Assembly: GCA_963839425.1 (NCBI GenBank)
Contig: CAWIUX010000005.1
Span: 258,991 to 322,990, forward strand
Reading direction: 5' to 3'
From: an uncultured Actinomycetes bacterium
GTDB lineage: Bacteria > Actinomycetota > Thermoleophilia > Gaiellales > Gaiellaceae
DNA: 64,000 nt
Shown here in pieces: positions 1 through 64,000 of the stretch. The notes beneath the pieces were generated by a model. It made no database searches. It saw only the letters and a program-made list of their open reading frames with translations, and was not told the origin of the DNA. A program made the translations under genes and the position numbers. Position 1 is the first letter of the stretch, and every line of letters begins with the position of its first letter.

Positions 1-1158
1 GCGGCGGTCGAGGTCTCGGAGGCCGGGAGCGCTCGCCGGCGCAAGGAGACCTTCCGCGACCTCGACGTGATCGCCACGGCGACCGACCCGGCCGGGCTGA
101 CCGAGGCCTTCACGCGCCTCCCGCTCGTCGCGGAGATCGTCGCTCACGGCGACACGAAGGCGACGGTGATCTCCCACGACGGCCTCCGCTTCGACCTTCG
201 CGTCGTTCCGCCGGAGTGCTTCGGCAACCTCCTGCAGCACTTCACCGGCTCGAAGGAGCACAACGTCGCCATGCGCGAGGAGGGCCAGCGTCGCGGGCTC
301 TCGATCTCCGAGTACGGCGTCACGACCGTCGAGACCGGCGAGGTCGTCACCGCCCGCACAGAGGAGGAGCTGTACGCCTACCTCGGCTACGCGTTCATCC
401 CGCCCGAGCTGCGCGAGAACGCCGGGGAGCTCGAGGCGGCCCGCGTGCACGCTCTGCCCGAGCTCGTCGAGCCCGGCGACCTGCGCGGCGACCTGCACAC
501 GCACAGCACGTGGTCGGACGGGAGGGCGACGATCGCGGAGATGGCCGCGGCGGCGCGCGCGCGCGGCTACGCCTACCTCGCGGTGTGCGACCACTCCCAG
601 CGCCTGCGCGACGGACGGCTGCAGGCTCAGTGGGAGGAGATCGACGCGCTGAACGAGCGGCTGAAGCCCTTCCGGCTCCTGAAGGGCGTCGAGGTCAACA
701 TCCGCGCCGACGGCTCGCTCGACCTCGCCGACGAGGAGCTCGGCGCCCTCGACTGGGTGATGGCCTCCGTCCACTCCTCCTTCGACCGCGACCCGACCGG
801 CCGCGTGCTCGCGGCGCTGGAGAGCCCGCACGTGGACTGCATCGGCCATCTGACGGGGCGCAAGATCGGCAAGCGGCTGCCGGCCGACGTGGATCTCGAG
901 CGCGTCGTCGGGAAGGCGCTGGAGACCGGGACCTTCCTCGAGCTCAACTCGCAGCCGGATCGGCTCGACCTGCGGGACGTGCACGCGCGCCTCGCCGCGG
1001 AGGCCGGGGTCCCGCTCGTCGTCTCGAGCGACGGCCACCGCCCGCACGAGCTCGCCTTCGTCGAGTACGGCATCGCTCAGGCGCGGCGAGCCTGGCTGAC
1101 GAAGGCGCAGGTCGTCAACACGCGCCCCTGGCGGGAGATAGAGAGAATGCGCAAGTGA
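1..1158 (+). CDS. polX: DNA polymerase/3'-5' exonuclease PolX, C-terminal part (5' end outside the window)
   Basis: Frame 1 is open from base 1. RDLDVIA pol-beta-type nucleotidyltransferase motif, followed by PHP-domain His/Asp motifs (GDLHTHSTWSDG, CDHS, SVHSS, GHLTGR, SSDGH). Confidence 0.85.
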   Translation, partial: AAVEVSEAGSARRRKETFRDLDVIATATDPAGLTEAFTRLPLVAEIVAHGDTKATVISHDGLRFDLRVVPPECFGNLLQHFTGSKEHNVAMREEGQRRGLSISEYGVTTVETGEVVTARTEEELYAYLGYAFIPPELRENAGELEAARVHALPELVEPGDLRGDLHTHSTWSDGRATIAEMAAAARARGYAYLAVCDHSQRLRDGRLQAQWEEIDALNERLKPFRLLKGVEVNIRADGSLDLADEELGALDWVMASVHSSFDRDPTGRVLAALESPHVDCIGHLTGRKIGKRLPADVDLERVVGKALETGTFLELNSQPDRLDLRDVHARLAAEAGVPLVVSSDGHRPHELAFVEYGIAQARRAWLTKAQVVNTRPWREIERMRK

Positions 1159-2453
1159 CCTTCCGCGAGGACGGCGCCGAGGCGCTCGAGTGGGCCGCCC
1201 GCTACCTCGAGCGGGTCGGCGAGCTGCCCGTGCTCTCCCAGGTGCGACCGGGTGATATCAGGGCCGGGCTGCCCGCGTCGCCTCCGGAGACGGGAGAGCC
1301 GTTCTCGGCTGTTCTGCGCGATCTCGACGAGGTCCTGCTGCCGGGGATCACGCACTGGAACCACCCGCGCTTCTTCGGCTACTTCGCGATCACCGGCTCG
1401 GAGCCGGGGATCCTCGCCGAGCTCCTGATCGCGACGCTCAACGTCAACGCGATGGTGTGGTCCGCCTCGCCCGCGGCGACCGAGCTCGAGCAGCACGTGC
1501 TCGACTGGCTCGCGCAGCTGCTCGGCCTCCCGTCGGACTGGCACGGACACATCGAGGACACCGCCTCGACCGCGACGGTGGCCGCCCTCGCCGCGGCGCG
1601 CGGCCTGCGCCCGGGCGGCGTCGTCTACGCCTCCGAGCAGGCCAACTTCTCCATCGAGAAGGCGGCGCGTCTCGTGGGGCTCGAGTACAGGAAGGTGCCG
1701 GTGGACGCGGAGTTCCGGATGCGCACCGACGGTCTCGACCTCACCGGCGCGACCGCCGTCGTCGCCACGGTCGGCACGACCTCGACGACGTCCGTGGACC
1801 CCGTGCCGGCGCTCGCGGACATGTGCGCGGAGGCAGGCGCCTGGCTGCACGTGGACGCCGCCTACGCGGGAGCCGCCGCCGTCTGCCCGGAGCTCCGCTG
1901 GGCGCTCGAAGGTTGCGATCGCGCCGACTCGGTCGTCGTCAACCCGCACAAGTGGCTGTTCACCCCGATCGACTGCTCCGTGCTCTACACCCGCCGGGCG
2001 GAGGCGCTGCACGCCGCCTTTGCGCTCGTTCCCGAATACATGCCGGAGTCCGAATCGGCGCTCGATCTCAAGGACTACGGCCCCGCCCTCGGCCGCCGAT
2101 TCCGGGCGCTCAAGCTCTGGGCCGTGATCCGTTGCCACGGGCGCGAGGGGCTGCAGGCGGTGATTCGCGAGCACGTGCGGCTCGCCGAGCTGTTCGAGGG
2201 CTGGGTGCGCGCCGAGCCGGGCTGGGAGCTCTGTGCCCCGCGGCCGTTCTCCGTCGTCTGCTTCAGGTGCGAGGGCTCGGACGAGGAGAACGAGGCGCTG
2301 CTTCAGCGCGTCAACGCGTCCGGCGAGGCCTTCCTCAGCCCCACGAAGCTGAACGGTCGCTACGTCATCCGGCTCGCGATCGGCAACGTGCGGACGACCG
2401 AGGACGACGTGCGCCGGGCCTGGGACGTCCTCCGTCGCGAGGCGGCGGCGTGA
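1155..2453 (+). CDS. PLP-dependent group II decarboxylase (aromatic-L-amino-acid decarboxylase-like)
   Basis: NPHKWLFTPIDCS PLP-lysine motif. The GTG start overlaps the polX stop (GTGA). The upstream part of ORF 216..2453 is an out-of-frame shadow of polX. Confidence 0.8.
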   Translation: MTFREDGAEALEWAARYLERVGELPVLSQVRPGDIRAGLPASPPETGEPFSAVLRDLDEVLLPGITHWNHPRFFGYFAITGSEPGILAELLIATLNVNAMVWSASPAATELEQHVLDWLAQLLGLPSDWHGHIEDTASTATVAALAAARGLRPGGVVYASEQANFSIEKAARLVGLEYRKVPVDAEFRMRTDGLDLTGATAVVATVGTTSTTSVDPVPALADMCAEAGAWLHVDAAYAGAAAVCPELRWALEGCDRADSVVVNPHKWLFTPIDCSVLYTRRAEALHAAFALVPEYMPESESALDLKDYGPALGRRFRALKLWAVIRCHGREGLQAVIREHVRLAELFEGWVRAEPGWELCAPRPFSVVCFRCEGSDEENEALLQRVNASGEAFLSPTKLNGRYVIRLAIGNVRTTEDDVRRAWDVLRREAAA

Positions 2454-3193
2454 TCGGCCTGCTCGACGAAATCGCCTCGAACGCATGGCCGGCGCCGGTC
2501 GTCCAGGTCGTGGACGGCTGGCAGCTCCGCTACGGCTGGGGTGTGACGAGCCGTGCGAACTCCGTTCTACCGAGCGGGGCCGGCGAGCTGCCGCTCGAGG
2601 AGCGGCTCGCGCTCGCCGAGGGGTTCTACGCACGGCGCGGCGCGCTCGCGCGGTTTCAGCTCTCGCCCGCGTGCAGGCCGGCCGACCTCGACGCTGTCCT
2701 CGCCGCCCGCGGCTATGTCGTCGCCACGCCGACGCTCGTGCACGTCGCCGCACTTGAGCCCCCGCCCGGTTCGCCTGCCGCTTTCGTTCGCCTGGCGGAG
2801 GCTCCCGACCCGACCTGGCTCGACGTCTGGGGCCGGGGAGAGGGCCGTGCGCTCACGCTCGACGTCGTCGAGCCGATCCTGGCGCGTATCGGCCCGGAGG
2901 CGGCCTACGCACTCGCTGAGCTCGACGGCCGTCCGGCGGCGGCCGGTCGCGGCGTGCTCGAGCGGGGCTGGCTCGGTATCTTCGGTATGGCGACGCTGCC
3001 CGACGCGCGCCGCAGGGGGCTCGCCCGCGCGCTCCTCGCCGCGCTCGCCGCCTGGGGCGTTGTGCGAGGCGCCACACGCGCCTACCTCATGGTCGAGGAG
3101 GGCAACGCGCCGGCGCGCTCTCTCTACGAGCAGGCAGGCTTCGAGCCGCTCTACGGCTACCACTACCGCGTCCAGGAGAAGACCCCGTGCTGA
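2450..3193 (+). CDS. GNAT family N-acetyltransferase
   Basis: C-terminal acetyl-CoA motif region GMATLPDARRRGLARALLAAL...YLMVEEGNAPARSLYEQAGFE. The GTG start overlaps the preceding stop. Confidence 0.75.
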   Translation: MIGLLDEIASNAWPAPVVQVVDGWQLRYGWGVTSRANSVLPSGAGELPLEERLALAEGFYARRGALARFQLSPACRPADLDAVLAARGYVVATPTLVHVAALEPPPGSPAAFVRLAEAPDPTWLDVWGRGEGRALTLDVVEPILARIGPEAAYALAELDGRPAAAGRGVLERGWLGIFGMATLPDARRRGLARALLAALAAWGVVRGATRAYLMVEEGNAPARSLYEQAGFEPLYGYHYRVQEKTPC

Positions 3194-3507
3194 TCGCCAC
3201 CACCAACGACCTCCCCGGCCACGTGATTGAGGAGGTGTTCGGCGAGGTCTTCGGTCTCACCGTCCGCTCGCGCAACATCGGCTCGCAGATCGGGGCAGGT
3301 CTCAAGTCGATCCTCGGTGGCGAGCTCGCCGGGATGACGAAGTCCCTCCAGGAGAGTCGCGAGCAGGTGATCGAGCGGATGGTCAAGGAGGCCGAGGCGA
3401 AGGGCGCCAACGCGATCGTCGCCATGCGCTTCGACACGTCCGAGATGGGCACCACCTGGACCGAGATCTGCGCCTACGGGACGGCGGTGCGGGCCCGGCG
3501 CGCGTAG
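3187..3507 (+). CDS. YbjQ/UPF0145 family protein (heavy-metal-binding-domain-like)
   Basis: 106 aa. The full-length pattern GEVFGLTVRSRNIGSQIGAGLKSILGGEL...ANAIVAMRFD is typical of YbjQ. Confidence 0.85.
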   Translation: MLIATTNDLPGHVIEEVFGEVFGLTVRSRNIGSQIGAGLKSILGGELAGMTKSLQESREQVIERMVKEAEAKGANAIVAMRFDTSEMGTTWTEICAYGTAVRARRA

Positions 3508-3762
3508 GGCTACTTGCCGTAGGGCAGCAGCTTGCCGCCGGCGACGAGCACGACGGTGCGGCTGGTGCGCAGGTCCACGGCGCCGTCGAGCGAAAGGGGG
3601 CCGTATGCATGCAGGTCGCCCTTGCTGAAGCAGTAGCCGGTCAGGAGAATCCTGTCCAGGACCGGCCCGAGCTCAGCGACGACCGGGCGGGATTGTCGGC
3701 GGCAGTCGCGACGTTGACGGCTGTATCGTCGCAGGCCTTACCGCGTGAAAGGAACCGTGTAG

Positions 3763-5205
3763 ATGGTCGTCGCTTCCAGGCTGAAGTGGGCCGGGCTCGC
3801 TCTCCTGAGCGTCGTCCAGTTCATGGTCGTGCTCGACGTCGCGATCGTGAACGTGGCCCTGCCGTCGATCCAGGTGGATCTCGGCTTCTCGCAGGAGAAC
3901 CTGCAGTGGATCATCAGCGCCTACGCGCTCGTCTTCGGCGGCTTCCTGCTGCTCGGCGGGCGCACGGCCGACCTGCTCGGCCGCCGGCGCGTCTTCCTCG
4001 TCGGCCTCGTCGTCTTCTCCGCCGCCTCGCTGCTCGCGGGCCTCGCCTGGTCCGAGGGCTCGCTGATCGGCGCCCGCGCCCTGCAGGGGCTCGGCGCGGC
4101 GATCATCTCGCCGGCGGCGCTCTCGATCCTGATGACGACGTTCACCGAGGGGCGTGAGCGAAACATCGCGCTCGGCGTGTGGGGCGCGGTCGGCGGCTTC
4201 GGCGCCGCCGCAGGCGTCCTGTTCGGCGGGATCCTCACCGACGGTCTCTCGTGGCCGTGGATCTTCTACGTCAACGTGCCCGTGGGTCTGGCCGCGGCGA
4301 TCATCACGCCGGTCCTGCTCCGCGAGAGCCGCGACGCCCGCGCGAAGCGCTTCGACGCGCTCGGCGCGGTGCTCGTCACCGCCGGTCTCTCCCTGCTCGT
4401 GTTCGGCACAACGCAGGCGAACGGCTACGGCTGGGGCTCGGGCAAGACGATCGGCATCTTCGCCGCCGCCGCCGCGCTGCTCGCGACCTTCGCCGTGTGG
4501 GAGACGCGGGTGAGCGACCCGCTGATGCGGTTCTCGATCTTCCGCCTGCGCACGCTCACGGGCGCCAACGTGGCCGGGTTCATCCTCGGCACGGCGCTCT
4601 TCGCGATGTTCCTGATGCTGACGCTGTACATGCAGCAGGTGCTCGGCTTCTCGCCGCTCAAGACGGGCCTCGGCTACCTCGCCGTCGCCGGAACGTCGAT
4701 CGTGTGGGCGAACGTCGCCGCGCAGCTCGTCACGCGCGTCGGCGTGAAGCCTGTGCTGACGGCCGGCATGGTCTTCCTCACCGCCGGCCTCGTCTACTTC
4801 GCGCACGTGTCGCCCGACGGCTCCTACGTCGGCGACCTGCTGCCGGGCTTCCTGCTGATCGGGATCGGGATGGGCTTCTCGTTCGTTCCGATCTCGATCG
4901 CCGCTCTCGCGGGCGTGCGGCCGTCGGAAGCAGGTCTCGCCTCCGGCCTCCTCAACACGTCGCAGCAGATCGGCGGAGCTCTCGGGGTCGCCGTGCTCTC
5001 GGCGCTCGCGACGGGGCGCACCGAGGACGCCGTCGCCGCCGGGACGGCGCTGCCGTACGCGCTCACCGACGGCTTCCAGCTGGCCTTCTGGGGCGGCGCG
5101 GGCGCCGCCGTCCTCGGGGTGGTCGCCTCGCTCGTCCTCATCCGCGGCTCCGACTTCGGCCCGGCCCCCGCGCCGGTGGCCGCCCCGGCCCTCGAGGCCG
5201 CCTAG
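3763..5205 (+). CDS. MFS transporter, DHA2 (EmrB/QacA-like, about 14 TMS) drug:H+ antiporter family
   Basis: 480 aa, multi-TM. Motifs LDVAIVNVALPSIQ and GGRTADLLGRRRVFL are typical of DHA2 MFS. Confidence 0.85.
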   Translation: MVVASRLKWAGLALLSVVQFMVVLDVAIVNVALPSIQVDLGFSQENLQWIISAYALVFGGFLLLGGRTADLLGRRRVFLVGLVVFSAASLLAGLAWSEGSLIGARALQGLGAAIISPAALSILMTTFTEGRERNIALGVWGAVGGFGAAAGVLFGGILTDGLSWPWIFYVNVPVGLAAAIITPVLLRESRDARAKRFDALGAVLVTAGLSLLVFGTTQANGYGWGSGKTIGIFAAAAALLATFAVWETRVSDPLMRFSIFRLRTLTGANVAGFILGTALFAMFLMLTLYMQQVLGFSPLKTGLGYLAVAGTSIVWANVAAQLVTRVGVKPVLTAGMVFLTAGLVYFAHVSPDGSYVGDLLPGFLLIGIGMGFSFVPISIAALAGVRPSEAGLASGLLNTSQQIGGALGVAVLSALATGRTEDAVAAGTALPYALTDGFQLAFWGGAGAAVLGVVASLVLIRGSDFGPAPAPVAAPALEAA

Positions 5206-5248
5206 CCGGTGCATCGGGCGAGCCGGAGCCCCGCCTACGATACGGCGG

Positions 5249-5596
5249 GTGCTCCGGCTCGTCCTCATCGGTCTCGCCGCGGGGCTCTTCTCCGCGCTCT
5301 TCGGAGTCGGCGGCGGGATCCTGCTCGTGCCGCTCCTGATCCTCGCCGCGGGCTTCCTCGAGCGGTCGGCGGCCGCGACCTCGCTCGCCGCGGTCGGGAT
5401 CACGGCGCTCGCCGGCACGATCACCTACGCCTTCCACGGGCACGTGGACGTCGGGTACGCCGCGCTCCTCGGCTTGCCCGCCGCCGCCGGAGCGATCGTG
5501 GGCTCGGCGCTCCAGCAGCGGATCCACGCGCGCGTCCTCTCCTTCGGCTTCTCGGCGCTCCTCGTGGGCGTCGCGGTCTGGCTGCTCGCCGGGTGA
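5249..5596 (+). CDS. TauE/SafE (TSUP) family half-size membrane protein, unit 1
   Basis: 115 aa, about 4 TMS, FGVGGGILLVPLL motif. GTG start. Confidence 0.7.
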   Translation: MLRLVLIGLAAGLFSALFGVGGGILLVPLLILAAGFLERSAAATSLAAVGITALAGTITYAFHGHVDVGYAALLGLPAAAGAIVGSALQQRIHARVLSFGFSALLVGVAVWLLAG

Positions 5597-5982
5597 GCGT
5601 GGCCACGATCAGCGTGGCGATCGCTCTGGGCTTCGCCGCCGGGATGCTCGCCGGCCTCTTCGGCGTCGGCGGCGGGATCCTCTTCGTGCCGACGCTGCTC
5701 GGGCTCGGGCTCGGCCAGCTCGACGCGGAGGCGACCTCCCTGCTTGCGATCCTGCCGACGGTGGCCGCCGGCGTGTGGCGCCAGTCCGGCTACGGGCACG
5801 TGCGCTGGCGACCGGCGCTGTGGCTCGGTCTCTCCTCGATCGCGGGGGTCCAGCTCGGAGTCGTGGTCGCGACGTCGCTGTCCGAGGACATGCTGCGACG
5901 CCTGTTCGGCGTGCTCGTCCTCGCCGCCGCCGCGCAGCTCGCGCTCCGGGGGTTCCGTCCTAGCGTCCCGCCGCCAGGCTGA
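5593..5982 (+). CDS. TauE/SafE (TSUP) family half-size membrane protein, unit 2
   Basis: 129 aa, about 4 TMS, FGVGGGILFVPTL motif. The GTG start overlaps the unit 1 stop (GTGA). Confidence 0.7.
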   Translation: MSVATISVAIALGFAAGMLAGLFGVGGGILFVPTLLGLGLGQLDAEATSLLAILPTVAAGVWRQSGYGHVRWRPALWLGLSSIAGVQLGVVVATSLSEDMLRRLFGVLVLAAAAQLALRGFRPSVPPPG

Positions 5983-6676
5983 TCAGGAGCACGGCTCCGA
6001 AGCCCGCGAGCGTCAGGCCGACCCGCTTCGCCGAGGGGTGCTCGTGCGCGTGCGGCAGGAGATCGGTCGCGCCCATGAAAAGGAAGAAGCCGGCGTACAC
6101 GGCGAGCACCCCGCCGAGCGTGTGCTCGGAGACCGACAGCGACGTGCCGACGATCGCGCCGACCAGGGGGGCGATGGCGTCGATCGAGAGCCAGCGCAGC
6201 GCGGCCCTGCGGTCACCCGACTGGCGGAGGATGAAGCTGACCGTATTCAGACCGTCGGCGAAGTCGTGCGAGACGACCGCGAAGAAGACGAGCAGCCCGG
6301 TCTCGGTCGAAATGTCGAAGGCGAGCCCGATGCCGAGGCCGTCGATGAAGCTGTGCAGCGAGAGGCCGGCCGCGCCGAGCGCGCCGACCCGCGCGTGCGC
6401 GTGCACGTGCACCGCGTCGTCGCGATGGTGGAGGACGAGCAGCCGCTCGGCGAGGAAGAAGAAGACGAAGCCGGCGCCGACGAGCAGGCCGACGTCGCGC
6501 GGGTCGCCGAGGGCCTCGATCGCCTCCGGCAGCACCTCGAAGAGCGCGACCGCGACGACGACTCCGCCCGTGAGGGCGATCGCGGTCGCGAGCTCGCGCG
6601 CGATGCGCATCGCGACGAAGCCGCCGGCGAGGGTGGACAGGACCGTGAGCCCCGCGAGTGGAATGGCCCAGCTCAC
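5960..6676 (-). CDS. ZIP family metal (Zn/Fe) transporter
   Basis: 238 aa. HSFIDGLGIG and HDFADGL motifs plus a His-rich loop (HHRDDAVHVHAH). Confidence 0.85.
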   Translation of the reverse strand: MSWAIPLAGLTVLSTLAGGFVAMRIARELATAIALTGGVVVAVALFEVLPEAIEALGDPRDVGLLVGAGFVFFFLAERLLVLHHRDDAVHVHAHARVGALGAAGLSLHSFIDGLGIGLAFDISTETGLLVFFAVVSHDFADGLNTVSFILRQSGDRRAALRWLSIDAIAPLVGAIVGTSLSVSEHTLGGVLAVYAGFFLFMGATDLLPHAHEHPSAKRVGLTLAGFGAVLLISLAAGR

Positions 6677-6746
6677 GGGCTAACCCTAGACGAGCGCCCC
6701 GGCGTTGCCGGGACCGTCGGGCTGTACCCCGATACTCCAGGTGACG

Positions 6747-7454
6747 ATGACCGACAGATTCGCCCGCGCGCGACTGCTCGCCCTCGCAGCGGCCGCAGCG
6801 GCCGCGGCGGCAATCGCCGTTCAGGGGCCCGCGCTCGCCCCCGCTCATCTCGCCGTGCCCGCTCTGCCCGCCGCCCGCGACCTGCCCGGAGAGCGGCCGA
6901 CGCGGCCGGATGGCCCCGTGCGGCGGCTCCCACGCGGTTCGAGCGCCGCGCTCACACCCGGTGGCCGCTCGTTCCCCGTCGCCGGCGGGGCGTCCTTCGG
7001 GGGCACGTTCGGAGCGGACCGTGCAGGCGTCGGCTGGCACCACGGCGAGGACCTCTTCGCTCCGCGGGGGGCAGCGGTGCTCGCCGTGGCCGACGGCGCC
7101 GTCTTCTCAGCGGGCTGGAACGATCGCGGCGGCTATCGCGTCTGGCTTCGAGACGGCGACGGCACGGAGTACTACTACGCCCACCTGTCGGCGTTCTCCC
7201 CGCTTGCGGTGAACAGCGGCTTCGTGCACGCCGGCGACGTGCTCGGCTTCGTCGGCAGGAGCGGCGACGCGGAGGGAACCCCACCGCACCTCCACTTCGA
7301 GATCCACCCAGCCGGCCTGCGTGCCCTCGGCTACGACGGCGTCGTGAATCCCGAGCCGTTCCTCTCCGCCTGGAAGCGGCGCGCCGACGTCCCGCTCCTC
7401 CTGGCAGCGCCGGCGCGCTCGCTTGCGTCCAAGCGTCCCGGGTTAGATGAGTGA
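6747..7454 (+). CDS. M23 family metallopeptidase (peptidoglycan endopeptidase), secreted
   Basis: Ala-rich signal peptide from ATG 6747. GWHHGEDL...YYYAHL...PHLHFEIHP M23 motifs. Confidence 0.85.
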   Translation: MTDRFARARLLALAAAAAAAAAIAVQGPALAPAHLAVPALPAARDLPGERPTRPDGPVRRLPRGSSAALTPGGRSFPVAGGASFGGTFGADRAGVGWHHGEDLFAPRGAAVLAVADGAVFSAGWNDRGGYRVWLRDGDGTEYYYAHLSAFSPLAVNSGFVHAGDVLGFVGRSGDAEGTPPHLHFEIHPAGLRALGYDGVVNPEPFLSAWKRRADVPLLLAAPARSLASKRPGLDE

Positions 7455-7608
7455 TTCCCGATCACCGCACCCCCAGTGGGGGCCTGGGCACGGCGCATCG
7501 CGGCCGCCTCGCCCGGCACCAAGGCCACCAGCCTTGGCACCGGTCGAGTCGACCACGCTGCTTGGCCCATGCCCTCCCTGAGGGCCCGCCGATCAGGAAT
7601 CAATCATC
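7446..7608. repeat. 163-bp element with 18-bp imperfect terminal inverted repeats and internal hairpins (MITE-like element or bidirectional terminator)
   Basis: Left arm GATGAGTGATTCCCGATC (7446-7463) against right arm GATCAGGAATCAATCATC (7591-7608): 16/18 complementary. Internal CCCCCAGTGGGGG and GTCGAGTCGAC hairpins. Confidence 0.5.
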
Positions 7609-8021
7609 TAGGCCTCGCCGGCGGTCGCCGGCTGCTCGTCCTCGCCGCCCGCGACGAGATCGAGCAGCCACTTGCGCGTGCCCGGCCCCGTCAGCGGGTT
7701 GAAGAGCACGCCCGCCGCGATCCCGGCGAGCAGCAGCATGCGGTTGCGGGCGGCATGCGACTCCCTGCCCTGCAGCCGGTCGGCCGCGTGGCGCAGCTCG
7801 TCGATCGCCTTCCGCAGGTTCTCCTGGACCTCCTTGTCGGAGACGACCTTCGAGGCCACCTTGCCGACCCCGTTGCCGGCGGTGAGGTCGCCGTAGATCT
7901 CGCGCGCGGCGGCGTACGCCTCGCGCAGGCTGTCGCGCAGCTCCTCGTCGTGGAGCGCACGGTCGACGTACGGCCTCACGGTGTCCACGCCGTCGAAGAG
8001 CTTGTCCTTTCCCTTGGCCAT
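7608..8021 (-). CDS. Hypothetical protein (YtxH-like helical region plus a C-terminal TM segment)
   Basis: ATG 8021 is preceded by AAAGGA. Sequence MAKGKDKLF...LLLAGIAAGVLF. No enzymatic motif recognised. Confidence 0.6.
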   Translation of the reverse strand: MAKGKDKLFDGVDTVRPYVDRALHDEELRDSLREAYAAAREIYGDLTAGNGVGKVASKVVSDKEVQENLRKAIDELRHAADRLQGRESHAARNRMLLLAGIAAGVLFNPLTGPGTRKWLLDLVAGGEDEQPATAGEA

Positions 8022-8210
8022 AAGGCCCGTCCTTTCGCTCGCTTTCCATCCTGAGTTGTACCGCGCATAGAGTGTTCGTGTGCGGATCGTCAAGCGCGCG
8101 CTCAAGATCCTCGCCGCGGCGCTCGCGCTCGGCGTCTACGTTTGGGTTGCCGCGGTGCGCAGCGTGCCGGCCGTGAAACGGCGGAAAGCCGCGCGCCGGG
8201 GCGGGTAGGC

Positions 8211-8858
8211 GTGCTCGCTCCTTCCGTGATCCGCGGCGGGCGCACCGTCCGCGCGGCGAGCCTCGTCTTCGGCCTCTTCCTCTTCGCGCTCGGGATCGTG
8301 CTGCTGCTCGAGTCGGAGCTCGGGCTCGCGCCCTGGGACGTGCTCAACCAGGGGCTCGCCGAGCGGACGCCGCTCACCTTCGGTACCGCCAACATCGCAA
8401 TCGGCCTGACGGTGCTCGTGCTCGCCTGGCGCCTCGGGGCGCGGATCGGCGCCGGCACCGTCGCGAACGCCGTCCTGATCGGTCTCTTCATCGAGGGGCT
8501 CGTGCACGTCGAGGCCCTGGCCGACCTCACCGGGTCGTCGCTCGCGACGCGGGTCGCTCTCATGCTCGGAGGGATCCTCGTGATCGGGCTCGGCTCGGGC
8601 TTCTACATCGGTGCTGCGATGGAAGCAGGTCCCCGCGACTCGCTCATGCTCGTGCTGTCACACCGGACGGGCGTCCGGATCGGCGCGGCCCGCACCGTGC
8701 TCGAGATCGGCGCGACCGCCGCCGGCTGGGCGCTCGGCGGAACCGTGGGCGTCGGCACCCTCGCCTTCGCCCTCCTCGTCGGTCCCTCGGTCGAGCTCGC
8801 CTTCTTCGGGCTCCTGCGCTCGCGGCTCACGGCGGCGGAAGTACCATCCCCCGCATGA
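8211..8858 (+). CDS. YczE-like integral membrane protein
   Basis: N-terminal pattern LFLFALGIVLLLESELGLAPWDVLNQGL is typical of the YczE/YitT-like family. The start (GTG 8211 or ATG 8142) is uncertain. Confidence 0.6.
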   Translation: MLAPSVIRGGRTVRAASLVFGLFLFALGIVLLLESELGLAPWDVLNQGLAERTPLTFGTANIAIGLTVLVLAWRLGARIGAGTVANAVLIGLFIEGLVHVEALADLTGSSLATRVALMLGGILVIGLGSGFYIGAAMEAGPRDSLMLVLSHRTGVRIGAARTVLEIGATAAGWALGGTVGVGTLAFALLVGPSVELAFFGLLRSRLTAAEVPSPA

Positions 8859-9640
8859 GCGTCAAGGGCTTGATCTGCGCGGGCGGCGAGGCGACCCGGC
8901 TTGCCGAGCTGACGCGCGTCACGAACAAGCACCTGCTGCCGGTCGGGCGCTGGCCGATGGTCTACTACCCGCTCCAGCTCCTGCAGGCAGCCGGGGTGCG
9001 CGAGGTGCTGATCGTCACCGGCCAGGGCCATGCGGGCGACTTCATCGACCTGCTCGGCGACGGGAAGGTGCAGGAGCGGTCGGGCGACGGGCTCCTCTTC
9101 GACCTCGATCTGACCTACAAGGTGCAGACCGCTCCGGGCGGGATCGCGCAGGTGGTCGGCATGGCGGAGAGCTTCGCTGCCGGCGAGAAGCTCGTCGTCT
9201 GTCTCGGCGACAACCTGTTCGAGGTCGCCGAGGTGTCGGCCATCCGGGAGTGGGCCGACGGGGACGGCGGCGCGCTGATCTTCGTCAAGGAGGTGCCCGA
9301 TCCCGAGCGGTTCGGCGTCGTCGTCTACGGCGACGGCGACCGGGTCGTGGACGTCGTCGAGAAGGCGGGCCTCGTGGACATGCGGTACGCGGCGCCGCCG
9401 ACGAGCGACGCCGTCGTGGGGCTCTACTGCTACGACGCCGGAGTGTTCGACGTGATCCGCGACCTGGAGCCGTCCGCCCGCGGCGAGCTCGAGATCACCG
9501 ACGTGAACCGCGCCTACGCGGAGCGCGGGCGGCTGCAGGCGAGGCGCGTGAGCGGCTGGTGGCGCGACGCCGGCACGCACGAGGCGCTCGCCGAGATCGG
9601 CGCGCTCGTCGGCCGGACCGGAGCGAACCGGCCCGCGTGA
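8855..9640 (+). CDS. rmlA: Glucose-1-phosphate thymidylyltransferase-like sugar nucleotidyltransferase
   Basis: GLICAGGEATRL N-terminal nucleotidyltransferase motif. First gene of the translationally coupled rml operon. Confidence 0.8.
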   Translation: MSVKGLICAGGEATRLAELTRVTNKHLLPVGRWPMVYYPLQLLQAAGVREVLIVTGQGHAGDFIDLLGDGKVQERSGDGLLFDLDLTYKVQTAPGGIAQVVGMAESFAAGEKLVVCLGDNLFEVAEVSAIREWADGDGGALIFVKEVPDPERFGVVVYGDGDRVVDVVEKAGLVDMRYAAPPTSDAVVGLYCYDAGVFDVIRDLEPSARGELEITDVNRAYAERGRLQARRVSGWWRDAGTHEALAEIGALVGRTGANRPA

Positions 9641-10101
9641 TCGGCGGCGTCCAGCTCATCCCGCTGCGGCGCTTCGAGGACGAGCGCGGCTGGTTCGTCG
9701 AGCTGCGCCGCGACTCGCTCCTGCCGAAGCGGATGACGCAGACCAACGTCTCGTTCTCGCGCCAGGGCGTGATCCGAGGCCTTCACTACCACGAGCGAGG
9801 GCAGGACGATCTCTTCGCCTGCCTCCAGGGGAGCGCCCGCGTCGTCGTGCTCGATCGTGAGAGCGGCGAGGCGATGACCGTGGACATCGGTGAGGACAAC
9901 CCGGTCGCCGTGTACATCCCCGGCCGTCACGCGCACGGTTTCGAGGCGCTGACCGACGTGCTCTTCCTGTACCACGTCACCGAGGAGTACGACCCGGCCG
10001 ACCCCGACGAGCACACGATCGCGTGGAACGACCCGCGCGTCAGGCACCTGTGGACGATCACCGAGCCGATCCTCTCCGAGCGGGACGCCGCCGCGTCCTG
10101 A
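9637..10101 (+). CDS. rmlC: dTDP-4-dehydrorhamnose 3,5-epimerase
   Basis: FEDERGWF...RGLHYH...HGF cupin motifs. The GTG start overlaps the rmlA stop. Confidence 0.9.
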   Translation: MIGGVQLIPLRRFEDERGWFVELRRDSLLPKRMTQTNVSFSRQGVIRGLHYHERGQDDLFACLQGSARVVVLDRESGEAMTVDIGEDNPVAVYIPGRHAHGFEALTDVLFLYHVTEEYDPADPDEHTIAWNDPRVRHLWTITEPILSERDAAAS

Positions 10102-10886
10102 TCACCGGCGCCGGCGGCCAGCTCGGCCGCGCGCTGGCCGAGGCGTTCGCGGGCGACGACGTGCTCGCGCTGGACCGCACCGGCTGGGACGTGACGCACC
10201 CGGCGCCCGCGGGCCTGCTCGTGCCCGACCTCGTGCTGCACGCCGCCGCCTGGACGGACGTGGACGGCGCCGAAGACGACCCGCAGGGCGCTGCGGCGGT
10301 CAACGTCGGCGGGACGGCGCACGCGGCCGGGCTCGGCGCGCCGCTCGTCACCTTCTCCACGGACTACGTCTTCGACGGGCGCAAGGCCACGCCGTACGTC
10401 GAGTCGGATGCGCCGGGCCCGCTCGGTGCGTACGGCCGGACGAAGCTGCACGGCGAGGCTGCCGCCGGCGAGAGGGCGTGGATCGTGCGCAGCTCGTGGC
10501 TCTTCGCGCCCACGGGGCGCAACTTCGTGCGCACGTTGCTCCGGCTCGGCGCCGAGCGGGACGAGGTGGCCGTCGTGGCCGACCAGGTCGGCTGCCCGAC
10601 CTACGCCGGCCACCTGGCGGAGGCGACGCGGGCGCTCGTCGGGCTGCCCTTCGGCATCTGGCACCTCGCCGCGGCCGGCGAGTGCTCGTGGGCCGAGTTC
10701 GCCGAGGCGATCTTCGCGGAGGCCGGGCTCGACTGCCGCGTGCGGCGGATCACGGCGGCGGAGTACGGCGCGAGGGCGCCGCGACCGGCCTACTCCGTCC
10801 TGCGCAGCGAGCGCCCCGAAGCGCCGCGCCTGCCGCACTGGCGCGAAGGCCTGCGGGAGTGCCTGGCCGCGATCCGGGCCGGCTGA
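10023..10886 (+). CDS. rmlD: dTDP-4-dehydrorhamnose reductase
   Basis: VLITGAGGQLG Rossmann motif and STDYVFDG...YGRTKLHGE. The exact start is uncertain (ATG 10023, or internal near 10050-10098). Confidence 0.85.
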   Translation: MERPARQAPVDDHRADPLRAGRRRVLITGAGGQLGRALAEAFAGDDVLALDRTGWDVTHPAPAGLLVPDLVLHAAAWTDVDGAEDDPQGAAAVNVGGTAHAAGLGAPLVTFSTDYVFDGRKATPYVESDAPGPLGAYGRTKLHGEAAAGERAWIVRSSWLFAPTGRNFVRTLLRLGAERDEVAVVADQVGCPTYAGHLAEATRALVGLPFGIWHLAAAGECSWAEFAEAIFAEAGLDCRVRRITAAEYGARAPRPAYSVLRSERPEAPRLPHWREGLRECLAAIRAG

Positions 10887-10908
10887 GGCTGCCGCTACCC
10901 TTCGCCCG

Positions 10909-11903
10909 ATGCGCGTGCTCGTCACCGGCGGCGCCGGCTTCATCGGCTCGCACTTCGTCAAGCGCCTGCTCGCGCGCGGCGACGAGGTCGTCGTGCTCGA
11001 CGCCCTGCGTTACTCGAGCAACCTTGCGAACCTCCCGGCTGGGATCGACAACCTACCCGCCGACATCGCCAACGCCGAGGCCGTTCGCGGCGCTGCGGAT
11101 GGCTGCGACGCGATCGTCAACTTCGCCGCCGAGACGCACGTCGACCGCTCGATCCTGATTGCCGCCGAGTTCGCGAAGACCGAGATCGACGGGACGCGGA
11201 CGCTGCTGGAGGTCGTTCGGGAGCTTGGCATCCGCCTCGTCCAGGTCTCGACGGACGAGGTGTACGGCGACCTCGCCGCAGGCGGCTCCTCCGTCGAGAC
11301 CGACCCGGTCGCCCCGTCGAGCCCGTACAGCTGGGCGAAGGCGGCGAGCGACCTGATGATTCCCGCGTGGGTGCGCACGTACGGGGTCGACGCGCTGCTC
11401 ACGCGCGGCTCGAACACGTACGGGCCGAACCAGTACCCGGAGAAGCTGATCCCGCTTTTCATAACGAACGCGCTCGACGGTGAGCCGCTGCCGCTCTACG
11501 GCGACGGGCGACAGGTGCGCGACTGGCTCTGGGTCGAGGACCACTGCGCCGGGATCGAGCTCGTGCTCGATGGGGGTGTCGCGGGCGAGGCCTACAACGT
11601 CGGGGCGGGAGACGAGCGGCAGAACGTCGAGATCGCGGACCGCATCGTCGGGCTCACGGGAGCCGATGCCAGCTCTCATCCGCCACGTCTCGGACCGGCC
11701 CGGGCACGACCGGCGCTACTCGCTCGACAGCGGCAAGCTCCGCAGCGAGCTCAGCTGGGCGCCAGCGAAGAGCTTCGAGGAAGGGCTCGCCGAGACGGTC
11801 GCCTGGTACCGCGACAACCGCGCGTGGTGGGAGCCGATCAAGTCCGGCGAGCACTACAGCGACCTACTACGAGCGGCAGTACGCGGCACGCCTCAGGGGC
11901 TGA
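10909..11903 (+). pseudogene. rmlB: dTDP-glucose 4,6-dehydratase with two +1 frame disruptions near the 3' end
   Basis: VLVTGGAGFIGS...YSWAKAASD motifs. The frame goes 1 to 2 near 11674 (agcTctcatc), then 2 to 0 near 11864 (gacCtactac). The restored C-terminus reads ...SLIRHVSDRPGHDRRYSLD...DYYERQYAARLRG*. Confidence 0.85.
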
Positions 11904-11976
11904 GGCGGATTTGAGGGTTCCGTAAAGAACCCAGGTCTTTGTGAGGACGTCAGCTAGCCTCAGTCCGGGGTCTGCA

Positions 11977-13599
11977 ATGCGGCGCACGCTCGTCTCCCTC
12001 ATCACGCTCGGCTCGACGCTTCTTCTCGCCGCGTCTGCTTCGCCGCAGGCCGAGCAGCCGAAGCCCGTCGTCGCGACGACCTTCCTGATCAGCGGCAAGG
12101 GCTGGGGGCACGGCGCCGGGATGGCCCAGTGGGGCGCTCGCGGATTCGCCGAGCAGGAGGGATTCACCTTCGAGCAGATCCTCGGCCACTACTACCCCGG
12201 CACGGAGCTGACGCGGGCAGACGTGACGCAGGTGCGGGTCCTGCTCGCAGACGGGGTAAAGCGACTCGCGATCTCCTCGGAGGCGCCGTTCCGCGTCCGC
12301 GACGCCGCCGCGACGACCTACGACCTTCCCGCGGGCGAGCTCGCGCTCGGCCCGGATCTGACCCTGCCTCTGAACGGGGAGCTATCCCAGCTCCAGGGGC
12401 CGCTCGTCTTCCAGCCGGGCAGGGGAGCATTCCTCGCGCTCGGCGGCAAGCCCTATCGCGGAGAGCTCCAGGTCACCTCGACCGGCAACGCCCTGACCGC
12501 GATCGACTACGTGGGCCTGGAGCAGTACCTCTGGAGCGTCGTCCCGGGCGAGATGCCGGGCGATTGGCCGCCGGAGGCGCTGAAGGCGCAGGCGGTCGCC
12601 GCCCGCACCTATGCGCTCTCGTCGCTGCTGAAGGGCAGAAGCTTCGACCTCTACCCGGACGTCCGCAGTCAGGTCTACCTCGGCCTGCCGGGCGAGGACA
12701 CGCGGACGACAGCGGCCGTGAAGGCGACCGCGGGCCGAGCGCTCTTCTTCGGCGGGAAGCCCGCGATCGCCCTCTTCAGCTCGAGTTCGGGCGGCCGGAC
12801 GGCCGACGGGGCGGAGGTGCTGAACGGGCCACAGCCGTACCTCGTCTCCGTGCCCGATCCGTACGACACGCTTTCGCCCTGGCATCGCTGGGGCCCGGTC
12901 GTCGTCAGCGCGGCGAAGGTGCGCAAGGCGCTGAAGCTCGTCGCGCCCGTGGTCGACCTGAAGACGGTGCTCGGCCCGTCGGGCCGCGTGCGGGCGGTCA
13001 ACGTGACGACCGCAGCAAGCGGGGCGACGGTCTCGGGCAGCGGCCTGCGGTTCGCGCTCGGACTCCGCTCGACCTGGATCTCGATCGCCGCGCTGACCCT
13101 GCAGCGGCCCGGCGGCCCGGTCGTCTACGGATCGAGGACCACCCTGAGCGGATCGGTCAGGGGCGTCAAGACCGTCTCGCTCGAGGCCCGAGGGCTCGGC
13201 GCCCAGCCCTGGGCGCCGGCCGCCGAGATCGCGCCGGCTGCCGACGGGACGTTCTCGCTCGTCGTCAAGCCGGCTGCGACGACGATCTACCGTCTGGTCG
13301 CCGCCGGCGGCGGCCAGACGGTGCTGAAGGTGCCCGTCGCGCCGCGCGTTCGCCTTTCCCGGGTGCAGGAGCCGGGCGCGCTCAGCGGTACCACGCGGCC
13401 GCTGCTCCCCGGCGCGCTCGTCGAGATCCAGAGGCTCGAGGGAGATCAGTGGCTCCTCGCGGCGGAGGCGGTCGTCGGTGAGCGGAGCGCATTCCGTGCC
13501 GAGTTCGGCGCCGCTCCCGGCACGTACCGGGCTCGGTTCGCTCCGGCTCAGGGGTTCGCCGAGGGGATCTCGCCGGAGCTGGAGGTCGGCGCGCCGTGA
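11977..13599 (+). CDS. SpoIID/LytB domain-containing protein (secreted)
   Basis: Signal peptide MRRTLVSLITLGSTLLLAASA. GKGWGHGAGMAQWGA...ALKAQAVAARTYA...SSSSGGRT SpoIID motifs. Confidence 0.85.
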   Translation: MRRTLVSLITLGSTLLLAASASPQAEQPKPVVATTFLISGKGWGHGAGMAQWGARGFAEQEGFTFEQILGHYYPGTELTRADVTQVRVLLADGVKRLAISSEAPFRVRDAAATTYDLPAGELALGPDLTLPLNGELSQLQGPLVFQPGRGAFLALGGKPYRGELQVTSTGNALTAIDYVGLEQYLWSVVPGEMPGDWPPEALKAQAVAARTYALSSLLKGRSFDLYPDVRSQVYLGLPGEDTRTTAAVKATAGRALFFGGKPAIALFSSSSGGRTADGAEVLNGPQPYLVSVPDPYDTLSPWHRWGPVVVSAAKVRKALKLVAPVVDLKTVLGPSGRVRAVNVTTAASGATVSGSGLRFALGLRSTWISIAALTLQRPGGPVVYGSRTTLSGSVRGVKTVSLEARGLGAQPWAPAAEIAPAADGTFSLVVKPAATTIYRLVAAGGGQTVLKVPVAPRVRLSRVQEPGALSGTTRPLLPGALVEIQRLEGDQWLLAAEAVVGERSAFRAEFGAAPGTYRARFAPAQGFAEGISPELEVGAP

Positions 13600-15065
13600 T
13601 CCGCACTGGCCTCGCCGTGCTCGTGCTCGCGCTCGTGGCCGTCTCGACGGCCGCGGGCGAGCGCTCCAGGTCCGCGTTCGCTCCCAACGACCCGCTCCAC
13701 GCCCGCCAGTGGTACGCGACCCAGAACCGGGCCTTCGACTTCTGGGCGGACTTGGCGGAGCTCCCGCTGCTGCCGCCCGTGCGCGTGGCGGTGATCGACT
13801 CCGGAATCGACGCCGGCCATCCCGAGTTCGCCGGCAAGATCGTGGCGGCCAAGAGCTTCGTCGGCGGCTCGGCGCTCCGGGACGAGCAGGGCCACGGGAC
13901 GTTCGTCGCCGGGCTGATCGCCGCCGCCGTGAACAACGCCGAGGGGATCGCCGGGCTCGCGCCGTCTGCCGAGCTGCTCGTTGCGAAGGTCGTGACGGCC
14001 GATCGCAACATCTCGGTGGAGGCCGAGGCGAAGGCGATCCGCTGGGCGGTCGAGAACGGCGCCGACGTCATCAACATGAGCCTCGGCGGCGTGCGCGACC
14101 CGCTCGACCCGGGTCGCGACACGTTCTCTCCGCTCGAGTCGGCCGCGATCGCCTATGCGGTGAGCAAGGGCGTCGTCGTCGTCGCGGCTGTCGGCAACTC
14201 GGACCAGGCGCCGGAGATCCCCTGGCGCTACGCGAGCTACCCCGCCGCCCTGCCGCACGTGCTCGGCGTGAGCGCGCTCGCCAAGGACGGCTCGGCACCC
14301 ATCTTCTCCAACCGCGACGCGATCTACAACGACGTCGCAGCGCCCGGCGAGGAGATCCTCTCGACGCTACCCCGAGCGTTGACCGCGGAGAGCCCGGCGT
14401 GCCCCGAGCAGGGCTACTCGCCGTGCGGCCCCGACGAGTACCGCGAGGCCGAGGGCACGTCCTTCGCGGCGCCGCAGGTGAGCGCCGCCGCCGCCGTCCT
14501 GCTCGCCGTGCGGCCCTCGCTCCGACCCGAGCAGGTGACGGCGATCCTCGAGCGCAGTGCCGTCGACTCCACCCCGGGGAACGGCTGCCACCGCTGCCTC
14601 TACCTGCGCGACTCGTTCACCGGCTGGGGCCGCCTCGACGTCACGGCCGCGCTCGAGGCGCTCGCGCATGAGCTGCCTCCCGCCGACTCTTACGAGACCA
14701 ACGACGACGCGGGCGAGCGTTCCTACCGGCTCTTCTTTCGCGGCGCCTCGCGCCGCCTAGCGGCGACGCTCGACTACTGGGACGATCAGAGCGACGTCTA
14801 CGCCGTCCGGCTCGGCAGGGGACAGGCGATCTACGCCGGCCTCAAGGGCGACGCCGCGCTCGACCTGAGCCTCGCCGTCTGGAGCCCGGCCACGGAGAGC
14901 GTCGACGACCTGCGCCACCAGGAGCTGCGCGTACGCGAGTCGTCCCGCCCCGGCCCGCGGGAGTACCTGGCCTACCGTGCGCCCGCCGCCGGCTGGTACT
15001 TCCTCGAGGTGAAGGTCGCCGCCCCCGGCGGCGGCAGCTATCGGCTCACGCTCGTAAAGGCGTAG
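13596..15065 (+). CDS. S8 family (subtilisin-like) serine peptidase, secreted
   Basis: Catalytic triad motifs DSGID, HGTFVAG and GTSFAAPQVS. The GTG start overlaps the preceding stop. Confidence 0.85.
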   Translation: MIRTGLAVLVLALVAVSTAAGERSRSAFAPNDPLHARQWYATQNRAFDFWADLAELPLLPPVRVAVIDSGIDAGHPEFAGKIVAAKSFVGGSALRDEQGHGTFVAGLIAAAVNNAEGIAGLAPSAELLVAKVVTADRNISVEAEAKAIRWAVENGADVINMSLGGVRDPLDPGRDTFSPLESAAIAYAVSKGVVVVAAVGNSDQAPEIPWRYASYPAALPHVLGVSALAKDGSAPIFSNRDAIYNDVAAPGEEILSTLPRALTAESPACPEQGYSPCGPDEYREAEGTSFAAPQVSAAAAVLLAVRPSLRPEQVTAILERSAVDSTPGNGCHRCLYLRDSFTGWGRLDVTAALEALAHELPPADSYETNDDAGERSYRLFFRGASRRLAATLDYWDDQSDVYAVRLGRGQAIYAGLKGDAALDLSLAVWSPATESVDDLRHQELRVRESSRPGPREYLAYRAPAAGWYFLEVKVAAPGGGSYRLTLVKA

Positions 15066-15069
15066 ATGG

Positions 15070-15708
15070 CTAGAGCAGCTCGTCGTCGGCGACGTCGCGC
15101 AGCACGCGGGCGGGGTTTCCGACGACGACGACGCGCGGCGGAACGTCCTTCGTCACGACGGCGCCCGCGCCCACGAAGGCCTCCTCGCCGACCTCGATCC
15201 CGGGGCAGAGGATCGCGCCACCGCCGATGCGGGCGCCGCGGCGGATCGTCGGCCCCTTGACCAGCCCGTGGCGCCGCTCCGTGCGGCCCATGAAGTTGTC
15301 GTTCGTCGTCACGACGCAGGGCGCGATGAAGACGTGCTCCTCGAGCGTCGAGTAGGCGGTGATGTACGCGTCCGCCTGGATCTTCGTCAGCGCGCCGACG
15401 GTCGTGTCGTTCTCGACGAGCGAGCCGCGGCCGATGACGACGTCGTCGCCGATCGCGCAGCGCTCGCGGATGCAGGCCTGGTCGCCCACGATCACGCGCG
15501 CGCCGATGGTCGTCCCGGCGAAGACGATCGCGCCCGTGGAGACGATCGCGCCCGGCCCGAGCTCGGCCGGGGGCAGCGGCTCCCGCTTCGCGGTCGAGCG
15601 CGGCGAGAGCACGGGCTGCTTGCCGACGACGGCGCCCTCGAGCACCCTCACGCCCTCGCCGAGCACCGTCCCTGGGTACACGATCGCGCTCGGATGCACC
15701 TCATGCAC
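15070..15708 (-). CDS. Left-handed beta-helix (hexapeptide repeat) N-acetyltransferase, WbpD/WlbB-like
   Basis: 212 aa with hexapeptide repeats throughout. Last gene of the UDP-sugar operon. Confidence 0.8.
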   Translation of the reverse strand: MHEVHPSAIVYPGTVLGEGVRVLEGAVVGKQPVLSPRSTAKREPLPPAELGPGAIVSTGAIVFAGTTIGARVIVGDQACIRERCAIGDDVVIGRGSLVENDTTVGALTKIQADAYITAYSTLEEHVFIAPCVVTTNDNFMGRTERRHGLVKGPTIRRGARIGGGAILCPGIEVGEEAFVGAGAVVTKDVPPRVVVVGNPARVLRDVADDELL

Positions 15709-16669
15709 GGAGCGACTCCGTCAGCCGCTCGAGCGCGCGCACGACGACCCCTCCGTCGGCGGCCACCTGCCCGCGGTCCCCGTCGCCGGCGATGAGGCGC
15801 AGGAACGCCTGGCACTCGAGCTTGAGGGGCTCGTCGTTGGAGATCTTCGGGCAGAAGATGTCGCCGGTGCGGGTCACCCACTCGCCGTAGCTCTCGGCCT
15901 CCTGTAGCGGCGCCTTGTCGTAGACCGTGATCTTGCGCTCGAGCTCCATGTCGTCGAAGACGGCCATCTTCTCGCGCCCGACGACGGTCATCTTCCGCAT
16001 CTTGTGCGGGTCGAGCCACGACAGGTGCATGTGTGCGATCTTCCCGGAGGGGAAGCGGAGGTAGCAGAAGACGACGTCCTCGACGCCCGGCGTGAGAAAG
16101 CTGTTGCCGTGGGCGACCGCCTCGACCGGCTCCTCGCCGACGAGGTAGAGGATGACCGAGAGGTCGTGCACGCCGAGTGACCAGAGCGCGTTCTCGTTCG
16201 TGCGCACGATCCCCAGGTTCTGGCGGTTGCCGTAGACGCAGAGCACGTCGCCGAGCGCGCCGGCGTCGATCAGCTCCTTCAGCTTCAGCACGCCCGGGTG
16301 GTAGAGCAGGAGATGGCCCGGCATGAGCACGAGGTCGCGCTCCGCGGCGAGCGCGACGAGCTCCTCCATCTCGGCGCCGTGCATCGCCGGCGGCTTCTCG
16401 ACGAGCACGTGCTTGCCCGCCTCGAGCGCCCGTTTCGCGAGCTCGTAGTGGGTCGGCACCGGCGTCGCGATCACGACCGCGTCGAGGGCCGGGTCGGCGA
16501 GCACCTCGTCGAAGTCGCCCGTCGCCCGCGCCCGCGGGTGCCGCGCGGCGAAGCGCTCGTGCTTACCCGGATCGAGGTCGCAGAGCCAGGTGAGCTCCGC
16601 GATGTCGTCGAAGTTCCGCGCCAGGTTCGGCCCCCAGTAGCCGAGCCCCGCGACGGCGACGCGCGTCAC
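15701..16669 (-). CDS. Gfo/Idh/MocA family oxidoreductase, WbpB-like
   Basis: VAVAGLGYWGPNLARN Rossmann N-terminus and EKPPA motif. GTG 16669 overlaps the upstream stop (GTGA). Confidence 0.85.
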   Translation of the reverse strand: MTRVAVAGLGYWGPNLARNFDDIAELTWLCDLDPGKHERFAARHPRARATGDFDEVLADPALDAVVIATPVPTHYELAKRALEAGKHVLVEKPPAMHGAEMEELVALAAERDLVLMPGHLLLYHPGVLKLKELIDAGALGDVLCVYGNRQNLGIVRTNENALWSLGVHDLSVILYLVGEEPVEAVAHGNSFLTPGVEDVVFCYLRFPSGKIAHMHLSWLDPHKMRKMTVVGREKMAVFDDMELERKITVYDKAPLQEAESYGEWVTRTGDIFCPKISNDEPLKLECQAFLRLIAGDGDRGQVAADGGVVVRALERLTESLRA

Positions 16670-17931
16670 AGCTTCCAGACCTTGCCGTTGCGCGTGCCGT
16701 TGCGGCCGGTCGCGTTGCGGAAGTCCACGACCACTTTCGCCCGCTCGACGAGCGCGTCGTAGTCGATCCCCGAGTGGGCCGTGACGATGACGACGCAGTC
16801 GTGCGCGCCGGGGTCGAGCGGCACCGAGCGCAGCTCCAGCCCGTGCTCGCGCAGCTCGGGCACGTACGGATCGTGGTAGGCGACGGCGGCGCCCGCGTTC
16901 GCGAGCAGCTCGATGAGCTTCAGCGCCGGCGACTCGCGCATGTCGCCGATGTCGGCCTTGTAGGCGACGCCGAGCACGAGCACCTTCGAGTCCTTCAGCG
17001 AGAGCCCGGCACCGTGGTTCAGCGCCTGCGAGACGAGCGAGCGGCAGTGGTACGGCATGTTGTTGTTGACCTCGCCCGCCAGCTCGATGAAGCGCGTCGT
17101 GAAGTCGAACTCGCGCGCCTTCCACGTCAGGTAGAAGGGGTCGATCGGGATGCAGTGGCCGCCGAGGCCCGGCCCCGGCTTGAAGCTCATGAAGCCGAAC
17201 GGCTTGGTGGCCGCCGCGTCCACGACCTCCCAGACGTCGATCTTCATCCGCTCGCAGAGCATCGCCAGCTCGTTGACGAGCGCGATGTTCACCGAGCGGA
17301 AGATGTTCTCGAGCAGCTTCGTCAGCTCGGCGACCTCGGGCGAGGAGACGCGGTGCACGGTGTCGAGCGCGGCGCCGTACAGCTCCGCGGCACGCTCGGT
17401 GCAGGCGTCGGTGATCCCGCCGACGACCTTCGGCACGTTCCTCGTCGTGAAGTCGGTGCGGCCGGGGTCCACGCGCTCCGGCGAGAACGCGAGGTGGAAG
17501 TCGGTGCCGACCTTCAGGCCGGTGCGCTCGAGGATCGGCAGCAACTCCTCCCGTGTCGTGCCGGGGTAGGTCGTCGACTCGAGCACGACGAGGTGGCCCT
17601 TGCGCAGCCGCTTGGCGATCTCCTCGGTCGCGCCGAGCACGATCGAGAGGTCGGGCTCCCGCTGCCGCGAGAGCGGCGTCGGGAGCGCGATCAGGATCGC
17701 GTCCGCCTCGCGCAGGGCGTCGTACTCGGTCGTCGCCGTGAGGCCGCTCTCGACCAGCCGCTTCAGCGTCTCGGAGGGAACGTCCTCGATGTAGCTCTCG
17801 CCGCGGTTCAGGCGCTCGACGCGGCTCGCGTCCACGTCCACGAGCAGGACGGAGCGGCCCGCCTCGGCGAAGACCTGGGCGAGGGGCACGCCGACGTAGC
17901 CGGCGCCGACGATGGCGACGTCGTGGCTCAT
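16666..17931 (-). CDS. UDP-N-acetyl-D-glucosamine/mannosamine 6-dehydrogenase (nucleotide-sugar dehydrogenase, WbpA/WecC-like)
   Basis: VAIVGAGYVGVPLA and GGHCIPIDP catalytic Cys motif. ATG 17931 overlaps the wecB stop (ATGA). Confidence 0.85.
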   Translation of the reverse strand: MSHDVAIVGAGYVGVPLAQVFAEAGRSVLLVDVDASRVERLNRGESYIEDVPSETLKRLVESGLTATTEYDALREADAILIALPTPLSRQREPDLSIVLGATEEIAKRLRKGHLVVLESTTYPGTTREELLPILERTGLKVGTDFHLAFSPERVDPGRTDFTTRNVPKVVGGITDACTERAAELYGAALDTVHRVSSPEVAELTKLLENIFRSVNIALVNELAMLCERMKIDVWEVVDAAATKPFGFMSFKPGPGLGGHCIPIDPFYLTWKAREFDFTTRFIELAGEVNNNMPYHCRSLVSQALNHGAGLSLKDSKVLVLGVAYKADIGDMRESPALKLIELLANAGAAVAYHDPYVPELREHGLELRSVPLDPGAHDCVVIVTAHSGIDYDALVERAKVVVDFRNATGRNGTRNGKVWKL

Positions 17932-18983
17932 CGGGGGGGAAGCGTACCGCGGAGGGTGGCCGCGACCCGCTCCGACGCGTGCCCGTCGCCGTAGAGCGGC
18001 GGCCGGTGATCCGGCATCCGGGCGCCCGCGACGGCTGCGACGAGCGCGGCCGGATCGTCGTCCACGAGCGTGTTCGCGCCCAGCTCGACGGTGTCCGCCC
18101 ACTCCGTCGAGGGCCGCAGCGTCACGCAGGGGACGCCGTGCCAGTAGGCCTCCTTCTGCAGGCCGCCGGAGTCGGTGAGAACCGCTCGGGCCCGCCGGCA
18201 GAGCAGGCTGAAGTCGAGGTAGCCCAGGGGTTCGCAGAGGTTGACGTGCGGCCCGAGCGCGAGGCCCTCGCGCTCGAGCGCCGCGCGCGTCCGCGGGTGG
18301 GCGGGGAAGACGACGGGCTCGGCGAGCCTGTTCAGTCCCTCGACGATGCGGCCGAGCCGCGGCTGCGCGACGTTCGCCTCGCGGTGCACAGTGCAGACGA
18401 GGTAGCCGCCGGGCTCGACGCCGAAGCGCTCGAGCGCGTGCGATCTCCGCGCCGCGAGCGGCGCGAGCGTGAAGCAGGCGTCCGCCATCACGTCACCGAC
18501 GACCTCGATCCGGCCGGCGACTCCCTCCGCGCGCAGCGTCCCGGCGGAGCGCTCGTCGGGGCAGAGCAGGAGCTCGGCGAGCCGGTCGACCTCGATCCGG
18601 TTGCGCTCCTCCGGCATGCCGAAGTCGCCGCTGCGCAGGCCCGCCTCGACGTGCGCGACCGGCACGCCCGCCTCGACTCCCGCACGTCCTCCCGCGGCGG
18701 TCGAGTTCGTGTCCCCGTAGACGAGGACCCAGTCCGGCGCCTCGGCGCCGACCGCGGCGAGGATCGCCGGCTGCATCGCCCGGGCGTCCGCCGTGCGGAG
18801 GTCGAGCCGGTAGGCCGGCTCGGCGAGAGCGAGCTCCTCGAAGAAGACGCGCGACAGCTCGTCGTCCCAGTGCTGCCCGGTGTGGACGACGACCTCCTCG
18901 ATGCCGGCCGCGCGCAGCGCAACGGACAGGGGCCCCGACTTGACGAACTGCGGCCGGTTGCCGACGACGGAGAGCACCTTCAC
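17928..18983 (-). CDS. wecB: UDP-N-acetylglucosamine 2-epimerase (non-hydrolysing)
   Basis: 351 aa. MKVLSVVGNRPQFVK...GDTNST...DSGGLQKEA motifs. Confidence 0.9.
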   Translation of the reverse strand: MKVLSVVGNRPQFVKSGPLSVALRAAGIEEVVVHTGQHWDDELSRVFFEELALAEPAYRLDLRTADARAMQPAILAAVGAEAPDWVLVYGDTNSTAAGGRAGVEAGVPVAHVEAGLRSGDFGMPEERNRIEVDRLAELLLCPDERSAGTLRAEGVAGRIEVVGDVMADACFTLAPLAARRSHALERFGVEPGGYLVCTVHREANVAQPRLGRIVEGLNRLAEPVVFPAHPRTRAALEREGLALGPHVNLCEPLGYLDFSLLCRRARAVLTDSGGLQKEAYWHGVPCVTLRPSTEWADTVELGANTLVDDDPAALVAAVAGARMPDHRPPLYGDGHASERVAATLRGTLPPR

Positions 18984-19001
18984 GCCGCGGAGCCTAGAGA
19001 G

Positions 19002-19037
19002 AGTACATGGGCCGTGAAGGATTCGAACCTTCGACCT
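19002..19037 (-). repeat. Partial copy of the tRNA-Lys 3' end (att-like direct repeat)
   Basis: 19008-19037 is identical to 30689-30718 (variable loop, T-arm and 3' acceptor strand of the tRNA). The match extends to 19002 vs 30683 with 1 mismatch. Confidence 0.8.
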
Positions 19038-19081
19038 GCCACAAGGATCGCGGTGGCGATCCCGCTGCGGTGGAGCGACTC

Positions 19082-20085
19082 CTAGGCGCCGAGCGCGGTG
19101 TATACGAGCTCGTAGGCGCGCACCGCGTCCTTGCGGGACTGCGCCTCACGGAGCGCGGCGTCGTCGATCTTTGCGGCCACGCCGTCGATGAAGCGCCACT
19201 GCAAGACGCTCCGCCGCACGGCCTCGACAGCATCCTCGGTGTACGGGTAGAGGTCGAAGCCGAGCCGCTCGCCGTTGTCGCCGTAGCCGCAGCGGCGGAA
19301 CTCGACCGCGAGCTCGAGCGTCTCCATGAACGCGGTCGCGCCGACCATGTTGTCGTCGTCGAAGGTGCCCCAGCCCGAGTTCGCGTGCTGATGCCCGAGC
19401 AGCCCTTCCGCCGCAAGCAGCGCCGCGTACTCGGCGAGGTTCTCGCCGTTCATGATCAGGTGCTGCCAGTCCATGTTCACCTTCACGTTCGTCGAGCCCG
19501 CGGTCGCCGAGCTTGTGGATCACGTGGAGAGTCATCCCGATGTTCCGCATCATGATCTTCATCGCCGGCTCCGAGTTCTTGTGCTCGAGCCACAGCGGCT
19601 GGCCGTGCTCGGCCAGCTTCCCCGCGATCGCCGCCATGCCGTCGATGAACCAGGCCCAGGTGTCCTCGTACGGCGTCTGGAACGGATAGTTGTAGCCCTC
19701 GATCCCGGGCCAGACGATCATCGGCACGCCGATCTCGCCCGGCGAGCTCGGCGCCGGCGACCGCGATCCGGACCGCCTCCGCGCGAAGCTCGGGGTCGGG
19801 GTTGACAGCCCGCCGCGCCCGAAGCGGGGGTCGAGATGGAGCCCGCCGGCAAGGCAATAGATGTCGTGGTCGGGGCCGAGTGCCTCGCGGATCTCGTCCA
19901 GGTTCTCGCTCGTTCAGCTCGGCCGGATAGTGGAACTCGTACCCGTCGATCAGGTCGCCGAGCCCGTCGACGGCCCGCCTGACCCGCTCCACGGTCGTCT
20001 CGCCGGCGTGGTCCGGCTGGTACCCGCCCGGGACAAACCGGGTGACCATCGACCCGAACGCCCAGATGCCGAGACTGGTCTTCAT
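19082..20085 (-). pseudogene. Sugar isomerase/epimerase, xylose-isomerase-like TIM barrel (at least 4 frame switches)
   Basis: Start ATG 20085 has an AAGGAGA RBS. Pieces MKTSLGIWAFGS..., ENLDEIREALGPDHDIYCLAGGLHLDP, PMIVWPGIEGYNYPFQTPYED and VNMDWQHLIMNGENL lie in different frames. Confidence 0.75.
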
Positions 20086-20108
20086 GGTTTCTCTCCTTTT
20101 TCCGAGGT

Positions 20109-21112
20109 TCACCGAGCCTGAAGGGGCGAGCCGAACTCGGCGACGAAATCCAGCAGCTGCCGTTCCGCATGGCTCGTCGGAACCTGCGAGTGATCGGCGT
20201 ACGGCAGGACGACGATCTCCTTCGCGGCTGTGATCGCGTTGTAGGCGGCGAAGACGGTCGACGGCGGCGTGATCGTGTCGCGCAGCGCCGACCGAGACGA
20301 GCGTCCGCGCCTGGATGCGGGTCGCCAGCAGGGCGTTGTCGACGTAGCGCAGCGTCAGCCGGGCGCGCTCTTCGAGCTCAGGGTGCATGCGCCAGGTACG
20401 TGACGAGCTCCGTGTACGGCGGGTCGAACGCCACGTCCATGCCGCGCTCGATGTCGCAGAGGAACGGGACGTCGGCGTGGCAGAGCCGGACGAGCTCCGG
20501 GCAGAGCGCGGCGGCGGCGAGGGCGAGCGCGCCGCCCTGGCTCGCGCCGGCGACGCCGATGCGCGCCGGGATCGACGCCGGGGAGCTCGCCGCGGTCTCG
20601 ACCGCGCGGACGGCGTCGACGTAGAGGCGACGGTAGTAGTAGGTCTCCGGGCTCGCGATTCCGCGCGTCATGACGCCGGGATGCTCGGGCCCGGATGACC
20701 CTGCGCCCGGGTCGGCGGTGTCGCCGCGCGACCAGGTCCCGCCCTGCGCCCGCGTGTCCATGACGAACGTCGCGTAGCCGCATGCCGGATAGAGGGCGTG
20801 GGCCGCCGGAAGGTCGCGGCCGCCGCCGTAGCCGATGAACGTGACGCGGCAGGGAAGCTCCGCGTCGCCGGCCTCCGCCGGCCGGAGGTACCAGGCCTTC
20901 ACCGGGTCGCCGTCGGCGCCGCTGAACGTGACGTCGTAGGCCGCGAGGCGCCCGTAGACCGGCTCGCCGATAGGGCTCGACGTCGACCTCGGCGGCCGCG
21001 CTGCGCGCCGACGCGAGCGCGCGCTGCCCAGAACTCGTCGAGGCCCGGCGGCTCCGCCGCCGCGGTGCGGTACGAGCGCAGCTCGCGCGAGCGGCAGGTC
21101 GAAGAGCGGCAT
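20109..21112 (-). pseudogene. CE7 acetyl xylan esterase / cephalosporin-C deacetylase (frame-disrupted)
   Basis: MPLFDLPL start, GASQGGALALAAAAL nucleophile elbow and a C-terminal ...TPPSTVFAAYNAI...HSQ segment recovered in another frame. Confidence 0.75.
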
Positions 21113-21114
21113 GC

Positions 21115-22377
<1,263 letters not shown>

Positions 22378-22402
22378 CTGGATCCGTCGACTCTCGTTCG
22401 CC

Positions 22403-24814
22403 TCAGCCGACCGAGACCGATCCGTCGAAGGCCTTCTGCGGATGCGGTCCCGGACGGGTCCTCGACGACGGTCACCGAGCCCGCCTCGACGACGTCCGCG
22501 GAGGATCGGCCGACGAAGACCTCGATCGCGCCCGGCTCGACGACGTACGAGAGCCCGCGGTCGTAGAAGCCGAGCTGCGCGACCGGGACGTGGAACGTGA
22601 TCGCCTTCGACTCGCCCGGCGTCGAGCTCCACGCGCACGAAGCTCTTGAGCTCGAGCACGGGCCGGGTGACGCTCGCCTGCGGGTCGCGGACGTAGAGCT
22701 GCACGACCTCGTCGCCCGCGCCGGTCGCCCGTGTTGGTGACCGACGACGTCGACGACGATCTCGCCGTTCCAGCCGCACCGTCTGCTCCCGGACGCGCGC
22801 ACTCGGACAGCTCGAACGTCGTGTAGCTGAGCCCGTGACCGAACGGGTACAGCGGGCTCGCCGACAGGTCGACGTAGTCGCCCGTCCGGCTGGGACCGGC
22901 CGCCCGAGACCTTGTGCGCGTAGAAGACCGGGCACCTGGCCGACCGACGCGCGGGTACGAGATCGGGAGCTTGCCGCCGGGGTTGACGTCGCCGCTGAGG
23001 ACGTCGGCGATCGCGCCGGCGCCCTCCTCGCCCGGGAGCCAGGCCAGCGACCACGGCTGCGCAGTGCTCGTGCAGCCACGCGCTCGCCGACGGGCCGTCC
23101 CGGCGACGAGCACGAGCACGACGGGCGTGCCCGTCGCGATCACCGCGCGCACGAGCTCCTCCTGGACGCCCGGAAGGTCGAGCGAGGCGCGGTCGCGGAA
23201 CTCGCCGCTCGTGCAGTCGTCGGTGAGCCCGGCCTTGTCGCCCATCACCATGACCGCGACGTCGGACGGCCGCGGGCCAGCTCGACGCGCCTCGGCGAAG
23301 CCGCTCGCGCGAGCTCCTGTTCACGTCGCAGCCGCGGGCGAACGCGACGCTCGCGCCGAAGCGCTGCGCGCAGCGCGTCGAGGACCGAGGGCGCGTCGAG
23401 CCTCGGCCGGCTCGACCTCCGCCAGCGACTCGAACCGGCGATCGAGAGGGTGCTCCCGCCGCTCGTCGAGCACCTCGCGCAGCGACTCGACGTGGGCCGG
23501 GTAGCAGTAGTCGCCGAACAGGTTGCGGGCCGTGTCGGCGTTCGGGCCGATCACCGCGATCGACGCCGAGGTCGGAGGCGAGCGGGAGGACGCCGTCGTT
23601 CTTCAGGAGCACGATGCTCTTGCGGGCGATCGTCCGCGCGAGCTCGCGGTGGGCCGGCGTGCCGGCCGCGCCGGCGACGCCCGGCTCGACGTCGACGTAC
23701 GGCTCGTCGAACAGCCCGAGGTCGAACTTCGCGCGCAGCACGCGCCGCACCGCCTCGTCGAGCGTCTGCTCGCTCGACGAGGCCCGACGTCGAGCGCCTC
23801 GAGCAGCGGCTGCGCCGTAGCAGTCGGTGGCCGGCAGCTCGACGTCGAGCCCGGCGCTCGAGCGCCATCGCCGCGGCGTCTCTCGCCGTCCGCGGCGAGC
23901 CGGTGGTACGTCGGCGAGCTGCCGGATCGAGAAGTAGTCGGAGACGACGTAGCCGTCGAACCCCCACTCGTCGCGCAGGATCGCGGTGAGCAGCTCGCGG
24001 TCGGCCGCGCAGAGGACGCCGTCGATCTCGTTGTACGCGTTCATCACGGAGCCGAGCGCCGCCGATCGCGAACGGCTGCCTCGAACGGATGCAGGTAGAC
24101 CTCGCGCAGCTCGCGCGGCGGGATGCCGGCCGGCGCCCAGTTCATCCCGCCGTCCGACGCGCCGTAGCCGACGAAGTGCTTCGCCGTCGCGACCACGCCG
24201 TCGCGCAGCGACGTCGCCCTGGAGCCCGCGCACGAACGCGACGCCCATCCGCGCGACGAGGTACGGATCCTCGCCGAACGTCTCCTCGGTGCGGCCCCAG
24301 CGCGGATCGCGGCAGACGTCGAGCACGGGCGCGAGGCCCTGGTGCGCGCCGACGGCCCGCATCTGGACGCGGATCGCGTCGGCCAGCGCCGCGGCGAGGC
24401 TCGGGCTCCCACGTGCTCGCGAGGCCGATCGCCTGCGGGAAGACGGTCGCCTCCCGCGCCATCAGGCCGGAGCAGATCTCCTCGTGGACGATCGCCGGGA
24501 TGCCGAGGCGGGTCTCCTCGACGAGGTGCTGCTGGATCGCGTTGGCGAGCTCGCGCCGCGTCCTCGGCATCGCAGCGAGCTCGCCCCCGAGATCCGCGTG
24601 ACGTGACCCGAGGCCGTTGCGCGAGCAGCTCGGCCGCGTGCTCGGGCGAGAGCTCGCGCGCCCTCCGCGAGCTGGAACACCCAGGCGCTGCCGAGCTGGG
24701 CGACCTTCTCCTCGCAGCGTCATCCGGCCGAGGAGATCCTCGACGCGCTCGTCGCGCGGTCGCGACGGCGTCGCGGTACAGCGGCTCGACGCTGTCGATC
24801 CGCGTGACGGTCAT
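22403..24814 (-). pseudogene. GH3 beta-glucosidase/beta-xylosidase, heavily frame-disrupted
   Basis: GH3 segments [34 protein letters not shown] and [11 protein letters not shown], plus a C-terminal fibronectin-like part, lie in many frames. Confidence 0.75.
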
Positions 24815-25816
24815 GCGTCCGTCCTCGACCGCCCGGCACGAGCCGCGGACGACGAGCCTCGTGGGCAGCATCGTGTGCGTCGGCGCGACGGGCTCGCTCC
24901 TCGATCAGGCGGATCAGGAGCTCGGCGGCCTCGAAGCCCATCTGCTGGATCGGCTGCTCGATCGTCGTCAGCGGCGGCTCGCTGAGCGCCGACTCCGGGA
25001 CGTTGTCGAACCCGATCACCGACAGGTCGTCCGGCACCGCGAGCCCGAGCGAGCGGGCGACCGAGATCGTCGCGAGCGCCGAGACGTCGTTCGCGGCGAA
25101 GATCGCGCGTCGGGCGGTCGTCCGGCTCGAGCAGCTGCCGCGCGGCCTCCTCGGCCGAGTCCGACCTGGTAGCCGCCGACGCGGATCAGCGCCGGGTCGA
25201 TCGCGATGCCCGCCGTGCTCGAGCGCGTGCGCGATAGCCGCGCTCGCGCAGCCGCGCCGACTCGAGGTCGGGGCGCCCGGCGAGGAAGCCGATCCGGCGG
25301 TGCCCGAGCGCCGAGCAGGTACTCGGTCGCGGTGACCGCGCCGTTGAGGTTGTCGGAGTCGACGCTCGGGAGGCTCGAGGAGCCGGCGTTGTGGTCGACG
25401 GCGACGACGGGCGCCCCGAACGTGACGTCGACGCTGCTCGGGGTGACGAGGAGCGCGCCGTCGCAGAGCGTCCCGCTGACCCTCGAGAGGTAGCGGCGCT
25501 CCCAGCCGACCTGGTCGTCGGCGCGGCCGCAGCCGGAGAAGACGACGAGCTCGTAGCCGGTGCCGTGGATCGCCCGCGCGACGCCCTTGAGCAGCTCGGC
25601 GCTGAACGGCTCGATGTCGACGACGAGCACGCCGATCACGTTCGTGCGGCGGCTCCGCAGGCTCTGGGCGACGAGGCTCGAGTGGTAGCCGAGCTCCTCG
25701 ATCACCGCCCGCACCCGCGCCGACGTGTCCTCGGCCACGCCCCAGCGGTCGTTGATCACCTTCGAAACGGTCGCGACCGAGACGCCGGCCTCGGCGGCGA
25801 CGTCGCCGATCGTCAC
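24811..25816 (-). pseudogene. LacI family transcriptional regulator (frame-disrupted)
   Basis: Intact HTH TIGDVAAEAGVSVATVSKVIN. The periplasmic-binding-fold part IFAANDVSA...VIGFDN sits in a second frame. The 3' end abuts the GH3 start (ATGA). Confidence 0.75.
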
Positions 25817-25859
25817 TCTGCGCTCGCGTCACGGGCGAGATACTAACCCATATCGAAAA

Positions 25860-25873
25860 CGTTATCGATAACG
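25860..25873. promoter_or_regulatory. Candidate LacI-family operator (14-bp perfect palindrome) next to a TTGACT -35-like hexamer
   Basis: CGTTATCGATAACG lies in the divergent lacI/SBP intergenic region, an AT-rich patch. TTGACT is at 25875-25880. Confidence 0.5.
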
Positions 25874-25986
25874 GTTGACTGACCTTCGGCATCGTGTGCA
25901 AGACTCGCGCCGCGATGAGGCACACGGTCACCGTGGGCGCCGTCGACGGGGACCGCGCACGACCTGCGGAGGGAGGAGTTGACGTC

Positions 25987-27293
25987 ATGAAACGCTGGAA
26001 GCTACTCGCGCTCGCCGGGGTCGTCGGCGGTGGGCGCGGCGGTTCTCGTTGCGAGCTCGGCCGGCCTCGCGGCGCCGAGCGCAAGGCCAGCAGCAAGGCC
26101 GTGACGCTCGTCTGGTGGCACAACGCCAACCAGGGTGCCGGGAAGGCGCTCTGGGCACAGGTGGCGAAGGAGTTCCACGCCGCCCATCCGGACGTGACGA
26201 TCAAGGTCGTCCCGTTCCAGAACGAGCAGTTCACAGACGAAGATCCCGATCGCGCTCGCAGTCGAACAACCCGCCCGACGTCTTCCAGAACTGGGGCGGC
26301 GGCGGGCTCGTCGACCAGGTGAAGGCGAAGCAAGGTCGCCGACGTGACCAAGTACGTCAAGCCGTGGATCAAGAGCGATCGGCGGCTCGGCCGCCGGCTG
26401 GCAGGTCAACGGCAAGCAGTACGCGATCCCGTACAGCCTCGGCGTGGTCGGGTTCTGGTACAACAAGGAGCTCTTCGCGAAGGCCGGGATCACGTCGCCG
26501 CCGACGACCTGGCCGCAGTTCCTCGCCGACGATCAAGAAGCTGAAGGCGGCGGACATCACGCCGATCGCGATCGGCAGCAAGGACCGGTGGCCCGACGCC
26601 TTCTACTGGGACTACCTCGCGACGAAGCTGTGCAGCAAGACGACGATGCAGCAGTCGGCGGTCACGTACAACTTCAGCGACCCGTGCTGGATCAAGGCGG
26701 GCGAGTACACGCAGCAGCTGCTCGACGCGCAAGCCGTTCCAGGACGGCTTCCTCGCCACGCCGGCACAGCAGGGCGCGACGAGCTCGGCCGGCCTGGTCG
26801 CGAACGGCAAGGCCGCGATGGAGCTCCAGGGTCACTGGAACCCGGGCGTGATGCAGCCGCTCACGCCGGACAACAAGATCCCGAGCTTCCTCGGCTGGTT
26901 CCCGTTCCCGAACGTTCCCGGCAGCAAGGCCACTCCCGGGCTCGCTGCTCGGCGGCGGTGACGGCTTCGCGTGCTCGTGGAAGGCGCCGCAGCCGGCGTG
27001 CGCCCAGTTCCTCGCGTACATCGACAGCCCGAGCGTGCAGAAGCGCATCGGCTCGACCGAACTTCGGCCTGCCGGTGCGGAAGGGCTCCGAGAGCTCGGT
27101 GACGGACCCGAACCTGAAGACGGTCCTCGAAGTTCCGGTCGAGCTCGCCGTTCATCCAGCTCTACCTCGACATCGCGTACTCGACGGCGATCGGGCAGGC
27201 GCTCGACGACGCGATCGCCGACCAGTTCGCCGGCAAGGCGACGCCGCAGCAGGTCGTCGGCGCAAGATCGCGGCGGCGGCAAAGAAGAAGTAA
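25987..27293 (+). pseudogene. ABC sugar transporter substrate-binding lipoprotein (about 12 frame switches)
   Basis: RBS GGAGGGAGGAG then ATG 25987. Segments [62 protein letters not shown] and [11 protein letters not shown] rotate through all three frames. Confidence 0.75.
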
Positions 27294-27324
27294 CCAGCAG
27301 TACGGAGACGAGACGTAGCCACCA

Positions 27325-28274
27325 GTGCGGAAACGCTGACGGCCGGCCGCTCGAGAGCGCGGCCGGCCGTCCGCCGTCTGGGCCGGAAGTGGCTCCAGAT
27401 CGGCCTGTACATCGGGCCGGCGGTCGCGCTCTACGTCGTCTTCATCATCGTCCCGGTCGTCCAGGCCGTTCACTACAGCTTCTACTCCTGGAACGGGCTC
27501 GGGCCGCTGACCGACTTCATCGGGCTCCACAACTACCGCGAGGCGTTCGGCGACCCCGCCTTCCGCCAGGCGATGGAGCACAACGCGATCCTCGTCGCGC
27601 TCTCGCTCGGCCTCCAGCTCCCGCTCGCGCTCGGGGTCGCGCTGCTGCTCAACCGGCCGTTGCGCGGCCGCAGCGTCCTGCGCCTCGTCTTCTTCGCGCC
27701 GTACGTGCTCTCGGAGGCGATCACGGCGATCGTCTTCCTCCAGATCCTGCAGCCGGACGGGCTCGTCGACGCGGCGCTGCGGGCGGTCGGCCTCGGCGGG
27801 CTCGTCCAGCTCTGGCTCGCCGACCTCGGGCTCGTCTTCTACACGCTCTTCGTCGTGATCACCTGGAAGTACATCGGCTTCGCGATCATCCTCTTCCTCG
27901 CCGGGCCTGCAGGGGATCCCGCAGCGAGCTGCACGAGGCGGCGGCGATCGACGGCGCCAGCGAGCTGGACGACGCTGCGCTACATCACGCTGCCCGCTGC
28001 TCGGGCCGACGATCCGCATCTGGGCGTTCCTCGCGATCATCGGGTCGATCCAGCTCTTCGACCTCGTCTGGATCATGACCCTCGGAGGGCCGGCCGGCGC
28101 GTCCTCGACGATGGCGACCTACATGGTCGACCAGGGCGTCAACAGCTACCGGATCGGCTACGCGACGTCGGTCGCCGTGATCCTCTTCTTCATCTGCTTC
28201 GTCTTCTCGATCCTGTACCAGATCTTCGTCCTGCGCCGCGACATGGCCGGCGGGACGACGAGGATGGCCGGCTG

Positions 28275-28275
<1 letters not shown>
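27325..28275 (+). pseudogene. ABC sugar transporter permease 1 (MalF/UgpA-like), frame-disrupted; start uncertain
   Basis: WLQIGLYIGPAVALYVVFII...FRQAMEHNAIL...ITWKYIGFAIILFLAG, then EAAAIDGAS and a C-terminal MTLGGPAG...ILYQIFVLRR in other frames. Confidence 0.65.
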
Positions 28276-30727
<2,452 letters not shown>

Positions 30728-30878
30728 GAGTCCCCTGCTCTACCAACTGAGCTAACGGCCCGCGGGCGGCCGGAAGTGTAGCCCGTTCCCGGCTCCGGGG
30801 AGCCCGGTCCCTTGCTCCAGATTGCTCGTGCACCGTCGTGTAGGCTCGCACCCGGTGCGCAGGGGCTCGATTTTCCGC

Positions 30879-31853
30879 ATGGTGGCGATCGGCATCGTCG
30901 CCGGCGTCGTGGCCGCTCTCGTGGCGGTCCTCATTCCGTGGCTGCCCACGTCGGCTTCCGAGGAGATGGACCGGATCGAGTTCGTCTACTGGTTCGTGAC
31001 CGTGATCTCGATCGTGATCTTCGCGCTGGTCACGGCAGTGCTGCTCTACATGGTCGTGAAGTTCCGCGCCGTCCCGGGCGACGACGCGGACGGGCCGCCG
31101 ATCCACGGCCACACCGGCCTTGAGATCGTCTGGACGGCGGTCCCGGCGGTGCTCGTGACCGCGATCGCCATCGTCTCCGCGATCGCCCTCGCTCGGAACG
31201 GCGACGCCGGTACGAACCCCCTGCAGGTGCACGTCGTCGCGCAGCAGTTCGCGTGGAAGTTCGAGTACCCCGGCTCCGGCGTCACGAGCGGCCGGCTCGT
31301 CCTGCCGGTCGGCCGCTCGGCCCAACTCGAGCTCGACGCCCTGGACGTGATCCACTCCTTCTGGGTGCCCGAGTTCGGGCAGAAGTCGGACGCCGTGCCG
31401 GGGATCCAGACGCATCTCGTGATCACGCCGACGCGGCTCGGCACGTTCCCGGTCATCTGCACGGAGCTGTGCGGGCTCGGCCACGCGACGATGCGCTCCG
31501 AGGCGGAGGTGCTGAGCCAGGAGGACTTCGGCGCCTGGCTCGCCGGGCAGAAGGAAGGCGCGACTGCGGGCGGAGGCGCCGCCCTCTTCACGGCGCAGGG
31601 CTGCGGCGCCTGCCACGCCCTCGCGGCGGCCGGGACCGACGCCCAGGTAGGCCCGTCGCTCGACGACGTGGCGAAGGCCGCCGAGGCCGCCGGCCTGCCG
31701 GTCGAGGAGTACGTGCGGGAGTCGATCGTCGAGCCCGACAAGGTGATCGCGTCCGGCTACGCGAAGGGCGTCATGCCCTCGGCGTTCTCCGGGTTGCCGC
31801 AGGACCAGCTCGACGCCCTCGTCCAGTACGTCGTCGGCGGGAAGGGGAGCTAG
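30879..31853 (+). CDS. ctaC: Cytochrome c oxidase subunit II with a fused C-terminal cytochrome c domain (caa3-type)
   Basis: CuA motif CTELCGLGHATM, HSFWVPEFGQK and heme-c motif CGACH. The start could also be TTG 30822. Confidence 0.85.
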   Translation: MVAIGIVAGVVAALVAVLIPWLPTSASEEMDRIEFVYWFVTVISIVIFALVTAVLLYMVVKFRAVPGDDADGPPIHGHTGLEIVWTAVPAVLVTAIAIVSAIALARNGDAGTNPLQVHVVAQQFAWKFEYPGSGVTSGRLVLPVGRSAQLELDALDVIHSFWVPEFGQKSDAVPGIQTHLVITPTRLGTFPVICTELCGLGHATMRSEAEVLSQEDFGAWLAGQKEGATAGGGAALFTAQGCGACHALAAAGTDAQVGPSLDDVAKAAEAAGLPVEEYVRESIVEPDKVIASGYAKGVMPSAFSGLPQDQLDALVQYVVGGKGS

Positions 31854-31856
31854 AAC

Positions 31857-33743
31857 GTGAAGGGCTTGCGCCTCCTCACGGCCCCGGGCTTCCTCCGGGC
31901 CGCCTGGCTGACGCCGCTCTTCTTCGGGATCGGCCTCTGCATCGTCACGTTCTTCCGCTGGCTCGCCGGCTGGGATCCCGTCTACGACTGGACGGTCATC
32001 CTCGCCGTCGGCGCGCTCACCACCGCGCCGATCGGCTTCCTCACCGGCATCGGCGCCTTCGACTACTGGCTCTACTACATCAGCGGCCGCTCGAGCCGTC
32101 CCGAGGACCACTCGGGCCACGGCGCGCGGCGCTGGCAGGACTACTTCCGGGTCAACACGGACCACAAGGTGATCGGCGTCCAGTACCTCGTGACGACGTT
32201 CTTCTTCTTCATCGTCGGCGGCCTACTGGCGGAGCTCTTCCGCGCCGAGCTGGCGCGCCCGGGCCTCCAGTACGTCGACTCGCAGACCTACAACGGGCTC
32301 GTCTCCGCCCACGCCGTGCTGATGATCTTCCTCTTCATCATCCCGGCGTTCGCGGGTCTCGCCAACTACGTCGTGCCGCTGATGCTGGGAGCGCCGGACA
32401 TGGCCTTCCCGCGTCTGAACGCGCTCTCGTTCTGGCTGCTGCCGATCGCCGGCGTGATGTTCCTGGCGAGCTTCGTCACCCCCGGCGGCGCCTTTGCGAC
32501 GGGCTGGACGGGTTACCCGTCGCTTGCCTCCGGACAGCCGCTCGGCCAGACGTTCTTCAACCTGGGCGTCCAGTGGGCCGGAGCCTCGTCGATCATGACC
32601 GCGCTCAACTTCCTGGTCACGATCATTACCATGCGCGCGCCGGGGATGACCTTCTGGCGCATGCCTCTGCTCGTCTGGGCGAACTTCACGACCTCGCTGC
32701 TCGTCGTGATCGCGACGCCGTTCATCGCCGGCTCGCAGTTCTTCGTGCTGTTCGACCGGGTGCTGCACACGAACTTCTTCAACCCGTCCGAGGGCGGCTA
32801 CGTGCTCGGCTACCAGCACATCTTCTGGTTCTACAGCCACCCGGCCGTCTACATCATGATCCTGCCCGGCTTCGGGATCATCTCCGAGGTGATCTCGACG
32901 TTCTCGCGCAAGCCGGTGTTCGGCTACCGGCTGATGGCGCTCTCGCTGATGGGCATCCTCGTGCTCGGCTTCTCGGTGTGGGCGCACCACATGTTCGTCG
33001 CGGGCATGGCGCCCTGGCTGCGCGTGCCGATGATGGTCTCGACGCTGCTGATCGCCGTGCCGACCGGGGTCAAGGTCTTCTCCTGGTTAGCGACGATGTG
33101 GGAGGGGAAGCTCCGTTTCACGACCCCCATGTTGTGGGCGCTCGGCTTCCTCTCGATGTTCGTGCTCGGCGGGCTGTCGGGCATCTACCTCGGCTCCGTG
33201 CCGATCGACATCCACGCCTCCGACACGTACTTCATCGTCGCCCACATTCACTACGTGCTCTTCAGCGGCTCGGTGTTCACGATCTTCGCCGGGATCTACT
33301 TCTGGTTCCCGAAGATGACCGGCCGGATGTACAACGAGCGACTCGGCAAGCTGCACTTCTGGGTGACGTTCGTCAGCTTCAACATCACGTTCTTCCCGAT
33401 GCACGTACTCGGCCTGCAGGGGATGCCGCGGCGGGTGTTCGACTACGCCGACCGCTTCGCCGGCTGGAACATGGTGATCTCGATTGCGTCGTTCGCGCTC
33501 GGCGCGGCAACGATCGTCTTCCTCTACAACATGATCGTCAGTTGGGCGCGCGGCCCGGTCGCGGTCGGGAACCCGTGGCGGGCGATGACGCTCGAGTGGC
33601 TCGTCAGCTCGCCGCCGCCGATCTTCAACTTCGACGAGATCCCGCAGGTCGTCGGCGGGCCGTATGAGTACGGCGTGCCGGGCGCGCGGCACGCGGTCCT
33701 GACCGGTGGCGCCGCCGGCGCGCTGCAGGAGACCCGCGCGTGA
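31857..33743 (+). CDS. ctaD: Cytochrome c oxidase subunit I
   Basis: 628 aa. WFYSHPAVYIMILPGFGIISEV and HHMFVAGM motifs. Confidence 0.93.
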   Translation: MKGLRLLTAPGFLRAAWLTPLFFGIGLCIVTFFRWLAGWDPVYDWTVILAVGALTTAPIGFLTGIGAFDYWLYYISGRSSRPEDHSGHGARRWQDYFRVNTDHKVIGVQYLVTTFFFFIVGGLLAELFRAELARPGLQYVDSQTYNGLVSAHAVLMIFLFIIPAFAGLANYVVPLMLGAPDMAFPRLNALSFWLLPIAGVMFLASFVTPGGAFATGWTGYPSLASGQPLGQTFFNLGVQWAGASSIMTALNFLVTIITMRAPGMTFWRMPLLVWANFTTSLLVVIATPFIAGSQFFVLFDRVLHTNFFNPSEGGYVLGYQHIFWFYSHPAVYIMILPGFGIISEVISTFSRKPVFGYRLMALSLMGILVLGFSVWAHHMFVAGMAPWLRVPMMVSTLLIAVPTGVKVFSWLATMWEGKLRFTTPMLWALGFLSMFVLGGLSGIYLGSVPIDIHASDTYFIVAHIHYVLFSGSVFTIFAGIYFWFPKMTGRMYNERLGKLHFWVTFVSFNITFFPMHVLGLQGMPRRVFDYADRFAGWNMVISIASFALGAATIVFLYNMIVSWARGPVAVGNPWRAMTLEWLVSSPPPIFNFDEIPQVVGGPYEYGVPGARHAVLTGGAAGALQETRA

Positions 33744-34576
33744 GCGGCGAGACCCGCGTTCTCGTCGTCGCGAACGAGACCCTCGCGAGCGAGGCGCTCG
33801 CCGAGGCCGTGCGCCGGCGCGCGGAGGCGGGCCCGATCCGGGTCGCTGTCGTCGCGCCGGTCAATCCGCCGCGCCAGGGGTACGTGGTGTACGAGCACAC
33901 GCGCCGCGCCGCCGCCGACCGCCGTCTCGAGCGGGCGCTCGAGGCGCTCCGGGCGGCGGGGATTCCCGCGCACGGTGGCGTCGTGGACGCGGATCCGGTG
34001 GCGGCTGTCAAGGACGTGCTCGCGCAGGAGGCCTACGACGAGCTGATCGTCTCGACGCATCCCGAGGCGAAGTCGGGCTGGCTGCGACGAGACCTGATCG
34101 ACGAGATCCGCAGGGCGGCCGGCGCTCGCCCGGTGGAGCACGTGGTTGCGGGCGACGCCGTCGGAAGCGGGCCGGCGAACGTGCTCGTCGTCGCCAACGA
34201 GACCGTGCTCGGGGCGCCGCTGCTCGACGCGATTCGCGCTCGCGCCGCGGCTTCTCCGGCGGCCTTTCTCATCGTTTGCCCGCAGAGCGACCCCGCTCAG
34301 GAGCCGCACCCGGAGGCCGAGCGCCGGCTGCGCGAGGCGCTTGCCGAGCTCCGAGCGGACGGGATCGACGCCCACGGGCAGGTCGCCCACCCGGATCCGT
34401 ACGCGGCGGCGATGAACGTCGTCGGGGACGAGCGCGTGGACGAGATCATCGTCTCGACCTTCCCGGGCGAGCGCTCGGGCTGGCTGCGCCGCGACGTGGT
34501 CGGGCGGTTGCGGGACGACGCCGGCGCCCCCGTGCAGCACGTCGTCGGCGTCGTCGAAGCGGAGGTGCCCGCATGA
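33740..34576 (+). CDS. Tandem (2x) USP-like / adenine-nucleotide-alpha-hydrolase-like module protein of unknown function
   Basis: Two internal repeats (VLVVANETL...STHPEAKSGWLRRD...PVEHVV and VLVVANETV...STFPGERSGWLRRD...PVQHVV). The start overlaps the ctaD stop (GTGA) and the stop overlaps the ctaE start (ATGA). Confidence 0.6.
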   Translation: MSGETRVLVVANETLASEALAEAVRRRAEAGPIRVAVVAPVNPPRQGYVVYEHTRRAAADRRLERALEALRAAGIPAHGGVVDADPVAAVKDVLAQEAYDELIVSTHPEAKSGWLRRDLIDEIRRAAGARPVEHVVAGDAVGSGPANVLVVANETVLGAPLLDAIRARAAASPAAFLIVCPQSDPAQEPHPEAERRLREALAELRADGIDAHGQVAHPDPYAAAMNVVGDERVDEIIVSTFPGERSGWLRRDVVGRLRDDAGAPVQHVVGVVEAEVPA

Positions 34577-35181
34577 GCGCCCACGTGGAAGCCGCCGAGC
34601 ACCACCACGGGCCGCCCGTCGCGAACCAGAGCTCGCGCGTCAGCTCGACGGTGCTCGGCATGTTCCTGTTCATCGCGTCGGAGGCGATGCTCTTCGGCTC
34701 GTTCTTCGCGGCCTACTTCTTCGTCCGCGTCGTCAATCCGAGCGCCGAGCCGTGGCCGCCGGAGCCCTTCCACCTGCCGGTCTTCGTCGCAGGCGTGAAC
34801 ACGGCGATCCTGCTCACGTCGAGCTTCACGATGCACTGGGCGCTGCAGTCGATCAAGCGTGGCAACCGCGCGGGGATGAGGGCGGGGCTCGTGCTCACGT
34901 TCGCGATGGGCCTCGCGTTCCTGTTGACGCAGATGATCGAGTACGCCCACGTCGGCTTCAACACGGGCGATCACGCCTTCGCCTCGGTCTTCTTCGGCCT
35001 CACGGGCCTGCACGGCGCTCACGTCTTCATCGGGCTGACGCTGCTGGGGATGGCGACGGTGCGCGCGTTCCGGGGCCATTTCACAGCGGAGCACCACCAC
35101 GGCGTCGAGCTCCCGGGCATCTACTGGCACTTCGTCGACATCATGTGGATCGTCGTCTACGCGACGATCTACCTCCTCTGA
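34573..35181 (+). CDS. ctaE: Cytochrome c oxidase subunit III
   Basis: LGMFLFIASEAMLFGSFFAAYF...GLHGAHVFIG...YWHFVDIMWIVVY. Confidence 0.9.
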   Translation: MSAHVEAAEHHHGPPVANQSSRVSSTVLGMFLFIASEAMLFGSFFAAYFFVRVVNPSAEPWPPEPFHLPVFVAGVNTAILLTSSFTMHWALQSIKRGNRAGMRAGLVLTFAMGLAFLLTQMIEYAHVGFNTGDHAFASVFFGLTGLHGAHVFIGLTLLGMATVRAFRGHFTAEHHHGVELPGIYWHFVDIMWIVVYATIYLL

Positions 35182-35191
35182 GGGGCTGATC

Positions 35192-35821
35192 GTGCGCAAT
35201 CCATTCCGCAGCGAGGCAGAGGCGTACCGCTTTCTCCTGTTGACGGTGGGAGCGTTCACACTGATCGTCGCCGGCGCGTTCGTGAACCGGTGGCTCGGCG
35301 TCGCGGTCTGGCTCGTGGTCAGCGCCGCCGCAGTGCAGTTCTACTTCCGCCAGCGCGGCGAGCCGTCGCCGCGGGCGCATGTCGAGCACGTCGGGCCCGA
35401 GGACGAGCGCCGGATTCTCGTGATCGCGGACGAGACGCTGGGCGGCGAGTCGTTGCAGGCGCTCATCCGGGAGCGCGCCGAGGGCGTGCGCGAGCAGGTG
35501 CTCGTCGTCTGCCCCGCGCTGAACTCGCCCGTGCGCCACTGGGCCTCAGACGAGGACGCCGCCAGAGAGGACGCGCAGGCCCGGCTCGACGCTTGCCTTG
35601 CGACGCTCGCGGCCGCGGGCGTGCAGGCACGTGGTGAGGTCGGGGACGCCGACCCGTTGCAGGCGATCGAGGACGCGCTGCGAACGTTCGGCGCGGACGA
35701 GATCGTGATCGCCACGCATCCGGAGGGCCACTCCCACTGGCTCGAGCGCGGGGTCGTCTCCCACGCGCGCGAGCGCTTCGACGCCCCGATCACACACGTG
35801 ATCGTCGAGTCCGGCGACTAG
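35192..35821 (+). CDS. Membrane-anchored (2 TM) single USP-like module protein, paralogue of 33740..34576
   Basis: N-terminal FLLLTVGAFTLIVAGAF / VAVWLVVSAAAV helices, then ILVIADETL...ATHPEGHSHWLERG...PITHVIV. GAGGGG RBS. Confidence 0.6.
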   Translation: MRNPFRSEAEAYRFLLLTVGAFTLIVAGAFVNRWLGVAVWLVVSAAAVQFYFRQRGEPSPRAHVEHVGPEDERRILVIADETLGGESLQALIRERAEGVREQVLVVCPALNSPVRHWASDEDAAREDAQARLDACLATLAAAGVQARGEVGDADPLQAIEDALRTFGADEIVIATHPEGHSHWLERGVVSHARERFDAPITHVIVESGD

Positions 35822-35925
35822 CGCCGCCCACCGCCGCCCGCAGTTCCTCGACGACCACCGCCCCTTGCCGACAGTTCCAGACACCTGGGCATGTCCTGGC
35901 AGGACGTGGGCGGCGGAGCCGAGGG

Positions 35926-36300
35926 TTACTGGCCCGCGACCGCCGCGACGTAGGCCGCGACGTCGTTCGCGTCCTGACCCGTCACGATGTCGGCGGGCAT
36001 GCCGGGCGAGCCGGTGACGGGCTCCGTGACCGGATAGGCGATCTGGCCGCGCACGACCTGGCGCACGGTCGCCTCCGTCATCCCGTCTTCACGGGCGCGG
36101 CGGAACGCGTCGTCGAGGTTCGGGCCGACCTTGCCCCCCGTGCCGGCGTCGGCGAGCGTATGGCAGGAGCCGCACTTCTGCGCGAACAGCTCCTTGCCGT
36201 TGCCGCGGTCGCCGCCCGCCTTCGTATAGCCGACGGAGCCGCAGCCCGCCACGACGAGCGTGGCCGCGCCGAGGGCCAGCAGCCCCGCGAGCCTTCGCAC
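35926..36300 (-). CDS. c-type cytochrome, probable lipoprotein
   Basis: Lipobox LVVAGC, heme motif CGSCH and a distal Met (PGMP). Confidence 0.85.
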   Translation of the reverse strand: MRRLAGLLALGAATLVVAGCGSVGYTKAGGDRGNGKELFAQKCGSCHTLADAGTGGKVGPNLDDAFRRAREDGMTEATVRQVVRGQIAYPVTEPVTGSPGMPADIVTGQDANDVAAYVAAVAGQ

Positions 36301-36301
36301 G

Positions 36302-36655
36302 CTAGTCCCCCGATCCGACGGCGCCGAGGGCCTCGTCGCGCCCGGCGTAGATCGCGAGCACGCGGTCGAGCCCGGTGATCTCGAAGATCTTGCGGATGCT
36401 GCGGTCGCTGCAGACGATCGACAGCTTGCCGTCGCGCTCGCGCAGCCGGCGAACGGCGCCGACGAGGACGCCGAGCGTCGCCGAGTCGATGAAGGTCGTC
36501 CGCGTCAGGTCGACGACGATCTGCGTGACGCCGCCCTCGATCGCCTCGAGCAGCTCCTGCTTCAGCTCGGGCGCGGTGTACAGGTCGAGCTCGCCCACCG
36601 GTGAGATCACCGCTTGTGCGTCGCTCAGCCGCTCTGTCGTGACGTCGAAGTCCAT
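36302..36655 (-). CDS. STAS domain anti-sigma-factor antagonist (SpoIIAA/RsbV-like)
   Basis: 117 aa. GELDLYTAPELK...VVDLTRTTFIDSATLGVLV. Confidence 0.85.
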   Translation of the reverse strand: MDFDVTTERLSDAQAVISPVGELDLYTAPELKQELLEAIEGGVTQIVVDLTRTTFIDSATLGVLVGAVRRLRERDGKLSIVCSDRSIRKIFEITGLDRVLAIYAGRDEALGAVGSGD

Positions 36656-36677
36656 GGCTTCCCGGAGTCCGGTAAGT

Positions 36678-37540
36678 CTAACCCGACGAGGCGGCCTTGA
36701 GCTGCTTGACCTGCTGCCTCACGATCGGCGCGCTCGGGTCGTCGGGAGCGAGCTCGAGGAACCGCTCGTAGGCGGCGATCGCACCCTTCGTGTCTCCGGT
36801 CTGCTCGGCGACCTGCGCCAGCTCGATCTGGATGTTCGCGTCGTCGGGCGCTGCCTTGGCGAGCCGGTCGTACGTTCCCTTCGCGCTGGCGAACGCCTCC
36901 TGCACCGCGGTGTACACCTTCGTGAGCTCCGCGGTGGCGATCGCCTCGACGGCCTGCCGGATCTCGTCCTTGCCGAGCGACTGGCCGTCGCCGAGCTTCA
37001 GCGGCTCGCCGAACGTCGAGCCGCCGGTGAGGTACTGGGCGCGGATCTGGGCGATCTGGGCCTGCTGCTGGAGCTGGCTCGCTTGCGCGAGGTAGAGGCC
37101 CGCGAGCTCGCGCAGCGCGTCGGTGTCCTTCGGCTTCAGGGCCGTGTACTGCTCGAGCGGCTCGATCGACTCGTCGCCCTTGCCGTCGGCCTGGAGCGCC
37201 GTGGCGAGATCGCGGTAGGCCTGCGCGTTCTGCTTGTTGGCGGCGATCTTCGCGCGGGCCTCCTTCACGGACGGCGTGTCGGAGCCGCCCGCGCCGCCGC
37301 CGCCGCGGAAGACGTCGCCGACGCCGATGCCGCCGGCCCCGACGCCGAAGATGACGAAGCCGAGCCCGAAGACGAGCGCGAGCAGCACGAACATCCACTT
37401 CGCGTGCCGCCGGAGCTTGGGGAAGAACATGGTGTCTTCGATCGACGGCGTGCCGCCCTTGCGGCTGCTGCCGCCGCCCGCGCGACTTACGGGAGCAGGT
37501 GCTTTCGCGCGCTGCGAGCGGCGTCTGTCAGCTCGTGCCA
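36678..37540 (-). CDS. TPR-repeat membrane-anchored protein
   Basis: One TM (WMFVLLALVFGLGFVIFGV), a Gly-rich linker, then TPR-like helices. The start is ATG 37540 or ATG 37430. Confidence 0.6.
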
Positions 37541-38764
37541 TGCCATCCCTCCTCTCTCGTATCGGGTCTCGCCAGCTACGAGCGTAGCGAGGACGCGCGC
37601 GGGAGAGCCGCCGAACACGACGGCGACGGCCGGATCCTCCCACGGCAGGAACGGCGATGCGGCGAGCGAGACGACCGCCACGTCCGCCTGCTTGCCGGGG
37701 ACGAGGGAGCCGATCTCGGCCGCCAGGCCGAGCGCCTGCGCCGAGCCGAGCGTCGCCAGCTCGAGCGCGGCGGCCGCGGCGAGTGCGTCCGGGCGCCGCT
37801 CGCGGGCGCGCGCGGCGAAGACGGCGGCACGCAGCTCGTCGAACATGTCGAACGACGGTGTCGAGGCCGGGCTGTCGGTGCCGAGCCCGACGCGGAGGCC
37901 GGCCTCGCGCAGCGCGGCCACCGGAGCGATCCCGCAACCGAGGTACGCGTTCGAGCGCGGGCAGTGAGCGACCGCGACGTCGTGCGCTGCGAGCAGCGCG
38001 ATCTCTGCGGCGTCCACCGTGACGCAGTGCGCGGCGACCATGCGGGAGTCGAGCAGCCCGTGCTCGGCGAGCAGCCGGATCCCGCTCGTGCCCGGCGGCG
38101 GCGGCAGCGTCTCGCGGAACTGTTCCCACGGGCCCGTGCCCGCCGTCAGCCACTCGTGCTCGTCGCCGCTCTCGGCGAGGTGCGTGGCGACCGGCAGGCC
38201 GAGCCCGAGGCAGGCGGCGTACAGCTCGACCCCGCAGCTGTAGGGCGCGTGCGGCGACACGCCGAGCCGCACGCGGTCGGAGAGAGACCCCCGGATCCGC
38301 TCGAGGTTCGTCTCGAAGCGCGTGGAGAGCTGCTCGGCCGTCTCCCCGAAGACCTCGAGGTGGACGATCGCGCGCAGGCCGAGCTCGGCGCACGCCGGCA
38401 CGGCCGCGCCGCTGAAGCTCGCGTCGGCGACGGTCGTGATCCCGGAGCGGAGGCATTCGGCGGCTCCGAGGCGTGCGATCGCCTCCATCTCCGGCAGGCC
38501 GATCCGCGCCTTGCGCTCGATGTGCATGAGCAGCCACGGCGCGAACGGGAGCCCGTCGCCGAAGCCGGCATAGACCGCGTACTCGAGGTGCGAGTGAGCG
38601 TTGACGAAGCCCGGGAGGATCACCGCCTCCTCGAAGTGGCGGCCCCGGCCGAGCTCGGCGATCGTGCCGACGGCGGCGATCCGGCCGTGCTCGATCGCGA
38701 CCGCTCCCTGCTCGATCGGCGGTCCCTCGACCGGCAGCACCCAGTCCGCCGAGAGCAGGTCCAC
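37487..38764 (-). CDS. Amidohydrolase family protein (nucleoside/nucleobase deaminase-like)
   Basis: GFVNAHSHLE metal-binding HxH motif, HLAES and GTDSP. GTG 38764 overlaps the tatC stop by 1 nt. Confidence 0.8.
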   Translation of the reverse strand: MDLLSADWVLPVEGPPIEQGAVAIEHGRIAAVGTIAELGRGRHFEEAVILPGFVNAHSHLEYAVYAGFGDGLPFAPWLLMHIERKARIGLPEMEAIARLGAAECLRSGITTVADASFSGAAVPACAELGLRAIVHLEVFGETAEQLSTRFETNLERIRGSLSDRVRLGVSPHAPYSCGVELYAACLGLGLPVATHLAESGDEHEWLTAGTGPWEQFRETLPPPPGTSGIRLLAEHGLLDSRMVAAHCVTVDAAEIALLAAHDVAVAHCPRSNAYLGCGIAPVAALREAGLRVGLGTDSPASTPSFDMFDELRAAVFAARARERRPDALAAAAALELATLGSAQALGLAAEIGSLVPGKQADVAVVSLAASPFLPWEDPAVAVVFGGSPARVLATLVAGETRYERGGMAWHELTDAARSARKHLLP

Positions 38765-39539
38765 TACGGCTGCTCGGCCCAGAGGCCTTCGCCGGCTCGT
38801 TCCCAGCGCCGCTCCATCAGCACGGCGAGCCAGATCGAGGCTTCGAACAGGACGAGGAGCGGCAGCGTCTCGAAGAGCAGCGAGACGGGGTCCACCGTCG
38901 GCAGCAGGATCGCGAGCACGACGACGAGCACGAAGCCGATGCGACGGTTCCGCCGCAGCTTGTCGGCGGTCAGCACGCGCAGGCGCACGAGCGCGAGGAT
39001 CCAGATCGGCAGCTCGAAGACCATCCCCATCGCGAACAGCACGAGCGCGGCGAACGAGTAGTAGTAGCTCGCCCGCACCTGGATGTCGTAGAGGTTCTCG
39101 TCGTACGTCGTCAGGAACTCGACCGCCCGGGGCAGCGCGAGGTAGTACGAGAAGGCGACGCCGCCCGCGAAGAGGGCGGTCGCGATCGCGACGAAGCACC
39201 GCGACCACGCGTTGCGTCTTCTCCTCGAACGCCGGCGCGAGGAAGCTCCAGACCTGGTAGAGGAGCACCGGCAGGGCGACCGCGAGCGCCGCGTAGAAGC
39301 TCACCTTGACCGACGTGAAGAAGGGCTCGGTGACCCCGAATGTGACGAGCCGCTTGTCGTCGGGGAGCGGCGCGCTGAGCCACTCGATCAGCCGCCCGTG
39401 GAACGCGAAGGCGACGATGAAGCGACGGGAGGAGCGCGAAGATGCAGATGAGGAGCCGCGTGCGCAGCTCGCCCAGGTGCTCGACGAGCGTCGCCTCTTC
39501 GCCGTGGCGAAGACGCCGCGGCAGCAGGCTTCGCCGCAT
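38764..39539 (-). pseudogene. tatC: Twin-arginine translocase subunit TatC with at least 2 frame switches (near 39425 and 39205)
   Basis: N-terminus MRRS...LVEHLGELRTRLLICIF, middle FIVAFAFHGRLIEWLSAPLP...LYQVWSFLAPA and C-terminus SYYYSFAALVLFAMGMVFELP lie in three frames. Confidence 0.8.
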
Positions 39540-39551
39540 GACCCGGAGGAG

Positions 39552-39795
39552 CTAGCCGACCGTGTCGCGCTCGCGCGACTCGGCCGTGGCGGAATCGCCC
39601 GACTGCGCGGGCGGCAGCTCGGAGGCCTGGGTCGCTGTGGACGGGCTCGTCGTCCTTGCCCGAGATCGAGTCCTTGAACTCGCGCATGCCCTTGCCGAGC
39701 GAGCGGCCCATCTCCGGCAGCCGCTTCGGGCCGAAGACGAGCAGCAGGACGAGTAGCAGGATGAGCAGCTCCCAGACACCGATCCCGAAGGGCAT
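39552..39795 (-). pseudogene. tatA: Twin-arginine translocase subunit TatA/E with one frame switch near 39628
   Basis: MPFGIGVWELLILLLVLLLVFGPKRLPEMGRSLGKGMREFK. The acidic tail and TAG stop are recovered after removing one base (gacCcag). Confidence 0.8.
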
Positions 39796-39933
39796 GGCGC
39801 GAGGATACCACCACCTTCGAGCGTGCTGTTCCCGCTCTGATCCGAATTGACTAGCCGCCTCGCCGTATCGGCTACCATGAGTCACATGCGGGCCCCCGGG
39901 TTCCGGTACTGGCGAGGAATTGAGGCGCACGAA

Positions 39934-40702
<769 letters not shown>

Positions 40703-40703
<1 letters not shown>

Positions 40704-43276
40704 TGAGCACCCAGCACGAGACCGACACCGTCAAGGAGATCCGCAGCGAGTACAAGTACGGCTTCTCGAACCCGGACGAGGCGAAGGACTACTTCTTCAA
40801 GTCCGGGCGCGGGCTCTCGCCCGAGCTCGTCGCGGCGATCTCGGCGCACAAGAACGAGCCCGAGTGGATGCTCAAGTTCCGGCTCAAGTCGCTCGACTAC
40901 TTCAACGCGCGCCCGCTCCCGACGTGGGGCGGCAACGTCGCCGAGATCGACTTCGACAACATCTTCTACTACATCAAGCCGACCGAGAAGCAGGTCGACA
41001 AGTGGGAGGACCTGCCCGCCGACATCCTCGACACGTGGGACAAGCTGGGCATCCCGGAGGCGGAGAAGAAGTACCTCGCCGGCGTCGGCGCCCAGTACGA
41101 GTCGGAGGTCGTCTACCACAAGCTCCAGGCCGATCTCGAGGCGAAGGGCGTCATCTTCCTCGACATGGACTCGGCCCTGCGCGACCACGAGGACATCGTC
41201 AAGCAGCACATCGGGCACGATCATCCCGCAGAACGACAACAAGTTCGCGGCGCTCAACTCGGCCGTCTGGTCGGGCGGCTCGTTCATCTACGTGCCGCCG
41301 GGCGTGCGCGATCGAGATGCCGCTCCAGGCCTACTTCCGCATCAACGCCGAGAACATGGGCCAGTTCGAGCGGACGCTGATCATCGTCGACGAGGACGCC
41401 TACGTGCACTACGTGGAGGGCTGCCATCTCGGCGGGCATCGATGGTGCGCGTGCGCGAGCGGCGAGAAGCCGATCGAGAGCAATCGAGATCGGCGACGAG
41501 GTCGTCACGCACGAGGGCCGGTTCCGACGCGTTCGAGACGCGATGCAGCGCCGCTTCGAAGGTCCCGATCTTCCGCATGACGTTCGCCGGTGAGCGGGTA
41601 TCGCTCGCTTGCGGTCACACCGCGGCACCCGTTCCTCGTCGCGACGCGAGATCGCCCGCGCGCCCACAACCGCACCTTCTCGGCGGAGTGGAAGGAGGCT
41701 TGGGAGCTCCGGGTCGGGGACTATCTCGCCGTGCCGGCGGCGATCGACGTCGAGCGCGACGCACGACCGTTCACCGCGAGGAGGTTCTCGTCGGCGCAGG
41801 GCGCCACGCTCCCGCGGCCGAGCAGGTCGAGCGTCGAGCTCTCTCCCGATGTTTGCCGCGTGATGGGTCTCTATGTTGCGGAAGGCTCGGTGAGCGCCGA
41901 ACACGCTCGTACCGTCGCGTTCGACAGCGTCGACGCACGAGGAGCATCTGCGCGAGCTCGTCGAGGACGTGATCGAGGGATCGTTCGGGCTGGAGCCCTG
42001 GACGTACGAGTACGCCGAGCCAGCGCGAAGGGCGCTCAGGTGCGGTTACTCGTCGCGTCCGTGCAGCCCGCTTCTTCGCACAGACCTTCGGGCGCACGCA
42101 CGCCGAGAAGCTGCCGAGTACCCGATCATGGATGCTTCGGGCTCGGAGACGTCGAAGGCGGAGCTGCTTCGTCAGACGGGTCTGTACGACGGAGAGGGAA
42201 GCTACTACCGCGAGCTCGATCTGTACCGGATCAATCAGACGAACCAGGACGTCGCCCAGCGCCTCCGCGAGCTCTTGCTCTCGCTCGGCATCCGCGCTAT
42301 CGCTGAGCCGATCGTCGCGGCACGGCGCCTCGGCGGGATATCTGGCAGCTCGCGATCTGCAAGCTGGACAACGTGGTGTTCGAGCGCACCGTGCTCGGCG
42401 CGACTCAGACCGAACCGCGACACCAGAAGGCCGACGTCGTGATCGCGGACGGGTACTGCTGGATGCCGATCCGGTCGATCGAGGACGATCCAGGCCAACT
42501 GCACCGTCTACAACCTGAGCGTCGAGGAGGACGAAAGCTACGTCTGCGAAGGTGTGGTCTCGCACAACTGCACGGCGCCGATCTACTCCTCCGACTCGCT
42601 CCACTCGGCGGTCGTCGAGATCATCGTCAAGCCGCGCGGGCGGTGCCGCTACACGACGATCCAGAACTGGTCGAACAACGTCTACAACCTCGTCACCAAG
42701 CGCGCCGTCGCATATCAGGACGCGACAATGGAGTGGGTGGACGGCAATCTCGGCTCGAAGCTGACGATGAAGTATCCGGCGATCTGGCTGATGGGCGACC
42801 GCGCCCACGGCGAGGTGCTCTCGATCGCCTTCGCGGGCAAGGGCCAGCACCAGGACGCGGGCGGCAAGTGCGTCCACGTCGCGCCGAACACGACCAGCGT
42901 GATCACCTCGAAGTCGATCTCGAAGGACGGCGGCCGCGCCGGCTACCGCGGGCTGCTCGAGGTGGCGAAGGGCGCGCACGGCGCGCGCTCGAAGGTCGTC
43001 TGCGACGCGCTGATCCTCGACGAGGAGTCGCGCTCCGACACCTATCCGTACATCCGGATCGACGAGAGCGACGTCACGATCGGCCACGAGGCGACCGTCT
43101 CGAAGATCGGCGAGGAGCAGCTCTTCTACCTGATGAGCCGCGGCCTCTCGGAGGCAGAGGCGAGCGCGATGATCGTCTCCGGCTTCGTCGAGCCGATCAC
43201 GAAGGAGCTGCCGCTCGAGTACGCCGTCGAGATGAACCGGCTGATCCTGCTGCAGATGGAGGGCTCGGTTGGATAG
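40703..43276 (+). pseudogene. sufB: Fe-S cluster assembly protein SufB, intein-containing, with frame switches in the N-extein (near 41217 and 41310) and inside the intein
   Basis: N-extein ...[19 protein letters not shown], and C-extein [20 protein letters not shown]...[20 protein letters not shown]...[10 protein letters not shown]... Confidence 0.85.
41422..42568 (+). mobile_element. SufB intein with a LAGLIDADG homing-endonuclease domain (about 380 codons; internally frame-disrupted)
   Basis: Starts with Cys after VEG. Block [21 protein letters not shown] motifs GLYVAEGS and GLYDGEGS. C-terminal [21 protein letters not shown] is followed by the +1 Cys of CTAP. Confidence 0.75.
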
Positions 43277-44440
43277 AGCCGCTGCGGCGGCTCGCTACCA
43301 GGAGCTTCCGGTACCGGAAACGACCGAGGAGTCCTGGCGCTTCACCGATCTCAAGGGCTTCGACCCGGAGTCCTTCTCGGCGAACGGGGCGACGACGGTC
43401 GCGGACGCGCCCGCGCTGCTCGAGCTCGACGCCGCCGGCGTCGCGCACGTCTCCGAGGGCGGGCTCGAGATCGTCTCGGCGCCCGAGGGCGTCCGCTTCG
43501 AGGCGCTGACCGACCACCCGCTGCTCGGCGAGCTCGTCGGCACGGGCGAGAAGTTCGCCGCCCACAACGCGGCCCGCTGGGTGAACGGGCTGCTCGTGCA
43601 CGTGCCCAAGGGCGTCGTGCTGGAGAAGCCCCTCTACGTCCGCGTCGCGAACGCGGTGGAGGGCGGCTCGCTCTTCTGGCGGCTGCTGATCGTCGCCGAG
43701 CCGCAGAGCCGCTTCACGCGTGATCGAGGAGTACGCCTCGGCCGACCCCGCGCTCGCCGGCTACTCGAACGCGGCGGTCGAGATCTTCGTCGAGGGAGGC
43801 GCGAAGGTCGAGTACGTCTCGCGTGCAGAGCCTCTCGCGCGAGACGTGGCACTTCGCGTCGCACCACGCGCGCGTCGGCCGCGACGCCGAGCTCGACTGG
43901 GTCGCGGGCGGCTTCGGCTCGAAGAAGGGGAAGATCCGGATCCAGAACGACCTCGCCGGCCCCGGCGCCACCTCGCGCGTCACCGGCGCGTACTTCGCCG
44001 ACGGGACGCAGCACCTCGACTACGACACCTTCCAGGAGCACATCGCTCCGAACACGACCTCCGACTTCGCCTTCAAGGGCGCGCTTCGCGACGACTCGAG
44101 CGCCGTCTGGCGCGGGATGATCCGCGTCGAGAAGGACGCGCAGAAGACGAACGCGTACCAGGAGAACCGCAGCCTGCTGCTCTCGAAGACCGCCCACGCC
44201 GACTCGATCCCGGGCCTCGAGATCCTGGCCAACGACGTGCGCTGCACCCACGGTGCGACGCTCGGCCAGGTCGACCGCGAGCAGCTCTTCTACCTGATGG
44301 CGCGCGGCCTGCCGCGCAGCGAGGCCGAGCGCCTGATCGTCCGCGGCTTCTTCCAGGACGTGCTCGACCGGATCGAGCTGGTGCCGGTGCGCGAAGCGCT
44401 CGGCGCCGCGCTCGAAGCGCGCATTCCGCAGGCAAGCTAA
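43269..44440 (+). pseudogene. sufD: Fe-S cluster assembly protein SufD with 2 frame switches (near 43715 and 43820)
   Basis: Pieces ...SWRFTDLKGF...LYVRVANAVEGGSLFWRLLIVAEPQSRF / IEEYASADPALAGYSNAAVEIFVEGGAKVEYVS / QSLSRETWHFASHHARVGRDAELDW...RGFFQDVLDRI lie in three frames. Confidence 0.8.
44114..44433 (+). repeat. Direct repeat copy A (3' end of intact sufD)
   Basis: 320 bp. Matches 46438-46757 with 5 substitutions, at 44155, 44239, 44254, 44341 and 44392. Confidence 0.9.
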
Positions 44441-46289
44441 GAGCGGCGGTTTCGCGGCTCGTCGCTGACGACGCGGTCGACGCGGCCGCGTCGGAGGAAG
44501 AGCCGGCTCACGCCGAGCGTGATCCCGGAGACCACCCACAGCGGCAGCGCGAGCACCAGGGGCAGGAACATCGAGGCGATCACGTCGGTCGGCAGGCGCA
44601 GGAGCGGCTCTTCGCCATCGTCCCGAAGTAGGCGCCGACGACGAGGAGCGGCACGCCGATGGCGAGGGCGACCCTGCGCGCGGGCCACTCCGCCCGGAGC
44701 GCGTCCGACAGCGCCTCCCACTGCCACGCGACGAGCGCCGTTCCCGCCGTGAGCACGGCGAGCACCGCGACGTACGGCGCCCAGCGGACACCGACCCGGA
44801 GCGCGAGTGGCTTCAGGAACTTCAGCCGCGCCGCCTCGAGGGAGCGCAGGTAGTACGGCGAGCGCTCCGGGTCCCCGATAGCGTCTCGAAGACGGCCGAA
44901 CGCCCAACGCGAGGCGCCGGGCGCGAGCGCGTTTTGCTGCAAGGCGCCGATGCCATCGGCGTGCTCCACCTCGAACGCTGTCAGCTTGTAGCCGTCCAGC
45001 ATCAGCGAGTGCGCCTCGATCTCGCTGAAGCTGTCGAGATCGGTCCGGACGTGCGCCAGCGCCTCCTGCACCGCGAGCGCGACGCCGAAGGCGACGCAGT
45101 CGACCGCGGGTGGGTCGGCCGGATACGGGGACGCGTCGGAGACGGGGACGCCTTTGCGCCGCAGCGGCTTCTCGACCACGTTCTCGAGCCCCTTGCGCAG
45201 GTGCATCAGCGCCGTCGAGCGGGCGCACGACGCGGACGAGCTGTTCGTCGCGGATCCGGTCGCCGTAGATCGAGCTCGAGCGCAGACCGACGGCGGGGAT
45301 GCGCGTCGGGGGCTTCTCGAGGTCAGGCATCTGCCCCGAGGCGTCGCTCACGAGCGCGTGCGAGCAGTCGGTGTCGAAGAGCGCCTGCACGCCCTGGTTG
45401 TCGTGGACGCCGCCGTCGACGAGCTCGACGACGATCCCGTCGTAGAGGTCGTGGATCGCGAGCGGGTGGAACAGCATCGGGACGCACGCGGACGCGGCGA
45501 CGGCGAGCCCGAGCGGGAAGTCCCGCTGACGCTCGACGATCGCCTCGTGATCGGGCTGCGGGCCGAAGTACCCTGCTCGAGGCGGCGGTTCTTGTCCACG
45601 TCGACGCAGCACCTGACGCGCATGCAGGCTCGCCGGCAGCGGCTCGCCCATCCGCACCGCCTCAAAGCGCCAGTTGTGGCCGGTGTTGAGCGTGGTCGCG
45701 TTGACGATCAGGATCGGCACCTTGGCGCAGCGGGAGCCGTTGCCCTCGTCGGGCCGGAAGCCGTCGCCGTCGCCGGCGGGCTTGATCAGCAGCTCGCGCA
45801 GCTCCACCTGTCTCTTGACGCCGAACCGCTTGCGCGGGCGCTCGTACTGCGCCTCGACGCAGCCGTCGGCATCGCGCTCCCAAGCAGGCTGGTAGAGCAG
45901 GCGGTCGTACAGGTCGCCGATCCGGTCGCTGCGCGAGTAGGCGGGGCCGGCCATCCGGACGTTCTTGAAGAGGTTCGCGAACGCGCGCGCGCGCACGTTC
46001 TTGCGCGTTGCCGCGAAGAAGTCGCGCTCGAGCCGCGGACGATCTCGACGTAGTCCGCGTTCGTGATTTCCGCGTCCGTCTTCCGCTCCAAGAGCTTCTT
46101 GACGTGGATGTAGTAGAGCGCACCGACGATCGAGCCGCCCGAGACGGTGGAGATCACCTCGACGCGCGGCAGGATGCCGGTCTCGGCGAGCCGCGCGAGG
46201 ACGCCAATGTGGAAGAAGGACGCGCGAAAGCCGCCGCCGGAGAGGGCGAGGCCGACCTTTGGCTCGGGGACTGCTGCGGACTCGCTCAC
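44437..46289 (-). pseudogene. Patatin-like phospholipase with a C-terminal transmembrane extension (at least 3 frame switches)
   Basis: GLALSGGGFRASFFHIG oxyanion motif, TVSGGS nucleophile motif and DGGVHDNQG Asp motif. C-terminal hydrophobic helices (YVAVLAVLTAGTALVAW, ALAIGVPLLVVGAYF, MFLPLVLALPLWVVSGI). GTG start with a GGAGG RBS. Confidence 0.75.
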
Positions 46290-46437
46290 GGAAACCTCCG
46301 TCTGAGGCGCGGGCCGCAGAGCCGACGCGGGAACGGCGACATCGTCGCCGACGGCTCAGCGAATTACAAGCGCCTCAGTCGCGCCAGCGGCGCCGCCTCG
46401 GCCGCGTCTCCGCGCCCTCGCCGAGCGAGCCGCCTCG

Positions 46438-46757
46438 GGGATGATCCGCGTCGAGAAGGACGCGCAGAAGACGAACGCCTACCAGGAGAACCGCAGCCTG
46501 CTGCTCTCGAAGACCGCCCACGCCGACTCGATCCCGGGCCTCGAGATCCTGGCCAACGACGTCCGCTGCACCCACGGCGCGACGCTCGGCCAGGTCGACC
46601 GCGAGCAGCTCTTCTACCTGATGGCGCGCGGCCTGCCGCGCAGCGAGGCCGAGCGCCTGATCGTGCGCGGCTTCTTCCAGGACGTGCTCGACCGGATCGA
46701 GCTGGTGCCGGTGCGGGAAGCGCTCGGCGCCGCGCTCGAAGCGCGCATTCCGCAGGC
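46438..46757 (+). repeat. Direct repeat copy B (orphan sufD 3' fragment)
   Basis: See copy A. The offset between copies is 2324 bp. Confidence 0.9.
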
Positions 46758-46761
46758 GTAG
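46441..46761 (+). pseudogene. Orphan 3' fragment of sufD (last 106 codons)
   Basis: Encodes MIRVEKDAQKTNAYQENRS...ALEARIPQA*, identical in protein to the SufD C-terminus except for the last residue. Confidence 0.8.
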
Positions 46762-46765
46762 CCGC

Positions 46766-47143
46766 CTACGCCTGCGGGCGGAGCCCGACGAGTGCCGCGA
46801 CGGCCTCCTCGAGCTCGGTGCAGACCTCGTCCGCGACGTACACCGTCCACGGGTGCGGCGGTGTGCCGCCCGTGTAGGCGACGACGAGCTTCCCGCGCTC
46901 GTGCGCGTACCAGGCCTCCATCGCCGTCCCCTCGTCCGGCGCGGTGAACGACGCGAGCACGGCGTCGCAGGAGTCGATCTCGACGAGGTCGGCCTCGACG
47001 ATCTCGGCCTCGTGGCCCACCGTCTGGCCGCGGAAGTCCCGCCGCATCGGGTCGACGGGCTCCAGTCCGCTCTCCCGGAGCAGCGCCTCGCGCCGGCGGT
47101 ACTCGTCGGCGTAGGGCGGCCCGGCGAGGTAGACGCGCCTCAT
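46766..47143 (-). CDS. Nucleoside 2-deoxyribosyltransferase-like / dNMP N-glycosidase-like small Rossmann protein
   Basis: 126 aa. VYLAGPPY N-terminal motif and DEGTAMEAWYA catalytic-Glu motif. Confidence 0.6.
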   Translation of the reverse strand: MRRVYLAGPPYADEYRRREALLRESGLEPVDPMRRDFRGQTVGHEAEIVEADLVEIDSCDAVLASFTAPDEGTAMEAWYAHERGKLVVAYTGGTPPHPWTVYVADEVCTELEEAVAALVGLRPQA

Positions 47144-47164
47144 GAGGGCGTACAGTACGGCTAG

Positions 47165-47539
47165 AGCAAGGAGCCGCCGGAGTTCGTCGCGCTCGGCCAC
47201 GCCGGCTCGGAGCACTACGCCGGGCTGGAGACGTTCCCCAACCCGGGTGTCGTGCACGTGGAGATGACGAGCGACGAGCTCGCGGCGATCTGCCCGGTCA
47301 CCGGCCAGCCGGACCTCTACGTCGCGACGATCGAGTACGAGCCGCAGGATCTCTGCCTCGAGTCGAAGTCGCTGAAGCTGTACCTGGCCACGTTCCGGAA
47401 CGACGGGCACTTCTGCGAGGCGCTCGCCGTCAGGATCCGCGACGACGTCGCCGCGGCGCTCGGGCTGGGGCCGGAGCGGTCAGCGTGGACGCTCGAGCAG
47501 AAGGCCCGCGGCGGGATCACGATCGTCGCCACGGCGTAG
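47165..47539 (+). CDS. queF: NADPH-dependent 7-cyano-7-deazaguanine (preQ0) reductase QueF, type I; no canonical start for the conserved N-terminus
   Basis: LETFPNP...CPVTGQPD...ESKSLKLYL...FRN.GHFCE motifs. An in-frame stop lies at 47162. The first ATG/GTG/TTG is GTG 47252, downstream of the conserved N-terminal residues. Confidence 0.75.
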   Translation, partial: SKEPPEFVALGHAGSEHYAGLETFPNPGVVHVEMTSDELAAICPVTGQPDLYVATIEYEPQDLCLESKSLKLYLATFRNDGHFCEALAVRIRDDVAAALGLGPERSAWTLEQKARGGITIVATA

Positions 47540-47571
47540 CCTCCGGTACGACGTATGGTATGATGTATGGC

Positions 47572-47798
47572 ATGGTCAAGACGACCGTGTATCTCCCGGA
47601 AGAGCTGAAGGCGCGAGTCGAGCGCGCGGCGGCGGCTCAGGGGACGTCGGAGGCCGAGGTGATCCGCTCCGCGATCGAGCAGTTCACGGCGCCCGCCAGC
47701 ATCCCCGGCCTCGCCTTCCGCTCTTCGACACCCTTGGGGATCCCGGCCTCTCCGAGCGCGTCGATGAAGCTCTGGCAGAGGGCTTCGGCCGGGATTGA
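47572..47798 (+). pseudogene. vapB: Ribbon-helix-helix (CopG/VapB-type) antitoxin, frame switch near 47700
   Basis: MVKTTVYLPEELKARVERAAAAQGTSEAEVIRSAIEQF. The tail RPRLPLFDTLGDPGLSERVDEALAEGFGRD* is recovered in another frame. Confidence 0.7.
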
Positions 47799-48215
47799 CG
47801 CTCGTCCTCGACACGAGCGGGCTGTGCAGCATTGACCTTCGATGAACCTGCGCATGCTGCGGCGCGCGATGCCCTCGCGTCGGCGCCGGGGCCGCTGCTC
47901 CTTCGCCCTTCGTGCTCGCCGAGCTCGACTACCTGCTGCTCACGTCCCACCGCGGCGTGACCGCAGAGTCGAGTTTCTCGAGGAGGTCGCCGGCGGCAGC
48001 TACGAGCTTGCGACGTTCTCGGCGGCGATGTCGCTGCCGCCCGCGGTGTCGTCGACAGCTACCGCGATCTCGGCATCGGCCTCGCGGACGCCTCGATCGT
48101 CGTCCTCGCCGAGCGATACGGCACGCGCCGGATTCTGACGCTCGACGAGCGGCACTTCCGCGCGCTGCGCGCTTCCGACGGGAGCGCCTTCGTCCTGCTC
48201 CCGGCCGACGCGTAG
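47795..48215 (+). pseudogene. vapC: PIN-domain toxin VapC, at least 3 frame switches
   Basis: The TTG start overlaps the vapB stop (TTGA). Pieces LTLVLDTSGL, VLAELDYLL, FLEEVAGGSYELATFSAA and GLADASIVVLAERYGTRRILTLDERHFRAL lie in different frames. Confidence 0.7.
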
Positions 48216-48218
48216 ACG

Positions 48219-49889
48219 TTACGCGCGCACGAGCGGCTTGTACCTGATCCGATGGGGCTCCAGGGCCTCCGGGCCCCGGGTCTCCTTCACCCACTCGGCG
48301 TACTCCGCATACGACCCCTCGAACCACGTCGCCTGCGAGTCGCCCTCGAAGGCGAGCATGTGGGTCGCGATCCGGTCGAGGAACCAGCGGTCGTGTGAGA
48401 TCACGACGGCGCAGCCGGCGAAGTCGAGCAGCCCGTCCTCGAGCGCGCGCAGCGTGTCCACGTCGAGGTCGTTCGTCGGCTCGTCGAGCAGCAGCAGGTT
48501 GCCGCCGCTCCGCAGCACCTTCGCGAGGTGGACGCGGTTGCGCTCGCCGCCGGAGAGATCCTTGACGCGCTTCTGCTGGTCGGGGCCGCGGAAGTTGAAC
48601 CAGGAGACGTACTGGCGCGAGTTGAGCTCCCGCTGGCCGAGCTCGATCGTGTCGAGGCCGCCGGAGATCTCCTTCCAGACGGTGCTCGCGGGGTCGAGCG
48701 ACTCGCGGCTCTGGTCGACGTAGGCGAGCTGGACGGTGTCGCCGACGCGGAGCACGCCTGCGTCGGGCTGCTCCTCGCCCGCGATCAGGCGGAAGAGGGT
48801 CGTCTTGCCGGCGCCGTTCGCGCCGATCACGCCGATGATCCCGTTCGGCGGCAGCGAGAACGTCAGGTCCTCGAACAGAAGGCGGTCGCCGAAGCCCTTC
48901 GCGAGGCCCTCGGCCTCGACCACGACGTCGCCGAGCCGCGGGCCGGGCGGGATGTGGAGCTCGACCTTGTCGAGCCTCACGTTGGCCTCTGCGGCCAGCA
49001 TGCGCTCGTAGGCGCCGAGCCGGGCCTTCGATTTGTCGTGGCGGGCCTTCGGGCTCATCCGCACCCACTCGAGCTCGCGCGCGAGCGTGCGCCGGTGCGC
49101 CGACTCCTGCTTCTCCTCGACTGCGAGCCGGGCCTGCTTCTGCTCGAGCCACGACGAGTAGTTGCCCTGGTACGGGATCCCCTTGCCGCGGTCGAGCTCG
49201 AGGATCCAGCCGGCGACGTTGTCGAGGAAGTAGCGGTCGTGCGTGACGGCGACGACGGTGCCCTTGTACGCCTCGAGGAAGCGCTCGAGCCAGGCGACCG
49301 ACTCCGCGTCGAGGTGGTTCGTCGGCTCGTCGAGCAGGAGCAGGTCGGGGGAGGAGAGGAGCTGCCGGCAGAGCGCGACGCGCCGCCGCTCGCCGCCCGA
49401 GAGCGTCGTCACGTCCCGGTCGCCGTCGGGGACGCGCAGGGCGTCCATCGCCCGGTCGAGGGTCGCGTCGAGGCTCCAGGCGTCGTGCCGGTCGATCTGC
49501 TCCTGCACCTTGCCCTGCTCGGCGAGGAGCGCGTCGAAGTCGGCGTCGGGCTCGGCGAACGCGGTGGAGATCGCGTTGAAGCGGTCGAGCAGGTCGCGCA
49601 GCGGCCGCACGCCGTCCTCGACGTTGCCGCGCACGTCCTTGCCGGGGTCGAGCTCGGGCTCCTGCGGCAGGAAGCCGACCGACGCGCCGGGGGCGAGCTC
49701 GGCGATCCCGCTCGAGGGCTCCTCGAGCCCGGCCATGATCCGCAGCAGCGTCGACTTGCCGGCGCCGTTCGGCCCGAGCACGCCGATCTTCGCGCCCGGC
49801 AGGAACGAGAGCGAGATGTTCGCGAGCACCTGCCGGTCCGAGCCGTAGAACTTGTCGGCCCGGTACATCGTGAACACGTAGTCGCTCAC
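48219..49889 (-). CDS. ettA: ABC-F ATPase, energy-dependent translational throttle EttA
   Basis: 556 aa from GTG 49889. Two ABC cassettes (GPNGAGKST / GANGAGKTT; LSGGERRR / LSGGERNR). N-terminus is YVFTMYRADKFYG. Confidence 0.9.
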   Translation of the reverse strand: MSDYVFTMYRADKFYGSDRQVLANISLSFLPGAKIGVLGPNGAGKSTLLRIMAGLEEPSSGIAELAPGASVGFLPQEPELDPGKDVRGNVEDGVRPLRDLLDRFNAISTAFAEPDADFDALLAEQGKVQEQIDRHDAWSLDATLDRAMDALRVPDGDRDVTTLSGGERRRVALCRQLLSSPDLLLLDEPTNHLDAESVAWLERFLEAYKGTVVAVTHDRYFLDNVAGWILELDRGKGIPYQGNYSSWLEQKQARLAVEEKQESAHRRTLARELEWVRMSPKARHDKSKARLGAYERMLAAEANVRLDKVELHIPPGPRLGDVVVEAEGLAKGFGDRLLFEDLTFSLPPNGIIGVIGANGAGKTTLFRLIAGEEQPDAGVLRVGDTVQLAYVDQSRESLDPASTVWKEISGGLDTIELGQRELNSRQYVSWFNFRGPDQQKRVKDLSGGERNRVHLAKVLRSGGNLLLLDEPTNDLDVDTLRALEDGLLDFAGCAVVISHDRWFLDRIATHMLAFEGDSQATWFEGSYAEYAEWVKETRGPEALEPHRIRYKPLVRA

Positions 49890-49965
49890 GCGCGGGCCGA
49901 GGAGGTCGATACAGGGCGTCTCACGGCCCCGACGATAGCGGCGGGCTTGACCCCGCGGCCGGACG

Positions 49966-50628
49966 GTGCGACCGTGGCGGGCGATGGGTAACTGCTGCGC
50001 CCGGCACGGGCAGGACGAGTTCTTCAGTGACCGCTTCGCGCGGCGGACCGCGCGGCGGTATCGGCGCAAGGGGCTCGACAAGACATCCACGCTGCTCGTC
50101 GAGCGCGCGTCGGCGGGCGGCCTCGACGGGGCGACAGTGGTCGAGATCGGCGGCGGCATCGGTCAGGTCATGCTCGAGCTGCTGAAGGCGGGCGCGGCGC
50201 GGGGTGAGGTGGTCGAGCTGCTTCCCTCCTACGAAAAGCACGCCCGCGCGCTGGCCGAGGAGGCCGGCGTCGCCGAGCGGGCGTCCTTTCGCACCGCCGA
50301 CCTCGTCGCCGACCCCGCCGCCGGCGGGCCCGCCGATGTCGTCGTCCTCAACCGGGTCGTCTGCTGCACCCCCGACGGCGTCGAGCTGGCGGGGATCGCC
50401 GCCTCGCTCGCCCGTCGCACGCTCGTCCTCAGCTTCCCTCGGGACGCTCCCTGGGTGCGCGCCGTCTTCGCTTTCCTCAACGTCTTCCTGAAGCTGCGCC
50501 GCCGCCGCTTCCGCGTCTTCGTGCACCAGCCGGAAGCGTTCCGCCGGGCCGCGGAGGAGCATGGCCTGCGCCTCGCCTTCGAGCACCGCGGCCGCATCTG
50601 GCAGGTCGCGGCCTTCGAGCGGGCGTAA
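49966..50628 (+). CDS. Class I SAM-dependent methyltransferase
   Basis: Motif I VVEIGGGIG and post-I acidic VVELL. The start may be ATG 49984. Confidence 0.65.
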   Translation: MRPWRAMGNCCARHGQDEFFSDRFARRTARRYRRKGLDKTSTLLVERASAGGLDGATVVEIGGGIGQVMLELLKAGAARGEVVELLPSYEKHARALAEEAGVAERASFRTADLVADPAAGGPADVVVLNRVVCCTPDGVELAGIAASLARRTLVLSFPRDAPWVRAVFAFLNVFLKLRRRRFRVFVHQPEAFRRAAEEHGLRLAFEHRGRIWQVAAFERA

Positions 50629-50637
50629 CCTTCCAGC

Positions 50638-51255
50638 GTGAGCGAGCTTGGGCTCTTCCCTCTGGGGATCGTGCTGCTGCCGACCGAGCAGGTGCCGCTG
50701 CACGTCTTCGAGCCTCGCTACAAGGAGCTCGTCGGCGAATGCCTGGCCGAGGGGCGCGAGCTCGGCATCGTGCTCGCCGACGACGACGGCCTGCGCGCGG
50801 TCGGCACGCGCGCGGCCGTGACCGAGGTGCTGCACACGTTCGAGGACGGCCGCCTGAACGTCGTGGTCGAGGGGCGCGAGCGCTTCCGGCTCGTCTCGCT
50901 TACGGAAGGGCGCTCGTTCCAGACGGGCGAGGTCGAGCCGGTCGCCGACGAGCCGGACCCCGCGGCGGCAGCCGACGTCGAGCGGGCGCTCGATCTCTTC
51001 CGCCAGCTCGCGGAGCTGACAGAGACCGAGATCGACGACCCGGCGCCGGGCTCGGAGCAGCTCTCGTTCGAGCTGGCGGCACGCGTCGCGCTGGCGCCGG
51101 ATCTGAAGCAGGAGCTGCTCGAGGGGATCTCCGAGCGTGCTCGCCTGAAGCGGCTGTGCGAGCTCCTCGGGCGGGCCGCCGATGCCGTGCAGCTCGAGCG
51201 TGCCGTCGCGGAGCGCGCTTCGAGCAACGGCAAGGTCGACCCCCGCAGCGCGTGA
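50638..51255 (+). CDS. LON peptidase N-terminal (substrate-binding) domain protein
   Basis: LFPLGIVLLPTEQVPLHVFEPRYKELV is typical of stand-alone LON-N domain proteins. Confidence 0.8.
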   Translation: MSELGLFPLGIVLLPTEQVPLHVFEPRYKELVGECLAEGRELGIVLADDDGLRAVGTRAAVTEVLHTFEDGRLNVVVEGRERFRLVSLTEGRSFQTGEVEPVADEPDPAAAADVERALDLFRQLAELTETEIDDPAPGSEQLSFELAARVALAPDLKQELLEGISERARLKRLCELLGRAADAVQLERAVAERASSNGKVDPRSA

Positions 51256-51430
51256 GCCGCCCTGTGTCAACCTCCTCGGCCCGCGCGTTCCTCGGGCGCT
51301 GCTCGCGGTGCCGGGCCGGAGGGGACAGTACGGGGAGTACGGACCCGGAGAGACCGGTGCCGCGAGCGGCGTCAGGCGGTGGCGGAGCCGGGCTCCGCCC
51401 GGCGGGAGCCGGCGCCGGCGAGGGGCGCGC

Positions 51431-53764
51431 GTGAGCGCGCGTCCGGGGCTGAGCGAGGCCGAGGCCGCCCGCCGGCTCGAGGCGCGTGGCCCCGTCGAGC
51501 CGCCCGCGTCGAGCCGCTCGACCGGCTCGATCGTCCGCGCGAACGTCTTCACAGTCTTCAACGTCATCCTGCTCGCACTCGGCGGGCTGACGCTCGCGTT
51601 CGGCGACTGGCGCGACGCGCTCTTCCTCGGCATCGTCGTCTCGAACGCCGGGATCGGGATCACGCAGGAGCTGCGCGCGAAGCGGGCGCTCGACCGGCTG
51701 GCGGCCCTCGTCGCGCCGCATGGGCGCGTCGTCCGGGACGGCAAGGAGCGGCTGCTCCACGTCGAGGAGCTCGTGCCCGGCGATCTCATCCGGCTGCAGC
51801 CCGGTGATCAGATCGTCGCCGACGGCCCGCTCGTCTCGGCGACGGCGCTGGCGCTCGACGAGTCCATCCTCACCGGCGAGTCGCGGGCGGTCGTGCGCGG
51901 GGAGGGCGAGGAGGTACGGTCGGGCTCGTTCGCGGTCGAGGGCGACGGGCTGTACGAGGTCGCGGCGGTCGGCGCCGACAGCTACGCCGAGAAGGTCGCG
52001 GGCGAGGCGCGCGAGTTCCGGCATCCGCGCTCGCCGCTCGAGCGGGCGCTGAACCGGCTTCTCTTCGTCCTCGTCGGCGTGATGGTGCCGCTCGGCGGCG
52101 TGCTCGTCTTCGCCCTCTGGGAGCGCGACGAGGGCGTGCGGGAGTCGGTCACGACCGCCGTCGCCGGCATCGTCACGCTCGTCCCGGAGGGCCTGATCCT
52201 GCTCGCTTCGCTCACGTATGCGGCGGCCGCGCTGCAGCTGGCGCGCCGCGGCGCGCTCGCCCAGCAACTGAACGCGATCGAGTCGCTCGCCTCGGTGGAC
52301 GTCCTCTGTCTCGACAAGACGGGCACGCTCACCGACGCGAGCCTGCGCGTGCTCTCGCTCGTGCCAGCTGATGGAGCGTCGCCCGACGAGCTTGCAGCCG
52401 CCCTCGGCCGTTACGCAGCGAGCGCGCCGAGCCGGAACCTGACGCTCGAGGCGCTCGCCGACGCGTATCCCGCGGCCGCGGAGGAGCCCGTCGAAACCGT
52501 TCCCTTCTCCTCGCGCACGCGCTGGAGCGCGCTCCGGCTCGGCGATGCGGGCTACGTGCTCGGTGCGCCCGAGCTCTTCCCGCTCGGCCCGCTCGTCGCG
52601 CGGGCTCAGACCGAGCAGCGCGCCGGCCGCCGGGTGCTCGCTCTCGGCACGACGACCCAGGCATTCGACCGCGGGACCGATGGGAGGCCGCCGCCCACCG
52701 TCCCGCTCGGGCTGGCCGTGCTCGCCGAGGAGCTGCGGCCGGAGGCGCGCGAGACGGTCGCGTTCTTCCTCGCCGAAGGCGTCGAGCTCAAGGTCCTGTC
52801 CGGCGACTCGCCGGAGACCGTCGCCTCGATCGCGGCGGACGCCGGGATCCCGCTCGTGGGCCAGGTGCTCGACGGCCGCGAGCTGCCCGAGGACCCCGGC
52901 GAGCTGCGCCGCCTCGTGCTCGGGGCGAGCGTGATCGGGCGGATCGCGCCCGAGGACAAGCGTCGGGTCGTCGAGGCGCTCCGCGACGCCGGCCGTTACG
53001 TCGCCATGGTCGGCGACGGCGTCAACGACGTGCCGGCGCTGAAAGCGGCGCGCCTCGCGATCGCCCTGGGCACGGGCGCGCAGATGGCGAAGTCCGTCGC
53101 CGACGTCGTCCTCGTCAACGGCGAGTTCGGCTCGGTGCCGAAGATGGTCGCCGAGGGTCGCAAGATCCTGCGCAACATCCAGCGCGTGGCGAAGCTCTTC
53201 GTGACGAAGTCGGTCTTCGCCGTCTTCCTCATCCTCTCGATCGGCGTGACGCCGCAGGATTATCCGCTGCTGCCGCGCCACCTGACCCTCGCCGCCTCGC
53301 TCGCGATCGGGATCCCCGCCTTCTTCCTCGCGCTCGCGCCGAGCGACGGGCCCTGGAAGACGGAGCGCTTCCTGCGCGAGATGGCGCGGTTCGCCGTCCC
53401 CGCAGGCGTCGCGGCCGGGCTCGGCGTGCTCGCGGCCTACCTGCTCGCGCTCAACGTCTTCGACCTCGGTCTCGTGGAGGCGCGCACGGTCGCGACGACG
53501 GTGCTGATCGCCGTCGGGCTCTGGCTGATCCTCGCACTCGAGGCGACCGGCAGGAAGCGTAGCGCCGGCGTGGGGATCCTCTGCGGCGCCCTGCTCGCGG
53601 TCTACGGTGTCGTGCTCGCGCTTCCGGGGCTGCGCGGCTTCTTCGAGCTCGCCGTCCCCGGCCTCGGCGCCGTCGCGATAGCGCTGTTTGGGACGGGGCT
53701 CTCAGTCGGCTTCCTCTGGCTGACGGACGACCGCTTCGTGCCGGGGCGGGCCTTGCGGCGCTAG
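51431..53764 (+). CDS. Cation-translocating P-type ATPase (P2/HAD-IC type)
   Basis: TGES, phosphorylation site CLDKTGTLT and GDGVNDVPALKAA. GTG 51431 is chosen before the first TM segment. Confidence 0.85.
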   Translation: MSARPGLSEAEAARRLEARGPVEPPASSRSTGSIVRANVFTVFNVILLALGGLTLAFGDWRDALFLGIVVSNAGIGITQELRAKRALDRLAALVAPHGRVVRDGKERLLHVEELVPGDLIRLQPGDQIVADGPLVSATALALDESILTGESRAVVRGEGEEVRSGSFAVEGDGLYEVAAVGADSYAEKVAGEAREFRHPRSPLERALNRLLFVLVGVMVPLGGVLVFALWERDEGVRESVTTAVAGIVTLVPEGLILLASLTYAAAALQLARRGALAQQLNAIESLASVDVLCLDKTGTLTDASLRVLSLVPADGASPDELAAALGRYAASAPSRNLTLEALADAYPAAAEEPVETVPFSSRTRWSALRLGDAGYVLGAPELFPLGPLVARAQTEQRAGRRVLALGTTTQAFDRGTDGRPPPTVPLGLAVLAEELRPEARETVAFFLAEGVELKVLSGDSPETVASIAADAGIPLVGQVLDGRELPEDPGELRRLVLGASVIGRIAPEDKRRVVEALRDAGRYVAMVGDGVNDVPALKAARLAIALGTGAQMAKSVADVVLVNGEFGSVPKMVAEGRKILRNIQRVAKLFVTKSVFAVFLILSIGVTPQDYPLLPRHLTLAASLAIGIPAFFLALAPSDGPWKTERFLREMARFAVPAGVAAGLGVLAAYLLALNVFDLGLVEARTVATTVLIAVGLWLILALEATGRKRSAGVGILCGALLAVYGVVLALPGLRGFFELAVPGLGAVAIALFGTGLSVGFLWLTDDRFVPGRALRR

Positions 53765-53806
53765 ACGCGAGGCCGCCGCGCGCCTCACGGCGGCTACGAT
53801 GAGCGC

Positions 53807-55051
53807 GTGGCCGTCACCACCGGGCAGACGCTCGACGCGCCCGCCCTGCGGGCCGACTTCGCCGTCTTCGAGGAGCTCGTGAAGGGCAAGCCGCTCGCCT
53901 ACCTCGACTCGGCCTCCTCGACGCAGAAGCCGCGCCAGGTGCTCGACGCGATGCGTGAGTTCTACGAGCACTCCTACGCGAACGTCCACCGCGGCGTCTA
54001 CCGACTCTCCGAGCGCGCGACGGAGGGCTACGAGGGCGCACGCGAGAAGGTGCGCGCCTTCGTCAACGCCTCCTCGACGCGCGAGATCGTCTTCACGCGC
54101 AGCACCACCGAGGCGCTCAACCTCGTCGCCTATGCCTGGGGGCTCGACAACCTCGGCCCGGGCGATCTCGTCGTCGTCACCGAGCTCGAGCACCACTCGA
54201 ACTTCGTCCCCTGGCAGTACATCGCGCAGCGGCAGGGGGCCGGCTTCCGACACATCCCGATCGACGACAGCGGCGAGCTCCAACTCGACGCGCTCGAGCG
54301 GATCGCCGCGGAGGGCCGTATCAAGGTCGTCGCCAACAACCTCGTCTCCAACTCGCTCGGCACGATCAACCCGGTCGAGAAGCTGGCCGCGTGGGCCCAC
54401 GAGCAGGGCGCGATCATGGTCGTCGACGCCGCGCAGGCGGCGCCGCACCGGCCGATCGACGTGCAGGCGCTCGGCTGTGACTTTCTCGCGTTCTCCTCGC
54501 ACAAGCTCTGCGGCCCGACCGGCGCCGGTGCGCTCTGGGGCCGCCGCGAGCTGCTGGAGCAGATGTCGCCGTTCAACCTCGGCGGCGAGATGATCCGCTC
54601 GGTCGCGCTCGACCGGACGAGCTGGAACGAGCTGCCGTACAAGTTCGAGGCCGGCACGCCCGCGATCGCGGAGGCGTACGGCTTCGGCATCGCAGTCGAC
54701 TACGTCAGCGCCGTCGGGCTCGAGGCGATCGAGGCGCACGAGCACGAGCTGACCACGTACGCCCTCGGCCGCCTGGCGGAGCTCCCGTGGGTGCAGACGT
54801 ACGGGCCGCCGGCCGAGCGCCGCGCCGGCATCGTCTCCTTCAACATCGATGGTGTCCACCCGCACGACGTCGCCCAGGTGCTCGACTGGGAGGGCGTCGC
54901 CGTCCGGGCCGGGCACCACTGCACACAGCCGCTGATGACCCGCCTCGGCGTCTCCGCGACGACGCGCGCGAGCTTCTACCTCTACACGATCCCCGACGAC
55001 GTCGACCGGCTCGTGGACGGGCTGCACAAGGTGCGCAAGAGCTTCTCGTGA
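53807..55051 (+). CDS. sufS: Cysteine desulfurase SufS (class V aminotransferase)
   Basis: SSHKLCGPTGAG PLP-lysine motif and RAGHHCTQP catalytic Cys. Confidence 0.9.
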   Translation: MAVTTGQTLDAPALRADFAVFEELVKGKPLAYLDSASSTQKPRQVLDAMREFYEHSYANVHRGVYRLSERATEGYEGAREKVRAFVNASSTREIVFTRSTTEALNLVAYAWGLDNLGPGDLVVVTELEHHSNFVPWQYIAQRQGAGFRHIPIDDSGELQLDALERIAAEGRIKVVANNLVSNSLGTINPVEKLAAWAHEQGAIMVVDAAQAAPHRPIDVQALGCDFLAFSSHKLCGPTGAGALWGRRELLEQMSPFNLGGEMIRSVALDRTSWNELPYKFEAGTPAIAEAYGFGIAVDYVSAVGLEAIEAHEHELTTYALGRLAELPWVQTYGPPAERRAGIVSFNIDGVHPHDVAQVLDWEGVAVRAGHHCTQPLMTRLGVSATTRASFYLYTIPDDVDRLVDGLHKVRKSFS

Positions 55052-55479
55052 GCGGCGAGTTCGAGCAGCTCTACCGAGAGGTCATCCTGGACCATTACAA
55101 GAGCCCGCGCTCGCACGGGCTCCTGGAGCCGCACGACGCGTTCGCCGAGGGCCAGAACCCGCTCTGCGGCGACGAGATCGCGATGTCGCTCACACTCGAC
55201 GGCGATACGGTCTCCGACGTCGGCTTCGAGGGGCGGGGCTGCGCGATCAGCCAGGCGGCCACGTCGATGCTGACGGAGATGATTCGCGGCCGCTCCGTCC
55301 ACGAGCTCGCCGCGATGCCGAAGGAGGAGCTGCTCGAGGAGATCGGGATTCCGCTGTCGCCGGTACGGCTGAAGTGCGCGATTCTCGGCCTCGGCGTGCT
55401 GAAGGTGGCGCTGCACAAGGCGAAGGGCACGCCGCTTCCGGAGGAGTGGGCCCTCGGCGACGACCTGACCATCTCGTGA
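55048..55479 (+). CDS. sufU: Fe-S cluster scaffold/sulfur acceptor SufU
   Basis: NPLCGDEI, GCAISQAA and RLKCAIL Cys ligand motifs. The GTG start overlaps the sufS stop. Confidence 0.9.
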   Translation: MSGEFEQLYREVILDHYKSPRSHGLLEPHDAFAEGQNPLCGDEIAMSLTLDGDTVSDVGFEGRGCAISQAATSMLTEMIRGRSVHELAAMPKEELLEEIGIPLSPVRLKCAILGLGVLKVALHKAKGTPLPEEWALGDDLTIS

Positions 55480-55787
55480 CGGAGATCGAGGTCTGCCGGC
55501 TCGAGGAGCTGCCGCCCGGCTCGATGCGGCTGGTTCCGGCCGGTCTGCTCCAGGTCGGCGTCTACAACTGCGGCGGCACGCTGTACGCGCTCGAGGATCG
55601 CTGCTCCCACGACGACGGGCCGCTCTGCGAGGGCGACTGGGAGCCGGACGAGTGCGTCGTCACGTGCCCCCGCCACGGAGCGCGGTTCGACCTCACGAGC
55701 GGCCGCCCGCTGACGCTGCCCGCGTTCGAGCCGGTGGAGACGTATCCCGTACGGGTCGAGGACGGGGTCGTCAAGCTGACCGTCTGA
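55476..55787 (+). CDS. Rieske [2Fe-2S] ferredoxin-like protein
   Basis: CSHDDGPL ... CPRHGARF Rieske motif. Translationally coupled to sufU. Confidence 0.85.
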   Translation: MTEIEVCRLEELPPGSMRLVPAGLLQVGVYNCGGTLYALEDRCSHDDGPLCEGDWEPDECVVTCPRHGARFDLTSGRPLTLPAFEPVETYPVRVEDGVVKLTV

Positions 55788-56383
55788 TGCTCGACGATCG
55801 CGTCCGCAGCGTGCTCGACCGCCTCTACGAGGAGGACGCCGCCGAGCGCGCCCAGGGCGTCCCGTCCGAACAGCGCGCGCGTCAGGTCCCGCGGACGACG
55901 GGGCGGCTCCTGTTCGCCATCGTCGCGGGCAACGCCGGCTGCGAGGTGCTCGAGATCGGCGGCTCGCGCGGCGGCTCGACGATCTGGCTCGCGGCGGGCG
56001 CGCGTATCCTCGGTGGCCGCGTCGTCTCGCTCGAGCTCGACTCGGCCAAGTGCGAGGCCTGGCGCCGCAACGTCGCCGAGGCCGGGCTCGACGAGTGGGC
56101 CGAGCTGATCGAGGGCGACGCGCACGAGATCCTGGCGCGGCTCGACGAGCCCTTCGACGTGGTCTTCCTCGATGCCGAGAAGGACGACTACGAGATTTAC
56201 TTCGGGCTCGCCCGCCGCCTGCTCGAGCCGGGTGCGGTCGTGATCGCCGACAACGTCCTCTCGCATGCAGGGACGCTGGGCGCATACTCGGCCGCTCGGC
56301 AGGCCGACCCCACGCTCGTCAGCGTCACGGTTCCCCTCGATCGCGGTCTCGAGTTGAGTGCCGTCCTGCGCGACGTTCTATAG
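55787..56383 (+). CDS. Class I O-methyltransferase (caffeoyl-CoA OMT-like family 3)
   Basis: VLEIGGSRGGSTIWLA and VFLDAEKDDY motifs. The ATG overlaps the Rieske stop (TGATG). Confidence 0.8.
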   Translation: MLDDRVRSVLDRLYEEDAAERAQGVPSEQRARQVPRTTGRLLFAIVAGNAGCEVLEIGGSRGGSTIWLAAGARILGGRVVSLELDSAKCEAWRRNVAEAGLDEWAELIEGDAHEILARLDEPFDVVFLDAEKDDYEIYFGLARRLLEPGAVVIADNVLSHAGTLGAYSAARQADPTLVSVTVPLDRGLELSAVLRDVL

Positions 56384-56389
56384 TTCGCG

Positions 56390-56583
56390 TACCGCGGAAA
56401 GGGGGTGGTCCGGCTGATGGAATCTTCGTGTACGGGCAGTGGAGGTACCAGCGGGTAGAGGTGTGTCCCCGGGACCTACGGGGAATCGCCATAGCCACGC
56501 GTAGGGGACTCGCGTTTTCGCGCCGCCGGCCACCTCGGCAGGCAGGAAACGCCTCTGCCAATCCACGCTGGTTACCGGGACTC
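56390..56583 (+). ncRNA. Candidate structured small RNA or long structured 3' UTR (family not recognised)
   Basis: Non-coding gap between convergent genes, with lower GC. Long-range helix GGUACCAGCG (56444-53) / CGCUGGUUACC (56566-76). Nested GAGGUG/CACCUC helix. Hairpins UCCCCG-N7-CGGGGA and GGCAG...CUGCC. Confidence 0.35.
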
Positions 56584-56615
56584 GAGGGCCGCTCACGCGG
56601 CCCTCGGTCTTTTCT
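56584..56615 (+). terminator. Rho-independent terminator (plus strand)
   Basis: GAGGGCCGC-TCAC-GCGGCCCTC 9-bp GC stem, followed by GGTCTTTTCT. Confidence 0.65.
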
Positions 56616-56617
56616 CG

Positions 56618-57538
56618 TCAGGCAGCCGTCGCGCGGCGCAGCTGCTCGTCGAGCGGCACGAGTGGCAGGCCGAAGACCTCGCGCGCGCTCGGGTCGGTGA
56701 CGACGTTGTCGCCGGCGGCGAGCATCTTCAGTTGGTCGCGCGTCACGGGCGGGTGCGGGAGCAGCTCGAGCAGGCGGGCCTGCTGCCGCAGCAGCCAGAA
56801 CGGCACGTGCACGGACGGGCGCCGCTTGCCGAGTGCCCGCTTCGCGCGCGCCCAGAACTCGTTCCAGTCGACGACGTCGGGGCCGCCGAGCTCGAACGTG
56901 CGGCCGGCCGCGGCGTGGAGATCGACCGCGGCGGCGAAGTGGGCCGCGACGTCGTCCACCCAGATCGGTTGCAGGCGCTGCGTGCCCGGCCCGACGATCG
57001 GCGTCACCGGCGCCAGCCGGGCGATGCGCAGGAACTGCTGCAGCGCGCCGCCGTCGGCCCCGAAGACGAAGCTCGGCCGGAAGATCGTGTAGGGGATGCC
57101 CGAGCCCTCGACCGTTCGCTCCATCGCCCACTTGGCGCGGTAGTACGGGACGAGGTCCTTCGTCTGCTCGCTCGTCCCGAGCGCGCTCATCAGCACGAAG
57201 CGGCGTACGCCGCTGGCGGCAGCCGCTCCGGCGAGCTCCGCCGTTCCCTCGGTCATCACGCGCTCGAAGTCGCCGGGCCGCCCGGTGATGATCGCGACCA
57301 GATGGACGACCGCATCGCAGCCGTCCGTCGCCCGGCGGAGGCTCTCCGGGTCGGTCATGTCGCCCTCGGCCGGCTCGCAGCCGAGCGCCGCGCCGCGAGC
57401 CGGGTTGCGGACGAGCGCGCGCACGTCGTGGCCCGCCTCGCGCAGCGCTCGGACGACCTTCGGGCCGACGAAGCCCGTGCCGCCGGTGACGAGAACTTTT
57501 CCGCCGCGCGGAAAAGTTCTATCAAGAGCAGAAGTCAT
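56618..57538 (-). CDS. NAD(P)H-binding SDR/NmrA-like (NDUFA9-like) oxidoreductase
   Basis: VLVTGGTGFVGPKVVRAL Rossmann motif and YYRAKW. ATG 57538 has a GAGGAAG RBS. Confidence 0.8.
   Translation of the reverse strand: MTSALDRTFPRGGKVLVTGGTGFVGPKVVRALREAGHDVRALVRNPARGAALGCEPAEGDMTDPESLRRATDGCDAVVHLVAIITGRPGDFERVMTEGTAELAGAAAASGVRRFVLMSALGTSEQTKDLVPYYRAKWAMERTVEGSGIPYTIFRPSFVFGADGGALQQFLRIARLAPVTPIVGPGTQRLQPIWVDDVAAHFAAAVDLHAAAGRTFELGGPDVVDWNEFWARAKRALGKRRPSVHVPFWLLRQQARLLELLPHPPVTRDQLKMLAAGDNVVTDPSAREVFGLPLVPLDEQLRRATAA
57492..57520. repeat. Perfect palindrome 1: AGAACTTTTCCG-CCGCG-CGGAAAAGTTCT
   Basis: 12-bp arms and a 5-nt centre. Lies within codons about 7-16 of the SDR gene. Confidence 0.85.
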
Positions 57539-57555
57539 TGCTTCCTCGGCTCTAT

Positions 57556-58152
57556 CAGTCCGATTCTTCCTTAGAATTTTCCGGCGCCGCCGGAAAATTC
57601 TGCCAGTAGCGGCTGGGGGTCGGGCCCCGCTGGCCCTGGTACTTCGACCCCAGCCCACCCGAGCCGTACGGGCGCTCGGCGGGCTCGGTCAGCTGGACGA
57701 ACGAGAATCTGGCCGATCTTCATGCCCGGGTAGATCGTGATCGGCAGGTTCGCGACGTTCGACAGCTCGAGCGTGACGTGGCCGTCCCAGCCGGGGTCGA
57801 TGAAGCCGGCGGTCGAGTGGATCAACAGCCCGAGCCGCCCGAGCGAGCTCTTCCCCTCGAGTCGTGCGACGAGGTCGTCCGGCAGCGTCACGCGCTCGAG
57901 CGTCGAGCCGAGCACGAACTCGCCGGGGTGGAGGATGAACGGCTCGTCGCCCGTCACCTCGACGAGCTCGGTGAGGCCCTCCTGCTCGGTCTTGACGTCG
58001 ATGTACGGGTAGCGCGAGTTGCGGAAGACGCGAAAGAGGCGGTCCACCCGCACGTCGAGGCTCGACGGCTGCATCAGCGACTCGTCGTAGGGGTCGATCC
58101 CGATGCGGCCCTCGGCAAGGAGGCGGCGGATGGTGCGATCGGAGAGGACCAC
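57556..58152 (-). pseudogene. dcd: dCTP deaminase with one frame switch near 57706
   Basis: [11 protein letters not shown]...[15 protein letters not shown]...PGMKIGQ. The tail [37 protein letters not shown]... is recovered after removing one T (cagatTctcg). Confidence 0.85.
57573..57601. repeat. Perfect palindrome 2: AGAATTTTCCGGCG-C-CGCCGGAAAATTCT
   Basis: 14-bp arms and a 1-nt centre. Lies within the last about 15 codons of dcd. The arm is related to palindrome 1. Confidence 0.85.
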
Positions 58153-58250
58153 GGGCGGATCGTACGCCTCCGAGCCCGAACGAGTGACGCAGTTCGAGTG
58201 ACGCTGCATCGAGGAATGTCCGGCCGCCGCGGCGTCGCCGATGGAAGCCC

Positions 58251-59675
58251 ATGCCGCTTCTCGCCCGTCTCCGCCGAGACGAGCAAGGCTTTGCCCTGGT
58301 TCTTGCACTCGGCGCCACGATCACCCTCGGGATCTCGGCTGCGAGCGTCGCGCTCTACACGGCCGAGAACTCCGCGACGACCTCACGCTCGCTCGCCGAC
58401 CAGCAGGCGTTCGCGCTCGCCGAGGCGGCGGTCAACAACGCGAGGGCGGTGCTCTTCGCCTCGGCGAACCCGCTCAGCGACGCGGCCGTGCCCCAGCAGA
58501 CCGTCACCTACGAGATGGGCACCGCCACGCACGTCGGGACCCTGGCGAGCTCGACGTGGACGCTCCGCGGCACCGGCACCGTGCGGAATCCGACCGGCGG
58601 CTCGCCGGTCGTCCGCACCGCCTCGGGCCGCGTCGCCGTCTCGAGCGGCCGGCAGTCGAGCCCGAACAACGCCGTCTGGAACTACATGTACTCGGATGCT
58701 CCGCCGGGCTCGCCCTGCATGCAGCTCGTGAACAGCGCCACGATCGACATCCCGCTCTACGTCCGCGGCGACCTCTGCATGGCGAACAGCGCCCGGGTGA
58801 CCGGCCAGTACGTCCAGGTCGGCGGCACGCTCACGCTCGTCAACAGCGCGTCGGTCGGCTCGCCGGGGACGCCGATCACCGACGCGGAGATCGGCGGCGG
58901 CTGCCGGCTGAACGGCGGCGCCCCCCAGAGCCCGTGCTCGGCCGCGCAGCGCGTCTACGCGAGGACGACCGGGACGATGCCGTCCGGCCTCGTGAAGCCG
59001 CCCGTCGACCTCGCCGGCTGGTATGCGAACGCCCAGCCCGGGCCGCTCCATCCCTGTACGAGCGGCAGCTTCCCCGGCGGTTTCGACAACGACGGCGTCA
59101 GGAACACCAGCCGCGGCACGATCGATCTCACGCCGGCGAGCCCGTACGACTGTCGCGTCACCGACCACGTGACCGGCGCGCTCGTCGGTCGCATCACCTG
59201 GACGCCCGGCGTGGGCACGAGCCCGGGAACGCTCCTCGTCGCCGGCACGATCTTCTTCGACGGGAACCTGATGATGGTGAACAACGCCAACGCCGTCTAC
59301 CAGGGCCGCGCGACGATCTACGCCTCCGGCACGATCCTGCTCGCCAACAACGCCAGGCTCTGCGGCGTGGCTGCGTGCGACGCGACGTGGGACGCGACCA
59401 CCAACCTGCTCGCCCTCGTCGCCGGCAGCTCGACGAGCCACAACGGCTTCACGATCGTGAACGACGCGAAGTTCCAGGGAGCCGTCTACGCGGTGAACGA
59501 CTACCTGGAGGCGAACAACGCCACCGTCTGGGGGCCGGTGATCGCCCGCCAGCTCACGATCGTGAACAGCGGCCTCAACCACTACGTGCCGCTCGGCACG
59601 CTCCTGCCCGGGATGCCGGCCGACTACCAGCAGGTGACGGTGTTGCAGAACGTGCCCGGCGGCTTCGGCGAGTAG
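58251..59675 (+). CDS. Secreted/membrane-anchored protein with a PilX-like N-terminal hydrophobic segment; function unknown
   Basis: N-terminus [29 protein letters not shown] resembles PilX_N / pseudopilin-type anchors. The remainder is Gly/Asn/Thr-rich and beta-helix-like, with several Cys residues. Confidence 0.5.
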
Positions 59676-59715
59676 CCTGGATTTGCTTGCGTAACAGGGG
59701 TTTTCCACATACCGT

Positions 59716-60918
59716 GTGCGCCCCATGTCCATGCTCTTCGAGCAGCCGGACCCTACCGAGCGATTCAGGGAGCGCAGGGCGGCGGCCAGGCGGCGGCGGC
59801 GGCGGCACAAGGCGGCGCTCGCGCTGCTTGTCCTCGGCGCGGTTGCAGCGCTCGCACTCGGCGCTCAGCGCTTCCAGGGTGGCTCGCTGACGGCGCCCGC
59901 GGCGAAGCAGGGCCAGACGCCGCAGGCGCAGAAGTGGGCGGTCCCGACCCCCCGGGGGCTGCCCGCCGAGGTGCGCGGCGTCCACGTGACGATGGCGCTC
60001 GCCTCCGTGCGCGGCAAGCTCGACGAATACCTGACCCTCATGACCGAGGGCCTGAACACGATCGAGCTGGACGTCAAGGATGAGAACGGCGAAATCGGGT
60101 TCGTCCCCTCGGCCGTGCCGCTCGCGATCAAGATCGGCGCCGCGAGGCCGTACTACCGGCCGCGCGAGGTCGTGGCGGCGGTGCACGCGGCCGGCGCGTA
60201 CCTGATCGGCCGGGTCGTCGTCTTCGAGGATCCGAAGCTCGCGCGCGCGCGGCCCGACCTCGCGATCCAGCGCCCCGACGGCTCGGTCTGGGCGACCAGC
60301 GGGGGCCTCGGCTGGACGAACCCGTACGACAAGCGGGTCTGGGAGTACAACGTCTCGGTCGCCGAGGTGGCAGCGAGGATGGGCTTCGACGAGATCCAGT
60401 TCGACTACGTTCGCTTCCCGAGCGACGGAACGCTTTCCGACACGGTGTATCCGGGCAAGACGGACGCCGCTCCCGGCTGGGTGATCGCGCAATTCGTCCA
60501 GTACGCGGCGAAGCGGCTGCAGCCGCTCGGCGTCCGGGTCTCGGTGGACGTGTTCGGCCTCTCGGCGACGCGTGACCTCGGCATCGGCCAGGTGCCGCGC
60601 CGGCTCGCCCGCTACGTGGACGCGATCTACCCGATGACGTACCCGTCGCACTACGGCTCCGGCGAGTACGGGATCGACAACCCGAACGCCGCGCCGGGCG
60701 AGACGGTGTTCATGTCGCTTGTGCACTTCCGCCGCGAGCTGCGCGGCCGGGACGCCAAGCTCATCCCGTGGCTGCAGGACTTCTCGCTCGGCCGTCCCTA
60801 CACGCTCGCCGAGGTGAAGGCCCAGATCGAGTCGGCGCGCCTGCACGACGTCAAGGGCTACCTGCTCTGGAACCCGCTCGGCGTGTACACGCCGGGCTCG
60901 CTGGCACCGCAGGGCTGA
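59716..60918 (+). CDS. Putative glycoside hydrolase (DUF4015-like TIM barrel), membrane-anchored
   Basis: Basic N-terminus plus one TM segment. Segments VRGVHVT...NTIELDVKDENGEIGF...DEIQFDYVRFP...IYPMTYPSHY. Confidence 0.65.
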   Translation: MRPMSMLFEQPDPTERFRERRAAARRRRRRHKAALALLVLGAVAALALGAQRFQGGSLTAPAAKQGQTPQAQKWAVPTPRGLPAEVRGVHVTMALASVRGKLDEYLTLMTEGLNTIELDVKDENGEIGFVPSAVPLAIKIGAARPYYRPREVVAAVHAAGAYLIGRVVVFEDPKLARARPDLAIQRPDGSVWATSGGLGWTNPYDKRVWEYNVSVAEVAARMGFDEIQFDYVRFPSDGTLSDTVYPGKTDAAPGWVIAQFVQYAAKRLQPLGVRVSVDVFGLSATRDLGIGQVPRRLARYVDAIYPMTYPSHYGSGEYGIDNPNAAPGETVFMSLVHFRRELRGRDAKLIPWLQDFSLGRPYTLAEVKAQIESARLHDVKGYLLWNPLGVYTPGSLAPQG

Positions 60919-60922
60919 TCAG

Positions 60923-61567
60923 CTAAGGCGCGAGCCGTTCGCGCCGCCAGCCGGTGCCCTCGCGCGTGTAGCGGACGCGGTCGTGGAGCCGGTTATCACG
61001 GTGTTCCCACAGCTCGACGGTCTCGGGCACGACGCGGTAGCCGCCCCAGTGCGGCGGCAGCGGGATCTCGTCGCCCGGGAAGCGCGCCGCCGCCTGCGCA
61101 AAGCGGCGTTCGAGGTCCGTCCTGCTCGCGACCGGCTCGCTCTGCGGCGAGGCCCAGGCCGAGAGCCGGCTCGCACGCGGGCGCGTGCCGAAGTACTCCT
61201 CCGACTCGTGCGTCTCGACGGGCTCTACGCGTCCCTCGACCCGAACCTGGCGGCCGAGCTCGCGCCAGTAGAGGACGAGCGCCGCGCGCGGGTTCTCGTC
61301 GAGCTCGCCTCCCTTGCGGCTGCCGGTGTTCGTGAAGAAGACGAAACCCCGGCCGTCGGCACCCTTCAGCAGCACCATCCGCGCCGACGGCGATCCGTCC
61401 GCGCTCGCCGTCGCGAGGGCCGTCGTCTCGGGGAAGACGACGCCTGCGGCCTTCGCCTCGGCGAACCAGGCCTCGAACTGGCGGAGCGGATCGGGATCGA
61501 CCGTGCGCTCGTCGAGCATCGCGCCTAGCTTACGGCCAGAGGCCGTGAGCACCCCCGATACGGTCAT
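60923..61567 (-). CDS. pdxH: Pyridoxamine 5'-phosphate oxidase
   Basis: RMVLLKG...FFTN..SRKG.EL..NP.AAL.LYW..L.RQVR.EG...WGGYRV.P...E.W motifs. An alternative start is at 61519. Confidence 0.9.
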   Translation of the reverse strand: MTVSGVLTASGRKLGAMLDERTVDPDPLRQFEAWFAEAKAAGVVFPETTALATASADGSPSARMVLLKGADGRGFVFFTNTGSRKGGELDENPRAALVLYWRELGRQVRVEGRVEPVETHESEEYFGTRPRASRLSAWASPQSEPVASRTDLERRFAQAAARFPGDEIPLPPHWGGYRVVPETVELWEHRDNRLHDRVRYTREGTGWRRERLAP

Positions 61568-61607
61568 TCGGTGCCGCCGCCGCGTCGGCTAGGCTGGAGA
61601 CGTGGCG

Positions 61608-62924
61608 ATGACCCGCACGATCGACCTGCGCACCGAGGTCCCCGGCCCGCGCTCGAAGGAGATCCTCGCTCGGAAGGAGCGTGTCGTCGCCGACCCGGTC
61701 GCCGTCTACCTGCCGGTCGTTGCCTGGGAGGGCCACGGCGCCGCTCTCACCGACGTGGACGGCAACACGTTCATCGACTTCATTGGCGGCGTCGGCTGCC
61801 TCAACGTCGGACACTCGCACCCGCGGGTCGTCGAGGCCGCACACGAGCAGCTCTCCCGCTTCACCCACACCGACTTCACGGTCGTCCCGTACGAGGGGTA
61901 CATCGCCCTCGCCGAGCGGCTGACGGCGCTCGCGCCTTTCAGCGGCCCGACGAAGGCGGCATTCTTCAACGCCGGCACCGAGGCCGTGGAGAACGCGGTC
62001 AAGTTCGCGCGCCTCCACACGCGGCGTCCGGCGGTGATCGGCTTCGAGGGCGCGTTCCACGGTCGCACGCTGCTCTCGATGACACTGACGTCCAAGCCGC
62101 ACCCGTACAAGGCAGGCATGGGGCCATACGCGCCCGAGGTCTACCGCGCGCCGTACGCCCAGGACTACCGGGGTCCGGATGCCGAGACGGCGCTCTCCAG
62201 CTGCGGCACCTGTTCGCGACGCAGGTCGCCGCCGAGCAGGTGGCGGCGATCGTCGTCGAGCCGGTGCAGGGGGAGGGCGGCTTCCTCCCGGCGCCGCCGG
62301 CGTTCCTGCGTGGGCTGCGCGGGATCTGCGACGAGCACGGGATCGTCCTCGTCGTGGACGAGGTGCAGACAGGCTTCGGGCGCACCGGGAAGCTTTTCGC
62401 AACCGAGCACTACGGCATCGAGCCCGACCTGATGACGGTCGCGAAGTCGATCGCCGCCGGGCTGCCGCTCTCCGGCGTCATCGGCAAGGCGCACATCATG
62501 GATGCCGGCCACGAAGGGGCGATCGGCGGCACCTTCGTCGGGAATCCCGTGGCGCTCGCCGCCGCGCTCGCCGTGCTCGACGTGATCGAGGAGGAGGGGC
62601 TGGTCGAGCGCGCCGGGTCGCATCGGCGAGGTCATGCGCGCGCGCATGCTCGGCTGGCAGGAGCGGTTCGCCGCGATCGGGGACGTCCGCGGCCTCGGCG
62701 CGATGCTCGCGCTCGAGCTCGTGAGCGACCGGGCGACGAAGGCGCCGGCGGGCGACCTCGCGAGCGCCGTGGTGGAGGAGGCGGCGCAACGCGGTCTGCT
62801 GCTGCTGAAGGCAGGCCTCTACTCGAACTGCCTCCGGGTCCTCTGCCCGCTCGTCATCTCGGACGGCGAGCTGGACGAGGCGCTCACGGTCTGGGAGGAG
62901 TCCCTGGCCGCCGTGCTCGCGTAG
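61608..62924 (+). pseudogene. gabT: 4-aminobutyrate--2-oxoglutarate transaminase (class III aminotransferase) with 2 frame switches (near 62195 and 62620)
   Basis: GVGCLNVGHSHPRVV, DEVQTGFGRTGKLFA and TVAKSIAAGLPLSG (PLP Lys). The C-terminus MRARMLGWQERF...LKAGLYSNCLRVL lies in a third frame. Confidence 0.8.
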
Positions 62925-62943
62925 CCCCCCGCCGCTCGTCACA

Positions 62944-64000
62944 ATGGGGCCGATGGACGTCTGTCCCGCGTGCGGTGTCACGCTCCCAGAGGGCGCTCGC
63001 TTCTGCCCGGCCTGCGGCGCTCCGCTCGGCGAGGGTTCGCCGCCGCCCGGCGAGGAGCGCAAGCTCGCCACCGTCCTCTTCGCCGACCTCGTCGGCTCGA
63101 CCGCGCTCGGCGAGCGCTCCGATCCCGAGCGGACGCGTGCCCTGCTCGAGCGCTTCTACGACGCCATGGCGGCGGAGATCGAGCTCGCGGGCGGTACCGT
63201 CGAGAAGTTCGCCGGCGACGCCGTGATGGCCGCCTTCGGCGCTCCCGCCGCGCTCGAGGACCACGCCGAGCGGGCCCTCCACTCCGCCCTCGCCATGCAG
63301 CGCCGGCTCGCCGAGCTCTTCGGCTCGGAGCTCCAGCTGCGAATCGGCGTCAACACCGGGGAGGTCGTCGTTGGACGGCCGCGCGAGGGCTGCTCGTTCG
63401 TCACCGGCGACGCGGTCAACGTCGCCGCGCGCCTGGAGCAGGCCGCAGCTCCGGGGGAGATCGTCGCCGGCGAGCGCACCGCAGCCGCCGTCGCGGGGCG
63501 CCTTCGAGCTCTCGGAGCCGTTGCCCGTGGAGGCGAAGGGGAAGCCGGAAGGCGTGACCGGACGGCGGGTCGTCAGGGCGCTGACCTTGATGCGTCCGCG
63601 CGGCGTCGGCGGCCTGCGGTCGGCCTTCGTCGGCCGCGAGAGCGAGCTCGAGCTGCTGCAGGCGACCTACCGGCGCGCGGTCGAGCAGGGCGAGCCCCAC
63701 CTCGTCACGCTCATGGGCGACGCGGGCGTCGGGAAGACCCGCCTCGTCCGCGAGCTCTGGCGCTGGCTCGCCGAGCAGTCGCCCCAGCCGCTCCAGCGCA
63801 CGGGCCGCTGCCTCCCGTACGGCACGGCGCCGCCTACTGGGCCCTCGGCGAGGTGCTCAAGGAGCACCTCGGCATCCTCGAGAGCGATACACCCGAGACC
63901 GCCCTGCGACCGCCTCGGGACCGCGCGAGATCCTCGGGCTCGCGCTCGGCCTCGACGTCGCCGGCGACCTCCACCCGCTCGCGGCGCGCGAGCGGCTGCA
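62944..64000 (+). pseudogene. Zinc-ribbon + class III adenylate/guanylate cyclase + AAA(P-loop) large regulator (3' end outside the window), at least 3 frame switches after 63495
   Basis: CPACG..FCPACG zinc ribbon. Cyclase motifs ATVLFADLVGST...KFAGDAVMAAFG...RIGVNTGEVV. P-loop LMGDAGVGKTRL is recovered in another frame. Confidence 0.7.

Follow-up and report, generated by a model that had tools for sequence, protein, structure and literature searches.

How can the 3' end of an essential gene come to stand on both sides of a single accessory gene? The window analysed here, a stretch of 64,000 nucleotides from an uncultured member of the Gaiellaceae, raises this question because the end of sufD occurs twice in it. 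A repeat finder and pairwise alignment both recover the 320-bp direct repeat proposed in the first-pass annotation, with copy A at 44114–44433 and copy B at 46438–46757, both on the + strand, and a start-to-start spacing of 2324 bp. The two copies are 98.4% identical without a single gap, identity breaks off abruptly at either end (44113/46437 on the left and 44434/46758 on the right), and the 64-kb window contains no other long near-identical repeat. Alignment and codon comparison also bear out the five differences named at first pass, at 44155, 44239, 44254, 44341 and 44392, all of them synonymous changes at third codon positions (copy A/copy B: GCG/GCC Ala, GTG/GTC Val, GGT/GGC Gly, GTC/GTG Val and CGC/CGG Arg) and four of them exchanges between G and C. 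These mismatches are scattered across the whole 320 bp, leaving identical runs of 41, 83, 14, 86, 50 and 41 nt.

The complete sufD gene (43269–44440, + strand) lies downstream of sufC and sufB, in a gene order shared with relatives, and ends in copy A, which supplies its last 106 codons and breaks off after the second base of the last Ala codon. As assembled, sufD has one extra nucleotide at each of 43719 and 43822, and these two insertions are its only gaps in an alignment of sufB–sufD to two related contigs (L147 and L148, 96.8% nucleotide identity); once the frame is corrected, its product matches Pfam SUFBD_core (PF01458) with E=6.4e-83. A SufB intein with a LAGLIDADG homing endonuclease is located 2.7 kb upstream. 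Across the left junction (44434–44440, + strand), copy A continues into a GCA codon, where copy B has GCG, followed by an extra Ser codon and a new TAA stop at 44438–44440 that overlaps the patatin stop (CTA on the + strand, 44437–44439), as had been noted earlier. The C-terminus reads ...IPQA followed by the stop in every relative and in copy B, and QAS* in copy A alone, in line with the endings first described for the two copies; since copy B shares its sufD ending with all relatives, we take the tail of copy A to be derived and the end of copy B to be native.

In copy B the sufD 3' end stands as an orphan. Its intact ORF (46441–46761) starts at an internal Met, specifies an amino-acid sequence identical to that of copy A and has no recognisable ribosome-binding site ahead of 46441. 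The passage from copy B into the downstream genes is collinear with that from sufD in L001, L113 and L147–L151. At the converging ends of copy B and the next gene lies a perfect 12-bp inverted repeat, CCGCAGGCGTAG-ccgc-CTACGCCTGCGG (46750–46777), whose left arm contains the end of the A/B homology; both proteins end in PQA*, and the repeat appears to be a native, terminator-like hairpin. That next gene (ndt, 46766–47143, − strand; Pfam PF05014) belongs to the nucleoside 2-deoxyribosyltransferase family and is the native convergent neighbour of sufD, with homologues (88–92%) directly adjoining sufD in Gaiella occulta and in short-read contigs. The genes neighbouring the insert, namely ndt, queF, the RHH/PIN module and an ABC-F gene, include no integrase or other element gene. 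A free-standing family of 106-aa SufD C-terminal proteins was considered and rejected, the many exact-106-aa database matches being gene calls at contig edges (L145) or at long-read frameshifts (L146).

The unique stretch between the repeats (44434–46437, 2004 bp) contains, as annotated at first pass, only a patatin-like phospholipase gene on the − strand (44437–46289) and 148 bp upstream of it (46290–46437). The patatin-like ORF matches Pfam PF01734 with E=5.5e-18 and 66.3 bits (curated cut-off 27.7), begins with GTG with a GGAGG 7 nt upstream, and encodes a protein of about 615–619 aa whose C-terminal part is predicted to contain three membrane segments. The ORF is interrupted as assembled by at least five frameshifts, near 46035, 45622, 45571, 45230 and 44605, and after correction aligns over its full length with homologues of 600–630 aa, the best at 67% (P0001). 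Judged from its sequence, the protein keeps the predicted oxyanion motif, nucleophile Ser and catalytic Asp, since GGGxR (G18–G20/R22), S53 and the DGG motif D293-G294-G295 are invariant among six patatin homologues, with S53 sitting in SGGSIVG, a variant of GxSxG. The closest homologues come from Thermoleophilia and other soil bacteria, in different genomic contexts. A plasmid search returned only distant homologues (≤44%) on Bacillus megaplasmids, the PADLOC defence-system protein models gave no match for P0001, the closest intact homologue, and the viral contigs searched held neither a patatin relative nor a sufD fragment.

In composition the insert is host-like (70.9% GC, compared with 71.1% for the whole window). 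The 2004 bp hold no replication, mobilisation, plasmid, integrase, recombinase or transposase gene, and the insert ends show no inverted repeats above what chance gives in GC-rich DNA. We rejected a transposon or insertion sequence for lack of a transposase and terminal inverted repeats, and because the 320-bp duplication is neither identical nor short. The 148-bp region, whose outer end forms the new non-homologous junction with copy B, resembles neither the relatives nor the rest of the window beyond low-complexity GC-rich noise; a non-coding RNA or promoter there was likewise rejected, with no match to Rfam and none to sigma-70-type promoters in a scan that covers actinobacterial promoter types poorly. 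Two details of the boundaries deserve mention: just 3 nt separate the end of the patatin ORF from the left junction, and an in-frame ATG lies 3 nt into copy B. Random recombination predicts neither coincidence, and both count against the recombination account given below.

Comparison with relatives supports reading the cassette as an insertion. The patatin-free arrangement that the first-pass annotation had envisaged, with sufD followed directly by the 46766 gene, occurs in L001, L113, L147–L150 and the Gaiella occulta type strain (L151), a set that comprises G. occulta, four short-read contigs (~97% identity), one JGI contig and one Gaiellaceae MAG, and that is collinear with 43293–44113 joined to 46438–47540. 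The order at the empty site is sufD, ndt, queF in L001 and L113, and the site is also empty in the independent short-read contigs L147–L150. A patatin gene near sufD, or a second sufD end, was found in 0 of 80 Gaiellaceae species representatives and 0 of 62 metagenome contigs (about 150 loci), and the sufD–patatin neighbourhood was also absent from the contexts of the closest patatin homologues and from protein searches; because sampling is thin, the absence of a donor carries little weight as evidence. The new 46437/46438 junction had no match in the JGI metagenomes, which yielded no independent copy of it, and no circular form or circular junction of the cassette was found in the genomes and metagenomes searched. 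Conspecific contigs were also sought through identical proteins, but the copy B ORF, ndt and the ABC-F protein with either of two starts matched no database entry. Among relatives, anything between 32 bp and 9.8 kb separates sufD from the conserved ABC-F gene, and we therefore regard this interval as one where genes are often gained and lost. For the genes located there in 21 relatives, no integrase appeared among the 25 of 80 matched families listed, a set that leaves single-protein families aside. A search of relatives for shorter copies of the sufD end downstream of the gene, such as might mark hidden attachment sites, gave only chance matches of 15–25 nt, and a recombination breakpoint at 44114 was also dropped, as sliding identity to L113 and L001 gave no clear step.

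The divergence between the copies bears on where they came from. At the five variable sites the outgroup consensus reads CGCGC, copy A GGTCC and copy B CCCGG, which places three derived states in copy A (44155, 44254 and 44341) and two in copy B (44239+2324 and 44392+2324), the statistics being those of five sites and the polarisation at three of them depending on variable outgroups. Of the single-base changes open to these codons, only about 25% are synonymous, and five out of five would therefore arise by chance with a probability of about 0.001. The same signature marks between-lineage divergence in functional sufD, where all 15 differences from L147 (nine of them C<->G) and 16 of 17 from L113 are synonymous, and for this reason the pair has the look of two alleles that came together, not of a decaying local duplicate. 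Neutral decay of such a duplicate is disfavoured, because the differences are purely synonymous, fall on both copies and carry a lineage-like signature, a pattern with a rough joint probability of about 0.004. The argument made at first pass, from synonymous divergence to a distinct lineage, thus holds as far as decay and signature are concerned, whereas no donor lineage was found.

We favour, with about even confidence, an account in which a 2,324-bp unit was added to a Gaiella-like chromosome through sufD homology with the DNA of a close relative. The ancestral chromosome would have run from sufD into the deoxyribosyltransferase gene, and the added unit would have comprised a sufD 3' end and the patatin-like phospholipase gene together with the 148 bp upstream of the latter. 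The donor DNA, from a closely related Gaiella lineage with sufD diverged by about 1.6%, would have paired with the resident sufD through the common 3' end, either as a circularised fragment entering by a single crossover of the Campbell type or through one homologous join and one illegitimate join at 46437/46438. Copy A would then complete the essential sufD with a slightly changed end (QAS*), and copy B would be the resident 3' end, orphaned behind the cassette and still joined to the native terminator-like hairpin and neighbours. Because identical runs of 41–86 bp lie within the repeat, we infer that RecA-dependent recombination could remove the cassette and restore a single sufD. As to the route of recombination and the direction of transfer, which we likewise infer, a single crossover, a homologous plus an illegitimate join, or the remnant of a site-specific element would fit the layout equally well. 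Of the Campbell-type integration suggested at first pass, the flanking repeats, the empty site and the joining of each copy to one native flank are all in place, but no circle, plasmid gene or donor was found.

The quality of the assembly must be weighed against any such history. Dozens of 1-nt indels run through the window, even in the essential sufB and sufD, and they are densest in the accessory, strain-variable pieces (the intein, patatin and the RHH/PIN toxin–antitoxin module), which suggests low or strain-specific read support there. The frameshifts in sufD and patatin are most plausibly sequencing errors, since the essential sufB and sufD are also broken and the corrected patatin aligns full length. 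An assembly so ridden with indels probably mixes strains, and tandem alleles could therefore be a product of assembly: at least two strains, one with patatin after sufD (allele A) and one patatin-free (allele B), would have had parts of their haplotypes placed in tandem by error-prone long-read assembly. Copies A and B do differ exactly like alleles of co-occurring strains, and the sufD–patatin arrangement was seen in no other data set searched. Yet 46437/46438 joins non-homologous sequence, a join that mis-threading through shared sequence cannot produce, and a random chimeric read should almost never rejoin the same locus 2.3 kb away; this is, moreover, the sole such repeat within 64 kb, and the idea that noisy sequence gives way to clean sequence right at the junction, which would point to a chimeric contig, was weakened by five further frame-breaking indels at 47697–48022 in the alignment to L148. 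On balance we think an artefact of this kind unlikely.

The layout is also that of e14 in icd, where the incoming copy completes the gene, a displaced 3' fragment lies at the far end and the differences are mostly silent (PMC13626634, PMC6379469). On this model the sufD 3' end would be an attachment site and the insert the remnant of a site-specific integrative element that carried a replacement 3' end, with the integrase and most else deleted and patatin as surviving cargo, and the repeat would stop at the gene's stop, as it does, if the coding part alone was kept. We find this quite improbable: neither the 2004 bp and its neighbours nor the families surveyed in the 21 relatives include an integrase, the 2004 bp and its neighbours hold no other element gene either, the differences are spread over 320 bp where a short identical core with divergent arms would be expected, and viral contigs carry neither component. 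An in-situ duplicative insertion, in which repair, template switching or a staggered break would have duplicated 320 bp of sufD as patatin was inserted, would likewise yield the observed layout, from copies that were first identical and later diverged; copy B, intact and beginning just before its ATG, could have stayed silent-only by chance (about 0.06 for its two changes), by gene conversion or through use of its 106-aa ORF. A neutral copy B, however, should have gathered about four times the changes of the constrained copy A, three quarters of them non-synonymous, against two changes in B, three in A and none non-synonymous (hence the joint probability given above); the G<->C exchanges at third positions are of the kind left by coding divergence under the filter of selection, and the ORF has neither a ribosome-binding site nor a real small-protein family behind it. 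We therefore rate in-situ duplication as highly improbable. It is also very unlikely, in our view, that the 2.3-kb unit is a self-sufficient, recombinase-free cassette, which would use the host's homologous recombination to enter sufD and so spread among Gaiella strains, would preserve the essential gene with its own replacement 3' end and would exit as a circle via the 320-bp repeats, or that it was imported, as an intein-linked variant of that reading would have it, during repair of a break cut by the LAGLIDADG homing endonuclease, when donor DNA would have been copied through sufD and patatin and the repair closed by end joining.

Taken as a recombination scar, the sufD–patatin structure is of an already known kind, and so interesting but unsurprising. 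If reads confirm it, the locus would offer a clean natural case of a single accessory gene entering the chromosome beside an essential gene without breaking it, with a datable scar in the form of two sufD alleles 1.6% apart and a built-in route of loss. If it proves to be an artefact, it would warn that strain mixtures in noisy long-read assemblies can mimic acquired cassettes, down to silent-only divergence. The locus also marks out the interval between sufD and ABC-F as a variable spot in the Gaiellaceae. The Gaiellales are, to our knowledge, a barely studied soil lineage, and we know of nothing on gene transfer there.

Several known systems resemble this locus in part. False haplotypic duplications place two allelic versions of a segment in tandem beside a structural difference between haplotypes, usually at contig joins or gaps, whereas the sufD–patatin sequence is continuous and its junction a specific non-homologous join. 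Campbell-type integration (insertion-duplication) leaves direct repeats flanking the insert, each continuing into one native flank, and is reversible by recombination between the repeats. The sufD insert has the same geometry, with copy A joined to native upstream and copy B to native downstream DNA, but neither a plasmid backbone nor a circular form was seen, and we know of no natural source of a 2.3-kb circle carrying a sufD end and patatin. In homology-facilitated illegitimate recombination, incoming foreign DNA is anchored by homology on one side and joined illegitimately on the other (PMC3240628). The sufD locus likewise has a homologous side, at the sufD 3' end, and a non-homologous junction at 46437/46438. 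The outcomes described for that process, as far as we know, replace or delete recipient DNA and do not duplicate the anchor, and they come from naturally competent species and E. coli conjugation, not from Gaiellales. In E. coli K-12, e14 supplies icd with a replacement 3' end that keeps the gene functional, the original 163-bp 3' end survives as a fragment (icdC) on the distal side of the insert, most differences between the two copies are silent or conservative, and recombination between these copies removes the insert (PMC13626634, PMC6379469). Whereas e14, a prophage of 15 kb, encodes its own integrase and excises by site-specific recombination, the sufD insert is 2 kb long with one cargo gene and no recombinase, and its repeat is longer (320 bp versus 163 bp) and evenly 98.4% identical. 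Nevertheless, the two share their central feature: as in icd, copy A completes the gene and copy B is the displaced, orphan fragment at the other end.

Alignment of the duplicated 320-bp sufD 3′ ends sets copy A, the end of the complete sufD (44114-44433), and copy B, an orphan fragment (46438-46757), in gapless register 2324 bp apart; the five mismatches fall at 44155, 44239, 44254, 44341 and 44392, and the identity breaks off abruptly at both the left and right edges. Repeat, offset and mismatch positions are exactly as the first-pass annotation gave them, and no other long near-identical repeat lies within the 64-kb window. Also borne out is its description of the 2004 bp between the copies, which hold only a patatin-like phospholipase gene on the minus strand (44437-46289; Pfam PF01734) with its 148-bp upstream region, the patatin stop (CTA on the plus strand, 44437-44439) overlapping the sufD TAA (44438-44440).

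The local order is sufC, sufB, sufD, patatin (minus strand), copy B, ndt (a nucleoside 2-deoxyribosyltransferase-family gene, 46766-47143, minus strand), queF, an RHH/PIN module and an EttA-like ABC-F gene (minus strand). By its sufD relatives the window belongs to Gaiellaceae (Thermoleophilia), and ndt is 88% identical to its Gaiella occulta counterpart. The first-pass annotation suggested looking in relatives for sufD directly before the 46766 gene, and the answer is a clear yes: ndt and queF come immediately after sufD, with neither patatin nor a second sufD end, in the closest species representative (L001), in a JGI contig with 95.5% nucleotide identity to the window in sufD (L113), in four independent short-read contigs with 96.8% nucleotide identity across sufB-sufD (L147-L150) and in the cultured Gaiella occulta genome (L151), all collinear with window positions 43293-44113 joined to 46438-47540. 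A patatin homologue within reach of sufD, or a second sufD end, occurred in none of 80 Gaiellaceae species representatives and none of 62 metagenome contigs that include this part of sufD. SufD terminates in IPQA plus stop in all relatives and in copy B, and in QAS plus stop in copy A; the 12-nt sequence encoding Pro-Gln-Ala-stop is the same at the ends of sufD and the convergent ndt, so that copy B and ndt meet in a perfect 12-bp inverted repeat with a 4-nt loop (46750-46777). From the empty site, the IPQA terminus of relatives and the inverted repeat kept by copy B, we conclude that the patatin unit is an insertion, with the native downstream junction on copy B and the derived one on copy A. 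The A/B homology stops inside the left arm of this inverted repeat, which is imperfect in L147 and Gaiella occulta.

In the sufD frame all five A/B differences are, as first read, synonymous third-position changes (Ala, Val, Gly, Val, Arg), four of them G<->C. Of the single-base changes that these 106 codons allow, about a quarter are synonymous, which puts the probability of five of five by chance at ~0.001. At the variant sites L147-L151 read CGCGC, L113 CGCCC, copy A GGTCC and copy B CCCGG; polarisation by these outgroups assigns about three of the changes to A and two to B, every one silent. Were copy B a neutral relic of a local duplication, it would be expected to gather about four times the changes of the constrained copy A, three quarters of them protein-altering; a rough estimate from synonymous fractions gives the observed pattern a joint probability of ~0.004 under such neutrality, and with no more than five sites and outgroups that vary this figure is only indicative. 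Of more weight is that genuine divergence between functional sufD genes bears the very same signature: 15 of 15 differences from L147 in 606 nt are at synonymous third positions (nine C<->G), and 16 of 17 codons differing from L113 are synonymous. Because of this likeness, the A/B differences look like divergence gathered while each copy sat in a working sufD in two different genomes, which supports the earlier proposal of a related but distinct source lineage over a decaying local duplicate.

Once frame-corrected, the patatin aligns end to end with homologues of 600-630 aa (best 67%), has a GGGxR motif, nucleophile Ser53 and Asp293 invariant among homologues, and possesses its own GGAGG/GTG start. 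Its predicted product is probably a patatin-like lipase anchored in the membrane, one of a large family widespread among Thermoleophilia and other soil bacteria, and it gave no match to known defence systems. Copy A probably completes sufD; copy B, with no recognisable ribosome-binding site, is treated as a non-functional leftover. The many free-standing 106-aa 'SufD' proteins in databases proved to be calling artefacts.

Gene content turns over between the end of sufD and the conserved ABC-F gene (44440-48222 in the window): across Gaiellaceae this interval, counted from the sufD stop, measures as little as 32 bp (L017) and as much as 9.8 kb (L004). Further indels separate the window from its nearest relatives here too. 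A 372-aa gene between the RHH/PIN module and queF is present in L147/L148 and absent from the window, and the module itself, here an RHH (CopG-type) ORF and a 98-aa ORF (47485-48135, plus strand) that form a frame-broken version of the RHH_1 + PIN toxin-antitoxin pair of L147/L148, is absent from L001. In relatives the interval carries ordinary cargo (MFS transporters, AAA ATPases, DUF480, haem peroxidases, P450). At the queF start (~47160-47180, plus strand) the window has CTAGAGC and a 3-nt deletion where relatives have ATG (TATGAGC in L113), leaving a GTG at 47252 as the first in-frame start; queF is here either damaged or misassembled. The operon also varies at the sufB-sufD gap, which is ~1.1 kb in several relatives including L002-L005 (8853 to 10001 in L002) and an 8-nt overlap in the window and L147. 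Within sufB, a 1147-bp insertion relative to L147/L148/L151 (41421-42567, plus strand; Pfam Intein_splicing and LAGLIDADG_3), starting with Cys and ending in VVSHN/C, is an intein with a homing endonuclease, carrying several frameshifts as assembled. Among relatives, only L016 and L065 have a related intein, a distribution consistent with mobility; a causal link to the duplication 2.7 kb downstream is pure speculation.

Missed in the first-pass annotation, the window (71% GC) is full of single-base indels. Against Illumina-based relatives, sufD requires two frame corrections, each a C inserted in CG^GTG (43719 and 43822), and all eight single-base indels across 39198-43822, these two among them, are insertions in the window, none in a homopolymer; patatin requires at least five corrections, and the RHH/PIN module has five 1-2-nt deletions within 330 bp (47697-48022) relative to relatives. 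A crude frame-switch scan puts the frameshifts at roughly 59 in 64 kb, patchy and worst at 20-29 kb. Together these indels indicate a long-read assembly of low coverage or one left unpolished. Since essential sufB and sufD are also broken, and correction yields genes of full length, the indels in sufD, sufB and patatin would be sequencing errors rather than decay. They are densest in strain-variable pieces (sufB intein, patatin, RHH/PIN module), with none in the ABC-F gene, a distribution that suggests mixed strains whose accessory segments are thinly supported. Such a mixture could let an assembler place two strain alleles in tandem; we regard this origin of the duplication as unlikely, though far from negligible, since the 46437/46438 junction is non-homologous and cannot arise by graph mis-threading, and a chimeric read formed at random would scarcely be expected to return to this locus 2.3 kb further on. 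A noisy-to-clean switch apparent at that junction failed closer comparison, given the five RHH/PIN deletions. Database look-ups found no conspecific sequence, which leaves one noisy contig as the basis of the structure.

Our best reading, to which we give about an even chance, is that foreign-allele DNA was inserted through sufD homology. The geometry would be explained equally well by one homologous crossover with a circle of DNA that bears the sufD end, patatin and upstream region, and by one homologous join in sufD with one illegitimate join at 46437/46438. The original interpretation is thus partly supported, import of a foreign allele being the favoured part and the single crossover one of two candidate routes. 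Insert composition is host-like, and the donor would therefore be a similar high-GC actinobacterium; no donor arrangement with sufD beside patatin was found, the closest patatin homologues lying in unrelated contexts. Within the repeat, uninterrupted stretches of identity 41-86 nt long should permit recombinational loss of the cassette.

Prophage e14 of E. coli, inserted in icd, shows the same layout: the element brings a replacement 3′ end, the original 163 bp persist as the icdC fragment, and the copies differ silently or conservatively (PMC13626634, PMC6379469). Several results nevertheless count against a site-specific element of this type: the insert holds no integrase, nor any gene besides patatin; there is no short core, the A/B differences being scattered across the whole repeat; viral contigs contain neither sufD fragments nor patatin relatives; and no integrase family is among the best 25 of 80 families matched for genes at this spot in 21 relatives. 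Insertion through sufD homology, in its second form, follows the principle of homology-facilitated illegitimate recombination, a process whose usual outcome is deletion and not a duplication such as that of the sufD end here. The process pairs one homologous with one illegitimate join (PMC3240628). The locus is an example of an already known type of recombination scar, and the case itself is new.
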